DNA of 63,302 bases, counting the filler, from Klebsormidium nitens (lineage: Eukaryota; Plantae; Klebsormidiophyceae), in the NCBI GenBank assembly GCA_000708835.1. It is 7 parts of 7 records of this genome, joined end to end, with 100 filler letters (N's around TTAATTAATTAA, not from the genome) between each part and the next. Parts side by side here need not be neighbours in the genome. Positions count along the whole stretch, not along the records: positions 13,364 to 37,546 come from DF237859.1; 6 more parts are not named here. The stretch is one strand, 5' to 3'. A program made the translations under genes and the position numbers. The notes beneath the pieces were generated by a model, which worked only from the letters and a program-made list of their open reading frames with translations, was not told the DNA's origin and did no database searches. How positions within the stretch are numbered: position 1 is the first letter of the stretch; the number at the start of each line of letters is the position of its first letter. Shown piece after piece: positions 1 to 63,302 of the stretch.

Positions 1-1165
1 GCAGATCTCGCCGACGATGTTTGGCGGGCCAGGTATGTGGTCGATGACGAGGCGTATGGCAAACTCCTCCAGAAAGATGAGATCGGCACGCTGGATGAGG
101 TGGAGGTGCGGCAGAAACATGTCTTTGAGTGCATCCGCAATGTGCACAAGGTTGATCCGCGTCGAGTCGACCACAACTACGAGGTGGTGCACTGCGGCAA
201 GGAGCTCGTTCCGTACGAGAACTACATCAGGTGAGGGATGAATTAAAGCAAGCTGTGACCTGGTCGAATCGATTGGCCCCGGTCTGTTCTCCGATTTGTC
301 AGATCGAGTGCGAGATCATTCTCTGCTCGTTCCAAGCAAACAACGCTTCTAAGCATTGCCTCTTTGCATTTTGGGCTTTCAATCGTCCTTGCCATCTTTC
401 TCTGCGATTGCAAAGAGATGTCTGTTGCATTCTTCAGCTGTTGTAAGACGTGACGCCATATGACTGCTAGTTGCAAGAAGTCAGCTTGTCATTTGCCAAA
501 GACAAGGTGGACCAAGGCTCTAGTTCATACTGACGGTATCATGTGCGTGCGCACAGGGAGGAGCGGTTGGTCTGGATGCGACCCAGCAGCTTTTGGAATT
601 TAACACCCTCTGTGACTCTTTTATGGCTTTCCTTGACAGGTTTCAAACGACCCCTTTCTCTGACATCATGGACGAGCTCACGAGAGCCTTGAAGGAAGGT
701 GACATGGAGGGCGTCACAAAGGAGTATGCCGCTGCCAGGGGCGACATGTCGCGTCGGGTACCCTTTGCCGCGATGCTTCTGGCAGCTCTGTTGGGGTGCC
801 AGCCGGGGGAGGTGGAAAGGCGTAAAGAGGATGGGTTTGCGGTGGAGGAGGATACATTGCAAGCGATCCACGACACGGTGCTCGGGCCAACGCCTGAGCG
901 GCTCAGCTTCGTTCGCGACTTTTACGGGATAGACCAGACGGCTCGGGACTTGTCAGCAACAATGAAGCGCAATGCCATCAAGAAGATTCTCCACTTAGGC
1001 CTCGGGCTCAACCATATCGCACCAAAGAAGTCCAACGGGAAATTTGTTGCTGGCCGGCCCCACCTTTTCAAGCCGCTATTGTGGCAGGAAGTGCGAGAGA
1101 AGTACGGTCAGCTCGATGAGTACGAGGCGGCACTACCGATAGAGAGATGCATGATACGCACGTAG
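1..1165 (+). CDS. 3' part of a multi-exon hypothetical protein (exon 1-230, intron 231-556, exon ~557-1165); weak resemblance to the C-terminal region of large-DNA-virus origin-binding (UL9-like) helicases
   Basis: Frame 1 is open from base 1 (ADLADDVWRARYVVDDEAYGKLLQKDEIG...YENYI) to an AG|GTGAG donor at 231; CACAG acceptor at 552-556; 190-aa ORF 593-1165 ends in TAG. The splice phase does not join the two frames cleanly, so a frameshift or an alternative site is needed. The family resemblance is impressionistic only. Confidence 0.5.
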
Positions 1166-1530
1166 AAGTAGCTTCTGGTGCTGGTCGGTACGAGGAGGAC
1201 CCTAGTGCACGAGCTCTTGATAAACATAATCTATTGGTTGTTGAGGCAAAGGGTTGGCGCCTTTTTTCCCGAATCGTTTCAAGGAGTTGTCGATTGTAAT
1301 GATACGTGTTTTACTTACAAAGTGAGAAGTTGCACCGTTGCTTGTGTTATGAAGGGGATTTTGACTCCTACCGTTGCGCCATCAAATATCACTGAGGACA
1401 TTGTTCATTGTAAGATGGTCGTACTTGCATATAAGGCAAGTTTTGACTGCTAGATGCCATCATGAGCGCCGGACCATATATCTCAATGAAGATTCCGAAG
1501 TCAGGTTGGAATGGCTATCATAATTACATG

Positions 1531-1591
1531 CTAGTCAAAAGTTGCACCATTACTACTTGATTGCTTATACCGAGAGGCAACTTTTGACTAG
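1531..1591 (-). repeat. solo inverted copy of the array-1 palindrome with perfect 15-bp arms
   Basis: CTAGTCAAAAGTTGC (1531-1545) ... GCAACTTTTGACTAG (1577-1591); TGCTTA (reverse complement TAAGCA) at 1562-1567. Half copies (TTTTGACT) at ~1360 and 1441. Confidence 0.9.
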
Positions 1592-1629
1592 TTGTCACAG
1601 TCGCTTACAATCCTTTTTAAAGATCACAG

Positions 1630-2169
1630 ATGACAACCGTGATGACACCAACAGCCACGCCTTCTAGCTCGCGTGTCGCGCATGTACTTAGGGTGACAGT
1701 ATGGGAGCTGGATATATCAACGATGGAGCAGCTTCCGAATGGGTGCATGCTTTTTCGAGCCGTAGGGGTCAGCCTCGAAGGCCGTCAGGAACGCATTCGC
1801 AAGCTTCGATCCGGTCAGGAGCTCGTGCTGTGCAAGCATTCGGGGAACGGGTATGACGTGTACGCTATTGGGACCTTTGACTCGGCAGATCGCGGAAATC
1901 CTTTGGGGTTTGTTGCACGCGACATCAAGGATCATGAGGTGTTTGACACGGTCCGCCAAAGGTCGGAGATGCCGGCACGGGTGCACCGTGTCAATCGAGG
2001 CAGAGCAAGATGCCTCTGGCGCGATCGGACTCACCTCAGGTGCCGGCTCAGTCGGAGCGGAGCGAGGTGGGGTGGCAGGATGCGGGTCGCTGGAGGACGG
2101 GCTTGGACGGTCCTGCAAGACATCATGAAGGCGATGGGCTTTACGAAGAGCCATCATCTGAGAGGCTAG
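1630..2169 (+). CDS. stand-alone HIRAN-domain protein, possibly frameshifted near 2000
   Basis: FRAVGVSLEGRQERIRKLRSGQELVLCKHSGNGYDVYAIGTFD...LGFVARD fits the HIRAN pattern (vaGvsy..Rq..i..L..G..l.L.reP.N.yD.nAi.v....lGyvpr). The C-terminus reads more plausibly in another frame (EQDASGAIGLT). Confidence 0.7.
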   Translation: MTTVMTPTATPSSSRVAHVLRVTVWELDISTMEQLPNGCMLFRAVGVSLEGRQERIRKLRSGQELVLCKHSGNGYDVYAIGTFDSADRGNPLGFVARDIKDHEVFDTVRQRSEMPARVHRVNRGRARCLWRDRTHLRCRLSRSGARWGGRMRVAGGRAWTVLQDIMKAMGFTKSHHLRG

Positions 2170-2411
2170 AGAGAAGCGCTGCGTTCGTTCGCGCCACTCG
2201 GTGAGATCCAATCGCAATCTGAAGATTGAAGGAGCCGCCAAGATCAGCAAATCAATTTTCTAACAGCTCGGCCGGCTTGCATCAAGAACACCTTGCGGTT
2301 GCAGGCCCATCATCCAAAAGAGAGTCTGGCAGTAGTGCAGCTAGGCCATCTCGTTCTCACCAGCAGATCGTCCGCTGACTTCTCATCCGTCGTCGGGGCA
2401 GCCCCGTTTGC

Positions 2412-3157
2412 TCTCAAAACGCCCTCCACATCCACCTCATGCACGCAGGAGCAAACCTTTTCATTTGAGACCAGACCGACCCTCACAGCGGACGCTGCTA
2501 GAACCTTGGAAGTGATGACGCCGACCAGAAGTCAAAAGTTCCCTTCTATATAAGCACGTTCGTCAATTCAGGGCCCAGCTTTTGACTACGAAACGAGACC
2601 GACCAAGTCAGTCGCAAGCTAGGAGCTGATGGTGCATACCAGTAGTCAAAAGTTCCCTTCTATATAAGCACCTCCGTTGCATAAGGCCCAAGAATTTGAC
2701 TCCGGAACGAGACCGACCAACCTAATCACACGCTTGGAGTTGATCGCGGGACCAGCAGACAAAAGTCCCTTTCTGTATAAGCACGTTCACCAAAATAGGT
2801 TCCAGGTTTTGACTCCGACTCGAGACCGACCATCCTATCACACCCTTTGAGTTGATCGCGCGACCAGGAGTCAAAAAGTTCCCTTCTGTATAAGCACGTT
2901 CATCGGTTCAAGGCCCAGGTTTTGACTCCGAAAAGAGATCGACCATTCCAGTCGCAAGCTTGGAGTTGATCGCACCGACCAGGAGTCAAAAGTTCCCTTC
3001 TGTATAAGCATCTCCGTCGCATAAGGCTCCAGAATTTGACTTCAACAGACTGACCAGTCCACTCAACTCCTGAAACCCTACGGCAATATCACGCGGACCC
3101 GTTAGAATCTACCAGTTAGTATAAGCATATCAGCTTCCAATGGCGCAACTTTTGACT
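2412..3157 (+). repeat. tandem array 1: 5 well-conserved plus 2 degenerate units of ~112-117 bp, each with a 58-bp palindrome (AGTCAAAAG...CTTTTGACT) and internal TATAAGCA
   Basis: Palindromes at 2530-2587, 2644-2701, 2757-2814, 2869-2927 and 2984-3041; degenerate units at ~2412-2470 and ~3100-3157. The linkers (GAGACCGACCA...GGAGTTGATCGC) are also conserved. Confidence 0.95.
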
Positions 3158-3195
3158 CCTTGATTTGCAAGATAGCCATTTCACCCACTACCATG

Positions 3196-4900
3196 CTAGC
3201 AAAGGAGCCGAGACAAACCTAAAGAGTGTGCGACCAAGAAAATGGTGCTCACTTGACCGTCACTCATGAGTCGCCATGGACTCGGCACGATCACGAAGCC
3301 CCCATCGTCCTCAGGATCTGGCGGGTCGTCATCGCTTGGCACGAGCTCCTCGCGCCCCCTGTGCTGCACCTCCTCCTCTGAACCAGCAGCACCACACCGC
3401 CGTGCCAAAACACTGCCATTCCCACCCGAAGACTCTGATGATGAGAGCAGCACCCGACGGCGCCGCCTGATTTGTGGAGAGCGGGCTGCCCCATCAAGCA
3501 CCCGCCGCTTACGAAGACCCGGAAGCTCGTCCGACCCGGAATCCGTGTCCATTGCGGCTTCCTCAGAGCGCTGCGGCCGGATGCGGCCACCAGTAGCAGG
3601 CGGCAGCTGCTGATCAGCCCAACCCCCGACGCTCACCGTAGAGGAAGAGCCTTGTGAAGGGCTGCCTTCCTCGGCCGAAGCTTTCGACCAAGAGGACGGA
3701 GAACGGGCTCGGCAGCTTGTTTGGAGCGCCTTGGTCGCTCGTCCCGGCGCCTGCGGCTTGAAGCGCCGAGCCAGAAGCAGAGGGACATCCGAGTCGGAGC
3801 TCGATTCCCTGGCAGCACGAAACCTGCCTTGCGCAATCACCTCATTCTCTTCATCTTCGCTTGCGTCTTCATCGTCGATGAATGCGCGATCCCTGGATGT
3901 TTCCACGTCTTGAGGCTCGTCCACGCTCTCGAACTCCGCCCCCTCAATGTCCTCCCCTTCGTCTTCCGAATCCGACAGCTCCGACCCGGACTCATTGGCC
4001 GCACTCGTAGCCGACCGCTGGTTGCCGCCACTCATCTGGACAAACGATGAGAGGTTCCTGATCAGTTTCTAAGCAAACCTGATGCAAAGGTGACGACTAG
4101 CGCCGCTCGACTCGTGTTTCACAGACCGCAACCAGCCAGGCCGTGAGCTTTCACAAAGTGCTGGAATGTGACCCACTAAATACAGTCAAGTTGAGAAAGA
4201 AATCTGCTTGCTGCTTACAACATGCAGCTTGCCATCACTTTTGGTCCAATCTCAAGGGCTCGCGCTGGACAGCTATGCAAGGGACACTCAGCGACTTCAA
4301 TGATCTCTTTCCCAGGCTGAAAGCAGTGCCAGTCTGAAGACGTTTGGGGTCAGGATGCAAAGATCAGTAATACCTCGTCGCAACTGTCCGATGTGATGTA
4401 ACTTGATAACTCACCTGCTCACTCAAACGTGCTTGGCTCCTCCACGCTTCGAACTCTGAATGCATGCTCTGGGCTTGGCGCAGCGGCGGACTGCCGTAAA
4501 CCTCCTGCACAACACAGAAAGGCGATGATATTGAGCTCAGGTTCCCTCATTTGTGCCCTTTTTGTTCTGGGATGCTGCACGTCTCACCATCATGCAAACG
4601 ACATGCTTCTCATGATTGGGCATGATTGGACATGCTTCTTCAGCTCGCACGCAAGCGATCTCAGCAATCATGGAAGGATCCTCTTCGATGATGCTGCAAG
4701 GGGATTGTGTGCGCGCTCACCTCCAGCGACGGCAGTGGGATGAGTGGCCACCCTCTGTCGATGTCGCTTCCCAGCGTTGTCCTGTCTTGAGCCGCAGAAT
4801 CGCTTACCTCGTTGCCCCCCCAGCCGGGATTGGGCTCGATTCCCCCAATGATCAGGAGCGTTGCTGCTCGCAAAAAGACCACACCTCGGAATCTAGAGAC
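3196..4900 (-). CDS. multi-exon hypothetical protein with a 2A-like motif in an early exon and an acidic/Ser-Arg low-complexity terminal exon (4035-3196)
   Basis: 279-aa ORF 3196-4035 (acidic, FIDDED motif, basic NLS-like RKRR) preceded by a TCCAG acceptor. Upstream candidate exons: LLIIGGIEPNPGWGGNE|GTAAG (ends 4808) and EVYGSPPLRQAQSMHSEFEAWRSQARLSEQ|GTGAG (~4507-4418). The exon chain is not fully resolved. Confidence 0.5.
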
Positions 4901-5308
4901 AGATGCAGGACGCGGAGCGTAGCTTGCGATGGAAGGATGTTATGGATCGATGGCGAAGAAGGCAACTGATATGGGCAAAGCACAAGAGCTCGCAAAGCTG
5001 GACCTCTGGGGCGTCAGCAATGACCCTCTCACCTGTGAGGCGTCTGCTCTTGGGCGCTGAATTATAGTACAGCCCACTTCGCTGAAAAGTATGGTTGTAA
5101 GCTGCAATTTATGAGCGAATGATCAACAACTTTGCATCCTAGTATCCGGAATGATATTGAACACGCCTGCAATGAAAGAGACGTAAAGCAAGTGCTCACT
5201 CAACAGGATACTTGCTTCAGACTGGTGAAAGGCATATCCTGTGCAGGTTCATCTGCGATTGAGCGCTCACCTGACTGACTGCGAGTCTGGTCCATCTGCC
5301 CAACGACC

Positions 5309-6458
5309 TTAGCTTCTGCGCGTCCCAGCGCTGCAAAGGACACACGTGGTGGGTTGGGGTTCGAAACCCGGATCGGTTTCATCGCAGAACCCTGTTGCTG
5401 CCCAAAAGTGCAACGCTTGCCCACTTCTTTTGCCGACCCACTTATCGATGCAGCTCTCACCTGCACGGTCCTTGTCGATGCTAAAGTAGCGGTAGGAGTC
5501 TGCGTGCTCATCGCAAACGTACTTCACTTGCCCCCCTTCCTTGCTTCCACGCAACCCACAGTCTGCACTGGCGCCGCATTTGTGGCAGTACAGAGCGTAC
5601 GGAACTGGAAAAAAGACAACAAGGGAAGGTAATCTTTTCTTGTGCTCGCGCAGTGCTTTGCTGCCTGATCAAGAGCCGCTTCCACAATCAAGCAGCGGTT
5701 GATGGATTCAGAGTTCGTGTGTCGCCGTTTTCAAAGGAGCTGGGGCAACAGAAGACACCCTCCCTACATTTGACAGCCCCGCCCACAATCACATCAGCGC
5801 ACAACTCCTAGCAACCCATTGATGATGGTCCAGAACTCCCAGCAAAGACCCCAAGAATGGATGCACCCCAAGACCATGCAGAATCGCTCAGGAACTGCTT
5901 TAGTTTTGCATCGCCCTGCTTCAAACCCGACCTTTGGTGATAAGATGCGTCACCAAGAAAGGGATCGAGCCGCAACCCACCTATATCCTCTGGTCCACAG
6001 AACGAGCGCGCAAGGCCCTGAGCTGCCGTACTTTGTGCACGGTGAGTCGCAGGGCGGGGCGGTCGTTGCCTCGCTCTGCAGACTCCGCTGGACGCAGTCG
6101 CTGGCTGCTTGAGCCCCTCCAGGTGGGCCTCCCTGATCGAGGTCAGAACCTTCTCATCTTGCAGGCCAGTGTCTGCGGTGCCCGCCAGCGCCTGGAGGCC
6201 TGCCATCGCGGCATGCAGGCTCCCATCCCAGGCAGCCTTCGACCAGAGGAGGCCTGCAAACCCGAGCTCCTCTCGAGCTCGCTGGCACAGGGTTCCTGCC
6301 ACCTTCCGATAGATGCGGTGGCCTCTCTTTGAGTTGGTGAGAAAGCCCCTGGCCGCGCTCGCCACGAGCTCTCTGATGCCTGACGGTGGGAGAGCATCAT
6401 TGAGAGGTGCGCCGAACGAGTCCTGCAGGATCAGAGTGCCACGATGAGACACAGACAT
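5309..6458 (-). CDS. multi-exon hypothetical protein with a Cys/His zinc-binding region
   Basis: 216-aa ORF 5808-6458. After a pyrimidine-rich TTTTTTCCAG acceptor (~5607) the downstream exon reads PYALYCHKCGASADCGLRGSKEGGQVKYVCDEH...TTCVLC (CxxC..CxxH, CxxC). Confidence 0.5.
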
Positions 6459-6487
6459 TACATTGTGGCATGGTGACTGGGCCTAGG

Positions 6488-7010
6488 AAAGTGCCCGGCA
6501 TGGAGCTGACAATTTGCACCAGCTGACTTAAGCATTCGAGCCTCCAAGCCAGTGCAACTTGTCAAACTCTGCTCTATCAATTACAGAAAAACTCTGAAAA
6601 GTGCCCGGCATGGGCCTGACAATTTGCACCAGCTTCTTTAAGCATTCGAGCCTCCAAGCGAGTGCAAATCGTCAGACTTTTGCTTTGTCAACCCCAGAAG
6701 AAACCACAAAGTGCCCGGGCTGGGCCTGACAATTTGCACCAGCTTCTTTAAGCATTCGAGCCTCCAAGCAAATGCAGATTGTCAAACTCTGCTCTATCAA
6801 CTACAGAAGAACTCTCGAAAGCGCCCGGCATGGGCCTGACAATTTGCACCAGCTGCATTAAGCATTCCAGCTTCCTAGCCAATGCAAATTGTCAGTCTTT
6901 GCCTTGCTCTGTCAATCCCAAAAGATTCTGGGAAGCGCCCGGTATGGGCCTGACAATTCGCACCAGCTTCTTTAAGCATTCGAGCCTCCAAGCAAATGCA
7001 TTTTGTCAGC
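6488..7010 (+). repeat. tandem array 2: 5 units of 110-114 bp, each with a 58-bp palindrome (TGACAATTTGCA...TGCAAATTGTCA) and internal TTAAGCA
   Basis: Palindromes at 6507-6564, 6617-6674, 6727-6784, 6837-6894 and 6951-7008; each unit begins AAAG(T/C)GCCCGG(C/G/T). Confidence 0.95.
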
Positions 7011-8392
7011 ACCCCGCACACCCAACACATATCATTTTCAGACAGGCCCATGCTGTATCCCAAGACTTAACTGCGCAACCCCTCAAGCAGCAGAATCTGT
7101 GCCTGCAGGTTTGGTGAGCTCACCATAGAAGAAGGCGGCGATACTGCAGCAGGAGCGCGCTTCTTATCAGCAAACAGCGAGGCTGCCGACTCCTGGTGTT
7201 TTGGTGTTGTAATCTCTGCTGTCTGCTGCAAGAAATGACCAAACAACAGTCAGGGATCCCTCAAGAATCTTGCATTGACAAGCAATTGATCTCAGGTGTG
7301 GACTCACATAGGCCATCGACTGACATTGGTCACGCTTTGAACGCAATGTTTTAAGAGCCTGCAGGTGCGCAGGTCGGCCAGGTGCGCAGGTGGTCATCTG
7401 CAGAAGGATATACGCCTGGGCACAAAAGCTTACCTTGTAACCTGGCGTGCGGCGCGGCTGTCAATGCACTTCGCTGTTGCTGACCAACCAGCCTGCACCA
7501 AGATTATGTACCAAAATGCATGAAGTGTATCAATGGATTGGATTGCCATAACAATTGCAGGTTGCTAATTGCCAAGACAACTGCACGGCGGCGTTGACAA
7601 CACGTCTGGGGCATATGGTGTTGACAACACATCTGAGGCATCCTACCTGATCCCAGTGCAGGCTGCGTGTTAGGCTGCCTCCAAGAGCAAAAAGGCATGA
7701 AAACAACCATTCAAGCACATAGCACAGGCCTTGGAAAATGCCAGAAGAAATGAAAGGCGAGCTGCTCTCACCTGAGCATGGCCAGACGCCTGTGTGCACG
7801 ACGCGCTAACCACGGACTGCGACCTTCCAAGCTGGCTCCAGGGCTCCTTCCAGAGATGAACCCTTTGTTGTTTTGAGAAATGAAGGTGGGGCCCATTGCA
7901 CCCCATCAAAAGAAGCTGGGAAAGCTGCCAGAGGACGCCAAAGAGCGCCATCGGGTGCCGCTGCCAAGTGTGCCAAGTCACCAATTGCTGACCTAATGCT
8001 GACCTATCGAAGCATCTTCTTGCTTCTAGAAGGACGCGTGGCAGCAAACCCAGCGTTTTCAAGCTCTGCCGCGGGGCGCCAAAAGACGCCAGACCTTGCC
8101 AATGCCACCTGTCCTTAGTGATCTGGATGCTGAGTCACCTCTGGAATTCTCTCAAATCAAGAAGGAAGGATGATGCCACAGCATTCAATCAGCACCTCAA
8201 AGCTGATACACAACGTGATGCGCCGTCATGACTCACTCACATGAGCTCGAGGCTGGACAAGTTTACGGGCAACCCTGGCTGCTACCCTTGCTGTGGTAGC
8301 CTCTGCTTGGTAATCGCTCATGAAACTAAGACTTGAACTCGGACTCGAATCTGGGTGTGCAACACGTGGTAATGGTGAGCCGGGGCCGTTAA

Positions 8393-9139
8393 GGTGGTAG
8401 GACGGTAATTCAGGTTGGATTGACCCTGGTTTACGTTCTGGTTCATAGAATGTTCAAAAGTAAACCAAATCAGGTTTCGTCTTCTGCGATGGCTTCGAGA
8501 CACCCTCGGGGTCCTCTCGAAGCTCCTCTAACCACCTCGAAGTAGTTTGGTCAGTCTGAGAGACCCTGCCAACTCCAAACAACCTGGTTCAAAGGGGTAT
8601 TTCCATTGGATTTTCTGCCTGTCAACTGCCACGATAAATTTCCTTCGAACAAGAGGAAATCACCTTCGTTTTAAGCTGGGTGTCAAAAACATTTTTCCAA
8701 AAAAAATCTGACGGAAATGTGCACCGCCAGGGGAACATACCTGGTCAACAACCTGAGAAAAAACCATTTTGAGCATATAAGCTGGGAGTTTTGACCATTA
8801 ACGGTGCACATTTTCGTCAATATTGTGATTTAACCGTTCGATAGACATCCCAGCTTGCCCCGATTCAGTTTTAGGGGGGTCAATGAGAATTCTATCATTT
8901 CGTTTTTCTGACGGCCAAGGGTTCATGTAGGGGGGTAAATGTTCAAACTTCCTCAACTTCAGACTTTCCTCGACAAGTCGTCAGTGAGTTCGAGGTGGTC
9001 CCAGAGTGCTCGAGGGGGCCTCCTTGGTCCCCCCCGAAAGATGCAAAAGACGGGACTCGATTTGACCACGTTATGACCAAGTTACGCCCCTTCAAACCCT
9101 AGAAACCCTCTTTTCTGGCTGAATTACCGTCCTACCACC
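8393..9139. mobile_element. non-autonomous TIR DNA transposon (MITE) with TTAA target duplication, Kolobok-like
   Basis: Perfect 21-bp TIRs GGTGGTAGGACGGTAATTCAG (8393-8413) and CTGAATTACCGTCCTACCACC (9119-9139); TTAA at 8389-8392 and 9140-9143; no coding capacity. TTAA plus 5'-RR termini fits Kolobok better than piggyBac, which starts with CCY. Confidence 0.85.
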
Positions 9140-10366
9140 TTAAACTAGGTGCCAGGTCCTTCAAAGTTATGGCCCGGGCAGATAGCTCATGCGGAGGGCG
9201 ATCTCCCAGTCGGAGGTCCGTTCGATCACTGTTTAGGGACCGGCCACCTCTGCGTTCCCCCGGGGGAGCTGACAATGCGCCAGATGACTGGCCCCATTTT
9301 TCATGGCTGAACTTTTGGGTTGCTGGGAATCTGTTGTGAGGACTCGGGGCTTCCGAAGAATTCGCACCTGGGGCGATCCTGGCCGGCCAGAATCAAGGTC
9401 AGCCGGGGCTTAAGGCCCCCGGCGGCTGGCTGGCCGGCTCGGACCAACCCCTTCTACTGGAATTGTTTGTGATATCCCCGGGGGAGAGGGTTGCCCCGCG
9501 GCGCCCGTGAAAATCCTTCCAATGCACTGAGTCGTAACCTGGCAGTCTAAGGGAAGAGGGCTTTCGGCAGCGACCGCAGCTCCTGCGGCACAGCAGACAG
9601 GAAGACCGCTCTCTGCCTTCCCAGTCATACTGAAGGGCGCTCTTGTGCATCTATGATGACCCTCTGTTCGTCAATTGGGAGGTTGCCGGCAGTTTCGGCA
9701 GGGGCTTGCGTCAAGTACGTCGGGCTGGGCAAAAAGCAGGTGAGAGGATATTTCTTGGGTGTCATTGCCTGACTGACATTTTGTTCCGTTTCCTTTGCTG
9801 CAAAAGTGCGACGGGCGTTTCTGATCATTCTAAAATAGAAGACACTCTGCAGACTGCTGTGTTTGCTGTATACACAAAGGGTGTGGACTTTATCCAGAAC
9901 GGTAACTTCAGCATAATGACATCAGTGCATGCTTAATCTGGTGTCAGAAACTTCTACGGGCTTTCCATGAAATTCCTCTAACTTTCCCATCCCCTTCCTG
10001 CCTTGCAGATTGGCTTTGAGGGATGCACTGCGCCACTGTCTCGCTGCTCTGCTTTGAAACCCCACGACCATGCCTCCTCAGCTCCTCAGCACAAGCCCGA
10101 CAAGCCTGCCCCGTCCATCCGGCAACGACGACTGAAGGTGAGCGCTTTCTTGATATGCTGGGACTTTATCAGCATGTCAAAGCGTGGAACCATCAGGTTG
10201 TTGCTTTGGTAAGCAAACCTTGCTCTGACCAGGCCAGAGCTTGTAAATTGATTATGGCCTCTGCTTATGCATTATAATCCAGGATCTTTGCGCTGGCCTC
10301 TGGTTTTCACTGAATTGGTCCTGCGTCAAACCTTTGCAAACATGCACATGTGTGCAGCTTCCCGGG

Positions 10367-11666
10367 TCAGCAATCACTGGGGATCCCAGCAATCGATCCT
10401 CTGTCATGATCGAGTATCAGCACGATGGAGGGCCGCTGACCAGAGACGAGCTCCACGAGGTACATGCAACAATCTGTTTAAAGTTTATTTTGGGAGAAGG
10501 AGCAAACCCCATCGTGCAGTATCCTGAAGCAGACGAAATACCCAAGCTTCCAATGGCTGTCTCGATCTTGGATTTATCGAGCTCTGATCTTGGAGGAGCG
10601 AGGCTTCCTTCAGCACTGAAGTTATATAGCAGCTAGAATTGGAGCAGCGAAGGCGAAGACACAATCCTGTACTGCTGTCAGCGACAACAGGCCTTTCATT
10701 GAAGTTATCTGCACCCTGAGACCCCGAGCCTGAGCACTGGGTGACTCATGTAGTATTCGTAGCTGCTGAGGTGTACTGCGGTAATCTGCAGCAAGCTATC
10801 GACCCAGTTTCGAAATCCAGCTGAGAAGATTTTCTGCTTCTGTTACCCAACTGCTTTGGACATGAAAACAGAAGCGGACCTAAACCGAAGAGGCATTCGT
10901 GGTGCAAACGCTCAAGAGCAATGGTAAATGCGTCTCAACAGTATCATTTTTGAGACCCCACTCTTTACCCCACTTTTCAGATTATCTGAGAAGGCAAGAA
11001 TATCGTGCTCGGCCTTTCATCATGACGGCCCTGTCCGTTTTTGCACTCTTATCAGCTTTGTGCAATTCTGCAGGATTTTCAGCGCGTCTACCCGGAAACA
11101 ACACTTTGGTCCGACGAGGAGTGGGAATGGATTCTCGAGGATGTGCCGCAAGAGAAGCAAGCCGAGGCTCGGCAGGCAGTGGAGGCAATGAGGAGGAGAA
11201 GTACAGGGATGGCTCGGGAGAGCGGCGACGGGAACGGAAGCGAGAGCGTCTCCTCATAATCGCCGACGCAAATATGCTCCTCAGTTATGCAATCTGGTGC
11301 TCATGGAAGCAGATTATGGAGATGCATCCTCGTGAGGCGGAAATCGTAACTGTAACTCCTGCCCTTGCTGAGGCGGTGCGTAATGCTCATGCCTTAGCAA
11401 ACGCAGAAGCTGCAGCGGCCATTTACGATGAATTCTGGGGGAGAGACAAGGAGGGCCAGCCAATTCCAATCAAGACGCACCCATCGTGCAAGAATCTGGA
11501 GTGGCTTGCGGAATTGCTTCTTGGGGGGGCAGCTATCTCTGACCAAAGGGTAGTTGCTGCACTTTTTGGTCTCAAAGTTTCTAGGATGCGACCAAAATGG
11601 TTCGTTACCCAGGATAGGAGGCTCGCCCGAGCCCTGAAGAAGCACGAGAATCTCCTGAAGACTTGA
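10367..11666 (+). CDS. multi-exon gene ending in a PIN-like nuclease domain, probably frameshifted
   Basis: LLIIADANMLL...ISDQRVVAAL...WFVTQDRRLARAL gives the PIN acidic motifs (DxN; D; TxD). Upstream exons: LPGSAITGDPS...DELHE|GTAC (~10367-10459) and CTGCAG|DFQRVYPETTLWSDEEWEW (from 11074). The latter frame stops at 11259, and the PIN domain is in an overlapping frame. Confidence 0.6.
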
Positions 11667-13383
11667 CGAAGAGGCCACCGTCTCTCCGGAACTCTATGTT
11701 ATGGCGCTGATGGAGACAACTAACAGGGTGGACGCCATGAAAGCGCTGCTCCTAATTAGCTGTATTCAGACGACATACAAAGAGTTGCTGGCGCAACTCG
11801 GTCTGGTCTCTTGTTCTAGTGCAAAGACAAGGTCGTCTCTATGAATATCTCNNNNNNNNNNNNNNNNNNNNNNNNNNNNNNNNNNNNNNNNNNNNNNNNN
11901 NNNNNNNNNNNNNNNNNNNNNNNNNNNNNNNNNNNNNNNNNNNNNNNNNNNNNNNNNNNNNNNNNNNNNNNNNNNNNNNNNNNNNNNNNNNNNNNNNNNN
12001 NNNNNNNNNNNNNNNNNNNNNNNNNNNNNNNNNNNNNNNNNNNNNNNNNNNNNNNNNNNNNNNNNNNNNNNNNNNNNNNNNNNNNNNNNNNNNNNNNNNN
12101 NNNNNNNNNNNNNNNNNNNNNNNNNNNNNNNNNNNNNNNNNNNNNNNNNNNNNNNNNNNNNNNNNNNNNNNNNNNNNNNNNNNNNNNNNNNNNNNNNNNN
12201 NNNNNNNNNNNNNNNNNNNNNNNNNNNNNNNNNNNNNNNNNNNNNNNNNNNNNNNNNNNNNNNNNNNNNNNNNNNNNNNNNNNNNNNNNNNNNNNNNNNN
12301 NNNNNNNNNNNNNNNNNNNNNNNNNNNNNNNNNNNNNNNNNNNNNNNNNNNNNNNNNNNNNNNNNNNNNNNNNNNNNNNNNNNNNNNNNNNNNNNNNNNN
12401 NNNNNNNNNNNNNNNNNNNNNNNNNNNNNNNNNNNNNNNNNNNNNNNNNNNNNNNNNNNNNNNNNNNNNNNNNNNNNNNNNNNNNNNNNNNNNNNNNNNN
12501 NNNNNNNNNNNNNNNNNNNNNNNNNNNNNNNNNNNNNGGGTATCAGGAGAGACTGAGTGGTCTTAACTCCTCACGAGGCTGTGAAGCTTCTTTGAGGTAA
12601 ATCCATGCTTGTTCTCTTCTCAACAGCTTTGCGTACAAGCTTCTGAAAGTGAGGAACTCACTCCACAAATATCCAGGATTTGCACAGGCATGTGTCATTT
12701 CGGTGTTCAGAAAACATGGAAATTGCAATCAGTGGTTCTCTAGTGGGCACGTGTCATCCAGATTTGTTGACTACTGTGCACTCAATGTGTACACCCAATT
12801 TCTATTATAGACCTACAGTAGGCGTTTGCGCAATAATGAATGGATATTATGTGAAGGCCTCTCTGAGCCGCGGGATGTCACGTACATGCATTGTTAGGCA
12901 ATAGCTAGACTGTACTTGGTCGGAAGTGCTCAATGTGTCTTGTAGAAGGTATGCATGCTAAAGGTTACCCGCTCGGACCACATGACATCATCATTCATTT
13001 GTGCTCAGTTTGCAATTGAATTGATATTGCGTATCGCGCGCGCATATGCAATCAAGTTGGGAGGAATTGGTTGGCAGTAGCTTATAAACATCCCGGAGTC
13101 CAAGTGTGCCGGTACTCCGGCATTGCATGTGATTAACGCCGCCATGACTTACTTGCATGAGCTCCAAGGCTGACGAAAACTCCACAATCGAAACCCTGGC
13201 TGCTTGCTAGCCTAATTTGCGCTGAACTGCTCGGACCGTACTGTATGGGAATGGTCTGCAACANNNNNNNNNNNNNNNNNNNNNNNNNNNNNNNNNNNNN
13301 NNNNNNNTTAATTAATTAANNNNNNNNNNNNNNNNNNNNNNNNNNNNNNNNNNNNNNNNNNNNTCGCATCGACATAAGACCTC

Positions 13384-13662
13384 ATGACAGAATTCTGCAT
13401 GGTGCTTGCGGGTTGCTTGGTCAGCTGCATCAAGCTCCCCGCGTGCGCGATCAGGCGTGCGTCGACCAGCTCCCCCATGAGGATTGTCAGATTGGGAGCG
13501 CAGGTAGTCGAGGACTGCGCACGGTACTTGGAGAGCGAGCTAACCTGGTCGCACAGCATGACGCCCAGGTTCCTGGGAAGAGGTCTACGGTCCCAATGGA
13601 GATCACGGCAGCGGCCTCTTTGAAGGGCGCCTCCATGACCTCCTCTTCCAAGATCTGCAGCA
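13384..13662 (-). pseudogene. NOP58: NOP58 (box C/D snoRNP, Nop domain) gene fragment with a frameshift and an internal deletion
   Basis: ILEEEVMEAPFKEAAAVISIGT / LCDQVSSLSKYRAQ...APNLTILMGELVDARLIAHAGSLMQLTKQPASTMQ matches plant NOP58 ([61 protein letters not shown]). The two parts lie in different frames and the RMNxIA segment is missing. Confidence 0.85.
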
Positions 13663-14743
13663 AGGGAGGTGGGAGAACCGTCAGATGCGCCGCACAAGAG
13701 TCTGACATCTGCTGTATACGAAATAAAATCGAGCTTTGACCTGCCATGCAAAACACTTGAGCTAGTTCACAGTGAGATTTACCAAGCCAGTTGATTGTCG
13801 CTTGAGCAATCCCATTGGATTGAACAGAATATGCCATAGAAACAAGCCGACAGGCACCAAAAAGGCTGACTGAATCATGTAGACGCGAAGACAAACCATT
13901 TAGGAAACGATATATAATAAAAGTGAGAGAAGTTAAGAAGAAGCAGCGAAGAGCTCGAAGATGAGAGCTGCAATAGCAAAGCACATGGGCTCCTCAACGA
14001 AGATAAAAGAATAGTGTGTAGCAAACGCACCTTTCTGATTACAGCTTACCTCTATTCCATTCAATCCTTCAGCGTGTGCGATTGTCAATGTAGATTTTTA
14101 ACTTGCTCGGATTATATTCAATGACTCTCACATCCTTCTGCTAGTCACGAAGTACAGAGGATTGGAGTACAACATGCAAAATGTTATGCGTACATGTTGT
14201 AATCCCGGCAACAGGCACGAAAGGCCAAGTTTTTGTCAACAAGGGGTTCTGCTGTGACGTCGTGCTAGAAGCTGACCTGCATGGCACCAGTCCCCCTCAA
14301 CATGAATTCCCCTGAGGAGATGAAGAAAAGTAGACCGTGTGATGTTAGGGACCTGTGAAGATGTCCTTCTCTTCCCTGTCAATTCTGCTCATTCTGCAGG
14401 AGAATGCACAGAGGAACCATTATCAGCAATCTTTGCCAATCGTGTTCAGTAAGAAGATGGCTGTGCCAGATTGTTGCGTGGCCGCTTGCTGTGGGATGGT
14501 CTGATCAGGATTTTCAGCAGATCCTCACACTGCCTTCAAAGATGTTTGCATCTCCAAAAACATCTCAAGCCTAAGTGACTGTATCGCCCTTGTTTGAAGA
14601 TTGGGCCAAGTTTTGAGCTTCTTCACCGGGCCTTCTTGCAGCATAATCCAAATGAGCAGAACTCTGACCAAGCGGAAGCAACTCTGTGATCTCTCCCCCA
14701 ACTCTTTTGATGGCCTGAGCTGCAACATGCAAGCTTAGCAAAG

Positions 14744-14929
14744 TTGAACACCTTTGAAAAGCTTCCTTTTTTGATACGTGCATTTTGCTGTGCAAAACTG
14801 CTCAACATTCCTAATGATTTCCACCCAATGAATGGCTGGCTCCACCATGTCCAGGCGCTAGCCCGCACAAAAGGAAATGAGAGGCATATTGCCGGTATCA
14901 AATGCCTTAGAGCAATCCGCTGGCTTTGA
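14744..14929 (+). pseudogene. possible CENP-B/Tc5 (pogo-like) HTH remnant
   Basis: AKLLNIPNDFHPMNGWLHH loosely resembles the A..l...dF.aS.GWl..F motif; short and degenerate. Confidence 0.25.
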
Positions 14930-15375
14930 ATGCGCCATGCCACTGCATACCTTTCGTGAATTTGCCATGAAAGTCAGACACGCCATTCTTCTGGAGAGAC
15001 TCATCAGTGTTCATGACAATGACATTGAGAGACCTTCGGAAGAGGGAGAGAAATCAGCAGACGAGAAATGTGCTCGGAACCCTAATCTGGAGCGTTACCA
15101 GTAAGTAATATGTTGCATTCAATCACAGATTGAAACGAGTTTCATGCAGCCTGTGGAACCACTTGCCATGACGTAATGCACCGGTCATGTCACCGGCCAT
15201 TAATTGGTCTGGGGGTTTTTATATTTGTATTTTTTATATTTGTATTCAAGAGAAACTCCAGCGCTTCAGGCACCACATGCACATGCCGCCACTCGGCTGA
15301 GACAAGCGTTTAAAATCTTCCCACACTCTGGCGGACTGCCAATTGTGGAGAAGATCGAGGGTACCTAAGGCTATA

Positions 15376-16805
15376 AAGCAGCAACAGCCAGGTTCAATTG
15401 CAAGACATTCCAATCATATGTTTTGCTAATGATCCTTCTCGTGTATGCCGTCCGAGATAAACCGTTCTGCACTCCCGTCCACCATCAATGATTATCCGTT
15501 GAATAAGCATGAGAACAGAATAGAGTGTTTGGCAAAGGAAGGTGGACAGGTTGAATGAAAGTTGACAGCCCTTTCATGCATGCCTACCTTTTCTTTCACT
15601 CTTTGGATGTATGGCATAAATGCAACATGAGATTGGTATGACATTTGGATGTGGGTTGCTATCAATTTGTATTGATTGATGCAATTAATCATTTAGAAGG
15701 TCTGGCCTACCGTCTAAGATGTTATTGCTGTCTTTATGTTTTGTCCGGATTGGATGAATGACATCCGGGACCACTACTGTAGAACTAATCTAATCTGCCT
15801 ATAGAACTATGGAAAGGGCTCCCAAGGGGCTATGTTCTAGGGGCTGGGCCAGACCAAACTCAAAGCATACCAAGAAAAGCCGGAATATTCTCTGAAAGCT
15901 ATCATGTAGCAATCCAAGCACTGTGATTTAAACACCTGGGTGAAAGATATGCAATTTTGGATGAGTTTTCCAGTTTTTCGGAGAGCTTCAGCGTTGATCA
16001 AAATGCCGTGCCTGGAGGGTGTTGTATCATACCTGGGGGGGAAGAGAAGCACTTGGTCAGTCTTTTGCCTGCACAGGGTCTTCAGGGACGAAGCCAATCA
16101 GTAGAATAGAGGTCTTCTGTAGATGCGGGCCTCTCACAGGCCAAGAGAATGCACTCAAGTCGTTTCAAGGCTTGGCCCAGCCCCTTTCGAATGCTAGTTG
16201 TCTCGTGCTTCGTCTTGCTGTTCGCTGAATGCCAAAGTGTCTTTGCTAGAAGGTCCGTGCTTTCTGTGGCGCGAGAAGGGCTTTCTGCTGTGCGAAGCAA
16301 TTTTGAAATGAGGAGCAAGCTCCGGGCATCGTCAGCTTTTGCCCTTGGGCGATGAGTTTGGAGTCGAACGTTGAAGTGTCTGACTTGGCAAACTCTGAGT
16401 GGCTGAAAGTCTACCGAAGCGTTCTGACCGTTCGATTCGATTTGTGAATTAAGTTGACCGAAGTGTAGGGTTTAACGTACGTACGCCGGGCGTGCTGACG
16501 TCATGCGGTGGTGAGGCGGCCGCGGCGTTGCCGGGCGCGTGCGCCGCGCTGTTCGCACCCGATGCGCCCGCGAGAGCGGCTGAGTTGCCGCCGGCGGAGG
16601 TGTCCTGGGGGGATTTCTTGTTGCGGCGCGTGGCTACACCGTCTGCCTTGGCAGTCTTGGCAATCAGAGCGGAAAGCCCTGGAGAGCGGCAAGAGTTTGA
16701 GTTTTACACCCAATGTATTAACCCCTGTTTTTGAGGTGTGTCCAGTTGCATTAGAAACCTCGCACGCTTGTGCAAGGCGGTGAAAAATAGAAGATACACT
16801 CCGAG
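15376..16805 (-). repeat. downstream direct repeat (pseudo-LTR-like), copy of 22036-23465
   Basis: Aligns to 22036-23465 at offset 6660; by eye about 18 differences in 1430 bp. Confidence 0.95.
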
Positions 16806-16823
16806 GGTCAAGTGTGCTTGGTT

Positions 16824-16880
16824 TCTAATGGCCCGCCACCACCCGTTCCGTGGTTGAGTGTCAACCCGGAACCCATCAGA
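16824..16880 (-). other. nested RNA hairpin in the 3' UTR of the element
   Basis: On the minus strand UCUGAUGG/CCAUUAGA (one G-U pair), GUUCCG/CGGAAC and GGUUGA-CAC-UCAACC form nested stems directly after the HNH stop codon. Confidence 0.65.
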
Positions 16881-16887
16881 TAACTAC

Positions 16888-17457
16888 TTACGTCCCGTAG
16901 CCTTTTGTGAGCGCTCCAAGGATTTCCGAGGTAATCAGGTTGTTACGCTCGCACGAGTGTAACAATCTGATGACGTCCTTAGTTGTTTTGAAGTGCGAAC
17001 CGGTGTGTTTGCCGGTCGACGGTTTGTTAGCCATGTTGTCAGACTTGCTGAGCCACCTGACGTTATCGATTGTATAATGTCGTAGTGGGTCTTTGCGATC
17101 CAATTGGAATTGAGAAGATGCCTCTAACGGCCAGAGTGGTAACGCTCCGAGGATCAGGTCTGTGACGTAAGCAAAGGCGAAGAAAGCATATTTATCTCTT
17201 TGGCTAGAGATTTTGCCTTTTGGTAGGTAAAACCCTTTCCAACCGAACGTGAGGCGGGTGGTGGCATAAGCGGGATCAAAATGAGTACGATTAATTAAAG
17301 AGTCCCATTTCTCGTAAACCGGGTGGTCAGTGTTTTTGACCACTTCTGACCTGCCGTTTTTGTATGTCCGGAGATTCAGGGGACATGAATTATAAACCGG
17401 AGACACGTATTTCAGCAGGCAGGCATCTAATTCTGTGAGTCCGTTTTGAACAAACAT
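16888..17457 (-). CDS. intact 189-aa phage-type HNH (DRxD..Y..xN.RW) endonuclease
   Basis: HPVYEKWDSLINR and QLDRKDPLRHYTIDNVRWLSKSDNMANK (17023-17103) match the hp.Y..W..M..R and sLDRIDn...Y.p.NcRWa...q..Nr motifs of phage HNH proteins; uninterrupted ATG to TAA. Confidence 0.75.
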   Translation of the reverse strand: MFVQNGLTELDACLLKYVSPVYNSCPLNLRTYKNGRSEVVKNTDHPVYEKWDSLINRTHFDPAYATTRLTFGWKGFYLPKGKISSQRDKYAFFAFAYVTDLILGALPLWPLEASSQFQLDRKDPLRHYTIDNVRWLSKSDNMANKPSTGKHTGSHFKTTKDVIRLLHSCERNNLITSEILGALTKGYGT

Positions 17458-17509
17458 TACAAATTGTGAAATGAGCGGAACCGTGGGGTTTTTAAAAGTC
17501 GGGTTGTAG

Positions 17510-19648
17510 CTAAACCGTGCGATGAGGTTGCATTAGTTGGGGGGGTAGGCTATCGTGCTGTGATAGCCCCCCGTCAGCAGCGAGGTTAAGATCTGGGTTA
17601 GCCACCGTTGTAACGGCACGTGTGGCTGATTGAGAGAGGAAGAGTTTTTTGAACCGTTTAGGTGCGTTTTTGAGAACTGATGCCCGGGGTGGGCATGCGC
17701 CGCCTGGTGGGAGACTGACAACATTGGACGCGTGTTCCACGTTTCCATTTAAAGCAAATGACGGGTCAATCGGAAAGGACATATAACAGGTGATAAAGAA
17801 GCTATGCTCGGAATTATTCTCTGTCATACCTAATGATTGCAGAGTGGGGACTTCTGCGGAAAAGCGAGTGGTGGGCCGATTTGTAAAAAGATTCAGAAAA
17901 GTGTGCCCTCCGTCTAGTTCCTTTGGACGGCGATACATTATTGACGTGATGACCAGAAGTCCTTCGAGAGCTTTCTCCGAAGGCTGAGAGGCATTGAGAT
18001 CAATGAGCTGCCTTGTCTTTGAAGTAACTCCGAACACGTGCGAGTAGAAAGAATCAAGGAGTGGAGAGTTACTTTCGTTCTCTTGACGGAGAGTGGTGTT
18101 CTCCGCCTGGATGGAGCCCATGGCCGTCTGGAGCGTCCGCATTTCGTCGTTCTTGGAGTCCTGGGCCTTTTGGAGGTTGGTGACGTCTGCTTGGAGCGCC
18201 TGGGTTAGGAGGGAAAGGCGGAGAAGTTCGTCTTCCTGTCCGCGTTTGGTGCTTTGTTGGGCCAGGGTTTGGAAGTTAACCGCTGGGTTATTGTCGAGGT
18301 TTGAGTTGGCCGGCGGGGGGATCCCTTCAGGTGGGTTAGGGCCCTGGGGTGCCGTTGGAGGAGTGTTTTCCGTAGCCGCCGGAACTGCCGGATTTCCGGT
18401 GTTGTTTTGCGGGTTCGGGGCTGGTTCCAGGGCGAGTTCGTTACGGGGTTTGGGGAGGGTTTCCTTTCCGGTTCCGGATTCTGCGACTTCGTTATCTCCG
18501 TACGTTCCGGGGGTAGTTTTAACCTGAGACTGCCATTCCTTGTGTCGTGCGAAGGCTTTGGATTGCCTAACCGCCTCACGTGCTTTTGCGTGACCGAGTA
18601 GGCACCGGCTGTCAAAGGAGCACTTTTCCTTTGGCGTGTGGAAGGCAGGGCATGGTCGTTCGTGCTTGGGGGCGTGGGAAAATTTGCACTTGGGTTCGGT
18701 GCAGGGTTTATCCTGAGCTGTGTTGACACATAGCTGCGTGAACTCCCCTTGGACGGTTGTGAAATAGGGCATCACCGACTGCCGTAGGACGGTCGCTTTG
18801 GCGGCGGGTTTCTCGTACGGTGTAGTAACCGGGGGGCGCGTTCCGCTGCTCCGTGGATTCTGCTGACGGGGGGCGTGCCGGATTGGACCGCCGGAGGGTG
18901 CTTCCGGTTTGGGTCTTGCCGTCTCGTTGACGGGCTGCCGGTCGCCGTTCCACTGTGGGCCTGTGTTTCTCTGTGGGGGTGCGAACTGCTGGGGATAAGC
19001 CTGTCGTGGTTGCAGGGGGGGGAAGTCGTTGTTTGCAGGGCCTCGGGCTGGGTAGAGCTCGACTCGTGCGTTTGGGGGGGGAGTCGTGTTCCGGTTCCAG
19101 TTTGGCGGTCCGTTGGTACCGCTGGGAGGTCCTGTAACGTTTCCGGTTTGCCAGTTGGGATTCGGGTTCCAGCGGGGAGGTTCCGTGTCCCACTGGCTGT
19201 TCGGCCGACCGTAACCGCCGTTTGGGGGATTCGGTTGCGGAGGGTTCTGGAAGGTTTGTGGGGGTGCGGAGTGTGTCTGACCGGGAGGTGGGTACTGGTG
19301 AGGCGGGGGTCCGTTTGGTTGATACGCCTGGGGAGCAGTCGGGGCGTACTGCTGCGGGGCCGGGGCGTTCTGCGGGGGAGGTGTTGACTGGGGGTACGGT
19401 TGAACCTGTGGCGCCGCATATGACGTCACGGCGTACGTGGCAGGCTGGGGGGGTGCTGGAGCCGGAGGTGGAGGAAGGAAGGCCGTTTGCGCCGCGGGTG
19501 TCGGAGCTGCCGTCGGTTGCGCGTAGAGGTAGGGCGGAGCCGTTGGAGGTGGGGCCGCCGGTGGTTGTGCAGGCAGCTGCGTCGGTTGTGGTGGAAGTGC
19601 TGTCGTCATCACGGCATACGCGGGGGCGCCGTATGGGTACGTATACAT
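17510..19648 (-). CDS. intact ~712-aa Pro/Gln-rich protein with two CCCH zinc fingers and a coiled coil
   Basis: C-x8-C-x4-C-x3-H (CVNTAQDKPCTEPKCKFSH) and C-x9-C-x5-C-x3-H (CPAFHTPKEKCSFDSRCLLGH) at ~18590-18730; heptad region LLTQALQADVTNLQKAQDSKNDEMRTLQTAMGSIQAENTTLRQENE; the ATG at 19648 lies 24 nt after the RT stop. Confidence 0.85.
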   Translation of the reverse strand: MYTYPYGAPAYAVMTTALPPQPTQLPAQPPAAPPPTAPPYLYAQPTAAPTPAAQTAFLPPPPAPAPPQPATYAVTSYAAPQVQPYPQSTPPPQNAPAPQQYAPTAPQAYQPNGPPPHQYPPPGQTHSAPPQTFQNPPQPNPPNGGYGRPNSQWDTEPPRWNPNPNWQTGNVTGPPSGTNGPPNWNRNTTPPPNARVELYPARGPANNDFPPLQPRQAYPQQFAPPQRNTGPQWNGDRQPVNETARPKPEAPSGGPIRHAPRQQNPRSSGTRPPVTTPYEKPAAKATVLRQSVMPYFTTVQGEFTQLCVNTAQDKPCTEPKCKFSHAPKHERPCPAFHTPKEKCSFDSRCLLGHAKAREAVRQSKAFARHKEWQSQVKTTPGTYGDNEVAESGTGKETLPKPRNELALEPAPNPQNNTGNPAVPAATENTPPTAPQGPNPPEGIPPPANSNLDNNPAVNFQTLAQQSTKRGQEDELLRLSLLTQALQADVTNLQKAQDSKNDEMRTLQTAMGSIQAENTTLRQENESNSPLLDSFYSHVFGVTSKTRQLIDLNASQPSEKALEGLLVITSIMYRRPKELDGGHTFLNLFTNRPTTRFSAEVPTLQSLGMTENNSEHSFFITCYMSFPIDPSFALNGNVEHASNVVSLPPGGACPPRASVLKNAPKRFKKLFLSQSATRAVTTVANPDLNLAADGGLSQHDSLPPQLMQPHRTV

Positions 19649-19671
19649 GCTGCCTGTAATCAAGTACAAGG

Positions 19672-22600
19672 TTAGCTGTCCCGGAGCTTTTGATCAAGTG
19701 TGAATTTAAAGATGAGTTCCAGGTCCTTTTTGTTTCCCATTAGTCGCGGGTTGTAGACTTGGGTGTTAAGGAACCTGGAAAAGGTAGTGCAGAGTTCCTG
19801 CCTGGGGTAGTTTTTGTGTTTGATTAGGTAGGCTGCCACGTCACCGACGTTGTCGAAGAAGCCTTCCGAATGAGTGTTTAGTCTGAACAGTCTGACGATT
19901 TCTCCGTAAAAAGAAGAGACCGACTGTGCAGTACTAGCATTCGAAGTAATATCTGGAAAGCGGTTGACAAAGAATTCGTAGTCATTCCTCTTGTCATGGA
20001 GGGTGACGTGGACTTCCCCTTGGAGATCGACAAAGATCAGGGTGTCCAGGAGTTTGCATTCGAGCAGGCGATTTGGATGAGGTTTGACTTTGTTAGGCAC
20101 CAGTTTGATGCCGGTGCTTTCAGGGTAAATGTCCTGGTACATTCGTTGAAAGTATTCTGCGTTTGTAATTCCGAAGTCATCCATAGCGAAAGATTAAATA
20201 CTGTAACGAGTGCCAGGGGTATTTTTCGACCCACTTACGCTCGTGTGCATGACATGTCAGGTTGGCAAGGAAACCGCTAGAGTGTCCTCCCTGTGGGATG
20301 CCATTTATCTGGTGGAAGATTGCGTTTCCAAGGGAAACGTATGAATTTCGCACCAGAAAGTCGAGGATGTTAAGGATGTTCTGAATTGGATACACCGTGC
20401 CTTCGCTACAGTGTTCCTTTTCACTGGGAAGAGTTTTGGTCGTGGGGTCCAGTCCTGATTCAGTACTGAACCAGGTGCTATCGTCTATTTTGTTTCCTAG
20501 GACTGTGGTACCTATGGCTATGAAGAAAGAATCGGCTCCAGCAATGGAAGCAGCCCTAGATTTCTCCGCGAAGTTGCTCTATAACATTGGATTGGTCCAT
20601 TGTTTGGTACATGGAGTCGATGTCCGATGATACCATGTGGACGAGGTGTTCAGGGAGGGAGAGGATGATGTCTAGACTGTTCTCTACAATCCAATACTTA
20701 CGAATTTTGGTGGTGCGAAACTCTTCTGCGTGAAAGTCTCTTAAGGTGCGCATAACCAGAGAGAGGGCTTGCGTGAGGATCCTTTGTGGAACTGCCAGGA
20801 CTGAGCGGTGAGTGGCCGCGACTGGTCTCCATCCTATTGGTGTTTTGTGTGGTTTAGGAAGGGTGTAAAAGTATGGAAGCTCGCTGGTTTCTTCCTGGAA
20901 TAATGTATTCAAGTGCGTGTGATGAACAAGACATGAGATTTGGTCGAGCAGCTTGGTAACAAGTTCATCCCGTGAGAGGGTGAGTCGTTGATACTCAGGA
21001 GCTTTGTGCAGGGTGATTACACATTGCTTAATATAAAGATTCTTGCAGACTACGAAGTGATTTCCTCTGCATTTGTCGGCTGGAAGAATGACATATTTGT
21101 CAAGAAAGGTCTCTAGTTCCGCCTGGTGGTCGGAAAGCTTGCCGGGAGCTGGAAATAAGAGTTTTTCGAGGTTGATTTCCCCGATTTCATTCTGACGTAA
21201 CATTTTCTGTACATGGTCATTAAAGCTTCGAAGGAGTTTGGAGGCCCAGCGATGGCTGTCTGGGTTTCGTTTTCTTTCAGTGAGTTCACGAAGGGCTGTT
21301 TCAAGTACTTGGGAAGCAAGTTTGGGATCCCCGTTGGTGGTTTTCCGGAACATGGGTCCCCTTTTAAGTCTATCTAGAATGATGGGATTAGAGATCAAGG
21401 CATCGAGGTTACCGCTTGCCAGATGGCCTTGGAAGCGTGTCTCTGCAGTGTGTTCCTTCTGACAATGACAAGCGATAGTGAAGTCTTCAAACCTGGGAAT
21501 AATTTCATTGATCCATGTGTCAAAGTCAACTCCGTCCAGAGTTGCTTTGTATTGAGATTGACTGAGCTTTTGTGGTGGCTCAGGATAGAGCCACCGGATC
21601 TGAAGGTTCTCATACGGATTTATATATTCAAGCTCGGCTTTCAGCTTTCTGAGGTCAATTAGGTTAAATTACTGATTGACGAAGGGAATCAACAGCCAGG
21701 GTGAATTAAGATCGGTTGGTTTCCGATCTGGATTGTAATAAAGCAGTTTATCTCTTTGAGTACAGTGAAACTTTTCCATGATATAACCATTAATCAGTCA
21801 GTAATTTTGAGGCCTGCACTGACCTGTGATTGCAGACTGAAGCCAGCAGAGAGGGATTGGAGGCCTCTTTCACAGAAAGGCTCTCTCGAAGACACCCAGT
21901 AGCTTGGTGTCTTCTTGGCGGTAGAAGGTCAGTTCAGGGTCCAGAGTAGAATTGAGAGGAAGTTGGGCCTGAGACTATCTGGGAATGAGCAGAAGCAACA
22001 GGCAGTTAGTTTCTGTCTGTTGAAAGAAGAATATGAAGCAGTAGCAGCCAGGTTCAATTGCAAGACATTCCAATCATATGTTTTGCTAATGATCCTTCTC
22101 GTGTATGCGGTCCGAGACAAACCGTTCTGCACTCCCGTCCACCATCAATGATTATCCGTTGAATAAGCATGAGAACAGAATAGAGTGTTTGGCAAAGGAA
22201 GGTGGACAGGCTGAATGAAAGTTGACAGCCCTTTCATGCATGCCTACCTTTCCTTTCACTCTTTGGATGTATGGCATAAATGCAACATGAGATTGGTATG
22301 ACACTTGGATGTGGGTTGCTATCAATTTGTATTGATTGATGCAATTAATCATTCAGAAGGTCCGGCCTACCGTCTAAGATGTTATTGCTGTCTTTATGTT
22401 TTGTCCGGATTGGATGAATGACATCCGGGACCACTACTATAGGACTAATCTAATCTGCCTATAGAACTATGGAAAGGGCTCCCAAGGGGCTATGTTCTAG
22501 GGGCTGGGCCAGACCAAACTCAAAGCATACCAAGAAAAGCCGGAATATTCTCTGAAAGCTATCATGCAGCAATCCAAGCACTGTGATTTAACACCTGGGT

Positions 22601-23000
22601 GAAAGATATGCAATTTTAGATGAGTTTTCCAGCTTTTCGGAGAGCTTCAGCGTTGATCAAAATTGCCGTGTCTGGAGGGTGTTGTATCATACCTGGGGGG
22701 GAAGAGAAGCACTTGGTCAGTCTTTTGCCTGCACAGGGTCTTCAGGGACGAAGCCAATCAGTAGAATAGAGGTCTTCTGTAGATGCGGGCCTCTCACAGG
22801 CCAAGAGAATGCACTCAAGTCGTTTCAAGGCTTGGCCCAGCCCCTTTCGAATGCTAGTTGTCTCGTGCTTCGTCTTGCTGTTCGCTGAATGCCAAAGTGT
22901 CTTTGCTAGAAGGTCCGTGCTTTCTGTGGCGCGAGAAGGGCTTTCTGCTGTGCGAAGCAATTTTGAAATGAGGAGCAAGCTCCGGGCATCGTCAGCTTTT
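19672..23000 (-). pseudogene. disrupted PLE ORF1: degenerate N-terminus, CxC linker and reverse transcriptase
   Basis: IACHCQKEH...QGHLASGNLDALISNPIILDRLKRGPMFR (21470-21350; Naiad/Chlamys linker); YFYTLPKPHKTPIGWRPV; SSDIDSMYQ; GIPQGGHSSGFLANL; RY/xDD split by a frameshift at ~20180; thumb FYGEIVRLFRLNT. There is a second frameshift at ~20575, a stop at 21669-21671, and many stops upstream. The upstream boundary is approximate. Confidence 0.85.
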
Positions 23001-23465
23001 GCCCTTGGGCGATGAGTTTGGAGTCGAACGTTGAAGTGTCTGACTTGGCAAACTCTGAGTGGCTGAAAGTCTACCGAAGCGTTCTGACCGTTCGATTCGA
23101 TTTGTGAATTAAGTTGACCGAAGTGTAGGGTTTAACGTACGTACGCCGGGCGTGCTGACGTCATGCGGTGGTGAGGCGGCCGCGGCGTTGCCGGGCGCGT
23201 GCGCCGCGCTGTTCGCACCCGATGCGCCCGCGAGAGCGGCTGAGTTGCCGCCGGCGGAGGTGTCCTGGGGGGATTTCTTGTTGCGGCGCGTGGCTACACC
23301 GTCTGCCTTGGCAGTCTTGGCAATCAGAGCGGAAAGCCCTGGAGAGCGGCAAGAGTTTGAGTTTTACACCCAATGTATTAACCCCTGTTTTTGAGGTGTG
23401 TCCAGTTGCATTAGAAACCTCGCACGCTTGTGCAAGGCGGTGAAAAATAGAAAATACACTCCGAG
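22036..23465 (-). repeat. upstream direct repeat, containing the 5' region and degenerate N-terminal coding sequence of ORF1
   Basis: Near-identical to 15376-16805; ends in a 13-bp-stem hairpin (23454-23484). Confidence 0.95.
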
Positions 23466-24634
23466 CGGAGAGCTCGGAGTGTATCTACACTTTTTCAGTA
23501 ACTCGGCTCTAAGCTTACTGCGGGGTCCCCGAGCAAAACAAATCGCCGCGCCGTCCAGCCAAAATTTGACTTCATGCAGACGTGCCAAGCACCAGCTGCA
23601 GACGGACCACGTGGAGTAACACTGTTGACGGCATGCCTGCTTCGGAATGGCGTACCGTAAATTTGAAACCCGTGAAATTGAAACCGCCGATCGAGATGTC
23701 CGGTCACATCGCAAGGTTCAAATCAGCTAAATCGAATCGCCGCGCTACTCAGACTCGCCGCGCACGCGCCTGGCACGCGCCTTACTATGCTACAAGCTAG
23801 GTCCTATCGTTCTATCATTACGACCAATTTTGGGCATAGACTTGTAAAGTATCATCGAAGGTGCAAACGCTCAAAACCTCCATATTTTGTATATTATATA
23901 TTTAAGGCTTTGCTTCCCTGCATCGTTTGAAAGAATCGACTTCCACCATGCACTGACCATTCGACTATGGTAAATCTTACTGCGGACCATGTTCGAATGC
24001 CTTACTATCCTTGACTCATAGTGCCATTTATGGGTAGTTTTGCTACCATGCAGACTATGTAATGGTTTGACGAGTGTCAACATTATATGGAAGTGGGACC
24101 AAAGCCCTCTAGCTCTCTTTTCTCTCAAATTCCAACTGGCAAGACTCGGAATTCGTCGGCCAGCCTGAGAGGTTCGTCTGAAACTATTCCTACGAGACTG
24201 CAATATCAAAGCATTCAAACGGTTTGTCAAGGGTTGTTACTGATGCGGACTTGGAAATGTAAAATTGGAGTTCCATGCACTTGGTAGACAAGTCACAGTG
24301 GCTAACTACCTGGGCCCCTTACGCCTGGCACTAATCAACCTAAGCGATTTTGCCATGATTCTCTGGTTTCCTTTCGTCTTTGATTGTCACGATGTATAAG
24401 CTGCCACTCGAGCACATACCCAGCCACACGGATCCAAACGTATAGGTCCTGTGCGGTTTGTCCAAAGCTTTTATGTCACAGTGTGGCTTCTAAGGCGTCA
24501 AATGCTCCAAAAGTGTCATTTTCTGCATGGCACAAATGATTAGGGGGACGCTCATGTCAACAATCCCAGAAATGCACGGAAATCCGCAGCGACCAGTCTG
24601 CGACTAAGTGTCGCAAACAAAATCAAGTGTGATG

Positions 24635-24706
24635 TTCCGACCAGGTATCGAACCCGCATTGGTAGACTCCGTAGGCTAGCGCACTAGACCACTAGGCTAC
24701 CGCCAA
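24635..24706 (-). ncRNA. tRNA-Arg(ACG)-derived degenerate sequence, probably a SINE head or pseudo-tRNA
   Basis: Minus strand GGCGGTAGCCTAGTGGTCTAGTGCGCTAGC-CTACGGA-GTCTACCAATGCGGGTTCGATACC: A box, B box (GGTTCGANNCC) and an Arg-ACG-type loop CTACGGA are present, but the acceptor and anticodon stems do not pair. Confidence 0.6.
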
Positions 24707-24800
24707 CTCGATGCTGCTCCGATTTGCGTAGAATATACTCACCATTGTACCGGCGGTCTCCCAGTCGCGGTCAGGCCTGCCTGAGACTGGGTGGGGCCGG

Positions 24801-24960
24801 TAGGGCGTTAGGGTGGGTTAGGGTAGGGTTAGGTACGCCACTACCCAGGGACGGGTGGGGCTGGTCGGCGGTTAGGGTTAGGGTTGGGTTAGGGTAGAGT
24901 GGGCCGGGTTAACCACCTCCCTGGGACGATTTTAGGGTTACGTCACCTATACCCTAGGGT
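24801..24960 (+). repeat. degenerate telomere-like (T)TAGGG tracts
   Basis: TAGGGCGTTAGGGTGGGTTAGGGTAGGGTTAGG (24801-24833), GTTAGGGTTAGGGTTGGGTTAGGG (24871-24894), TTTTAGGG at ~24930. Confidence 0.7.
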
Positions 24961-27584
24961 TTTGGTGTATCGTAACCCAATTTTCCGGTAATTTCCGGCA
25001 TGGTAGATATAACCGTTCCAGTACAAATGATGAAATTCCACAGCCAAACCGTCTTCAAATAAGGCGCTAAAAGTTTGTGGGGGTCCGGGCCATCGTAGGG
25101 ACTTATTTTGGTCGCATTGTTTGCCCGGCCATGCCGAACGTCAAGCGTTAGCGGAAACAATTTAGGGTTTTGACGTCTTCAAAGACGCACCCACAAAGCA
25201 ACCGCTCTAGCAGTCGTTCAATTTGGGTTTCGACCAGATGATGCGACCAGAAACCGAGTTAAGGCCCAAACGAAGGCAGCCCCGAAGAAATCCCAGTCAA
25301 ATCTCAAAAATGGGCTGTGGAAATGGGGTTCAAAAACAGCATATATGGGCTTATGGACACGCCGGAAGTCTCACTCGACCGACTTGCACGCGCGAGTCGG
25401 GCAAACCCGTACGGCGTACGTCAGCAACCAAAATTCCCGAACTTCTTGAAAAACACCATTCGGACGCCGAAAAACTTAGCCTATACTCGGGGTCCCCACT
25501 TACTGGCGATGTTTACATAGTCTTGCCAAAGGAAAGTTTTCATGAGGAAGCTATGGTCAAATCAATGTCAAAGGAGATCATCCAACTAAGTTTCAATTTC
25601 AAGGCGGCCTGCTTGGTGGAAAGAGACTGAAACACTTTCTCAGCAAGGCAGTATTGCACAATTAGACAACATTTTTGAGTCTTCAAACCTGCTTTAGATC
25701 AACAGGTTTTTGCATCCTGCTCGGAAGCTACGAGCTTGGTGATAAAAACAACCTAGCTAGCTGAGGTTGCAAGGTGCATATGCACATGATGATGTGCCAG
25801 CTGCATTGGAGGTGCATCCTGGTGCTGGTACGAGCTGGAGTTGAAATACATAAATGTCGGAGCTCATGCATTTTTACCTGGTGAGTGAAGGAGGGGTTTG
25901 TCTTTGTATCATCACAGATTGCTTCGTGCATCATAAACTTGCACTTCAGAACACACCACGACAGTGAGTAGCAAAAGTGTAATGAGCTTTGCAACGATCG
26001 TTGGAGCTCTTTTAAAGTCTTTTGAGAGGCCGCAGGGCATGCTATGTTTTTGAAAGCGCCGAAGAGGCCCTCGATGCAACTACTTGACCGGTTCTGCACA
26101 TGACCCTCAACATACCACCTCTTGAAGTGGGCACTTGAGCCGACGACTTATATCCTTCAAAGTTGATTCTGCGCATCTATATGCTTTGAAATGTCATGGT
26201 TGTATGACTCATCTTGGTCTGAAACATCTGCATCGCATTATCTGCTCTCTGATTCCTCTAGGCAGCTATCACGCTGTATGACATCGGCATAGCAGAGCAT
26301 TGGTTGCATAGCGTATTGCATGATTTGCTTGTTATTGCATAGCTTATGAGACGTTGCATAGCTTACGAGCTAGATTGCACAGACGCGGTTACCAGCGGCA
26401 GGTTATCGCAGACTCTGATTTATGTTTGCAGTCGTTATGACTTAAGTCGCAGCTCAGTCTGCGCGTATTCGATTCGATAGGCTAGATTCACAGTTAGCTT
26501 AGACCTCGCCATACATTAGGCAGAGACACCTCGCTAGGAGACCATTCTTCTCGCGAGTAGACTCTCGTGAGGAGCTCTTGGCGCCTTGACATGGTGGCCA
26601 TGCTTGCATCATTTTAGTCTACTTAGCATTCACCTCTCTCCTTGCACTTCTCAACACAGCCTTGTCGTGAGTTCCAACCTTGGACTCGCGGGAAGAATCC
26701 TTGGCTCACGAGATAGCGCAAGCGGAGAGAAGGCTCCCATTACGGGGAAGCGCACGAGCATACGGCTTCAAGACAAGACGCGCAAGTGCATTGCTTGCAG
26801 ACAACCTTTACAAGTATTGCGGGACAGCAGCTCTCAGTCGCAGACTCTTAGTGGTGAAGGTGGCATCGGCGACACCCGGGCACCTTTGTTTGTTCTCGCT
26901 TACTTGCAAGTTGGTGGTGGTGGCATTGAGCGCCACCCAGTCTTTAGCGTACGCCGCCAGTATAGTGGTGGTCTTGGCAGGCTTTTAGCCTTGGGAAGCT
27001 TGGTCAATCAGTGGTGGGCTCCGAGACAGTGGGCGCCGCCAAGATTCAGAGGGGTGCGTCATTACCGGCAGTTTTGGCGCCAGGGCTGCCGTCAGCGCAG
27101 CGCCTGCAGGCCCGCAACTTCAGAAGATTTTGGCAAGGCTGCCCGGAGCGCAGCGCCTGGGCGTCAGGACAGCCAATTCGGGTTGGCTAATGGTTTGCTG
27201 TCCTTTGGACGGCGTCACGCTGTATTCTGGGGTGTTCAGGGTGCGTAGACAGCCCACCAGTTTTTATTACGATCCGTGTGGCATATCCATTCGGACGGCC
27301 TCGTATCAATCATTTCTGTTCGGCAAGACTTATCCAATAGGGTAGTCGAATATCTGGTCTGAAACCCTGTTCTGAAGATTCTGAGCTGCATTCATTTGTC
27401 GCTTCAGTCTAGTTGTCACTTGCACATGGGTATGGTATATGTGCACTACCAATCACGTGTCACATCTGTCATGTACGCATGGCGGTCGGCGCGCGTATTG
27501 GACGCGACGACTCACACATGACACGAGTGCATCTTACTGGATAATGATGTACACACCGGATGACTCGACTTAGCTCTGTCCAGA

Positions 27585-28730
27585 CTTATCCACGCGGCCA
27601 AGTCTCATGTACTGATTATTGTGTTCGACTGAGTACCTGATAGGAATACCAACCTGGGTATGTAGTACGCTTTGTACGTACCGAACCAGGAAGCATGGCT
27701 GTGTATAATAGCGTCGGCATTGATTAGATGTGGAAACAATTGGGTAAGTGTGACTAATCGTTGTTGAGCCACACAACGGCACGTTGGATCTGTCTCATGC
27801 ACATGCGTAAATTTTGCGGACTTTTACACCTGCGCGAACGAGCGCTTCTGTCGGCGCGCACAGTCCAGAACACAGTTCAATTATGACTATGCCTATGCTG
27901 TTAACAGCTGTTTGTTCATGTATGTCCACAAAATTGGGGTCCAATGGAGATCCATATCTAGAAGCTAAAAGGATGGCCGGCTCTGGTGGCTCGGTCAAGC
28001 TACGAATGCTACGCTGAAAGCTAGTAATAACACTATGCGTGTCTAACTGATCCCTAAACTCTAGCTGGAGCCGCGCCGCTCGCTCCTCACGCGCCGTCTG
28101 GGGCGCTGGAACTGGTCCTGTACACAGCTGTACAAAGGCTGGAGGCGGTCTGGGGGCCCGTGGGGCCGTCACTCGTCCTGCGTAGGAAAGTGTGACGTTA
28201 GTTAAACGAGAGCTAGTGGCGGCACTGAGGCCTGCGTTGAGTAGGTCAACGTTGAATATTGAAGGCAACTCTGCGGTTGTGGAATTTCCCTCCCACCACC
28301 TGGGATAGTATATGAGTGTTTGGGTATACGGATTGGGCTTCAAGTTACACCAATCCGTCCAATTACGCTCATCCCAATTAGAGTTTCGCGGGTCTGTGAC
28401 GGAACAATAGTTAGTTTAACCTGGACCATTGTTGCCGCAGAGGTTTCTGGGTTAACTGAGATTTCAACTGTGTCCCAGGTCCTCTCAACAGGTGCTGTGG
28501 TGAATGCATCTGCTGTAATAAGACTGATGGCTTTTCGTTGCCGCATCTCTGAATTTATTCCCAAGCGTTTGGCAGTCCAGTTAGAAATAATCACGCTCTC
28601 ACAGCCAGTGTCAATTGTTAACCAGTCTAGGGCCACACCGTTAATTAGAAAAGCGGGGTTAGGTTCTGAGTTATCAAGCGGATTTTCAATCCAAGCATGT
28701 TCTACGACCTTCCGAAGGGTACCTAACCGG
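27585..28730 (-). mobile_element. LTR-retrotransposon (Gypsy-type) pol remnant: aspartic protease followed by the N-terminus of a cytosine-5 DNA methyltransferase domain
   Basis: LTIDTGCESVIISNWTAKRLGI (DTG at 28604-28612; retropepsin) ... LIGMSVI; then IVIIELCSGLCAPTEALVRAGVKVRKIYAC / ETDPTCRCVAQQRL (DNMT motif I-II; ELCSGL at 27861-27878). Stops and frameshifts throughout. Confidence 0.7.
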
Positions 28731-31700
28731 CATGTTACCGGTTATGCAACCATAACGCACGGGGGGTACGAACCCAACCGTCGCGTGCCCATCGGCCTGC
28801 ATCTGGACAATCCAAACGCCGCAATGCTTTTAGAGATCCAAACTCACTCGAATCCTTCGGGTACTTAAATCAATTGGTATCGCCATTTCCAATTCGACTT
28901 TCATTCAAGTTATCAACATCCATCGCAACCGGACCTCGTGTCCAACCAGCATCCGAGCGCCTTGAGCGTTCAACCCCGCATCCGAGCGCCTTGAGCGTTC
29001 AACCCCAACTTACGAGTGTACTCGCATACACTCATCCGTTACCAGTAGTATCAGAGAACCAGAGACAACAACACCGAAGGAGACGACGAGCCATACGGAG
29101 ACCGTTAGCAATAGTAATATACTAACACGACAGTAATTCAGTAGGCCTTAGAGCCATTAGCATTACCTGCTTGTTTCACATCATCATGTCTCATGCTTCC
29201 GGAGACGCACTCATCCAATCTGTAAGTGTCATGTACTCGTTTCTGACGTTTGCCAATGTTTGAGTTATCCATTTGGACATCCAAATCAGACGTCTTGCGA
29301 GCAACGGCCACTGGGCGGAGCCTCAAGGTTGGTCAATGCGGGTGTTGCGTGGTTTGCCTTGAATGTTAGCACATCACCTTCAATCTCAGCTTATTCATTG
29401 TTTCATAACTTATCCTTGCCAATTTCACAAAGCTGGGAAAGATAATGCATGACTTTGAATTCCTTACATAAACATACAACGCATCATGTAGTTTTATCGG
29501 TTGTCAATAAACAGGTTCGCTCCGAAGTACCGAGCCTAATCAGATGCCGAGCCTATATCGCATGACACGTATGCTGGAATTCAGTTTCCTCGTGTTTCTC
29601 ATTTTTTCATGCATGTAGCACCAGTTTTCCGCTTTGTCTTATACCTCATCCAGAAGCTTTGTCTCGAGGGTATTTTGGGCATCAAGTTTCCGCTTTGTCG
29701 GGATTGTAACCAGTCCGGATTGCTGGCCCCGTTTGCGCACGGTCTTAGTGAAGCTGCGCAACGTGCAAATCGTCTAAATGTTGCACAACGTTTCTGCACA
29801 TTCCTCGTTGCTGCTCCCCGTGCTTGAATTCTGCAGAGTACCGCTTTTGGACCAACCCATCTATAACAAGGGTTCCGAGGTTCCGGGACTGGTTGAACCG
29901 GGCCAAACCTGGGCAAGTGCATGATTCAGGCCGTCACGGCATCTCTAGATGCCTCTTATCTAGGAGGCGTTTGTCAAAGCTGGATTACAGATGTCCCTGT
30001 CACTTCCAGCTATAACGATCTTTGTGCAGCCTACTCGTAACTTAGGAAAACCAATCCGAGAGGCTCTTCCAGAATCAAGGAATCTCATCATCGTTTGATC
30101 GGCGTTTCCAGATTGATAAGACCCCAGATCGGACATGTGCAGGATTAAATACTACTTGGACTCTTTGTTGGATTGAGTGTCTAACTTACAACCAATCAAA
30201 CTTCGGTCGAAGGCTCGAAGCAGTGCATCACGAGGAGGCAAGTTCCGAGGCTGACCGCCGAGTACGTCTGCGGTCAAGTCAGGGGCGAGGCATCGATCGG
30301 GTCGTGCCTATTGTCAATGACGTACCCATTGCATTCCGAATTCTTGCCTTCTAAACCCGGACTATCAAAAGTCGTTATTGAAATGCAGAAGCCTGCTCAC
30401 AAAATGCCAGCGATTAGTGCAGATGTCCGTCGCAAAGGGAACGCTGATCAAGTTCAAATCTAGAGCCTTAGGTCAGTTTTTGATTCGGGTTCTGCTTCCG
30501 CTCCAATATTTTCGGTTCCGACTTCGACCAAGCGACAGAAGGCTGGCCATTGAAGGAACCTCGCTACCGCAGTCAGAGGTGTCAGCATGTTGACGGCGCT
30601 CTTTAACCTGCAAATATCCGCCAGCAGGGAGCGGATAGAGATTCGGGCGTACGTGCTTCAGCACCTGGCACGGGGCCGAATCAAGGGGCAGCACGTGGCG
30701 TCATTGGGAGCGCGCCATGTTAGCTTCGCAGAATATGAAAGCCAGTCATGCAAGCTTTTTGGCACGTCATCATCAACTCACATATCAAGCCACAATTTGT
30801 TTCAAATGAACATAGTGTCCTTCTTTTGGCTTCTTGCAGAGTTTTGAGGCGGGATAAGACGATGAGAGTTGAAGTCTTCACAGACGGACTCTTGGATTAG
30901 TCGAGTTCCTATCAATGTGCAGGCCGCTGCTTCTCTTCTTGAGTGGCTAGGTCCTTTGATGTCTGCTCTCTTTCTGGATGAACAACCTCTTGATTGCTTA
31001 GAATGTTAAAGCGAACTGAGTCTTTTGATCGCGGATGTCCAAATAACGTGTCTCGGGCGCCGCTTCGTATGTTCTATTTGTCTTGCACAATCTTGATAAC
31101 GTCTCCGTTCAGATCGAATAGAGGGTGATCGCCGATCCCGATGATACAGCAAGAGGGCTTTGCAATTTTTTGACCAGACCTACCGCCACCGCCCATTCAC
31201 TGCGTTCAATTTCCTTCTGAGTCCTTGACCCCGGATCGTCGGCGTTAAGCCTTTTGACGGAAGCTCTTCGTGGTTTACAAGTTCATTGTCCGCTTTTTGC
31301 ATTTCTTGCTGGAGAACGTATTTGCTATCCGTCTGCATGGATCAGGCGCTGAATAATCCTTTGAGGTACATGTTGCTATGCGGCGATCGGCCGAATTTGC
31401 AGGTGCAGCCATCTACTCCTGCTTACCTTACTTCGACACAATTGAAGGAACAAATCCGACCGTTACGTTGCCATGCTCCTTCCTGACAATACATACTGTT
31501 TATAAAAAAAATGGCTTGGACACATCTGGAATGAACACATCATGAACTACGGGTTGTAGTCCTTTCCTCTCTGCCTCGAGTCCTATCTTACTTGTTGCTC
31601 TCATGTGCCTTGATCGACAGATTCGACTACCATGGTGTGAGATTAGAGCGTGGTCCTTTTTCACGACCCCACATCCCTCGAGCAGAGGCAGACCCTGCTA

Positions 31701-31999
31701 GCTGCCAATCAGCCCCCGGGCATGAGCGCGTTCACCTGAGGGCCCATGCCTCCGACCAGTACACATGCGGCCAACGACAAGCAACTCCCCTGCTTCCGGC
31801 CGGCTCGTGCCCCCGGCTGTCCGAACAGCCCGGTCGAAGCGCAGCGTGGTCGGTCCGACACCACTCGGACCAAGCACATGCCTTTTAGGCTGGTAAGTCC
31901 GCACCGGAGATTGATTCAATCGTTCAACGAGAAACCGGAGCCTTGTTGAGGGCCCGTTTATCCTCGACCAGAATTTGGTTGCCGGTTGCCCGCAAAAAC

Positions 32000-32260
32000 T
32001 ATAACATGGTTACTTGTAACCAGACTCTGGTTCCATTGACTAGGGTCTTTGTGACCTGGTCGCGTGTAACCAATTTCTGGTTACGTGAAACCAACCTCTG
32101 GCTACTCCCGACCAGACCCTGGTTAGCCGTAACCAGGCGGTTGGAACTTGGTGAGTCTGGTTAAGCATTCGGAATATGGTTAGCAAGCTAACCATGTCTG
32201 GTTACAGACTCTAACCAGAGTACTATGGTTACGATCTGGTTAGGGCCTGGTTAGAGAGTC
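32000..32260. repeat. segment saturated with TAACCA/TGGTTA in both orientations
   Basis: About 14 copies counted by eye in ~250 bp. Confidence 0.8.
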
Positions 32261-35200
32261 TGCTTACTAGGCCAACATTTCTCAGAGCTGAGGGGCGATT
32301 CACTAGTATTTACAGACGGTCCGCGGAATTCACAATTCGACCATCATGATGTCTCCACTGGCACCGTCGATGACATTAGTCGCATTGGACGGTCCATCAT
32401 TCTTGCTAGTCTCTTGAAAATGGTGGACATGAGATTCGGAATGCTTCATGGGGTCCGACGACATCAGCCAGCATGGGCGCATGCACATTGCATCTCCAAG
32501 AGTCCTCCCGCTTCTTGCCAACATTGAATTCAGATAGGGAAACGCAGAAAGTTTTTGAGCAAGCCTAGGTCATAAACCACGGCTTCAAAGTATTCGAAGA
32601 GGAACTTTTCCATGCCTCGGCAAGAGCTCATGAGCTTTGGATGTGAGCTCTTTAGCCTCCAAAATTCATGGTAAAGATGCAGAATGGATTGAAAAAGTGG
32701 TAAAAAAGCATGAGGAAGCTTGAAATGCAGCTCACTGCTTAGAAGTCTTCACTTGTTGTTGTATCATGGTTCTCATGCAACTAAAAACACGCCTTCTTCG
32801 AACCATTCTGAGCGTGCGGAGCTGTTCAGCTCGTTCCGCTAGGGAGGGTTAAGAGGGAGGCCGGAACGAGCAGAAAATGATCGGAACAAGTTTTGAGCAA
32901 GCTGGGCTGCCGGCAAGTGTCAGATTGGCGCTCTGGTATCTTTTAGTACCATCGTACATGGTGGAGAAATCATAACGAGACCTTTTCCAGGCAAAAGAAG
33001 ATTCAGCGGACCGCCTGTTAGGAATTGAACCGTGGCTTTTAAACCACCACCCAACCTATAAAACCGGGCAATTTCGATGCTGACGTGGCATAACTTGCCG
33101 ACACTCGTCGAGATCGGGCAATTCAAAAGATGACTCATGGGGCGCATGTTTTTGAACACTCAAAATGGCGTCTTTTCGGAACGAGATTTGTATCAAACCG
33201 TTGTTTTACCAAAATTTACAGTCTCATTGTGTCAAGCTTGCTCGCCTGGAACATGCCCGGAACAGGCCCCGGTAAGACGCGCTCGAGTCTCTTTTCCAGC
33301 TCTTCAAACGGCCAAAAACGAAGAGGTGGAAGAGACTGCAGGCCCGCACCGCCAAGGCTGAAGAGTTTTTTTGAAGGGTGTGGAAAATTGGCCTATCAGC
33401 CCACATATGATGCTTGTTATGTCCGATAATAACAAAGAAGACTGGTTGTAGCAGTATTTTCGAGGCAAGCTATTGTTGCTGACCTTCCGCGAATTATTTT
33501 GAGTCTCATGCATGTGCACTTATACAAGTATACACATAGAATTTTGAAAGTTGGAGCACATAAGTGCTCTGCAGACTGCATAGGTAGCTGACGTCGCTGG
33601 TCAACCTCGTAACTACTTGATATCGCCAGTCGTCCTAGAAGCCGCCAGTTGTAAATATTGGGTACATATTAAAGTCGATTTGACGGTTGAAAATCTAGAC
33701 GGCTAGCGATCGTACTAGTATCGGCAGCCAACGTCACGGGTCATCTCCCTTTGAATCAATCGCGTACGTCTGACGATGTAACTTTAATCTACTCTCAGCG
33801 GCTTCATTTGATCGATAGTTACCCCTGCAAACTTCGCCGACAACTCTCAGAGCGAACAGTTGCAGGCCCGTTGCAGAACGACCGCAGAGAGACCGCAGAG
33901 ACAGTCTCTTAACTAGGGAACGTGAAAAAATCGTGAAACTTGGGTCATGCACTGCGGTCCGCGTGCAAGAACTCCGGTGAGGTCACATTGGTACCGCGAT
34001 TGGCCGTAGCCGGTGGTGCTGACCTCCAACCTGTCGGGGTAGACTAGATCGGGACCCGGACGGGTCCGTGGGGCATGCCATTGGGGAAGCTGCATGGGTT
34101 TTTGGCTTGCCTTCTTTAAAAGGCCGCCCTTTAATAGGGTTCGATCACGGATCGACTTGATTTCGCCGTATGCGGGGCTGCGCGGGCCCTGGTGTTTCTG
34201 GCTGGGTTTGACGTCGAAAACCTAGATTTGGTGAACTCTTTTGGGATGATAAGCTCCGAATCAGGAACCGACTGCGACTTGGTGCAATGCGGCGTAGCTG
34301 GTGATTAATCGAAGTTTTACGATTCGAACATATCTGTGTTAGGGTTGTGATCATATCAACAACCCACAAGAAACTCACACTAAAAAGGGTCGTAGGCTGT
34401 TCGATACTCGGTTGCTCAAGGGGCTCCGCATTCTCCGGAAGAGCTCCGCATTTTACGGACAGTCGGGGGATGTCAGTCTGCTATGACGTGCTTCCGACTT
34501 CGTCAGCACTCACTCGGACTGCCGGATTTGAATCTCAAAAGTGGTTTTAACGCTAAGTTAAACTCTCCGTCGAAATGGTTGGAGGCTAGCAAGCCGTGGG
34601 TTCTAACTTCTCCGAAGGAGAACCCAATTTATGCTTGTTAAAATCATCAAATCTGACGGCAAGAACAATGCGTCAAAGAACCATCGACGGCCTGCGACTT
34701 GAACGCCGAGTTTCACCGACTTGCGCGGTCTGTGGATATTTGTGATCGGACGGCCGAAATAATTCAATAATCGGGATTTTGAAAGAAAATATGTAACACA
34801 GGCCAATTATATGCGAACCCCGGTTCCGCAAGGGTCCGTCGACGGTCGGGCAACAGCTGCGCAGCTGTTGGCCAACCATTGCGCAACAACTCCGCGATAC
34901 TCCGGAAAACGTCGCGACGGTGTTGCAACACTTGCTCAGTGATTTGCCCGTAAATAGGGGGCAAAAAAGAGAATTACAGCGCGTTTCATCTTCGTTCGAA
35001 GAAACAGTCTCTACTTCAAGACTTAAGCAGCCCAAGGCATAAGTAACACACTGTAACTTACAGCAGAGTGTTTCAATTTGGCATTTTGAAATGGTTTCTA
35101 TGTCAATCTGCTTCGACAATAGGCTCTACAGCCTTGAAAACGGCGCGTCCCAAAAGGCCCACGCGCGAGTTTGACGTCGGGCTATCGATACATATGTGAG

Positions 35201-36184
35201 TCTGCGATGTACGCTTCTTGGACTGAAATTTCAACTCGGTAGTGGGTTATGCTATTGGCGTATATGTATCGATCGTCGAAAACGTACTTTCAGTGTCGCA
35301 ACTGTAAGCTCAGAAAGCTCCCCTCTCAGAAAAGAACTACTCATGACTGCGGCGCGACGGCGGCGATATACACAGTGCAACTCACTAGCAACAAACTACC
35401 CCAATGATGTACTAAGCTGAGGGTGACATGAAAGCGGCGCGGGATATACAACACATGGTGACTGTGGTCGATATGAACAAGAGAGATCGTGGCTGTCGAA
35501 AACGAGGCGCCTTGCTTAAGTGATCGCTCCTAAACTAATGTCTTAAAAGTCGAAGGTCTTTCTCTTTTGTGGTCCCGGGACTCGCTGATCACTAACAAAA
35601 TAGAAACAGTCACTAGCGTCACTCGGTCTTATGTCTATGAACTGTGCTTCTCTTTGATTGCTTTCTTAATTAGCTCTGTTTCCGGCACGCCGAAAGTTGC
35701 ATGCCACGCTTGAAGATCAGAAATGTCACATGACGAACTTACTCTTGAAGCTAAGACGTCCAACCGTAGCCTGCCAACAGCGCTAGGCTATACCGTACAG
35801 TCTGGCTGAAGTAAAGATGTATGTGCTCATTCCGGCCGAAGTCGGGAGGCCGGAATTACCTACAGAAGCTATGCCAAAGTCGCCAACGCTAGCCGGAATT
35901 CCGCCGATCGACTTGGCCCCAGAAGGTCGGAAATGACGTCTGACTTGCGGCACCAGATACGCGCGCGGCCGCCGTAACTCCGGTAGACGAATTATGAAGG
36001 TAGTCACTTTTCGGGGTAACAGTTGTAAGCTCACCCCCACCAAACAGAAGACGCGTCCTCGCGGATGAAGAAGAAGAACATATGTACAATATGGCACAGT
36101 ATGAACACTGTACAAGAAGAAGAAGAGAAGCTCCCCATATGCTGGTCCCAAAAACCCCGTGAAGATAACCTGACTGCGGAAGTA

Positions 36185-37471
36185 CTAGGCATAACGAAGG
36201 TCCTCCATGTAAGGAAAGGCCTCGGTCAGAATGATATCCTGGTGTGGACGGTCGTGGAGGGCGCAATCGAGATACTCATCTGCTCGAATATAGAAGACAC
36301 TGATCCCCAGATCGCCGTGAGGGTGATCGTTGGTGATGTTGAGGATAATAACACGCCCATGCCTGGCGTCTAACATATGAAGCTCTTGCTCGAAGGTGTG
36401 CTGGCGGATAGGCTGTTGTTCAGCGGGCTCCACAATAAACGCCCGCTCCTCTTTGACATAAGCTGGCTCCGAATTGATGCGACGAAAAGTAATGGGTCGG
36501 CTTGACTGCGGCTGCGGATCTGCAGAAGGAGGCTTGGCTGGCGTATAGCCGGGAGGAATGGAGAGACGCAAAGAAACAGAAGACCGAGTCGGCTGTACGC
36601 TGACTGGCTGAGAAGCTGGTTGCGGAAAAGTCGAGGGAGGAGACAAAGCTGGGGGCACCGCAGCTGAAGGAAGAACAACTGCTGCAACTGGGACTGCAGC
36701 AGGTATCGAGATAGAGGCTGCCTGTACAGAGGAGACTGGGTGCGAAGTGGAAGAGGAAGGCAAAGCTAGAGAAACTGACGCCATCTGCTGAGCAGCAGCC
36801 AGCGCTAAAGACGAAGGGGGCACAACCGATTGCTCCCGCGCTGTCTCAGAAGAACGCCGTCTCACGGAACGTGCTGACGGAATGACTGCTGCCCAGTCGT
36901 CGTAAAAGCGGATACTGTGTTTCACCAAGCGCTCCAGACGAAGCCAGAAGTAGACGATATCATCGCGGACCACCTTAGAAGCATACTGTGGCTCCTTGCG
37001 CAAAATCCACTCGGCAAAAGACACCCCGTTGGCTTGAGTCCGGCACACCGTATCCACGCTCGTGTCCCCGGTATACTTATATTCCCCTTCCCCATACTCC
37101 AACATCCGCTTCAAACAGTCGGTGAAGATAACGAGAAGAGGATCCTCTGCCCGGCACTGCTTATAAGTCCCACGGCTCCGAAGGTCGGCAAGCAGCTCCA
37201 CCGTCAGAGTATACCGACTATCATCGTCCAGCTCGTCCCACTCGTCGATGCAGTGAATAAGGAAGTAGGCCCAGGCTTGATGACAAAACGCTGACGTGTC
37301 ATAGAAACGACGTTTGACAGTCCGGAAGTCGCCGAAGTTGGGCTCATAGGGCGGAACTTGGACTCGAAGTACAGGCGGGTTTGCAGTCGGAAGAGGTGAG
37401 GAAGGACGAGGTTCTTCAGAAGCTTGAGGAAGAGCCGGATCCCGGGGATCAGCCGACGTAACATCGTCCAT
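36185..37471 (-). CDS. 428-aa ORF, possibly retrotransposon gag-like, with a Pro/Ser-rich linker; 5' end runs into a gap
   Basis: Long open frame with a helical N-terminal half (…QANGVSFAEWIL…) and a low-complexity middle; a purine-rich GGTGGGGGTGAG tract lies ~150 nt downstream. No catalytic motif recognised. Confidence 0.35.
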   Translation of the reverse strand: MDDVTSADPRDPALPQASEEPRPSSPLPTANPPVLRVQVPPYEPNFGDFRTVKRRFYDTSAFCHQAWAYFLIHCIDEWDELDDDSRYTLTVELLADLRSRGTYKQCRAEDPLLVIFTDCLKRMLEYGEGEYKYTGDTSVDTVCRTQANGVSFAEWILRKEPQYASKVVRDDIVYFWLRLERLVKHSIRFYDDWAAVIPSARSVRRRSSETAREQSVVPPSSLALAAAQQMASVSLALPSSSTSHPVSSVQAASISIPAAVPVAAVVLPSAAVPPALSPPSTFPQPASQPVSVQPTRSSVSLRLSIPPGYTPAKPPSADPQPQSSRPITFRRINSEPAYVKEERAFIVEPAEQQPIRQHTFEQELHMLDARHGRVIILNITNDHPHGDLGISVFYIRADEYLDCALHDRPHQDIILTEAFPYMEDLRYA

Positions 37472-38329
37472 GTTGACGTTCGGCTGACCGTTGTCCAGAT
37501 TTTCGGGGTTGTCGGCGTATTTGGCGATAAGCTCTTCAGAAGTTGGNNNNNNNNNNNNNNNNNNNNNNNNNNNNNNNNNNNNNNNNNNNNTTAATTAATT
37601 AANNNNNNNNNNNNNNNNNNNNNNNNNNNNNNNNNNNNNNNNNNNNGATAGGCCGTGACTCGGAACACTCCATATACATTGTGTGAACTTGATTGATTGA
37701 ATATCACTTCCAACAACGCTGTGTTTCAACAGTATGGTACCACTGTCCTCTACGGAACCTCCGGTACCTGAAAATGTTTTTCACCGGGGGTATTCGTGCA
37801 CACTCATTTTTGTGGAAATAATACGCGTCGATCGCAGTCCCGCCGTTTTCGGCGTGGAAGGTTTTGGATTTGGACTTCCTTACTCCCCGGTATGAAAGTT
37901 TCTGTGATTCGAGTGACCACAACCTTACCCTCGGTACATAGTCTTTCGTCTAGCCATGTCGGCTCTGGCATTTGTAGAATTGTAGAGGCTATTGTCAGAA
38001 TGGTACAATTACCGTACATGAGTTACATACGTTGGTACCATTCTGACATCATACCGTAGTACAAATGTACGGTAGACTCTACAATTTTGACACATTTGGA
38101 CCCGGATAAATGTCTCCCGGACGGTACCGCTCGTAGTTGCACCTTGCGGAGCTCCACCACCGACCGGCCGTCTGCCCACCCACCTCATATCGGACGGCGC
38201 AGATTGCGATATAGTTCAATCCACGGTAATTTGTGCCTCATCATGCGCGGAGATCTTCTTGGGCAGGTGGGGGCCTCAGATTTCTTTAAAACGTTAGGGG
38301 CGGGCTTGCACGCCTCTTCATGAACGCTA

Positions 38330-38992
38330 TGGACAAGCTTGGTGTAGACAACTACATCGATTGGAGTCGCAAGATCAAGTTCTTGTTGATATCCAAAGAT
38401 CTATGCGACGGGTGATGGATCCAAAAACTCGCGCTACTCATTCAACGAACGCGTTGTCCATCATGGAGCTGAACGTTTTGGACCACCATTTGGGGTCGAT
38501 TGAGGCGTGCAAGACCACAAGGAGGCTTGGGGTCTCCTTGAGACGACCTACAAGAGCAGATTCAATGCAAGGAAGATGCAGCTCAGGCAAGAGTTGCATT
38601 CCCTCATAAAGATGGGTGAGCCTGTGACCAAGTAGTGAGTTGCATGCACGTCAGTATGGCAAAGGAATTCGTTTACGGACTTGACAGCTACCGATTTCGA
38701 GCTGAAGCCGGACGAGCTAGCTTGGAGCGTGCTTGCGGGATTGCCGAGCTCGTTCAATACCCTGGGAACAATCCTAGAGGCTTCGGAGGGTGCCTGAAGC
38801 TCGGTGGATGCGATTTCACCTAAGCTTTTGGTGCATGAGCAGAGGTTTCAGTTGCCCAAGGAAGAGGGCGGTGGTGGGTCGGACTCCGCTGTGGCTTATG
38901 TACCTCAGCGGAAAGGGAGCAAGGAGAAGAGCCACGGCAAGGATGAGATTCGGGGCAAGGGGCTTGAGTGCTACAATTGCGGTGAGTCACAT
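38330..38992 (+). pseudogene. Copia gag fragment interrupted at its zinc knuckle by an LTR
   Basis: DKLGVDNYIDWSRKIKFLLISKDL; GLPSSFNTLGTILE; AISPKLLVHEQR; GLECYNCGESH truncated at TGTTGAAA. Confidence 0.75.
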
Positions 38993-39620
38993 TGTTGAAA
39001 GCTGTCGTCTTGAAGCGCGCCTTTCAAGTGCACAATTGCCAGGAATGAGTGTCCATCACAAGTCAAGAGTCCAAATCAAGTCCAATCACGTAGCTAGGTC
39101 TACTCTAGCTTATGTGGAGTTCTTTATTAGCCTAGGTGGTCCCTTTTTCAAATCGACGGCCTAGCTTCAACTACTCCAACAATTACCATCGGACGATCGA
39201 CACGACCTTCTCTTAATCTGTCCTTAATCTCGATGGTCTCGTATGCGTTCATCTTAATCTGATCTAAGTCTACGTGCTCTTTACGTTGGTTGTCTTAATC
39301 TCGATTGATCTTAATCTTAACCACCTTTAGACGCCAATCTTATAGCACATTAAGATCAATCTCGCTTACATCAAGTCCTTAATCTCACAAGCATTAAGAC
39401 CTTAATCTCGGCCTCATCCGGTCTTAATCTCATCCACATTAAGACCTTAATCTTGGCCTCATTAAGACCAAACCTATGCATCACTTAATGAACCCACCAC
39501 ACTATAATGTACAGGATATTAGGGTGTTATCAAGACAAATACTCCATAATCTCAACAGAGATTAAGACCAAAGACTCCTTAATTCTAACAGAGATCAGCA
39601 CCAAGACTCCTTAATTTCAA
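38993..39620 (-). mobile_element. 3' LTR (628 bp) of the minus-strand Copia element
   Basis: TGTTGAAA...TTTCAACA termini; the PPT (GTGGGGGAG on the minus strand) abuts 39620; related to the solo LTR at 53488-53858. Confidence 0.85.
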
Positions 39621-42259
39621 CACTCCCCCACGCACTACATATCCTACGCAACTCCTATCTCCCTTCGGCACTTAGAGAACTTCCCCGGTGTCAGCGCCTT
39701 GGTCAAAATGTCCGCCTTCATGTCCTCAGTCCTGCAATATGCGAACTCGATCTCCTTCCGCGCTACCCTCTCGCGCAAAGTGATGAATCACGTCAATGTG
39801 CTTCGGCCGCTGTGAGGCAATCGGATGCTTAAGGAGCCGTGGTGCCCCTTGGTTGTCGCAGTAAATCTTGACCCTTCGGAGGTTCAACCCGAGATCTCCT
39901 CCGAGCTTGCGGAACCACAACGCCTCCTTCACGGCTTGTCCTGCGCTCATATACTCCGACTCCACCGTCGAAGCCGCCACCGTCGGTTGAAGACGGCTCG
40001 ACCAACTCACCGCTCTCCTGTACATCAAGAAGACGTACCCCGTTGTAGAACGCCTTGTGTCGACGTCCCTCGCGTAGTCGGCGTCACAAAACGCCTCTAG
40101 GACCTCGCCGCTCCCCCCAAAGGTTATTCCGGCTTCCGCGGTCCCCGCCAAGTAGCGCACCACCCGGAGCGCTGCCGTCCGATGTGCCTCCGTCGGTGCG
40201 CTTGTGCAGCGCGCCAATGCCCCCACGGCTTGAGCAATGTCGGGCCGTGTGCACACGCTCAAGTAGAGCAAACTCCCAATGAGCTCGCTATAGGGGAACT
40301 TCGCCGTGTCAAGCGGCTTCCCCTCCCTCGCTAACTTCTCCCCCGCACCGAGGGGAACCGAGCGCGCCCGTGCGCCCGCCAACCTGTGCCGTCCGAGCAA
40401 CTCACCCGTTAGCTTCTTTTGCGTCAGCTTTAAGGTGCGCCCCTCCCGGTCGCTCCATCCCAAGGAAGTACGTCGCCTCCCCCAAGTCGCGCACGTCGAA
40501 CTTCTCCGCCAAGTGCGCCTTCACCTTCGCAATCCGCTCCGCTCCCCGGGCCGCGACGAGAATGTCGTCCACCCACACGATGAGGTAAACCCGCTCCCCG
40601 TCCACCACTCCCGAAAAGAGGGCCGCGTCCGCAAAGGACGCCACGAACTCGAGGTTCCCGAGCTTCTCCTTCAAGCGCGTGTGCCACGCACGCGGCGCTT
40701 GGCGCAACCCGTACAAGGTGCGCTTGAGGTGGCAAACCATGTTAGGCCCGCCTTGCTCGTACCCTTGCGGTTGTTGCATGTAATCTCCTCCTCGAGCTCA
40801 CCGTTAAGGAACGCCGTCTTAACGTCCAATTGGTGCGACTCCAAATCGCGCTCCGCGACCACCGCTAGAAGCGCCTGCAAGGTGGTGTGCTTGCTCACGG
40901 GGGCATAGACCTCCTCGAAGTCGATCCCTTGCTTTTGCAAGTACCCTTTCGCCACCAAACGAGACTTGTACCGCTCCAGGTTCTCAAGCGCATCCCGCTT
41001 AATCTTGTAAACCCACTTCATGGGAACCGGCTTCACCCCCTCCGGTTTTTTTGACTAGTTCCCACGTCCCGTTTTCCAACAAGGACCGCATCTCCTCGTC
41101 CATTGACATCCGCCAAAGCTCGCTCTCTTCTCCCCCTACGGCTTCTTGATACGTTTGCGGCTCGGGATGCTCCCCCGACCCCCCTACACCCATCCAAGTC
41201 GGGGGGCTCACACGACTAGGGCCGCAAGCACCCCCCTCCTTCCCCGGATCGGAGCCAAGCTCAACGATCGCGGACGGCCCACGCTCATCCACCATGACGT
41301 CGCGGGAAGTTAAGATCCTACCATCCCGCTCCCGAAGGACCCGGTAGGATTTCGAGTTGGGCTCGTAGCCCAAGAACACCCCCCTCTCGCTCACCGGCTC
41401 CATCTTCTTCCGGTTTCCCTTGGGCACGTGGATGTAGGCCCGCGCCCCAAACACCCGCAAGTGGCTTAGGTTCGGCTTCTCCCCATAGAACATTTCCCAC
41501 GGGGTCTTGCCGTGCACGCTCGAGGGAACCTGGTTCCAAGTGTAGTTGGCCGTCACCATCGCTTCCGCCCACAATTCCGGCCCCAACCCAGCAAAGCCCG
41601 CGCTCTTTCCTCGAGCGTCCGGTTCAACCGCTCCGCCGCCGAACCGTTTTGTTCGGGAGAGTGCCCCGCCGTGGTCCGTTGCACCGTCCCTCTTTTCCCG
41701 CGGAGGGCCGTCATTCCCTCATTTACGTACTCCCCGCCCCGGTCCGTTTGCACCGCCTTGACCTTCTTCCCGGATTGCAATCCAAGCGGGAAACACGCTG
41801 TCCGTGACCGCCGTAACGTCGCTCTTCCGCTTTCAACGGTTGGAGAGCTTGCTATAGTCGTCGAGAAAAGTGGCCAACTACCTACTCCCCCCCTTTGACG
41901 TCACCGGCATGGGCCCGCACACGTCCATGTGCACGAGCTCGAGGGGCTCCGTACTCTCCTTGGAGTCCGACTCCTTGGGGAACGGCTTCCGGGTTTGCTT
42001 CCCCATGATGCAAGGCTCGCACACCAAAGTTTTCTCCTCCCGGAACGCCCCCGCTTTCACCCCCACACCCCGGACCAACCCGGGGCCCTCGACCATCTTG
42101 GCCAAGCTCTCATAGCCGGCGTGCCCCAACCTCCGGTGCCACAACACCGGGCTCTCGGCTTCCCTCACGAGCAAGCACGTGTCCTCCCACGTTGCCCTCG
42201 GTTGGCAAATCACCGACATGCCCTCCGCGTTCTCTTCCGCTCGAAGCATAACTTCTCCG
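39621..42259 (-). mobile_element. degenerate Ty1/Copia pol (GAG-pre-integrase, integrase, RT, RNase H)
   Basis: LWHRRLGH; PLELVHMDVCGP; VQTDRGGEY; QNGSAAERLNR; KWVYKIK; YKSRLVAKG; [11 protein letters not shown]; LIVWVDDIL; EAFCDADYA; KHIDVIHHF. Multiple frameshifts; ends at a gap. Confidence 0.95.
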
Positions 42260-45200
42260 TNNNNNNNNNNNNNNNNNNNNNNNNNNNNNNNNNNNNNNNN
42301 NNNNTTAATTAATTAANNNNNNNNNNNNNNNNNNNNNNNNNNNNNNNNNNNNNNNNNNNNTCGTTACACCTCTGTAGCTGAGTCGATTCCCTTGCGTCTG
42401 CCGAACAGGGAGGTATGCCAATCAGATACAATGATCAGCAGATCTAGCAGAAGCACGGTCTGTATTGACTTCCGTGATCATGCACAAATTATCATGCACA
42501 ACTAATCATACACAGATTAAGACCGGAAACAAAGGAGAGCAGAATGGTGCTTGCCTGCCTGCGTTCCATCAATTTTGTCTGGCACATGGGAATGTGGAAA
42601 AAGCACCACTGAGTGAACTGCCAACAAGGTGTGAGCACAGGCCACGATTCAATATCCAACTCACGACCAGTTTCTATAAGATTGACAAGCCTGGCGAAAG
42701 TACTCAAGCAACATAGCACGCCTTAAGATTCTGGACGGGCAGCAAGTTCTCGCAGATCTGCTCACTTTCCCAGTGCTTCACTTCGCCAGCCTGGCCGCGT
42801 AAGGGGCTCCGGCGGGGGCACGTCCGTCCGCTCTCTTGCCCGGGCTCAATCAGAAATAAGGGCCACCACACGGCGTTTACTTGTGTCCAGGGTGACGTCA
42901 GCGGGACTTCCCGCTGACAGGACTGAAACCGCGCAGCAATTGACACCCGTGCTCGGGGTGGCGGGGTTCGTCAGGCGGCACTCACTAGGCCAGCGGAACG
43001 TAGTCGAAGACAGGGCGGGAGCTAGAACGAGCGCTCGGTTGACGAGCCCGGGCACAGGAAAACCACCGTTTATGCGATTCCCTGCATCAAGGCGGAAACC
43101 TGCGCGGAGACGATCTTCGAGATGAGTGTCAAAGTAGTCATGCCCTTCCAAAGGCCGTACACAGGTCTTATGAAAGGCCTCAGAAAACAGTGAGTAGTCA
43201 TTTCGGAGCATTAGTGGTAACCAAACAGGCTTTGACTTTGCACCCTCTTCTACAGGTCCCGGGTACACATGCCATTGCGTGATCTTCCCTTCGAAAGCCG
43301 GCTTTCAGAGGGGATCCACAGGTTGTTCAACGCTGTCAAAAGCTGTGTCAAGAGTAAACTGACGGCATATTTAAGAGGAGGTAGAATAAAACCAATCCGC
43401 ACAACCGCAAACCATGCTACAGGATACATTAATCAGGCGAAGACCGAACGCAGAACGGGAGAATGCAACCGGCTATATCCCACCTGTTGGGCGATAGCTT
43501 TCCATCAACCAAGTCCTTTCGCGCGGCCCCCGCGAGTACGACCCGTCCAGAACCGCCACTCCAATCACGAGCCACGCGCCTTCCTACCGCTGACCAGGGC
43601 GCACGCTTTCCTTCAGACGGGCGGAGGCGAATGATGTCAGCGGGGAGCCAGTGGATGACGTCAGCAAGGGGTTCCATCCGGCGGCGTACCTGCGGTGGTA
43701 GCAGATCGGCTCGGCGCTGAGTGCACGAGGATAGCAATCAAACGTTCTCAGAAGTGCACCGATGGACCGCTCACAGCCCGCCCAACGTAGACAGAACAGA
43801 CGTCTGGGAAGGTTGATTGGAATAGCGCACCCGGGTTGCCAAGAATACACGTCTCAGTTCCTAGACCGCTATTTTGTCTTGGTGCATACGGTCGTCAAAC
43901 TGGCGGACAGCAGCGGTGCAAGTAGCATTAGAAGGTCTCAGTAGACCGAACACCCACGCAACTTAGTTCCATGCAGTCGGGAACCTTTCGCACTCAATGA
44001 AAGCAAGCACACATGGCCAAATGAAGTGGCATCCTTGACGACAAACCTGGCACAAGTCGCCCGCGCGTTCACCGCACTCGCTTCCGCAGCGCCCTGTTGA
44101 ATCCCGTTACGAGCATCTGCTTCTACTGCGCGTCCTGGTGTTCTGACGAGGCTTGGCAATCTGGCGAGACGAGGACAAGAGCGAGGCGCCTCTCCGCTTG
44201 CACCTCGTCTGCAAAGGTACGGGGCAGGGGTGAGTACAACTGGTTCAAGAAAAGAGAAGGGGAGAGAACCGACAGCATTGCAGCCTTCGCCATTTTCACG
44301 ACGACTCGGCGAAGATGGAGAAGTTTGAGGATTGGAACGGTGCGAAAGAGATGTGGTTCCGAGCGTCGACATCAGGGCTGGTGCGGTAGACAAGGAAAAA
44401 TGGTTCACGACATGAACAAGGACTGGATATCAGCAAATCGTACGTAGGAGAACTCTGCATCACGCAATCTCAACAAGGGAAGCGAGACGAGCGGATACTT
44501 GACTTCTAAGTCAATCTCGGAACCCCCGAAGCGGAGCCATATTGTGCGGACCAAATTTTAACTAGCGGAGTCCTTATCCATACTTCTCCTTTCCAAGCAA
44601 CGAGAACCCTGCGGAGGCCGTTCACGCCTGGAAAACGCTGCAGGAGTTCGTCACGCAACACGTCAAAGCCGTCAGCGTACCCTCCGCCTCTAGGCGTGTG
44701 CCGCAGGCAGCGGCCGCAACGCTAATACGATTCGCGTCCTCCAGGCTCTCTGATTCAGGACCCGCACAGCAGGGAGGCCAGCGCCCGGGTCCGGACCACG
44801 CCCAGTTGACGTCAGCTTTCCGTCCGATCGCGCCCAAATGACGTCAGCTTCCCGCCCGCCTTCTCCACCTGATGACGTCAGCAAAACCATCGGTTGTCGG
44901 CGCTGGTGGAGGGGGCACGCAGCTCTTGGAGAAGCGGACGGAGTAGTATATAATGCAACGGTGGCAGGACTCTGTGGAAATACGAGGGCGAAAGTGAGTC
45001 GGAGCCCAAGAAGAGGCCGCCGTCTTACGGCGTAAGACTTGAAGAGGGGTGGGCCCTGCAGATATAGATTCTGGAATCCACTGGAGATGAAATCAATGCT
45101 ACAGAACTGCTAGCGGTTCGAATTAATGCGGACTAGGTCTGTATGCGCCCCTTCTCATAGTCTATCATGGGTGTCCACATAGGATGATGACCAGACTTGT

Positions 45201-47302
45201 CAAACGCCCTTTTCTGATCACTTGAACCTTGACTGCAGACCACCAATCGAGGTTCTGACCGAAGACATGATCCGGAAAGCCTGTACATAAATTGACCGGA
45301 TATATCGAGGAGAAGTTCTAGGAAGATTGGAACAGAGATATGCCGAGGAAAGACTTCACAAAGCTCGGCTTCGTCGGCCAAGGAAGCACGTCGAGGCACC
45401 TGCACTAAGCGAACTGAGCTTCGTCGCCGCCACCGCCGGCATCCAAATCGTTATCTGAAATATCTGATAAGAGATTTGAGGACAGTGATCAGCGCAGGGC
45501 GCCGGTTGAACGACAGACCGAAGTCAGGACACAGATGAACAATATTGGCAGACCGGTATTGCTACTTGTCAACCCAATAACGCAAGAGACACGGTGGTAA
45601 GTAATGAAGAAGGTTCTGGTCTCTCACCGCAGCGGTTGCAACGAAGGCCGCCGTCTCGTACGCTTCCTTGCGCACGACAACTGGCGCTGGTTCCACATAT
45701 TGTCCTACGCGCCTGCGCGCCCCTCCGAGCCGGGCGCAAGCCGGGCATTAGGTGCCGACGTCACGGCTGACTAGTTGCTAGCGTCGCCCGGAGACGGGCA
45801 CGAGCATGCTGCCGGTTGCTGACGTCACCGAAGAGCGTGATGACGCCAGCCTCGGAGGCTGGCACCGTGGCATCCCTGGCAAAAAGAAAAGATGAAATAG
45901 CATTGAAGGATGGATCTACAACAAATGGATCGGTCCGAGCTGGCTGATGACGTTAGAGTAAATGAAATTCCTCTCTCCTGAGTTCCGAGTCAGGGAGTTC
46001 ATCAAGAACGATTCCATGTGCTGGCGGATGAATGCAGAGATGGTCCAATATTAGCCCTGGCCTGTGCAAAAAGAAAGCCCAAAAATAGGAAGTCTGCTGT
46101 CTGCCCCCAATCAATGGCCACATGCAGTATGGTTAAAACATGGAAAACTGCGCCTCTGTTCCATAGTCTCTCACAATACAGTCAGAGCGCTTAAAACCGT
46201 GGAAACGGTAAGAGAGATCTGCCTGTGGCCGAGCGACAATGCAAACGCTTCCGTGTCAAAGGCTAAGGAAGTGTCGGCCGCAGATAGGCACCTCGTCTTC
46301 AAATCCAGCCGGCAAAGTCAAGAAGTTTGCAAGAGGTAATTTGAGACTTCAGCTTACCTGAGGCGGGCTACTCCGTCAAAGTGCGCCCTCCGCTTAGACC
46401 TGGTTCTTTCCGCCGTGCTGAAGGCCGCCGCTTAAGCTTCTGCTGTCGAATGTCTTCCTCTCTCGGCCCGCCCTTTCCCTACGGCGAGAGGTGCCGCCTA
46501 GCCCCTCTTCTCCTCGCACGACCCAGACCCTCCGCCCAACTGACTTAAGGTGACCGTTCGGTGCTGACATCACGGCTGACCTCGCGGTCGTTGACCTCCA
46601 AACAAGGCCGGCGGCAGCGGTGCCTGAAAAGGGTGGGCAAAATTAAGAAAGGCTTCCGTTGCTTCGATCGATCCTTGCAAAAGGTTTGTGCTTCCTCAAA
46701 GTACGCAGGTTGGACGTTTAGTGCTATTTTCAAAATGCGTTAATATCTGAGCCAAGAGGAGGGTCGCTCAAAAGCGATCGACGATCCTTTCGCTCCCAAA
46801 TGCGACAAGTTTGCATCTTAAATCCTCATATAACCTGATACCAGATCTTAGAACTGAAATGGCGGACGTCACCAGAGTCTTCGACTGGTGGCAGCGATCA
46901 TCTTCTTGTCGACAATGAACAACACTCTTCGAAAGCTTAAATCAAACGATTGATGTCGAGGAGATGATCGAGATGCACGACGTCCCAAGCCACGAAATGA
47001 GAATGCACGTAACGTAGCAAGCATTAGCCACGCTATAACGCTGATCGCCCCTCCACACTTCTCACTCGCCGCTCCTCTTCCTTGCTTCCCTCCACCTCTT
47101 CTTCTTGCAGCCTCCTCCCCACTTTCTCCCCCGTTCCTCGTTCTCGCCCCGCACCTCGATTAGGGTTTCCCAGCCCCCGTTTCTCCACTCTCGGCTTTTC
47201 CCTAGCTTCCGGCCCCTTTTGCCACCCCCGCAGTTGCTTCCAGGGCCCCGTTCCCCCCAGCTTCCATGCCTAGTTTCCTGAGAATCTCAGCCGCTGCTGC
47301 TC

Positions 47303-48801
47303 TCAGCCCGCGGTCCGCTCCCTCCTGATCTCCGCATCCGGCAAAGTCGCCAGCGTCTGCAGCCTCTTAAGGCACTCCGGCACTGCAGCAATCGCCCGCC
47401 AAAATTCCTCTTCGCCTATACAGACGCTGAGGGCCGATAGCGCAACTTCCCGCATCCAATACAGTTTTAAGAGCTTCACCAAGTACTGCAGCACCCCAGG
47501 GATCCGCACGGGTTTCGCCCGGACTGCTGGATTGCCTTGGCAGGTCGATGATCAGCCACGTGGGAGCCTCCGGCAACTCGCTTCCCGCCTGCCTGGTTGC
47601 AGCATCCCGTGCTAGCGCCGCCAGTAGCGCCACAACCGACTGCTGCAGAAAGTTGCTTTTTCTGGTCAAACAGCCCACCAGCACTTGGAGTGCTCTCTCG
47701 TTCTGAGTTTTGCACCCCTTCTTGCAAGATCCCACAGCACGCTCGCCGCTTTCTCTGGCCCGTCCGAGTCGCCCCCTTCGTGTTCCACAAGGCCTATCAG
47801 CTTTTGCTGGTTATTCTTGAACTTGGACAATCAACCTGCAACTCTCAGCATCCCGGCTTGCCAAAGTTTCCAAGCTCTCTGCAACTGCTGTCCGTATCTC
47901 CACCCGCTCGCTCGTCACAAGGCTGAACAAGCTCCGGGAAAACACGGGCGTCAAAAGCACAGACTCTCGCATTGCCCCCCGGCTCTTGCACAGGTTAGAG
48001 AGCACCTCTCCAAAGTGACTGCCCAGGCCCGCAGCATCCAGAAGCGCAAGAAGTTTCTGCACGCACCCTTGCATCCCGGAAGTAGCACCAGCGTCTTTAT
48101 CGCCAGGATTTGCTAAGCACCACAGCACCCAGNNNNNNNNNNNNNNNNNNNNCGGCCGGTGGAGTACGAGTGGAGCTCCAAGGATTTCAGCATTGGAAGC
48201 TTCTCCAGAAAAGAGTCAGATTCCACACCAGGAATTGCAAAGCCATACAGGGTCAACGACGTCAACTTTCTGAAGGATCCTGAGAACCATACTCTGCTCA
48301 AAGTCACTGGACACCACTGTGCAGTTTCTTCTTCCCACAGAAGAAATTCCAAAATGCGGAGCCTTTTCAAAGCACCAAAAAGCAGGAAAACGTACTCCCA
48401 GTTGATGACATCCTCTAGGGCCAGATCTCCAACAAATCATTAAGTGGAGTTCCTCAAGGCTATCTTGAGTTGCGATAACGACTGATTGGAGGATCGCCAC
48501 CAACTGCGTTGGCCTTTCAACATCCAGAGCAACCTTTTTCAACGGACTCATTCTGTCTTGTTGGCGCACCATGTAACACAGGAAGGCATCCCCATCCTCA
48601 GGCCTGTCAAACTGCCAGTCCAGACACCCAGATCATTGTGTGCACAAGCCTCTGAAACCTTTTGCAGACCGACTCCAACCACATTCTTCCGTAACCCTTC
48701 TCCTCCATTCCAAAGTCATGAGGACTCCACAGGAATTTCTCGAAAATGCCCCCCAAGAGATCATCGCTTAGGCGATCGAAGTGGTTCACACGAGGCTCCA
48801 T
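47303..48801 (-). pseudogene. F-box + LRR-like + ARM-repeat gene with apparent frameshifts
   Basis: MEPRVNHFDRLSDDLLGGIFEKFL...LESVCKRFQRLV (F-box); FRKLTSLTLYGF, LPMLKSLEL (LRR-like); VQKLLALLD, LFSLVTSERVEIRTAVAESLETLA, PGVLQYLVKLL (ARM). At least two frame changes in 48620-48370; a small gap at 48132-48151. Confidence 0.7.
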
Positions 48802-49450
48802 CGCTGCAGAAATTCCAAGCGGCCAAAGACGCAGGAAAGATAAATATATTGTGCTCACTCTACAAATTCAATTATCTGCTTGTTATGAAGATGCTCTCCA
48901 TAGAGGTTATAAAGGAAGGTGGCGACCATTTAGCTCTTTGCGCACAGTATTGGTCGCGACTGCCCTTCAAAGAACGATGATCCCCTCATCGCACGGCTGG
49001 CACTTCATGTTTAGTAATTCACATGCAGATGGACGGTCGAGACGCTGGAGACGGAGGCTCTCCTTGAAAGATTCTGTTGGCAGGCTCGATATCATGCTCT
49101 CATGCATCAATTATCTCGATTATCCTATGGATGTTGCATGCAGCCGGAACATCTCAGCAAAAACACCGCGCGGTGTTCCAAAGTGCTACCCCAGAAAAAG
49201 CCGGGTAGCGAAAGTAAAATTTTTCGGACCGTCGCACGGGACTACTTTTGCCTGCGGAAGGTACCCCCCGAAGTCGCGCCGGGAATTTGGGCAAAACAAC
49301 ACCTTGACTCTTGAGTTCTCGGCGAATTGCGAAAAAGAACACCCGCCCTGTAGTGTGTGTGTAAATTACCCTCTTTACCCTCAGCCTGTCCAGATTCAAA
49401 TGGCACAACACTGGAGCTGGCGCCCATTGTTGATCGCCCAGACGTTTTAG

Positions 49451-49624
49451 ATGGCCCGGATAAAGCACACCGCTGTGAGATTTCCGAAGTTTGGGGCAGC
49501 GGTGTTGGCGGAGGGGGCCGCAGGAGCAGCGGGCAGGACAGTGGCTGCTGAGGGCAGCGGTGCGGGGACTGTGCCTGCAGCGAGCAGCGGTGCGAGGACT
49601 GTGCGTGCAGCGGGCAGGCGGTGC
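49451..49624 (+). CDS. histone H3/CENH3-like N-terminus, truncated by a gap
   Basis: MARIKHTAVR resembles the plant CENH3 start (MARTKH.AVR), followed by an Ala/Gly-rich tail; no histone fold is visible after the gap. Confidence 0.4.
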
Positions 49625-52600
49625 NNNNNNNNNNNNNNNNNNNNNNNNNNNNNNNNNNNNNNNNNNNNTTAATTAATTAANNNNNNNNNNNNNNNNNNNN
49701 NNNNNNNNNNNNNNNNNNNNNNNNGGGATTCCATCAAAGGTGTAACCTTTACACCACCTTCTCTCCGAGAAGTTTATCACCAGGCGCCTTCGCGCCTCTC
49801 CTATGCTCACCAGGAGTAAGAACGTTTCATGCTTGCTTGCCAGGTCTGAGGTGGGTCAGGCATGGCCCAGTCGAGTTTTGAGTCTGAGTATGCATTAAGT
49901 TGAACTATCGACGCTTTTAATCAAACGGTTTACGACTTACGCCCGGTTAAGGTCAATCGGCTTTCTCGAAGGCAAGCCACGGTCTCCCGCAGGGGTACTA
50001 ATCGGTTCACTGCTTAACATCCAGAAAAATCCGTCAGTTCCGTGCGCGAGCAACTTTCGGCCGGCCTATTTCCAGGAGGGTAGTGAAGATAAGTGTACAA
50101 CAATTGGCATCCCTCCCCGTCCCAATAATCGGCAAGGCACTAGCTGGCACCAACTTTGCGTACAATACTTTTTAGTACCCATTTGTCGTATTACTTGTTC
50201 GAAGTTGGTCGGCCGCTCGTTGCCGACTATACGATCGGTTTGCGTACGTCACCGTGGTAAAGTGTTGCAATCCGTTGATGAAGCCACGACACTTCTACAA
50301 GCCCGTTTAGAAGGCGCTTGAGTATCCCCCGGCTCATATTGTGCATGTCAAGATTTGCCCAAGTCGTGTGGAAACTCAAGCCGTACTATCACAGCGAACC
50401 GAACCAAATTAGTGCTATTCGTGCTCCACCGGCTGGGCGTCGTTCAGAGGTCGGTTCAGTTGGGCGTCTGGAGCGACTAGATGCCGGACCCGTCGGCTCA
50501 TCCACCTCCCGGGGTCACATCCTTTCCCGGGCTGTTATAAATCGAGCACACATGTCACGTACGCGGATTTCCCCGGTCAAATTTGCGTGGTACCGGGGCG
50601 CAGGCTGCAAGGTAGTAGTACGGAGGTACTGTTCAATCGACGGTACGCATCGCCGGTACCTATTGGTGACTACATGATGCCTGTACGGTACCTCCGAGGT
50701 CCTAGTACGGATCGAGCACGGAGGCACCGTACTGCCTGCATGTTACAAAAATTGGGTCCAAAGAGAGCGTATGGAGACAGCACACAGGTATGGCTTCCAA
50801 GCAGTGAAATCCTTGCTAAACATTGGCGGAATGGCTACCTTCGCAGCGCCTCTTTCAGGTCATGCGGGTCTCTCAAAAGTTGCAGGTGCCCTATCCAATG
50901 TGTCTTGAATGCAACTATGCTTGCAGTCTGGCCTCCAAAAATCGTTTTGGCATACTTTCAGCTCAACTTTTTTTGGTGGCCTTCCTAAACATTCCCAAGA
51001 CTCCCCCATTTCTCTTAGGAAGTTGCATGGAGCTGGGCCGAGCTGCGACTTATTGCGCGTTGGTACAACAGTACTGATGACAAGCAAAAAAGCTCGGAAA
51101 ACAAGGTCTCACACCCTCTTTACACTGCATATCGTGGCATGCAAAATAGCAAAAGCATTTGGGTCGTAAGGAAGAAATGTGGTGAATATATATTGGAGGA
51201 GCCATGCATCAATGATCAAGTGACCACTGACCAGCTGCAGTGGGTCACTTGAATCGTCACCATGGTCATCGCGACTACCGTGAGCTCACAATGCTCAAGC
51301 TCAAAGCTAGAAATTCAATGAGCTCAAGTGGAGCTTCAGCCTTCGAGTCAAGTTCGTAAATTAGGGTTGCAGCTTTGACAGGGACCGATCGCCGTTGGAT
51401 ATGGCTCACATGTTATGTCGACGGTTGATGTAGATGCCCAAGGGGAATCGATAACATGGGGTCGCGTTGGGTCTCAGTCACTTAAATTGTCGGAACGTGG
51501 TCGGAAGACCGTCGATGCGAATTTTGACGGTCACGGACACATTTTCACAGAGTCGTTGCTCGCATTCAAACTCAACTGGTACCTACATACCAACGGTACC
51601 CGGTAACCCAACGCAATGCAAAATGTGAGTACCCGGTTTTGTACGTGTTAGTCTCAGGTACCAACCAAGGACACGATCTGCAGTAGAATTCAGGTACCGG
51701 CGGCCAATTGGCTACCAGGTACGGTACCTACTACCATACCTACCCACCCGTCAGACCCGCAGGTAGTAGGTACCTGAATAATACTTGTCAGGTACCCAAG
51801 TTGTACCTACCGTACCTATGAGATGTGATTCCACTGATGTACGGTACGCGCATGAACCCGCCTACCGAATTCACCGACCTCGAGCATCGGGAATCACCAG
51901 TGACAATTGGTTGCAAAAGCTCCTATCAAGCTACGCCCGGTAGCCAACTCCGAGTGAAGCCTAAATTCTCCACGGAGATGAGGAATCCCCGAAATATACG
52001 GAATGTGCAAAGAGTTGTACGTAACATCTGACAAGTTGACCATTGGTTGCGCATGGGCACTGTACGGGCACTGTACATGTCCCGATCGACTTCTTGAGAG
52101 GTCGCGTGCTAAAATTTCGTGACTACATGTTCCGTACACGTTGGCACCGAGCACGCACCGCGGACGGTGTACGGTACCACCGCGGTGCCAATGCGGTGGT
52201 AGCGCGCCGTACTCCGACGAACTGCAAGGTCTGGGACTCCCGGTACATGACATGTGCATGAGAATTCAATTTTACTTTATATTTCGATCATCATGCCACG
52301 TGCAGCATAACATATATTTTGTTTCAACCTGTATGATTCCACGAGTTTAAGTCGCCAGTTGAAAGTAACAAATTCACAACAACGGTTTGAAAACCGTTGC
52401 TATACGACGCGTGTGGCAACTCGATGAAACTCTATGAGGGTTTCACCCCAACGGTCGACATACTTCAAGTTATAGAGGGAAGCCTCACATACGCAAACAT
52501 AGAAAATGATTGTAAGTCTAAACCTCGATTTGAAGTTTTCATTGATTATCTACTATTTTATAGCAATTGTTTGTGGTACTTTTTCGGAAATGTGGACAAC

Positions 52601-52721
52601 TGGCGATTTTCCGCTCTCTATTGCAGGCCGTTGAAAAACCTTCCAAAGAAGTGGCCTTTACCGTGGTTGAGAGAGTAGCTACGGCGGTAAGTGGCTCGTC
52701 AATTCGGGTACTAGCTCTCAA

Positions 52722-54810
52722 CAGACTTTAGGGACAAGAGCCTATTTAAGACCCTCGAGATGTTCGGGGGGAGTGGCCGAGAGCTCACGTTCAAGGACAA
52801 GGAAACCTTGTGGGACGAAGGGAGCGGCTCGGTTGAGCTGCGAAGTGCGATACCGACCGGAGACAGTCTGCTCATTCTCGGGACATGATGTATGTCCCAA
52901 AAGTGGTGGCAAACCTAATTTCTCGGGTGAGTAAGGCAGACAAGGTCGTGACGGTGTCGTTCAAGGAGTTGTAAGCTTGCGATTGACAAAGAACTAGTCC
53001 TTGTAGCTCGAAAAGTAAAGGGGATCTACGTGGTCGACCGGGCGGAGACTGAGAAGGGTCTCTTTGTGAGGAACCCGGCGGAGCTCTAGCATGGGACACA
53101 GCGGGTATAAGATTTCGGCGAAGATGGTGCAAGGGAACCTCGCCGAGGGTCTCGAGGTGACACCGGGTGCGCTTAAAGGGCTTAAAGCTCTTATGTGAGC
53201 CCTGCATCATGTGGAAGCAAACGCGACAACCTTTTCCAGACAGCGGAGTCGATGAGCCCAAGTCTTTTGAGCTGGTCCACATGGACATTTGTGGGCCGAC
53301 ACCAGTGCTTTGTGTTGGGGACATCCGGTACTTCGCCACGTTTTTGGACGACTACAGCAAGCTCTCGGTCGTAGTTTTCTCTGAAGCAAAAGAGGGAAGT
53401 GGCCAAGGTGAGTGAGCACGTGATCAACCGATTGGAGTTATCTAGGGAACCAGCTCACTTGTCGATGCGGAAGGATTGGGGAAGTAGTGTTGAAAGCAAG
53501 CGCCTTTCAAGTGCACAACTACTAGGAATGAGTGTGGTTCTTTTGCTACATGAGTCCAAGTCTCATAGTCTAGCTCAAGCCTAGCTACCCTAGGTGTTTC
53601 AATCGACAAATCGACGGTCCCTATTCGACGTTGGCAACAAAAGAACCTATCGAACGGCTTTACCGAAATACACACAAAAGAACCCATGCACAATGGACTC
53701 AATTCTACGGCTTACGTTTCGCACATCCTACGGTGGATATTTAATTATGCAAGCTCACAATCGTACGGCCGATCTTATGCATCAAACCTACGACTCTATG
53801 GACGATATATCATAGGATATTAGGGCGTACTCAAGGCTAGTACCGCCCAAATCTAACAAGTAGTACGTCAGCAAAACCCCCAACGAAGTGTTCGGGGGCA
53901 AGGGGACGGTGCACGAGAACACCGCCTGGTACACGAGCGAGGAGAACGGGTCCGCGGAACGGCTCATTTGACAAATGGAGGAGAAGGTCCAGGCGATGTT
54001 TGCAAACTTGGGCCTGCCCAACAAGTTGTTGTCAAAGCTGGTTGTGACGGCCATCTACACCCTGGAACCGGACCTCTGTGAGCGAGGTCCCGTGTGAGGC
54101 ATTCTTCGGCAAAAAGTCGAAGTGGGTCACATCCGGGTGTTTGGGGCGGGGGCGTTTGTGCAGGGGCCAAAGCAACGGAGAGAAAAACTTGTTGGATCCA
54201 ATAAGGGAGCAAGAAGTATTTTTGGGATACGAGCCGGATTTTAAGGCATACCGGGTGCTCCGGGAGAAGGACGGCAAGCTCATCATCCGCTACGACGTCA
54301 TTTTGGATCGGAGAAAGCGAACGAAGAAGGGGTTGTCGAGCTTAGCTCCGCCTTTACGGAGAATCTCCCCCAGCAGACGAGGGTGGCGATCCGATTGTGG
54401 TCAAAAAGGGGACATTGTCGGATTTGGCGCGTAGGAACCCTCGGACGCGAGTTAGCGCCCCAAATCCAATAATCGGCCAATTTGGGGATCTTAAGCGCCA
54501 AGGCTCAAGCTAAGGCAGAGCCGAAAAAGACATGGGACATGGATCACTTGAGGAGTTCAAATATCGGTTTCCCAAAGGTACCCCGCCCACGATAGATGGG
54601 CACGTGGGGAGTGGTACCGCGCCAACTTGGAAGCAGACGCTAAAATGGGGAAGCATCTCAAAGGGACAGGGGAGCCCTCTAAACCGTAGATTCATCAGGA
54701 AGCCGCAGAGGGAGAACAGAGTGACCATTGGCAAAGTCCATGGACGAGGAGATGCGGTCCTTGTCAAAGAATAGGACGTAGGAGATCTTCGAAAAACGGG
54801 AAAGGCTTAA
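52722..54810 (+). mobile_element. heavily degenerate Ty1/Copia pol fragment (protease to start of RT), interrupted by a solo LTR
   Basis: GDKSLFKTLE; LCEPCIMWKQTRQPFP; FELVHMDICGP; YFATFLDDYSK; ENGSAERL; VFLGYEPDFKAYRVLRE; SMDEEMRSL. Confidence 0.85.
53488..53858. mobile_element. solo LTR (371 bp) with 5-bp TSD AGTAG
   Basis: TGTTGAAA...TCTAACA; AGTAG at 53483-53487 and 53859-53863; shares blocks with 38993-39620 (CGCCTTTCAAGTGCACAA, GGAATGAGTGT, AGGATATTAGGG). Confidence 0.85.
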
Positions 54811-56399
54811 GCCGGACGCGACAACTACGGTGTGGAATTTCGTATCAATTCGCAAGTACTTGTGACCGCGTATAGCCGATATATCCTGTTACCGGACGAG
54901 TATCGGCGGTACCCCGTGAGCATTTTTTGACGTTCGACCGACAAGCGACCGGGAAATTACCATCAATTTTTCAAACATTCAGGTAAAAATGCAAAATTGC
55001 CCAAATTTGCTAGTGAAGTGGGGGTTCATAATGAGCACTTTATAGGACCAAATACAAGTAGAACACTTCCCAACATCTCTCAAAAGATAGCCATTGTCGT
55101 TCCGATGCATTGAATTATCTATATCTAATCGTCAAACAATGCTTTGTAGATGTTCAATAGCTCCCATTTGAGTGCTTGGGAAGCCATGTTTTTGAATGTT
55201 TTTGAGCTCGAGCTCGTAAAGGCCTTGTGTTTGCACCCATGGCATCAATTTGAGTGGCGCATTGAGGTGGCGCATTGAGGTGTCGATAACATTTGGGAGG
55301 CCTTGGACTATAGTGACCGACCGGGCATGGCATTTTTGGATCTTTCCATTCGTGTAAGTAGGTATCTACTAAGGTACCTAAAAAGCTTACCTACACGTAC
55401 CGCCGGTCTCCTCAGCTGGGTAGAGTACCCTGGTACGCACCTATATGTATGCATATATACCAAAAACCTAGGCTTCAATGGTAGCCTCATATTCGCGAGG
55501 TACCTGTGCACGATCTGCAGGCTACGAAAGCCTACGGTATGCGGTAGAGGTCCATCACCAGGTATCTAGGTACCGTACGACGGGTGACACCTATAGTAGG
55601 TGGTACCTGGTATGGTATCCCCGCGTACCTACAGTGTACACTCACGGATCAAAATATAGACTGCGATTGTCGATCGAAGGGAGGTCCAAATATTTGACGA
55701 TCACGGTCTCCAACTATTAAGTACGGCCAATTATAGTTAGACATAGATAAGGTTCGGTAAGACCATGCCCACCATGAAATTATTGTAGCTATCGTAGAGT
55801 GGCCAATTGTACACGATAAACGTTCAGCTTTGATCTAGAAGCGTAGGGGGGCTATCGTACAAAATGCAGAGAGAAGGAGCATTCATCGACGGAATAATGT
55901 GACCCGACTCATTAACAGTCTCCAGCTCTGTGGTAAGTACAGTCCAATGTTCGGTGATCCGACTACAGGTATGTATGTCACTTGACACTTGAACCGCATG
56001 GAATAGCAGATTGCCCCAAATTCGCAAACGGAGCAACCGGGACGGGACGGATGCACAAACAAGTTTCGACTTACTTGTAGTGTACCGAATTCCCGAGGGT
56101 TGGGATTCTAACCGGAGTACCTTTNNNNNNNNNNNNNNNNNNNNNNNNNNNNNNNNNNNNNNNNNNNNTTAATTAATTAANNNNNNNNNNNNNNNNNNNN
56201 NNNNNNNNNNNNNNNNNNNNNNNNAACCAATCGTAATCGTTACATGAGCACTACCAAACGGCATCTTCTTGCGCAACAGCCCTGTGGAGCATTACCTTTA
56301 CTGCAGGCAATCTGCCATGTAGTTTGTGTCTGCGTGCATCCTTCACCAAGCGGCTTCTGCTCACCTGTGTATCTGGCTCCAATGAGTCCCCTTCACGGC

Positions 56400-59106
56400 C
56401 CTCCTCTCTTCTTGTTTTCAGGTGCCCCAGGGGTTTCCCGTAGAGGCGTCAACCGGCTACCTGACTCAAACGCACTGGCCACGGCTGCCCCCTCTGGCGT
56501 CGCCCCCCTGGAACCCCGGTTCTGCCCTCCCTCCAGCAACTTCTGCTGAGCTTCATTCACGCGGGTCAACGGGCCCCGTCTCAGCTTTACCGGCACTGAG
56601 CGCGCCCCCTCAGGTCACCATTTCAGGCGAGAGGCGAAACCAGCCGCAGGTGCTGGTGCAGCCCCCGCCTGCAAGCCGCCCAAGCATAAGAACCCCGCCA
56701 CCGGATACAGCCCCCCCCCGTGAGAGTCGCGTTTCTCCCCCCCCGGTGCTGCCCGGTGCTGCGCCCGGCCCTCCCTCTCGCAGCACCAAGGAGGGCCCCC
56801 CAATGGCCACCTTGGCGGGGGATCGCTCCAGGGTTGAAGCGCGAGCAGAGCCGGAAGCGCCGCTTCAAGCTCGGCGAACGGGGTGTTTGAGATCCCTTAC
56901 ACCCCCGAAACGTTCACGGATCTCCCGCCGAGCGACGAGCAGCTGAAGATTCAGTGGAGGAAGCGTTACCAGTCTCCTCAGCATGACAATGCGCGCTCTG
57001 GAATGGTGAGAAAACGCTCCTTGCCACCTCCTGTTGTGGTCAGCATAATCTGCCTTGAGATTCGTGTTCCTAAGAACGGGGGCAAATGCGAGACTGTTCA
57101 TTCCGTCTGTTTGTCCTTGAGCTTTTGCTGCAGTGCCGAGCGAGCACTCGCATCCTTGATTATTCTGGAGCAAGGCCGCGCAGAAGTTCAAAAAGACACT
57201 CTCCGGTCTAAGCCTCTACTGTACTTTCGTTGCAGAGGTGCATTTTCCTGAGCCTGGTTATGAAGGTGGACATTCTGCCGGACCGGATTCTGCTCAAGAG
57301 AGAGTGGATCGAAAAACCAGAGGATCGCGCGCACATCATGTTCCTGGTGAGCTGCAAATCCTTGCTTGGCTTGAAAGCACGCTTACTGGGTAGGCTTGGG
57401 GCGACTTTGACCAGAGTGTTTTCTGTTGCGTTTGTTCCTCCGGCTGGATAGGATCGATGTCTCGAAGGAAAGCGCTCGATTGAGTTGTGTTCAAGGAGCA
57501 GGTGTTGCGTGACCGCATGTTTCCTGTTTTCGTGAAGTAGTGGTCTTGGCACTGCACTCCTTGGAACGGTCAGGAGCCTGCTGTCACTTGTGTGGCCTAG
57601 CACGTGTGACGCTTAGTGCGGCTTTGCTCTTGCAGGTGGTCTGGGAGCGCCTGCACAGGAATCCAGGTCTTCGGTGGGAGATCAAGAAACTCTTCGTTTT
57701 CCGGACCGGCGAAGGACGGGAACGGGTCATGTCGGCGCTGGTCATCGAACAAATCCAGGCGTTCATCCATGGGTGAGCTGACTTGGAACGAAGCCCCCGA
57801 GCTCCGGCTGCCCTCCAGGAGTGGCTGATAGCAGCTCCCATCCGTTCTGAATCCGCCGCCAGTGCCGTGAACTTCACAGTCCTGACCTCTTTCCTCGGTC
57901 CCCTGATGAGCAAGCGGGCCTGTGAACTTCTGGTTGCCGTCTCCAACATTGAATATTCTCCTGCTCTTTCCACGTGGAGAACGACGCTCTTGGACTTCCT
58001 CCAGCAGATCATGGGGCACCTGGTAAGAGTTCCGCCGCTGCCTCGTTCATGCTTGAGGGGTTGTGCACTGCTTCAGGTGTCATTCCGTCTGAATCAAGAT
58101 TCCCACGTCGCATGCAGCTCTCCATTTGAGGAGCCGTGTGCCTTCTTTGATTGTTTGCCAATGATTGCAGGTGGTGGGCCACGCCCCCGTCACGGCCGTC
58201 GCTTGGGGCCTGCTCTGGCCAAGCGGCGCGTTCCCCAACGAGAGCCTCGTGAGCCTGTTTGCAAAGAGCGCGGGGACATACAACTACGCCTCGGAAGACA
58301 TCCTGATGTTTCGGTGGAGTATTCTTGACGAATCTAGCGAGAAAGGTTGCGGACCTTCACTCCTGGTTTTCTCACTGTGCCATTGAATGAGTTCCCCGTT
58401 TCCTTTGCAGGCGGAGCTCGACTCCTTTGTGATCATGGAGTGCAGACACTTCGTTCTGAGCGTCCACTCGTTGGGCTCGCGCGCTTTCTTCATAATCCTG
58501 AATACCTTACTAGATTACCCCCGCGCCAGCTGTCCCCCGTTCTCAAAAGTGACTGTCGTGATCGCCAACGGGGATCTCTCCTGGTCCAGTCTGCGGCCCG
58601 CCCTCAGCATTGCGATGGACCAGATCAGAGCCGGATTCGTGGCACAAGCGCCGCAAGAGCACCCAGAACTTGATTGGACGGCCCGGCAAGGCTGGGCGCT
58701 GAGAAGCGCAGAGGAATCCTTCGAGGTCGGGATTGTGGCCGCAAACCACGATGCGGCCTTCTGGGCCAAGGAGAAGCTCCTGGACGAGCACCGGTGCATG
58801 ACCGGACAGGTCATGCGGACCGGCCGGAACCTGGAGGACGCCAGAAAAGCTGGAAAACCCGATGCCTATAGCCCTGCTGAGCTCGTGCCAATTCTCCCGG
58901 GGATCACGACCCTAGAGATCACCCCTGCCTTCGCCTTCTCTGACTGGACCATCCATTCCATGTACTACAACAACGCCCACCTTCTGGAAACGGTCGGGTA
59001 CTTCGTCAACGGTCCAAAAGCACAATTCTACGAGCGCACGTACACCGTCAAGGACCGCTATGGGCAAACCTACGAGCAGGCTTTAGTGCGGCGCAGCGTG
59101 TCGTGA
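56400..59106 (+). CDS. multi-exon hypothetical protein with a Pro-rich N-terminus; last exon ~58410-59106
   Basis: Chain of open segments bounded by GT/AG (e.g. donors at ~57007, 57346, 58023; acceptors TTGCAG ~57236, 57636, 58170, 58410); final 230-aa exon ends in TGA. No domain recognised. Confidence 0.6.
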
Positions 59107-60632
59107 AAACGGGGCAAGTTGTGCTTAGGTTTTGTACAAAAAGGACAAGGTCGTCTTTGCAAATGGACGCGGAAGAGAAGCATAAGGGATACAGGCAACC
59201 CACATTCGGTTCGATCTAAACATCGGATCTTGGGCCTGATGTTTTCTTCCTTGGTTTTATGACCTGGATCTTCCAAGAGCTTAAAGAGGCATGTTTGGCA
59301 GGAATTTTACATTGCGCTAGACCGTACTGGCTCTTACTACTGGACACGCATGCTGCTCATGTCCTGCTTTGGGGCAGCCAATGCTGCATTATCTCATGTC
59401 ACCTTCAGTCTCCACTGATGGCGTTTGATTGTGCACATGGCGCATTCATATACGGGGCCTCAGCGATCGCAACACATGTAGGACTCATGCAACTTTCTGA
59501 ATGATGAGCTCAAAGTATTGACTCTCCCAGATAGCCAGAACTTGGACTTCCCATGGGAGAGGATGCAACTTTGCAACGGGTCGTTTGACTGCGTCTAAGT
59601 ACGGAATCACTATGCATCATATATGCTACGCGTTTGGCTGGTCTTTCCCTCCAAGGGGCTCTTTCAGATACTCCCTCCAAGAGGCTCTTCCGGTTGCATG
59701 GATTCCATCGTAAATCAATCTTGACGATCGATAACGGTCCAAGCAATGCGGACGACATCTTGTCAGATTCAAACCGTCATTCAATGGCAGCATGCTCCAA
59801 GCAGACGGTGCTCAGGCCACAGATCACTGTGATCATTGCCAGGGTCCATTGGGACACTGTGAATGAGGTGTTCATGCAATCAAGACCAAGCTTAGCAGAC
59901 TACAACTCAGTGTCGTGAAGGTTAGTGTGACGGTTGGACAGGGTCACACGCTGCCTGTCTACTTCACATNNNNNNNNNNNNNNNNNNNNNNNNNNNNNNN
60001 NNNNNNNNNNNNNTTAATTAATTAANNNNNNNNNNNNNNNNNNNNNNNNNNNNNNNNNNNNNNNNNNNNACCATGTGAATTCATTCTGGCCTCACAGGTG
60101 AAACAACCCAGGAAGCAGAGGGACAGTCTCCAAACAGGCCCCAACACACTGGAGGGCTGGTGTGGATCACTGCTTGTCCATTAAACCAGAGAGCTCCAGC
60201 ACTCTGCCAGATTGCAGCATGCACGAATACTTTTGCATAGGTTGATTGTCAGATGAATGTTCTTATGAAGCACAAAAACCCTCTGACTGGGGTGGTGCAA
60301 ACCACGGCGTCTACCCCGAACCAGAAAGCTCCAGCCCTGTGCTCAATTGCAGGCATGCACGAAAGCTTATTGCACAGGTCAGTGAGAATCTCGATGAATG
60401 CTGCTCTGTTTCTTTGAGCAGACTTGTGCTACCTTTCAACTCTCACAATTTTAGCACGCGGCACACACAAAGGTGCTGGCTGGAGCTGCTCCTTTCTGAC
60501 CCACACTGATGGGAACAAACCCTCACGAAGGTGCTCCGAGCCGATGCACTCACCTGCCTGCGACTTTGTACAATGTTTCAAGGCCTGTGCACAAGACAGT
60601 CAACATGCTTGAGAAGAAAAGAGACGCACCTG

Positions 60633-60864
60633 CAAATTGCAGCCGGGCCTTCTCCTCCCGCAGCTGCTCCTCTTTCTTGCGCAGCTGCTCCTCTTTCTTG
60701 CGCAGCTGCTGTAGCTCTGTGAACCACCGTTGCACAGCCTCCGTATTGCCAGCGTTCTCTGCAGCCTCGGCCTTTCCCTCTGCTTTCTCGATCTTAGGCT
60801 CAAGAGCTTCAATGGCTGCATTCACCCTGGCGATTTCCGACTCAACAGCCTCCACAGTACCCAT
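60633..60864 (-). CDS. first exon of a coiled-coil protein with a 7-aa repeat (QLRKKEE)
   Basis: MGTVEAVESEIARVNAAIEALEPKIEKAEGKAEAA...LQQLRKKEEQLRKKEEQLREEKARLQFA|GTGCG; a 21-bp tandem duplication underlies the repeat. Confidence 0.6.
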
Positions 60865-61838
60865 GTTAGGGGTCTCTGAACTCCAGTAGGCTTCTTGAGC
60901 GAGGTAGCGTCAGAGAAGGGACATTCGGCGAAGAGATAGGAAAGTGCTGTTCTCCAGCCCTGTCAAGATAGATGATGCGCGACAGAAACTCGCAGACGCA
61001 GAGATTGCTTGCGCCTGAGAATGTCATCGAATGTCGGAGGACTCGTAGACAATACAGGAGCTAGGATTCTGACCCGCACTTNNNNNNNNNNNNNNNNNNN
61101 NNNNNNNNNNNNNNNNNNNNNNNNNNNNNNNNNNNNNNNNNNNNNNNNNNNNNNNNNNNNNNNNNNNNNNNNNNNNNNNNNNNNNNNNNNNNNNNNNNNN
61201 NNNNNNNNNNNNNNNNNNNNNNNNNNNNNNNNNNNNNNNNNNNNNNNNNNNNNNNNNNNNNNNNNNNNNNNNNNNNNNNNNNNNNNNNNNNNNNNNNNNN
61301 NNNNNNNNNNNNNNNNNNNNNNNNNNNNNNNNNNNNNNNNNNNNNNNNNNNNNNNNNNNNNNNNNNNNNNNNNNNNNNNNNNNNNNNNNNNNNNNNNNNN
61401 NNNNNNNNNNNNNNNNNNNNNNNNNNNNNNNNNNNNNNNNNNNNNNNNNNNNNNNNNNNNNNNNNNNNNNNNNNNNNNNNNNNNNNNNNNNNNNNNNNNN
61501 NNNNNNNNNNNNNNNNNNNNNNNNNNNNNNNNNNNNNNNNNNNNNNNNNNNNNNNNNNNNNNNNNNNNNNNNNNNNNNNNNNNNNNNNNNNNNNNNNNNN
61601 NNNNNNNNNNNNNNNNNNNNNNNNNNNNNNNNNNNNNNNNNNNNNNNNNNNNNNNNNNNNNNNNNNNNNNNNNNNNNNNNNNNNNNNNNNNNNNNNNTGC
61701 CTCCGCCTTCAGGCTAACACCGTGATTCAGGAGAAGGGCGACAGGAGGACTCGGGCTCAATCTGACCCATATCATGTAGAATGCTCGAATATAACAATTG
61801 TTACAATGATTACTATATTATTATTGTATGAACGGTGC

Positions 61839-62060
61839 GAGTCGACAGGAGGACAGGAGATCCTTCTGTCCGGGTCCCGGCTTATCCTTACACATACCAC
61901 CCAATATATGTGAACTTAGTAATTGCTTGCGTGAGTCGACGGCAGACGGGAGCCTTGTGTCCCGGTCCCGGCTTATCCTTACCTATACCACCCAATATTT
62001 GTAAAACCTTGTTATTCATTGCATGAGTCGACAGAGGGACAGAAGGAACGGGTTGGACAG
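61839..62060 (+). repeat. tandem repeat of ~93 bp (2 full units and 1 partial)
   Basis: Units start GAGTCGAC at 61839, 61933 and 62025; shared GGTCCCGGCTTATCCTTAC..ATACCACCCAATAT. Confidence 0.85.
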
Positions 62061-62150
62061 GAGATTGTCATGTCCATATCACGCCATATACTTACACTCA
62101 CCATCTAAAATGTTCATTTGTTTCTGCTATAATCTCTTCCCTGGTGATCC

Positions 62151-62230
62151 GTGCAGACTGGTGCAGACTGGTGCAGACTGGTGCAGACTGGTGCACGTGG
62201 CACCGCTATGCACCGCACCGCACCGCACAG
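62151..62230 (+). repeat. microsatellites (GTGCAGACTG)x4 and (CACCG)n
   Basis: Direct reading. Confidence 0.9.
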
Positions 62231-63302
62231 TGACGCACCGGTCTGCACCCCCCCGTAAAGTGCAACTTTGTTGCGGATAATGCGGCCAGCCTTCGTCGTA
62301 TGCTGCCGTAACATCCGGTTAAGTTTCGGTAACGTTTAATGGTATCATCTGGCCAATTTTGCCAGATTATGCCGGAGGTCGCCACCGTCAGTTCAGTGTA
62401 AAAGGCATTTTTGGGGGTTGTCCCACCTCTTTTCCACACCGTAAATCTGGCGATAGGTACTTAGGGGGACGGTAAGGGGCGACCTTGGTATAGGCGGGGC
62501 GACCTCGCGCACCCATTTTGCCTTCAAAGGGACCTTACATACATACATATTAGCAAGCTCCCGAAGGGTTCCAAACTCTCATACTACAATCCGTTATAAT
62601 TTTTTTCTTCTCCAGGGAAGGAATTATAACAGATTAGTAGTACAGAGTTTTTCGTCTCCGATCAAGATTGCCGATATATATGTATGTAAGGCCATACCTG
62701 CAAAAGCTGCAACATTGTACTTGAGTTTTCGGAGGAGAAGAAAATCTCCCGAAGTAACCTACTTAGGGTACACTGGCATTGCTTCCGAGTGCCCGGTGAT
62801 CGGGTTGGGACTACTTGGGTCCGTACCGGCTCCGACTTCAGCTTTCGACCCCTGGTACGACCGTTCCGGACACCTTCACTCTTTTGGTACCTGGGGGTTA
62901 TGACGTGGCGGCATGTGAGTGGCCCAAATTTAACACCGAAGTTCATTTGGCTTGCTGTCTCGAGTCCGGTTGCCGCTGAAGTTCCCCGGCCGGTAAAGCT
63001 ACATTGTTGATCAATGTCGTGCAGTAGGTATCTTTCTGGCACAGCTTGCGGAGAACTCGAACGCCGCCTGCTCTATGGGGTCTTAGGTGGGGTGTAGTTG
63101 GGTAGATAGAGGCTTGCTCTGCCTGGGTTGCCAGAGAGCAGTGGCAATGGGGATTCTCCTCTTCTGAGGACCTACCCACCGCACGCCACTTATCTTTTTC
63201 CCAAATTCAAACGGATGCCTGGTTTTTTGCTATTCTCTTTTCTGATCCTGTCCTTTAGCTTTGCCATGGCTTCTGCAACTCCCTCCACGCCTCCAGCCTC
63301 CT

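Follow-up and report, generated by a model that had tools for sequence, protein, structure and literature searches.

The window, the whole stretch of 63,302 nucleotides of Klebsormidium nitens DNA analyzed here (filler included), holds a reverse transcriptase (RT) region, a CCCH/coiled-coil ORF and an HNH-like ORF between long direct repeats. GIY-YIG is the usual nuclease of Penelope-like elements (PLEs). The original prediction described this locus as a three-ORF PLE with its own extra protein and a stand-alone HNH nuclease, which raises the question of whether the additional ORFs belong to the element, and in what native form. The answer developed below is that 15372-22031 (minus strand) is probably a dead, full-length K. 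nitens PLE copy with a two-ORF, HNH-like design and the mechanism proposed in the last section.

Unit, repeats and termini

The retroelement unit comprises 6,660 bp (15372-22031, minus strand), with a partial tandem copy upstream; the ORF calls bear out the predicted co-orientation of all coding regions on the minus strand. The predicted direct repeats at both ends are likewise present: 15372-16805 and 22032-23465, each 1,434 bp, are 98.7% identical over 1,435 columns at a spacing of 6,660 bp, and no element ORF lies inside them. The downstream repeat forms the 15372-16805 part of a 3' UTR of ~1.5 kb (15372-16887, minus strand). The upstream repeat (22032-23465, minus strand) is a 5'-truncated tandem copy of this 3' UTR, as indicated by its identity to 15372-16805 and by an X1 contig, which runs from 19520 through 22031 and then into 43 nt of repeat. 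Short-read contigs from the run that is the probable source cross both the flank/repeat junction and the junction between 22031 and 22032. The repeats, previously taken as a special enclosure shared by the ORFs, are ordinary PLE pseudo-LTRs derived from a partial tandem copy of the long 3' UTR.

As read from the sequence, the upstream partial copy continues for 39 nt (23466-23504, minus strand), and the whole truncated tandem copy including this extension occupies 22032-23504. In part it is the first ~13 nt of the repeat copied in inverted orientation, and it forms a hairpin with 23454-23465. In a related full copy from run X5, the identical 39 nt sit between 16805 and 16806, and they are therefore element sequence that was lost from the full copy in the window.

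The 5' UTR (21780-22031, minus strand) lies between the 22031/22032 junction and the ORF1 ATG at 21779, and aligns with sequence upstream of ORF1 in the related locus L009. The 3' terminus at 15372 reads ...TGCTTTATA, without poly(A) or a microsatellite, and the flanks at this position differ in three X5 contigs. The 3' UTR is collinear between copies and has patches of similarity to the sequence that follows the HNH ORF in L008. The suggestion of a structured 3' end is not supported, as the final 229 nt are no more stably folded than shuffled sequences (z = -0.88), and an Rfam search returned no hammerhead and no other family at E <= 1.

ORF1 and its relatives

ORF1 (19672-21779, minus strand) encodes a CxC reverse transcriptase of ~702 aa when intact and is a pseudogene here. 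It was delimited by tblastn with the intact 702-aa ORF1 of L009, which aligns to 21779-19681 in three frames (77-82% identity); the stop codon is 19672-19674. What had been called a single RT ORF is interrupted by one stop (21669-21671, Trp in relatives) and by two 2-bp deletions, one behind 20558 and the other behind 20182, both called against copies in other runs; the second falls inside the YMDD codons. The predicted CxC and PLE RT motifs are nevertheless legible, namely CHC at 21462-21470, GPMFR, PADKC, motif A SSDIDSMY, motif B NGIPQGG and the split YMDD. The RT has the CxC, GxKF-like and DK motifs together with a long A-B insertion; its profile match to RVT_1 is weak. Native ORF1 (~700 aa) consists of a conserved ~100-aa N-terminal region, the CxC, a Naiad/Chlamys-type RT with the long A-B insertion, and the thumb. 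The N-terminal ~100 aa gave no match to any known family. GIY-YIG was not detectable in the element (hhalign of the ORF1 N-terminus against GIY-YIG, probability 0.3%).

The RT search yielded 1,842 matches, and nearly all long relatives carry the CxC ~405-425 aa upstream of YxDD. An N-terminal GIY-YIG is present in 45 of 77 RT relatives, including the closest ones outside the element's own group (the Naiad/Chlamys architecture), and in none within that group. The Klebsormidium family, L010, P0086/P0092, P0115 and P0133 lie on one side of a branch with an SH-aLRT of 99 in an unrooted tree, which has no outgroup and fixes neither a clade nor a direction (GIY-YIG lost or never present). Membership in the CxC (Naiad/Chlamys-type) RT group of PLEs, as had been proposed, is supported by the CxC motif and by the outside relatives with N-terminal GIY-YIG, in comparisons that left out the reference PLE sequences of Repbase Chlamys, PLE-X and Athena.

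ORF2 and its HNH-like domain

As present in the window, ORF2 (17510-19648, minus strand) ends early through a frameshift. Its ATG at 19648 is 23 nt past the ORF1 stop, and its stop codon is 17510-17512. The N-terminus is Pro/Gln-rich and disordered, followed by two CCCH fingers (18674-18730 and 18590-18652), a coiled coil (18068-18235) and a conserved C-terminal region. The K. nitens gene model P0077 (KFL_009100010) represents this same ORF; the homologues P0075 and P0076 are 63-67% identical, and the finger Cys/His residues are invariant across lineages. The former ORF3 (16888-17457) begins at an ATG at 17457, 52 nt past the ORF2 stop, and is intact at 189 aa, such that the tight ORF spacing noted earlier stands. 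The coding region of the HNH-like domain is longer (16888-17577, minus strand), as defined by PHROG matches and by P0076, residues 685-913 of which align with 17577-16891 in the next frame at 79% identity. A 1-nt frameshift at about 17529-17577 separates ORF3 from ORF2.

Three deeply diverged lineages have an RT with an adjoining ORF2-HNH. They are represented by the Klebsormidium family and by two metagenome contigs, one foraminifer-associated and one from JGI. The order RT then ORF2-HNH is found, co-oriented, in L002, L003, L009 and L010; in L011, ORF2-HNH is followed after 960 nt by ORF1 of the next unit, in a head-to-tail tandem. Across these five loci, protein identity is 21-87%. In L009, the intact ORF1 is followed 30 nt later by an ORF2 continuous with the HNH domain. 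In L010, a 694-aa ORF1 and a 12-nt spacer precede a 736-aa ORF2 with CCCH, coiled coil and C-terminal HNH-like domain, to which the window ORF3 is related at E = 1e-17. P0076, in L008, is a 914-aa ORF2 with HNH, and six more ORF3 homologues have in-frame N-terminal extensions resembling the ORF2 C-terminus. Native ORF2 (736-914 aa) begins 12-30 nt past the ORF1 stop and comprises a disordered N-terminus, two CCCH fingers, the coiled coil, a conserved middle domain and the C-terminal HNH-like domain. Additionally, the 5'-truncated copies L001, L004 and L007 are known, and truncated copies always retain the 3' side; because they do, ORF2 belongs to the element. A check for ORF2 and ORF3 occurring without the RT and with termini of their own did not refute the association: they recur beside the RT, and truncated copies are 3' parts only. 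These observations support the CCCH/coiled-coil protein and the HNH-like module as parts of the element, as predicted, but the HNH is the frameshifted C-terminal domain of ORF2 rather than a stand-alone protein. The native design is two ORFs, as in the intact relatives, and the three-ORF appearance is a decay artefact of the window copy.

The HNH-like domain is under strong purifying selection (pN 0.10-0.27 vs pS 0.70-0.92). Judged by sequence, it is related to phage homing-type HNH/AP2 endonucleases: 18-20 of 22 members match phrog_374, 2081 and 3377 (HNH endonuclease) and phrog_8790 (restriction endonuclease), with a best E of 6e-10; Kayvirus genes annotated 'HNH endonuclease' are matched by tblastn and blastp; and its Atlas look-alikes are phage proteins. 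The matching phage family is present in 854 phage records and carries HNH/AP2/homing endonuclease annotations; in one case it lies under a group I intron. One such Kayvirus gene, beside the endolysin gene (NC_025416.1, 35607-36227), is 30% identical over 103 residues. The common core is H-P-x-Y-x-x-W ... Q-L-D-R-K-D ... Y ... N-x-R-W ... S-x-N ... N-[KR]-P-S, and in the window the stretch from QLDRKD to ANKP lies at 17020-17106. Phage HNH/AP2 proteins are free-standing, ~200 aa long and often have AP2 or NUMOD-like DNA-binding tails, whereas the element version is fused to a ~700-aa protein. The canonical general-base His (the H of 'DH') is Arg in every member (D-R-x-D) and is also missing in the phage relatives. 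An invariant His six residues downstream of this Arg is found in the retroelement lineages only, and is Asn in the phage proteins. Both the Asp that precedes the Arg and the Asn residues further downstream are conserved, and they match HNH metal ligands. Pfam and NCBIfam searches did not recognise the domain. AF2 gives a model of moderate confidence (pLDDT 72.8), in which no clear beta-beta-alpha helix is seen; a Foldseek search with it gave no match, and the best nuclease structure match was the HNH enzyme PacI (Z = 4.5), amid unrelated rows. Because Arg takes the place of the canonical catalytic His, the domain is best called a putative nuclease.

Other readings of the locus were weighed against the two-ORF PLE. 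True 1.43-kb LTRs, as in an LTR-type or DIRS-type element, would also place two near-identical direct repeats around a coding part, and the higher X5 depth over the repeat than over the body is what solo LTRs would also produce. However, the upstream repeat runs 39 nt further into sequence that, in the related copy, is internal (between HNH ORF and repeat), and it is therefore a truncated tandem copy and not an LTR; profile searches of the element region found no integrase, RNase H, protease or tyrosine recombinase; and the RT relatives are GIY-YIG PLEs, L011 is a head-to-tail tandem and 5'-truncated copies are common. This reading is highly improbable. Just as improbable is that ORF2/HNH is an unrelated gene or nested insertion beside the RT by chance, or that segmental duplication or misassembly created the 6.66-kb repeat. 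The window does offer a single locus, with repeats devoid of element ORFs, but the recurrence of co-oriented, adjoining RT and ORF2-HNH in five loci, the consistent 3' side of truncated copies, the collinear 3' UTR, the junctions in short-read contigs and related copies under another organism label all stand against it, and the reading, as tested here, is not supported.

A native three-ORF design, at least in this subfamily, with ORF3 made alone from the ATG at 17457 or through ribosomal frameshifting, is unlikely. ORF3 does start with an ATG and is intact, and a related contig from X5, a run with another organism label, shows no gap at 17529 and so has the ORF2/ORF3 frame state of the window; both RT deletion sites are intact in X5. 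However, the short X5 contigs may derive from more than one copy; an X6 contig has one base missing at 17529; at least 10 independent relatives in the three deep lineages have ORF2 and HNH in one frame with no stop; and the conserved domain starts ~25-40 residues before the ORF3 ATG, and a stand-alone ORF3 would therefore be N-terminally clipped. Less easily set aside, though still doubtful, is a catalytically dead HNH-like domain that serves in DNA binding or target recognition, with integration at pre-existing 3'-OH ends (breaks, telomeres or replication intermediates), as has been suggested for EN-minus PLEs. The Arg in every member, the silence of the Pfam HNH models and the weak fold evidence favor it, as does the existence of EN-minus PLEs, which need other means of securing 3'-OH groups (PMC8557442). 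The conserved Asp and Asn, the retroelement-specific His at +6 and the purifying selection argue for a working domain instead, and copies are dispersed rather than terminal (three X5 flanks, internal sites on 20-100 kb contigs).

Proposed mechanism and known systems

From sequence, we infer transcription, the mode of translation, RNA binding and, above all, nuclease activity of the two-ORF element as follows; none of the RNA runs listed contains the element stretch. A single bicistronic transcript could be produced, possibly from a promoter in the upstream pseudo-LTR, and ORF2 may be translated by termination-reinitiation or similar coupling. The ORF2 protein would form multimers through its coiled coil and bind element RNA through its CCCH fingers, in a role like that of LINE ORF1p. 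The HNH-like domain would nick chromosomal DNA, after which the ORF1 RT would copy the element RNA by target-primed reverse transcription, a process that could give the frequent 5' truncation and partial tandems. By analogy, the element most likely works like group II intron-encoded RT and HNH proteins. These combine an RT with a C-terminal HNH 'En' domain, and the HNH nicks the target to prime reverse transcription. In group II introns, however, a single protein holds both RT and HNH, and a ribozyme intron RNA is needed, whereas the element has a PLE-type RT with the HNH-like domain on a separate protein; Rfam found no group II RNA at the element, and the element's HNH-like domain falls in the phage 'D-R-x-D' subfamily, unlike group II En.

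LINE-1-like elements pair an ORF1p coiled-coil RNA chaperone with an ORF2p EN-RT. Like two-ORF LINEs, the element is bicistronic with a short spacer, combines a coiled coil and a nucleic-acid-binding module in one protein and has 5'-truncated insertions. The labour is inverted, with the RT alone in ORF1 and the nuclease joined to the putative RNA-binding protein in ORF2, and APE or RLE nuclease and poly(A) tail are absent. Athena elements (Terminons) of bdelloid rotifers also add ORFs to a PLE RT, some with coiled coils, but are giant, telomere-associated and EN-minus; the element is dispersed and 6.7 kb long, and its fixed set of two ORFs includes an HNH-like domain. Rotifer clusters are among the Atlas look-alikes.

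No published description of a PLE with the RT and ORF2-HNH design was found in the literature, and the K. nitens lineage, without GIY-YIG and with a phage-type HNH-like domain borne on ORF2, is apparently undescribed. This suggests that the PLE class swapped its DNA-cutting module at least once. By PLE features as defined by Craig et al. 2021 (PMC8557442), the element resembles Naiad/Chlamys in the CxC before the RT, a GxKF/Y-like motif, the DK motif and, at the IFD position, a long A-B insertion. Partial tandems that form pseudo-LTRs, 5'-truncated copies, the lack of a canonical hammerhead and streptophyte algal hosts are further shared traits. It differs in lacking GIY-YIG, in the downstream second ORF with CCCH fingers, coiled coil and HNH-like domain, in the ORF1 N-terminal ~100 aa of no known family and in the ~1.5 kb 3' UTR. 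PLE-X, the EN-minus Chlamys relatives of Chara, Selaginella and mosses, share the CxC, the lack of GIY-YIG and streptophyte hosts, and their integration route was left open (PMC8557442). Their description includes canonical hammerheads and an N-terminal extension that bears CxCX1-8C and is separated by an intron, as well as rDNA targeting in Selaginella (PMC8557442). Unlike the element, no downstream nuclease ORF is reported for PLE-X, which was compared by description and not by sequence. A precedent for a eukaryotic transposon lineage recruiting a His-Me/HNH homing-type endonuclease is offered by KolobokP, in which a homing endonuclease of the His-Me finger type is reported as an additional module (PMC9587614). 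KolobokP is a DNA transposon with a DDD/E transposase and not a retroelement (PMC9587614).

Two reading frames in a decayed copy

On the minus strand of DF237859.1, the repeat unit spans 6,660 bp (15372-22031) and is associated with direct repeats at 15372-16805 and 22032-23465 that are 98.7% identical over 1,435 columns. Between the repeats, a leader of 252 nt precedes the reverse transcriptase (RT) frame (ORF1, 19672-21779), which is broken across three frames; ORF2 (17510-19648, 719 aa) and ORF3 (16888-17457, 189 aa) follow on the same strand, with a spacer of 83 nt between ORF3 and the downstream repeat. The window ORF2 is 98% identical to a database protein named 'hypothetical protein KFL_009100010, partial [Klebsormidium nitens]' (P0077). 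The original prediction was accurate as to the repeats and the ORF spacings, the ORF2 ATG (19648) being 23 nt past the ORF1 stop and the ORF3 ATG (17457) being 52 nt past the ORF2 stop, but its three ORFs and its structured 3' end were not upheld.

Comparisons with related copies indicate that ORF1 has decayed. Three frames are needed to align window 21779-19681 with the intact 702-aa ORF1 of a related Logan contig (L009), at 77-82% identity. The window frame has a stop codon at 21669-21671, where relatives have Trp, and two 2-bp deletions relative to copies in the sequencing runs X5 and X6, one behind 20558 and one behind 20182; the latter interrupts the YMDD codons. A further frameshift, at ~17529-17577, separates ORF3 from ORF2. 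Judged from its sequence, the window copy is dead.

In relatives, the HNH-like part encoded by ORF3 is the C-terminus of ORF2. This is the arrangement in P0076 (locus L008, 914 aa), in L009, where ORF2 continues into the domain, in the ORF2 of locus L010 (736 aa), and in the ORF of locus L011 (746 aa); six additional ORF3 homologues are extended N-terminally in frame, and the extensions match the ORF2 C-terminus. Therefore, the native design consists of two ORFs, 12-30 nt apart, and the three-ORF design is a product of decay. As a caveat, a contig from run X5 over 17276-17698 has the same frame state as the window, which leaves a small probability of a subfamily in which ORF3 really stands alone. 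The two ORFs of the intact L009 and L010 copies differ from the single ORF encoding RT (plus EN) that is described for PLEs (Penelope-like retroelements). The ORF1-ORF2 spacer is 30 nt in L009 (2385-2420) and 12 nt in L010 (2693-2710), and the two ORFs share one frame in both copies. Readthrough of the ORF1 stop codon to reach ORF2 was considered as a general mechanism, and is ruled out by a second in-frame stop in the L010 spacer and by the window spacer, which is out of frame.

Relationships of the reverse transcriptase

The intact L009 ORF1 has a CxC motif (CHC) at residue 104, RGPMFR at 140 (GxKF/Y-like), and PADKC at 233 (DK motif), each of which is also found in the window. Both copies share RT motif A (SSDIDSMY), motif B (NGIPQGG), YMDD, and a C-terminal thumb region of ~165 aa. 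The A-to-B distance is 109 aa in L009 and 83-112 aa in GIY-YIG relatives, and an insertion between RT3(A) and RT4(B) is present at the IFD position, as judged on spacing only and not on homology to the TERT IFD. In nearly all long relatives, the CxC motif is ~405-425 aa before YxDD.

A phmmer search with an intact relative (P0057) against 1.84 billion proteins returned 1,842 proteins at E ≤ 0.001. An N-terminal GIY-YIG domain is present in 45 of the 77 long hits and a C-terminal one in none (0/77). The best long hits outside the family carry GIY-YIG at the N-terminus and the RT at the C-terminus, which is the architecture of Naiad/Chlamys elements, and the closest RT relationship is to PLE RTs of the Naiad/Chlamys clade, in a comparison made without curated reference PLEs or a TERT outgroup. 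GIY-YIG itself had no Pfam match in the family ORF1, and an HMM built from the GIY-YIG domains of the relatives found 45 relatives and 0 family members; the domain is similarly absent from L010 and from the proteins P0086/P0092, P0115, and P0133. In an unrooted LG+G4 quick tree of the RTs, with curated PLE references and TERT outside it, a branch with SH-aLRT 99 separates the family and these same sequences from the GIY-YIG rows. Assignment of the ORF1 RT to PLEs of the CxC group is thus well supported by sequence, while its exact placement, including the relation to PLE-X, is less so. A group II intron retroelement would likewise pair an RT with an HNH nuclease, and the group II intron protein is the closest functional analogue of that pairing; however, no Rfam group II match was found and the RT relatives are PLE-type. 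By descent, the element is closest to the Naiad/Chlamys PLEs.

Pfam matches on the window ORFs were to RVT_1 and CCCH, all sub-threshold, and a search of the RT against PDB sequences gave chance ribosomal-protein rows only. ESM-Atlas look-alikes of the RT carry PF26215 (HTH_animal), PF28514 (DUF8422), and RVT_1, and come from Streptophyta, Chlorophyta, Rotifera, and others; these are consistent with the PLE assignment, as a lead and not as a test. PF28514 is precomputed between the DK motif and the RT core in P0050, P0051, P0053, P0054, and P0057, and co-occurs with PF26215 in Atlas clusters; PLE RTs could perhaps be recognised by it.

ORF1 residues 1-100 (window 21480-21779) are conserved before CxC in all GIY-YIG-less relatives (alignment A2), with the pattern Q-R-D-x-x-L-Y-Y ... 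P-W-L-L-I-x-F-V-N-x-W ... I-R-W-x-Y-P, and had no Pfam family match. That this N-terminus is a degenerate GIY-YIG remnant, on the basis of an L-Y-Y ... L-I-P-F pattern, was rejected (hhalign probability 0.3%).

ORF2 and its HNH-like domain

Copies of ORF2 and ORF3 with termini of their own and separate from the RT would point to independent insertion. Instead, linkage to the RT recurs in L002, L003, and L010. The loci L002 and L003 were fetched via ORF3, and both have RT, ORF2, and HNH in the same order, with 62-70% and 38-51% protein identity to the window, respectively. In the opposite direction, L010, one of the contigs left unassigned in a Globobulimina (foraminifer) metagenome (accession PJEL), was fetched via the RT (32-40% identical), and 12 nt downstream has an ORF2 that combines CCCH-type fingers and a coiled coil with an HNH-like domain at its C-terminus. 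In L011 (JGI sample 3300062804), ORF2-HNH is followed after 960 nt by the next ORF1. L001, L004, and L007 are 5'-truncated and keep the 3' part alone, L013 (the context of P0133) is a short, decayed sequence, and metagenome contigs scanned with the ORF3 alignment gave no relative. Across copies, nonsynonymous differences in the HNH region are 0.10-0.27, compared with saturated synonymous differences of 0.70-0.92, and the domain has therefore been under purifying selection during diversification of the family. Overall, ORF2 and the HNH domain are evidently part of the element. The telomeric, giant multi-ORF units of Terminon/Athena elements are a poor likeness, as the unit is 6.66 kb and copies sit inside contigs of 20-100 kb with different flanks.

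Residues 1 to ~290 of ORF2 form a presumably disordered, Pro/Gln-rich stretch; the corresponding region of L010 and L011 is Gly/Arg-rich. Two CCCH fingers follow, C-x8-C-x4-C-x3-H at 18674-18730 and C-x9-C-x5-C-x3-H at 18590-18652, whose Cys and His residues are invariant in all three lineages. A K. nitens ORF2 paralogue is named 'C3H1-type domain-containing protein' by UniRef. Downstream are a coiled coil (18068-18235) and a conserved middle region, followed by the HNH-like domain.

The HNH-like domain was unrecognised by Pfam and NCBIfam, the latter being silent on its phage homologue as well, and its relationships became apparent from phage sequences. Between 18 and 20 of the 22 family members match phrog_374, phrog_2081, and phrog_3377 (HNH endonuclease) and phrog_8790 (restriction endonuclease), with a best E = 6e-10. 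By tblastn, the domain matches Kayvirus genes that adjoin the endolysin gene and are annotated 'HNH endonuclease' (30% identity over 103 residues). The core common to phage and element is H-P-x-Y-x-x-W ... Q-L-D-R-K-D ... Y ... N-x-R-W ... S-x-N ... N-[KR]-P-S. The Kayvirus-type phage family is present in 854 phage records, with annotations that read HNH, AP2, or homing endonuclease; in one of them it is located under a group I intron. Atlas neighbours of the domain are phage proteins and, more weakly, NUMOD, I-HmuI-like, and endonuclease VII clusters. These matches support homology of the domain to HNH-type homing endonucleases.

The residues of the HNH motif are only partly canonical. Where HNH enzymes have the general-base His ('DH'), at the end of the first beta strand, at least 90% of aligned members have Arg (D120-R121, D-R-x-D), as do L010, L011, and the phage relative. 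An invariant His (H127) is six residues downstream of this Arg and is confined to the retroelement lineages. D120 is nearly invariant, N132 is invariant, and S-D-N (N141) is kept in most members, L010, L011, and phage; by analogy, D120, N132, and N141 could be the HNH metal ligands and structural Asn. A first AF2 model of ORF3 had a pLDDT of 60 overall and <50 over the motif, and a second (pLDDT 72.8) had a beta hairpin at the motif and no confident helix after it. Foldseek of the second model against the PDB returned nothing at E ≤ 0.001, VIA-align placed the HNH enzyme PacI at rank 3 (Z = 4.5) among unrelated rows, searches of ORF3 against PDB sequences found none, and the ORF3 profile gave spurious HDGF rows only. 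Overall, catalytic activity of the domain is slightly more likely than not.

Terminal repeats, proposed mechanism, and distribution

The direct repeats were originally taken to be a special enclosure of the element, and are better described as ordinary pseudo-LTRs. A related copy in run X5, whose organism label differs, contains 39 nt between the positions corresponding to 16805 and 16806, and the same 39 nt are in the window after the upstream repeat (23466-23504). Because these 39 nt are internal in the X5 copy, the upstream window copy runs on into element-internal sequence, and is therefore a partial tandem and not a true LTR. The repeat is thus the long 3' UTR of the element itself, with the upstream repeat as a 5'-truncated tandem copy, and the window's full copy has lost the 39 nt. 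In further support, the 1-1.5 kb that follow the HNH ORF contain collinear patches of similarity between copies (window/L008, L002/L004, and others). Contigs from short-read run X1 cross both the flank/repeat junction and the 22031|22032 junction; X1 is the probable source of the assembly and not independent support. The original interpretation stands in part: the element is a PLE that also encodes a further protein and an HNH-like module, in two ORFs.

The flanks at 15372 differ in three X5 contigs, and this position is therefore the true 3' end. The terminus reads ...TGCTTTATA, with no poly(A), and its last 229 nt fold no better than shuffles (z = -0.88), which leaves the proposed structured 3' end unsupported. 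Canonical PLEs have a hammerhead ribozyme in the pseudo-LTR, and Naiad and most Chlamys elements do not. On both strands of the piece 13364-37546, neither a hammerhead nor any other Rfam family was matched at E ≤ 1. The hammerhead absence agrees with Naiad/Chlamys and not with PLE-X. Partial tandems or pseudo-LTRs and frequent 5' truncation are evident in the window, in L011, which is a head-to-tail tandem, in L009, which starts 25 nt inside the repeat end, and in the truncated L001, L004, and L007. Naiad/Chlamys PLEs have been described as lacking a canonical hammerhead and as showing pseudo-LTRs, partial tandem insertions, and truncation at the 5' end (Craig et al. 2021, PMC8557442).

The 39-nt segment forms a perfect ~12-bp hairpin with the first repeat bases (window 23454-23504; 16805|16806). 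It marks the 5' boundary of the upstream partial copy, whereas the full copy in the window has lost it, such that the truncation point of the one is the deletion boundary of the other. The hairpin may be a pause or template-jump site for the RT. That the segment is a PLE 'tail' was rejected, as it is internal in the related X5 copy and is thus an indel or hairpin.

A mechanism can be proposed in which one transcript would carry ORF1 and ORF2, with the 12-30-nt spacer suggesting translational coupling of ORF2 to ORF1. None of the listed RNA runs contained the stretch. The ORF2 protein would bind RNA through its CCCH fingers and form multimers via its coiled coil, functionally like LINE ORF1p, and its HNH-like domain would nick target DNA. 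The ORF1 RT could then carry out target-primed reverse transcription, which has been described for a PLE in vitro (PMC11167929), giving 5'-truncated copies and partial tandems such as are also found in other PLEs (PMC8557442).

In the searched literature, all EN-positive PLEs are GIY-YIG, as N- or C-terminal fusions, and no description was found of a PLE with an HNH/His-Me nuclease or a downstream nuclease ORF in a full-text search that had Repbase and subscription journals outside its scope. PLE endonucleases have been suggested to derive from homing endonucleases, possibly several times (Craig et al., PMC8557442), and the element lineage fits this idea with a different nuclease family. Craig et al. 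also list EN-minus 'PLE-X' relatives, for which the manner of integration 'remains to be seen' (PMC8557442). There is perhaps an even chance that the element belongs to an ancient, widespread, superfamily-level PLE lineage of streptophyte algae and unidentified marine and other eukaryotes, in which a phage homing-type HNH on a LINE-ORF1p-like protein nicks DNA for target-primed reverse transcription. If so, this would be the first nuclear eukaryotic retrotransposon class known with an HNH nuclease, direct evidence that PLEs have repeatedly recruited their nucleases from homing endonucleases, and a possible explanation for the integration of 'EN-minus' Chlamys-like PLEs, e.g. PLE-X. A conserved two-ORF PLE with an HNH-like module would be a third PLE nuclease solution and a new eukaryotic retrotransposon architecture, with the RT alone in ORF1 and the nuclease plus a putative RNA-binding protein in ORF2. 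It would also strengthen the case that retroelements have captured homing-endonuclease modules repeatedly, in parallel to group II introns, and would offer a tractable protein pair for work on PLE mechanism and for retroelement-based tools.

Several minor observations concern the copies and their annotation. In L001 (JGI 3300060284), a Helitron-like pair (Helitron_like_N + PIF1 helicase; 1105-3892) is on the opposite strand, ~4 kb upstream of the 5'-truncated copy. Run X7, from another sample with the same organism label, gave 345 short contigs for window 15000-20999, mostly 90-95% alike, which shows that this strain has many diverged element copies. The differences are mostly C>T (69) versus G>A (12), an excess that could stem from a bisulfite-type library or from strand-biased deamination acting on repeats. 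Three K. nitens gene models (P0077, P0080, and P0081) sit on element ORF2 (window 17510-19669); KFL_009100010 is the window locus, and KFL_001740010 ('C3H1-type domain-containing protein') corresponds to the N-terminal part of a paralogous ORF2. The third, an 'acetamidase/formamidase' model, matches 26% of the ORF2 query with 81% identity, suggesting that a host gene model has absorbed a TE fragment. For annotation, KFL_009100010, KFL_001740010, and part of the 'acetamidase/formamidase' model therefore rest on element ORF2.
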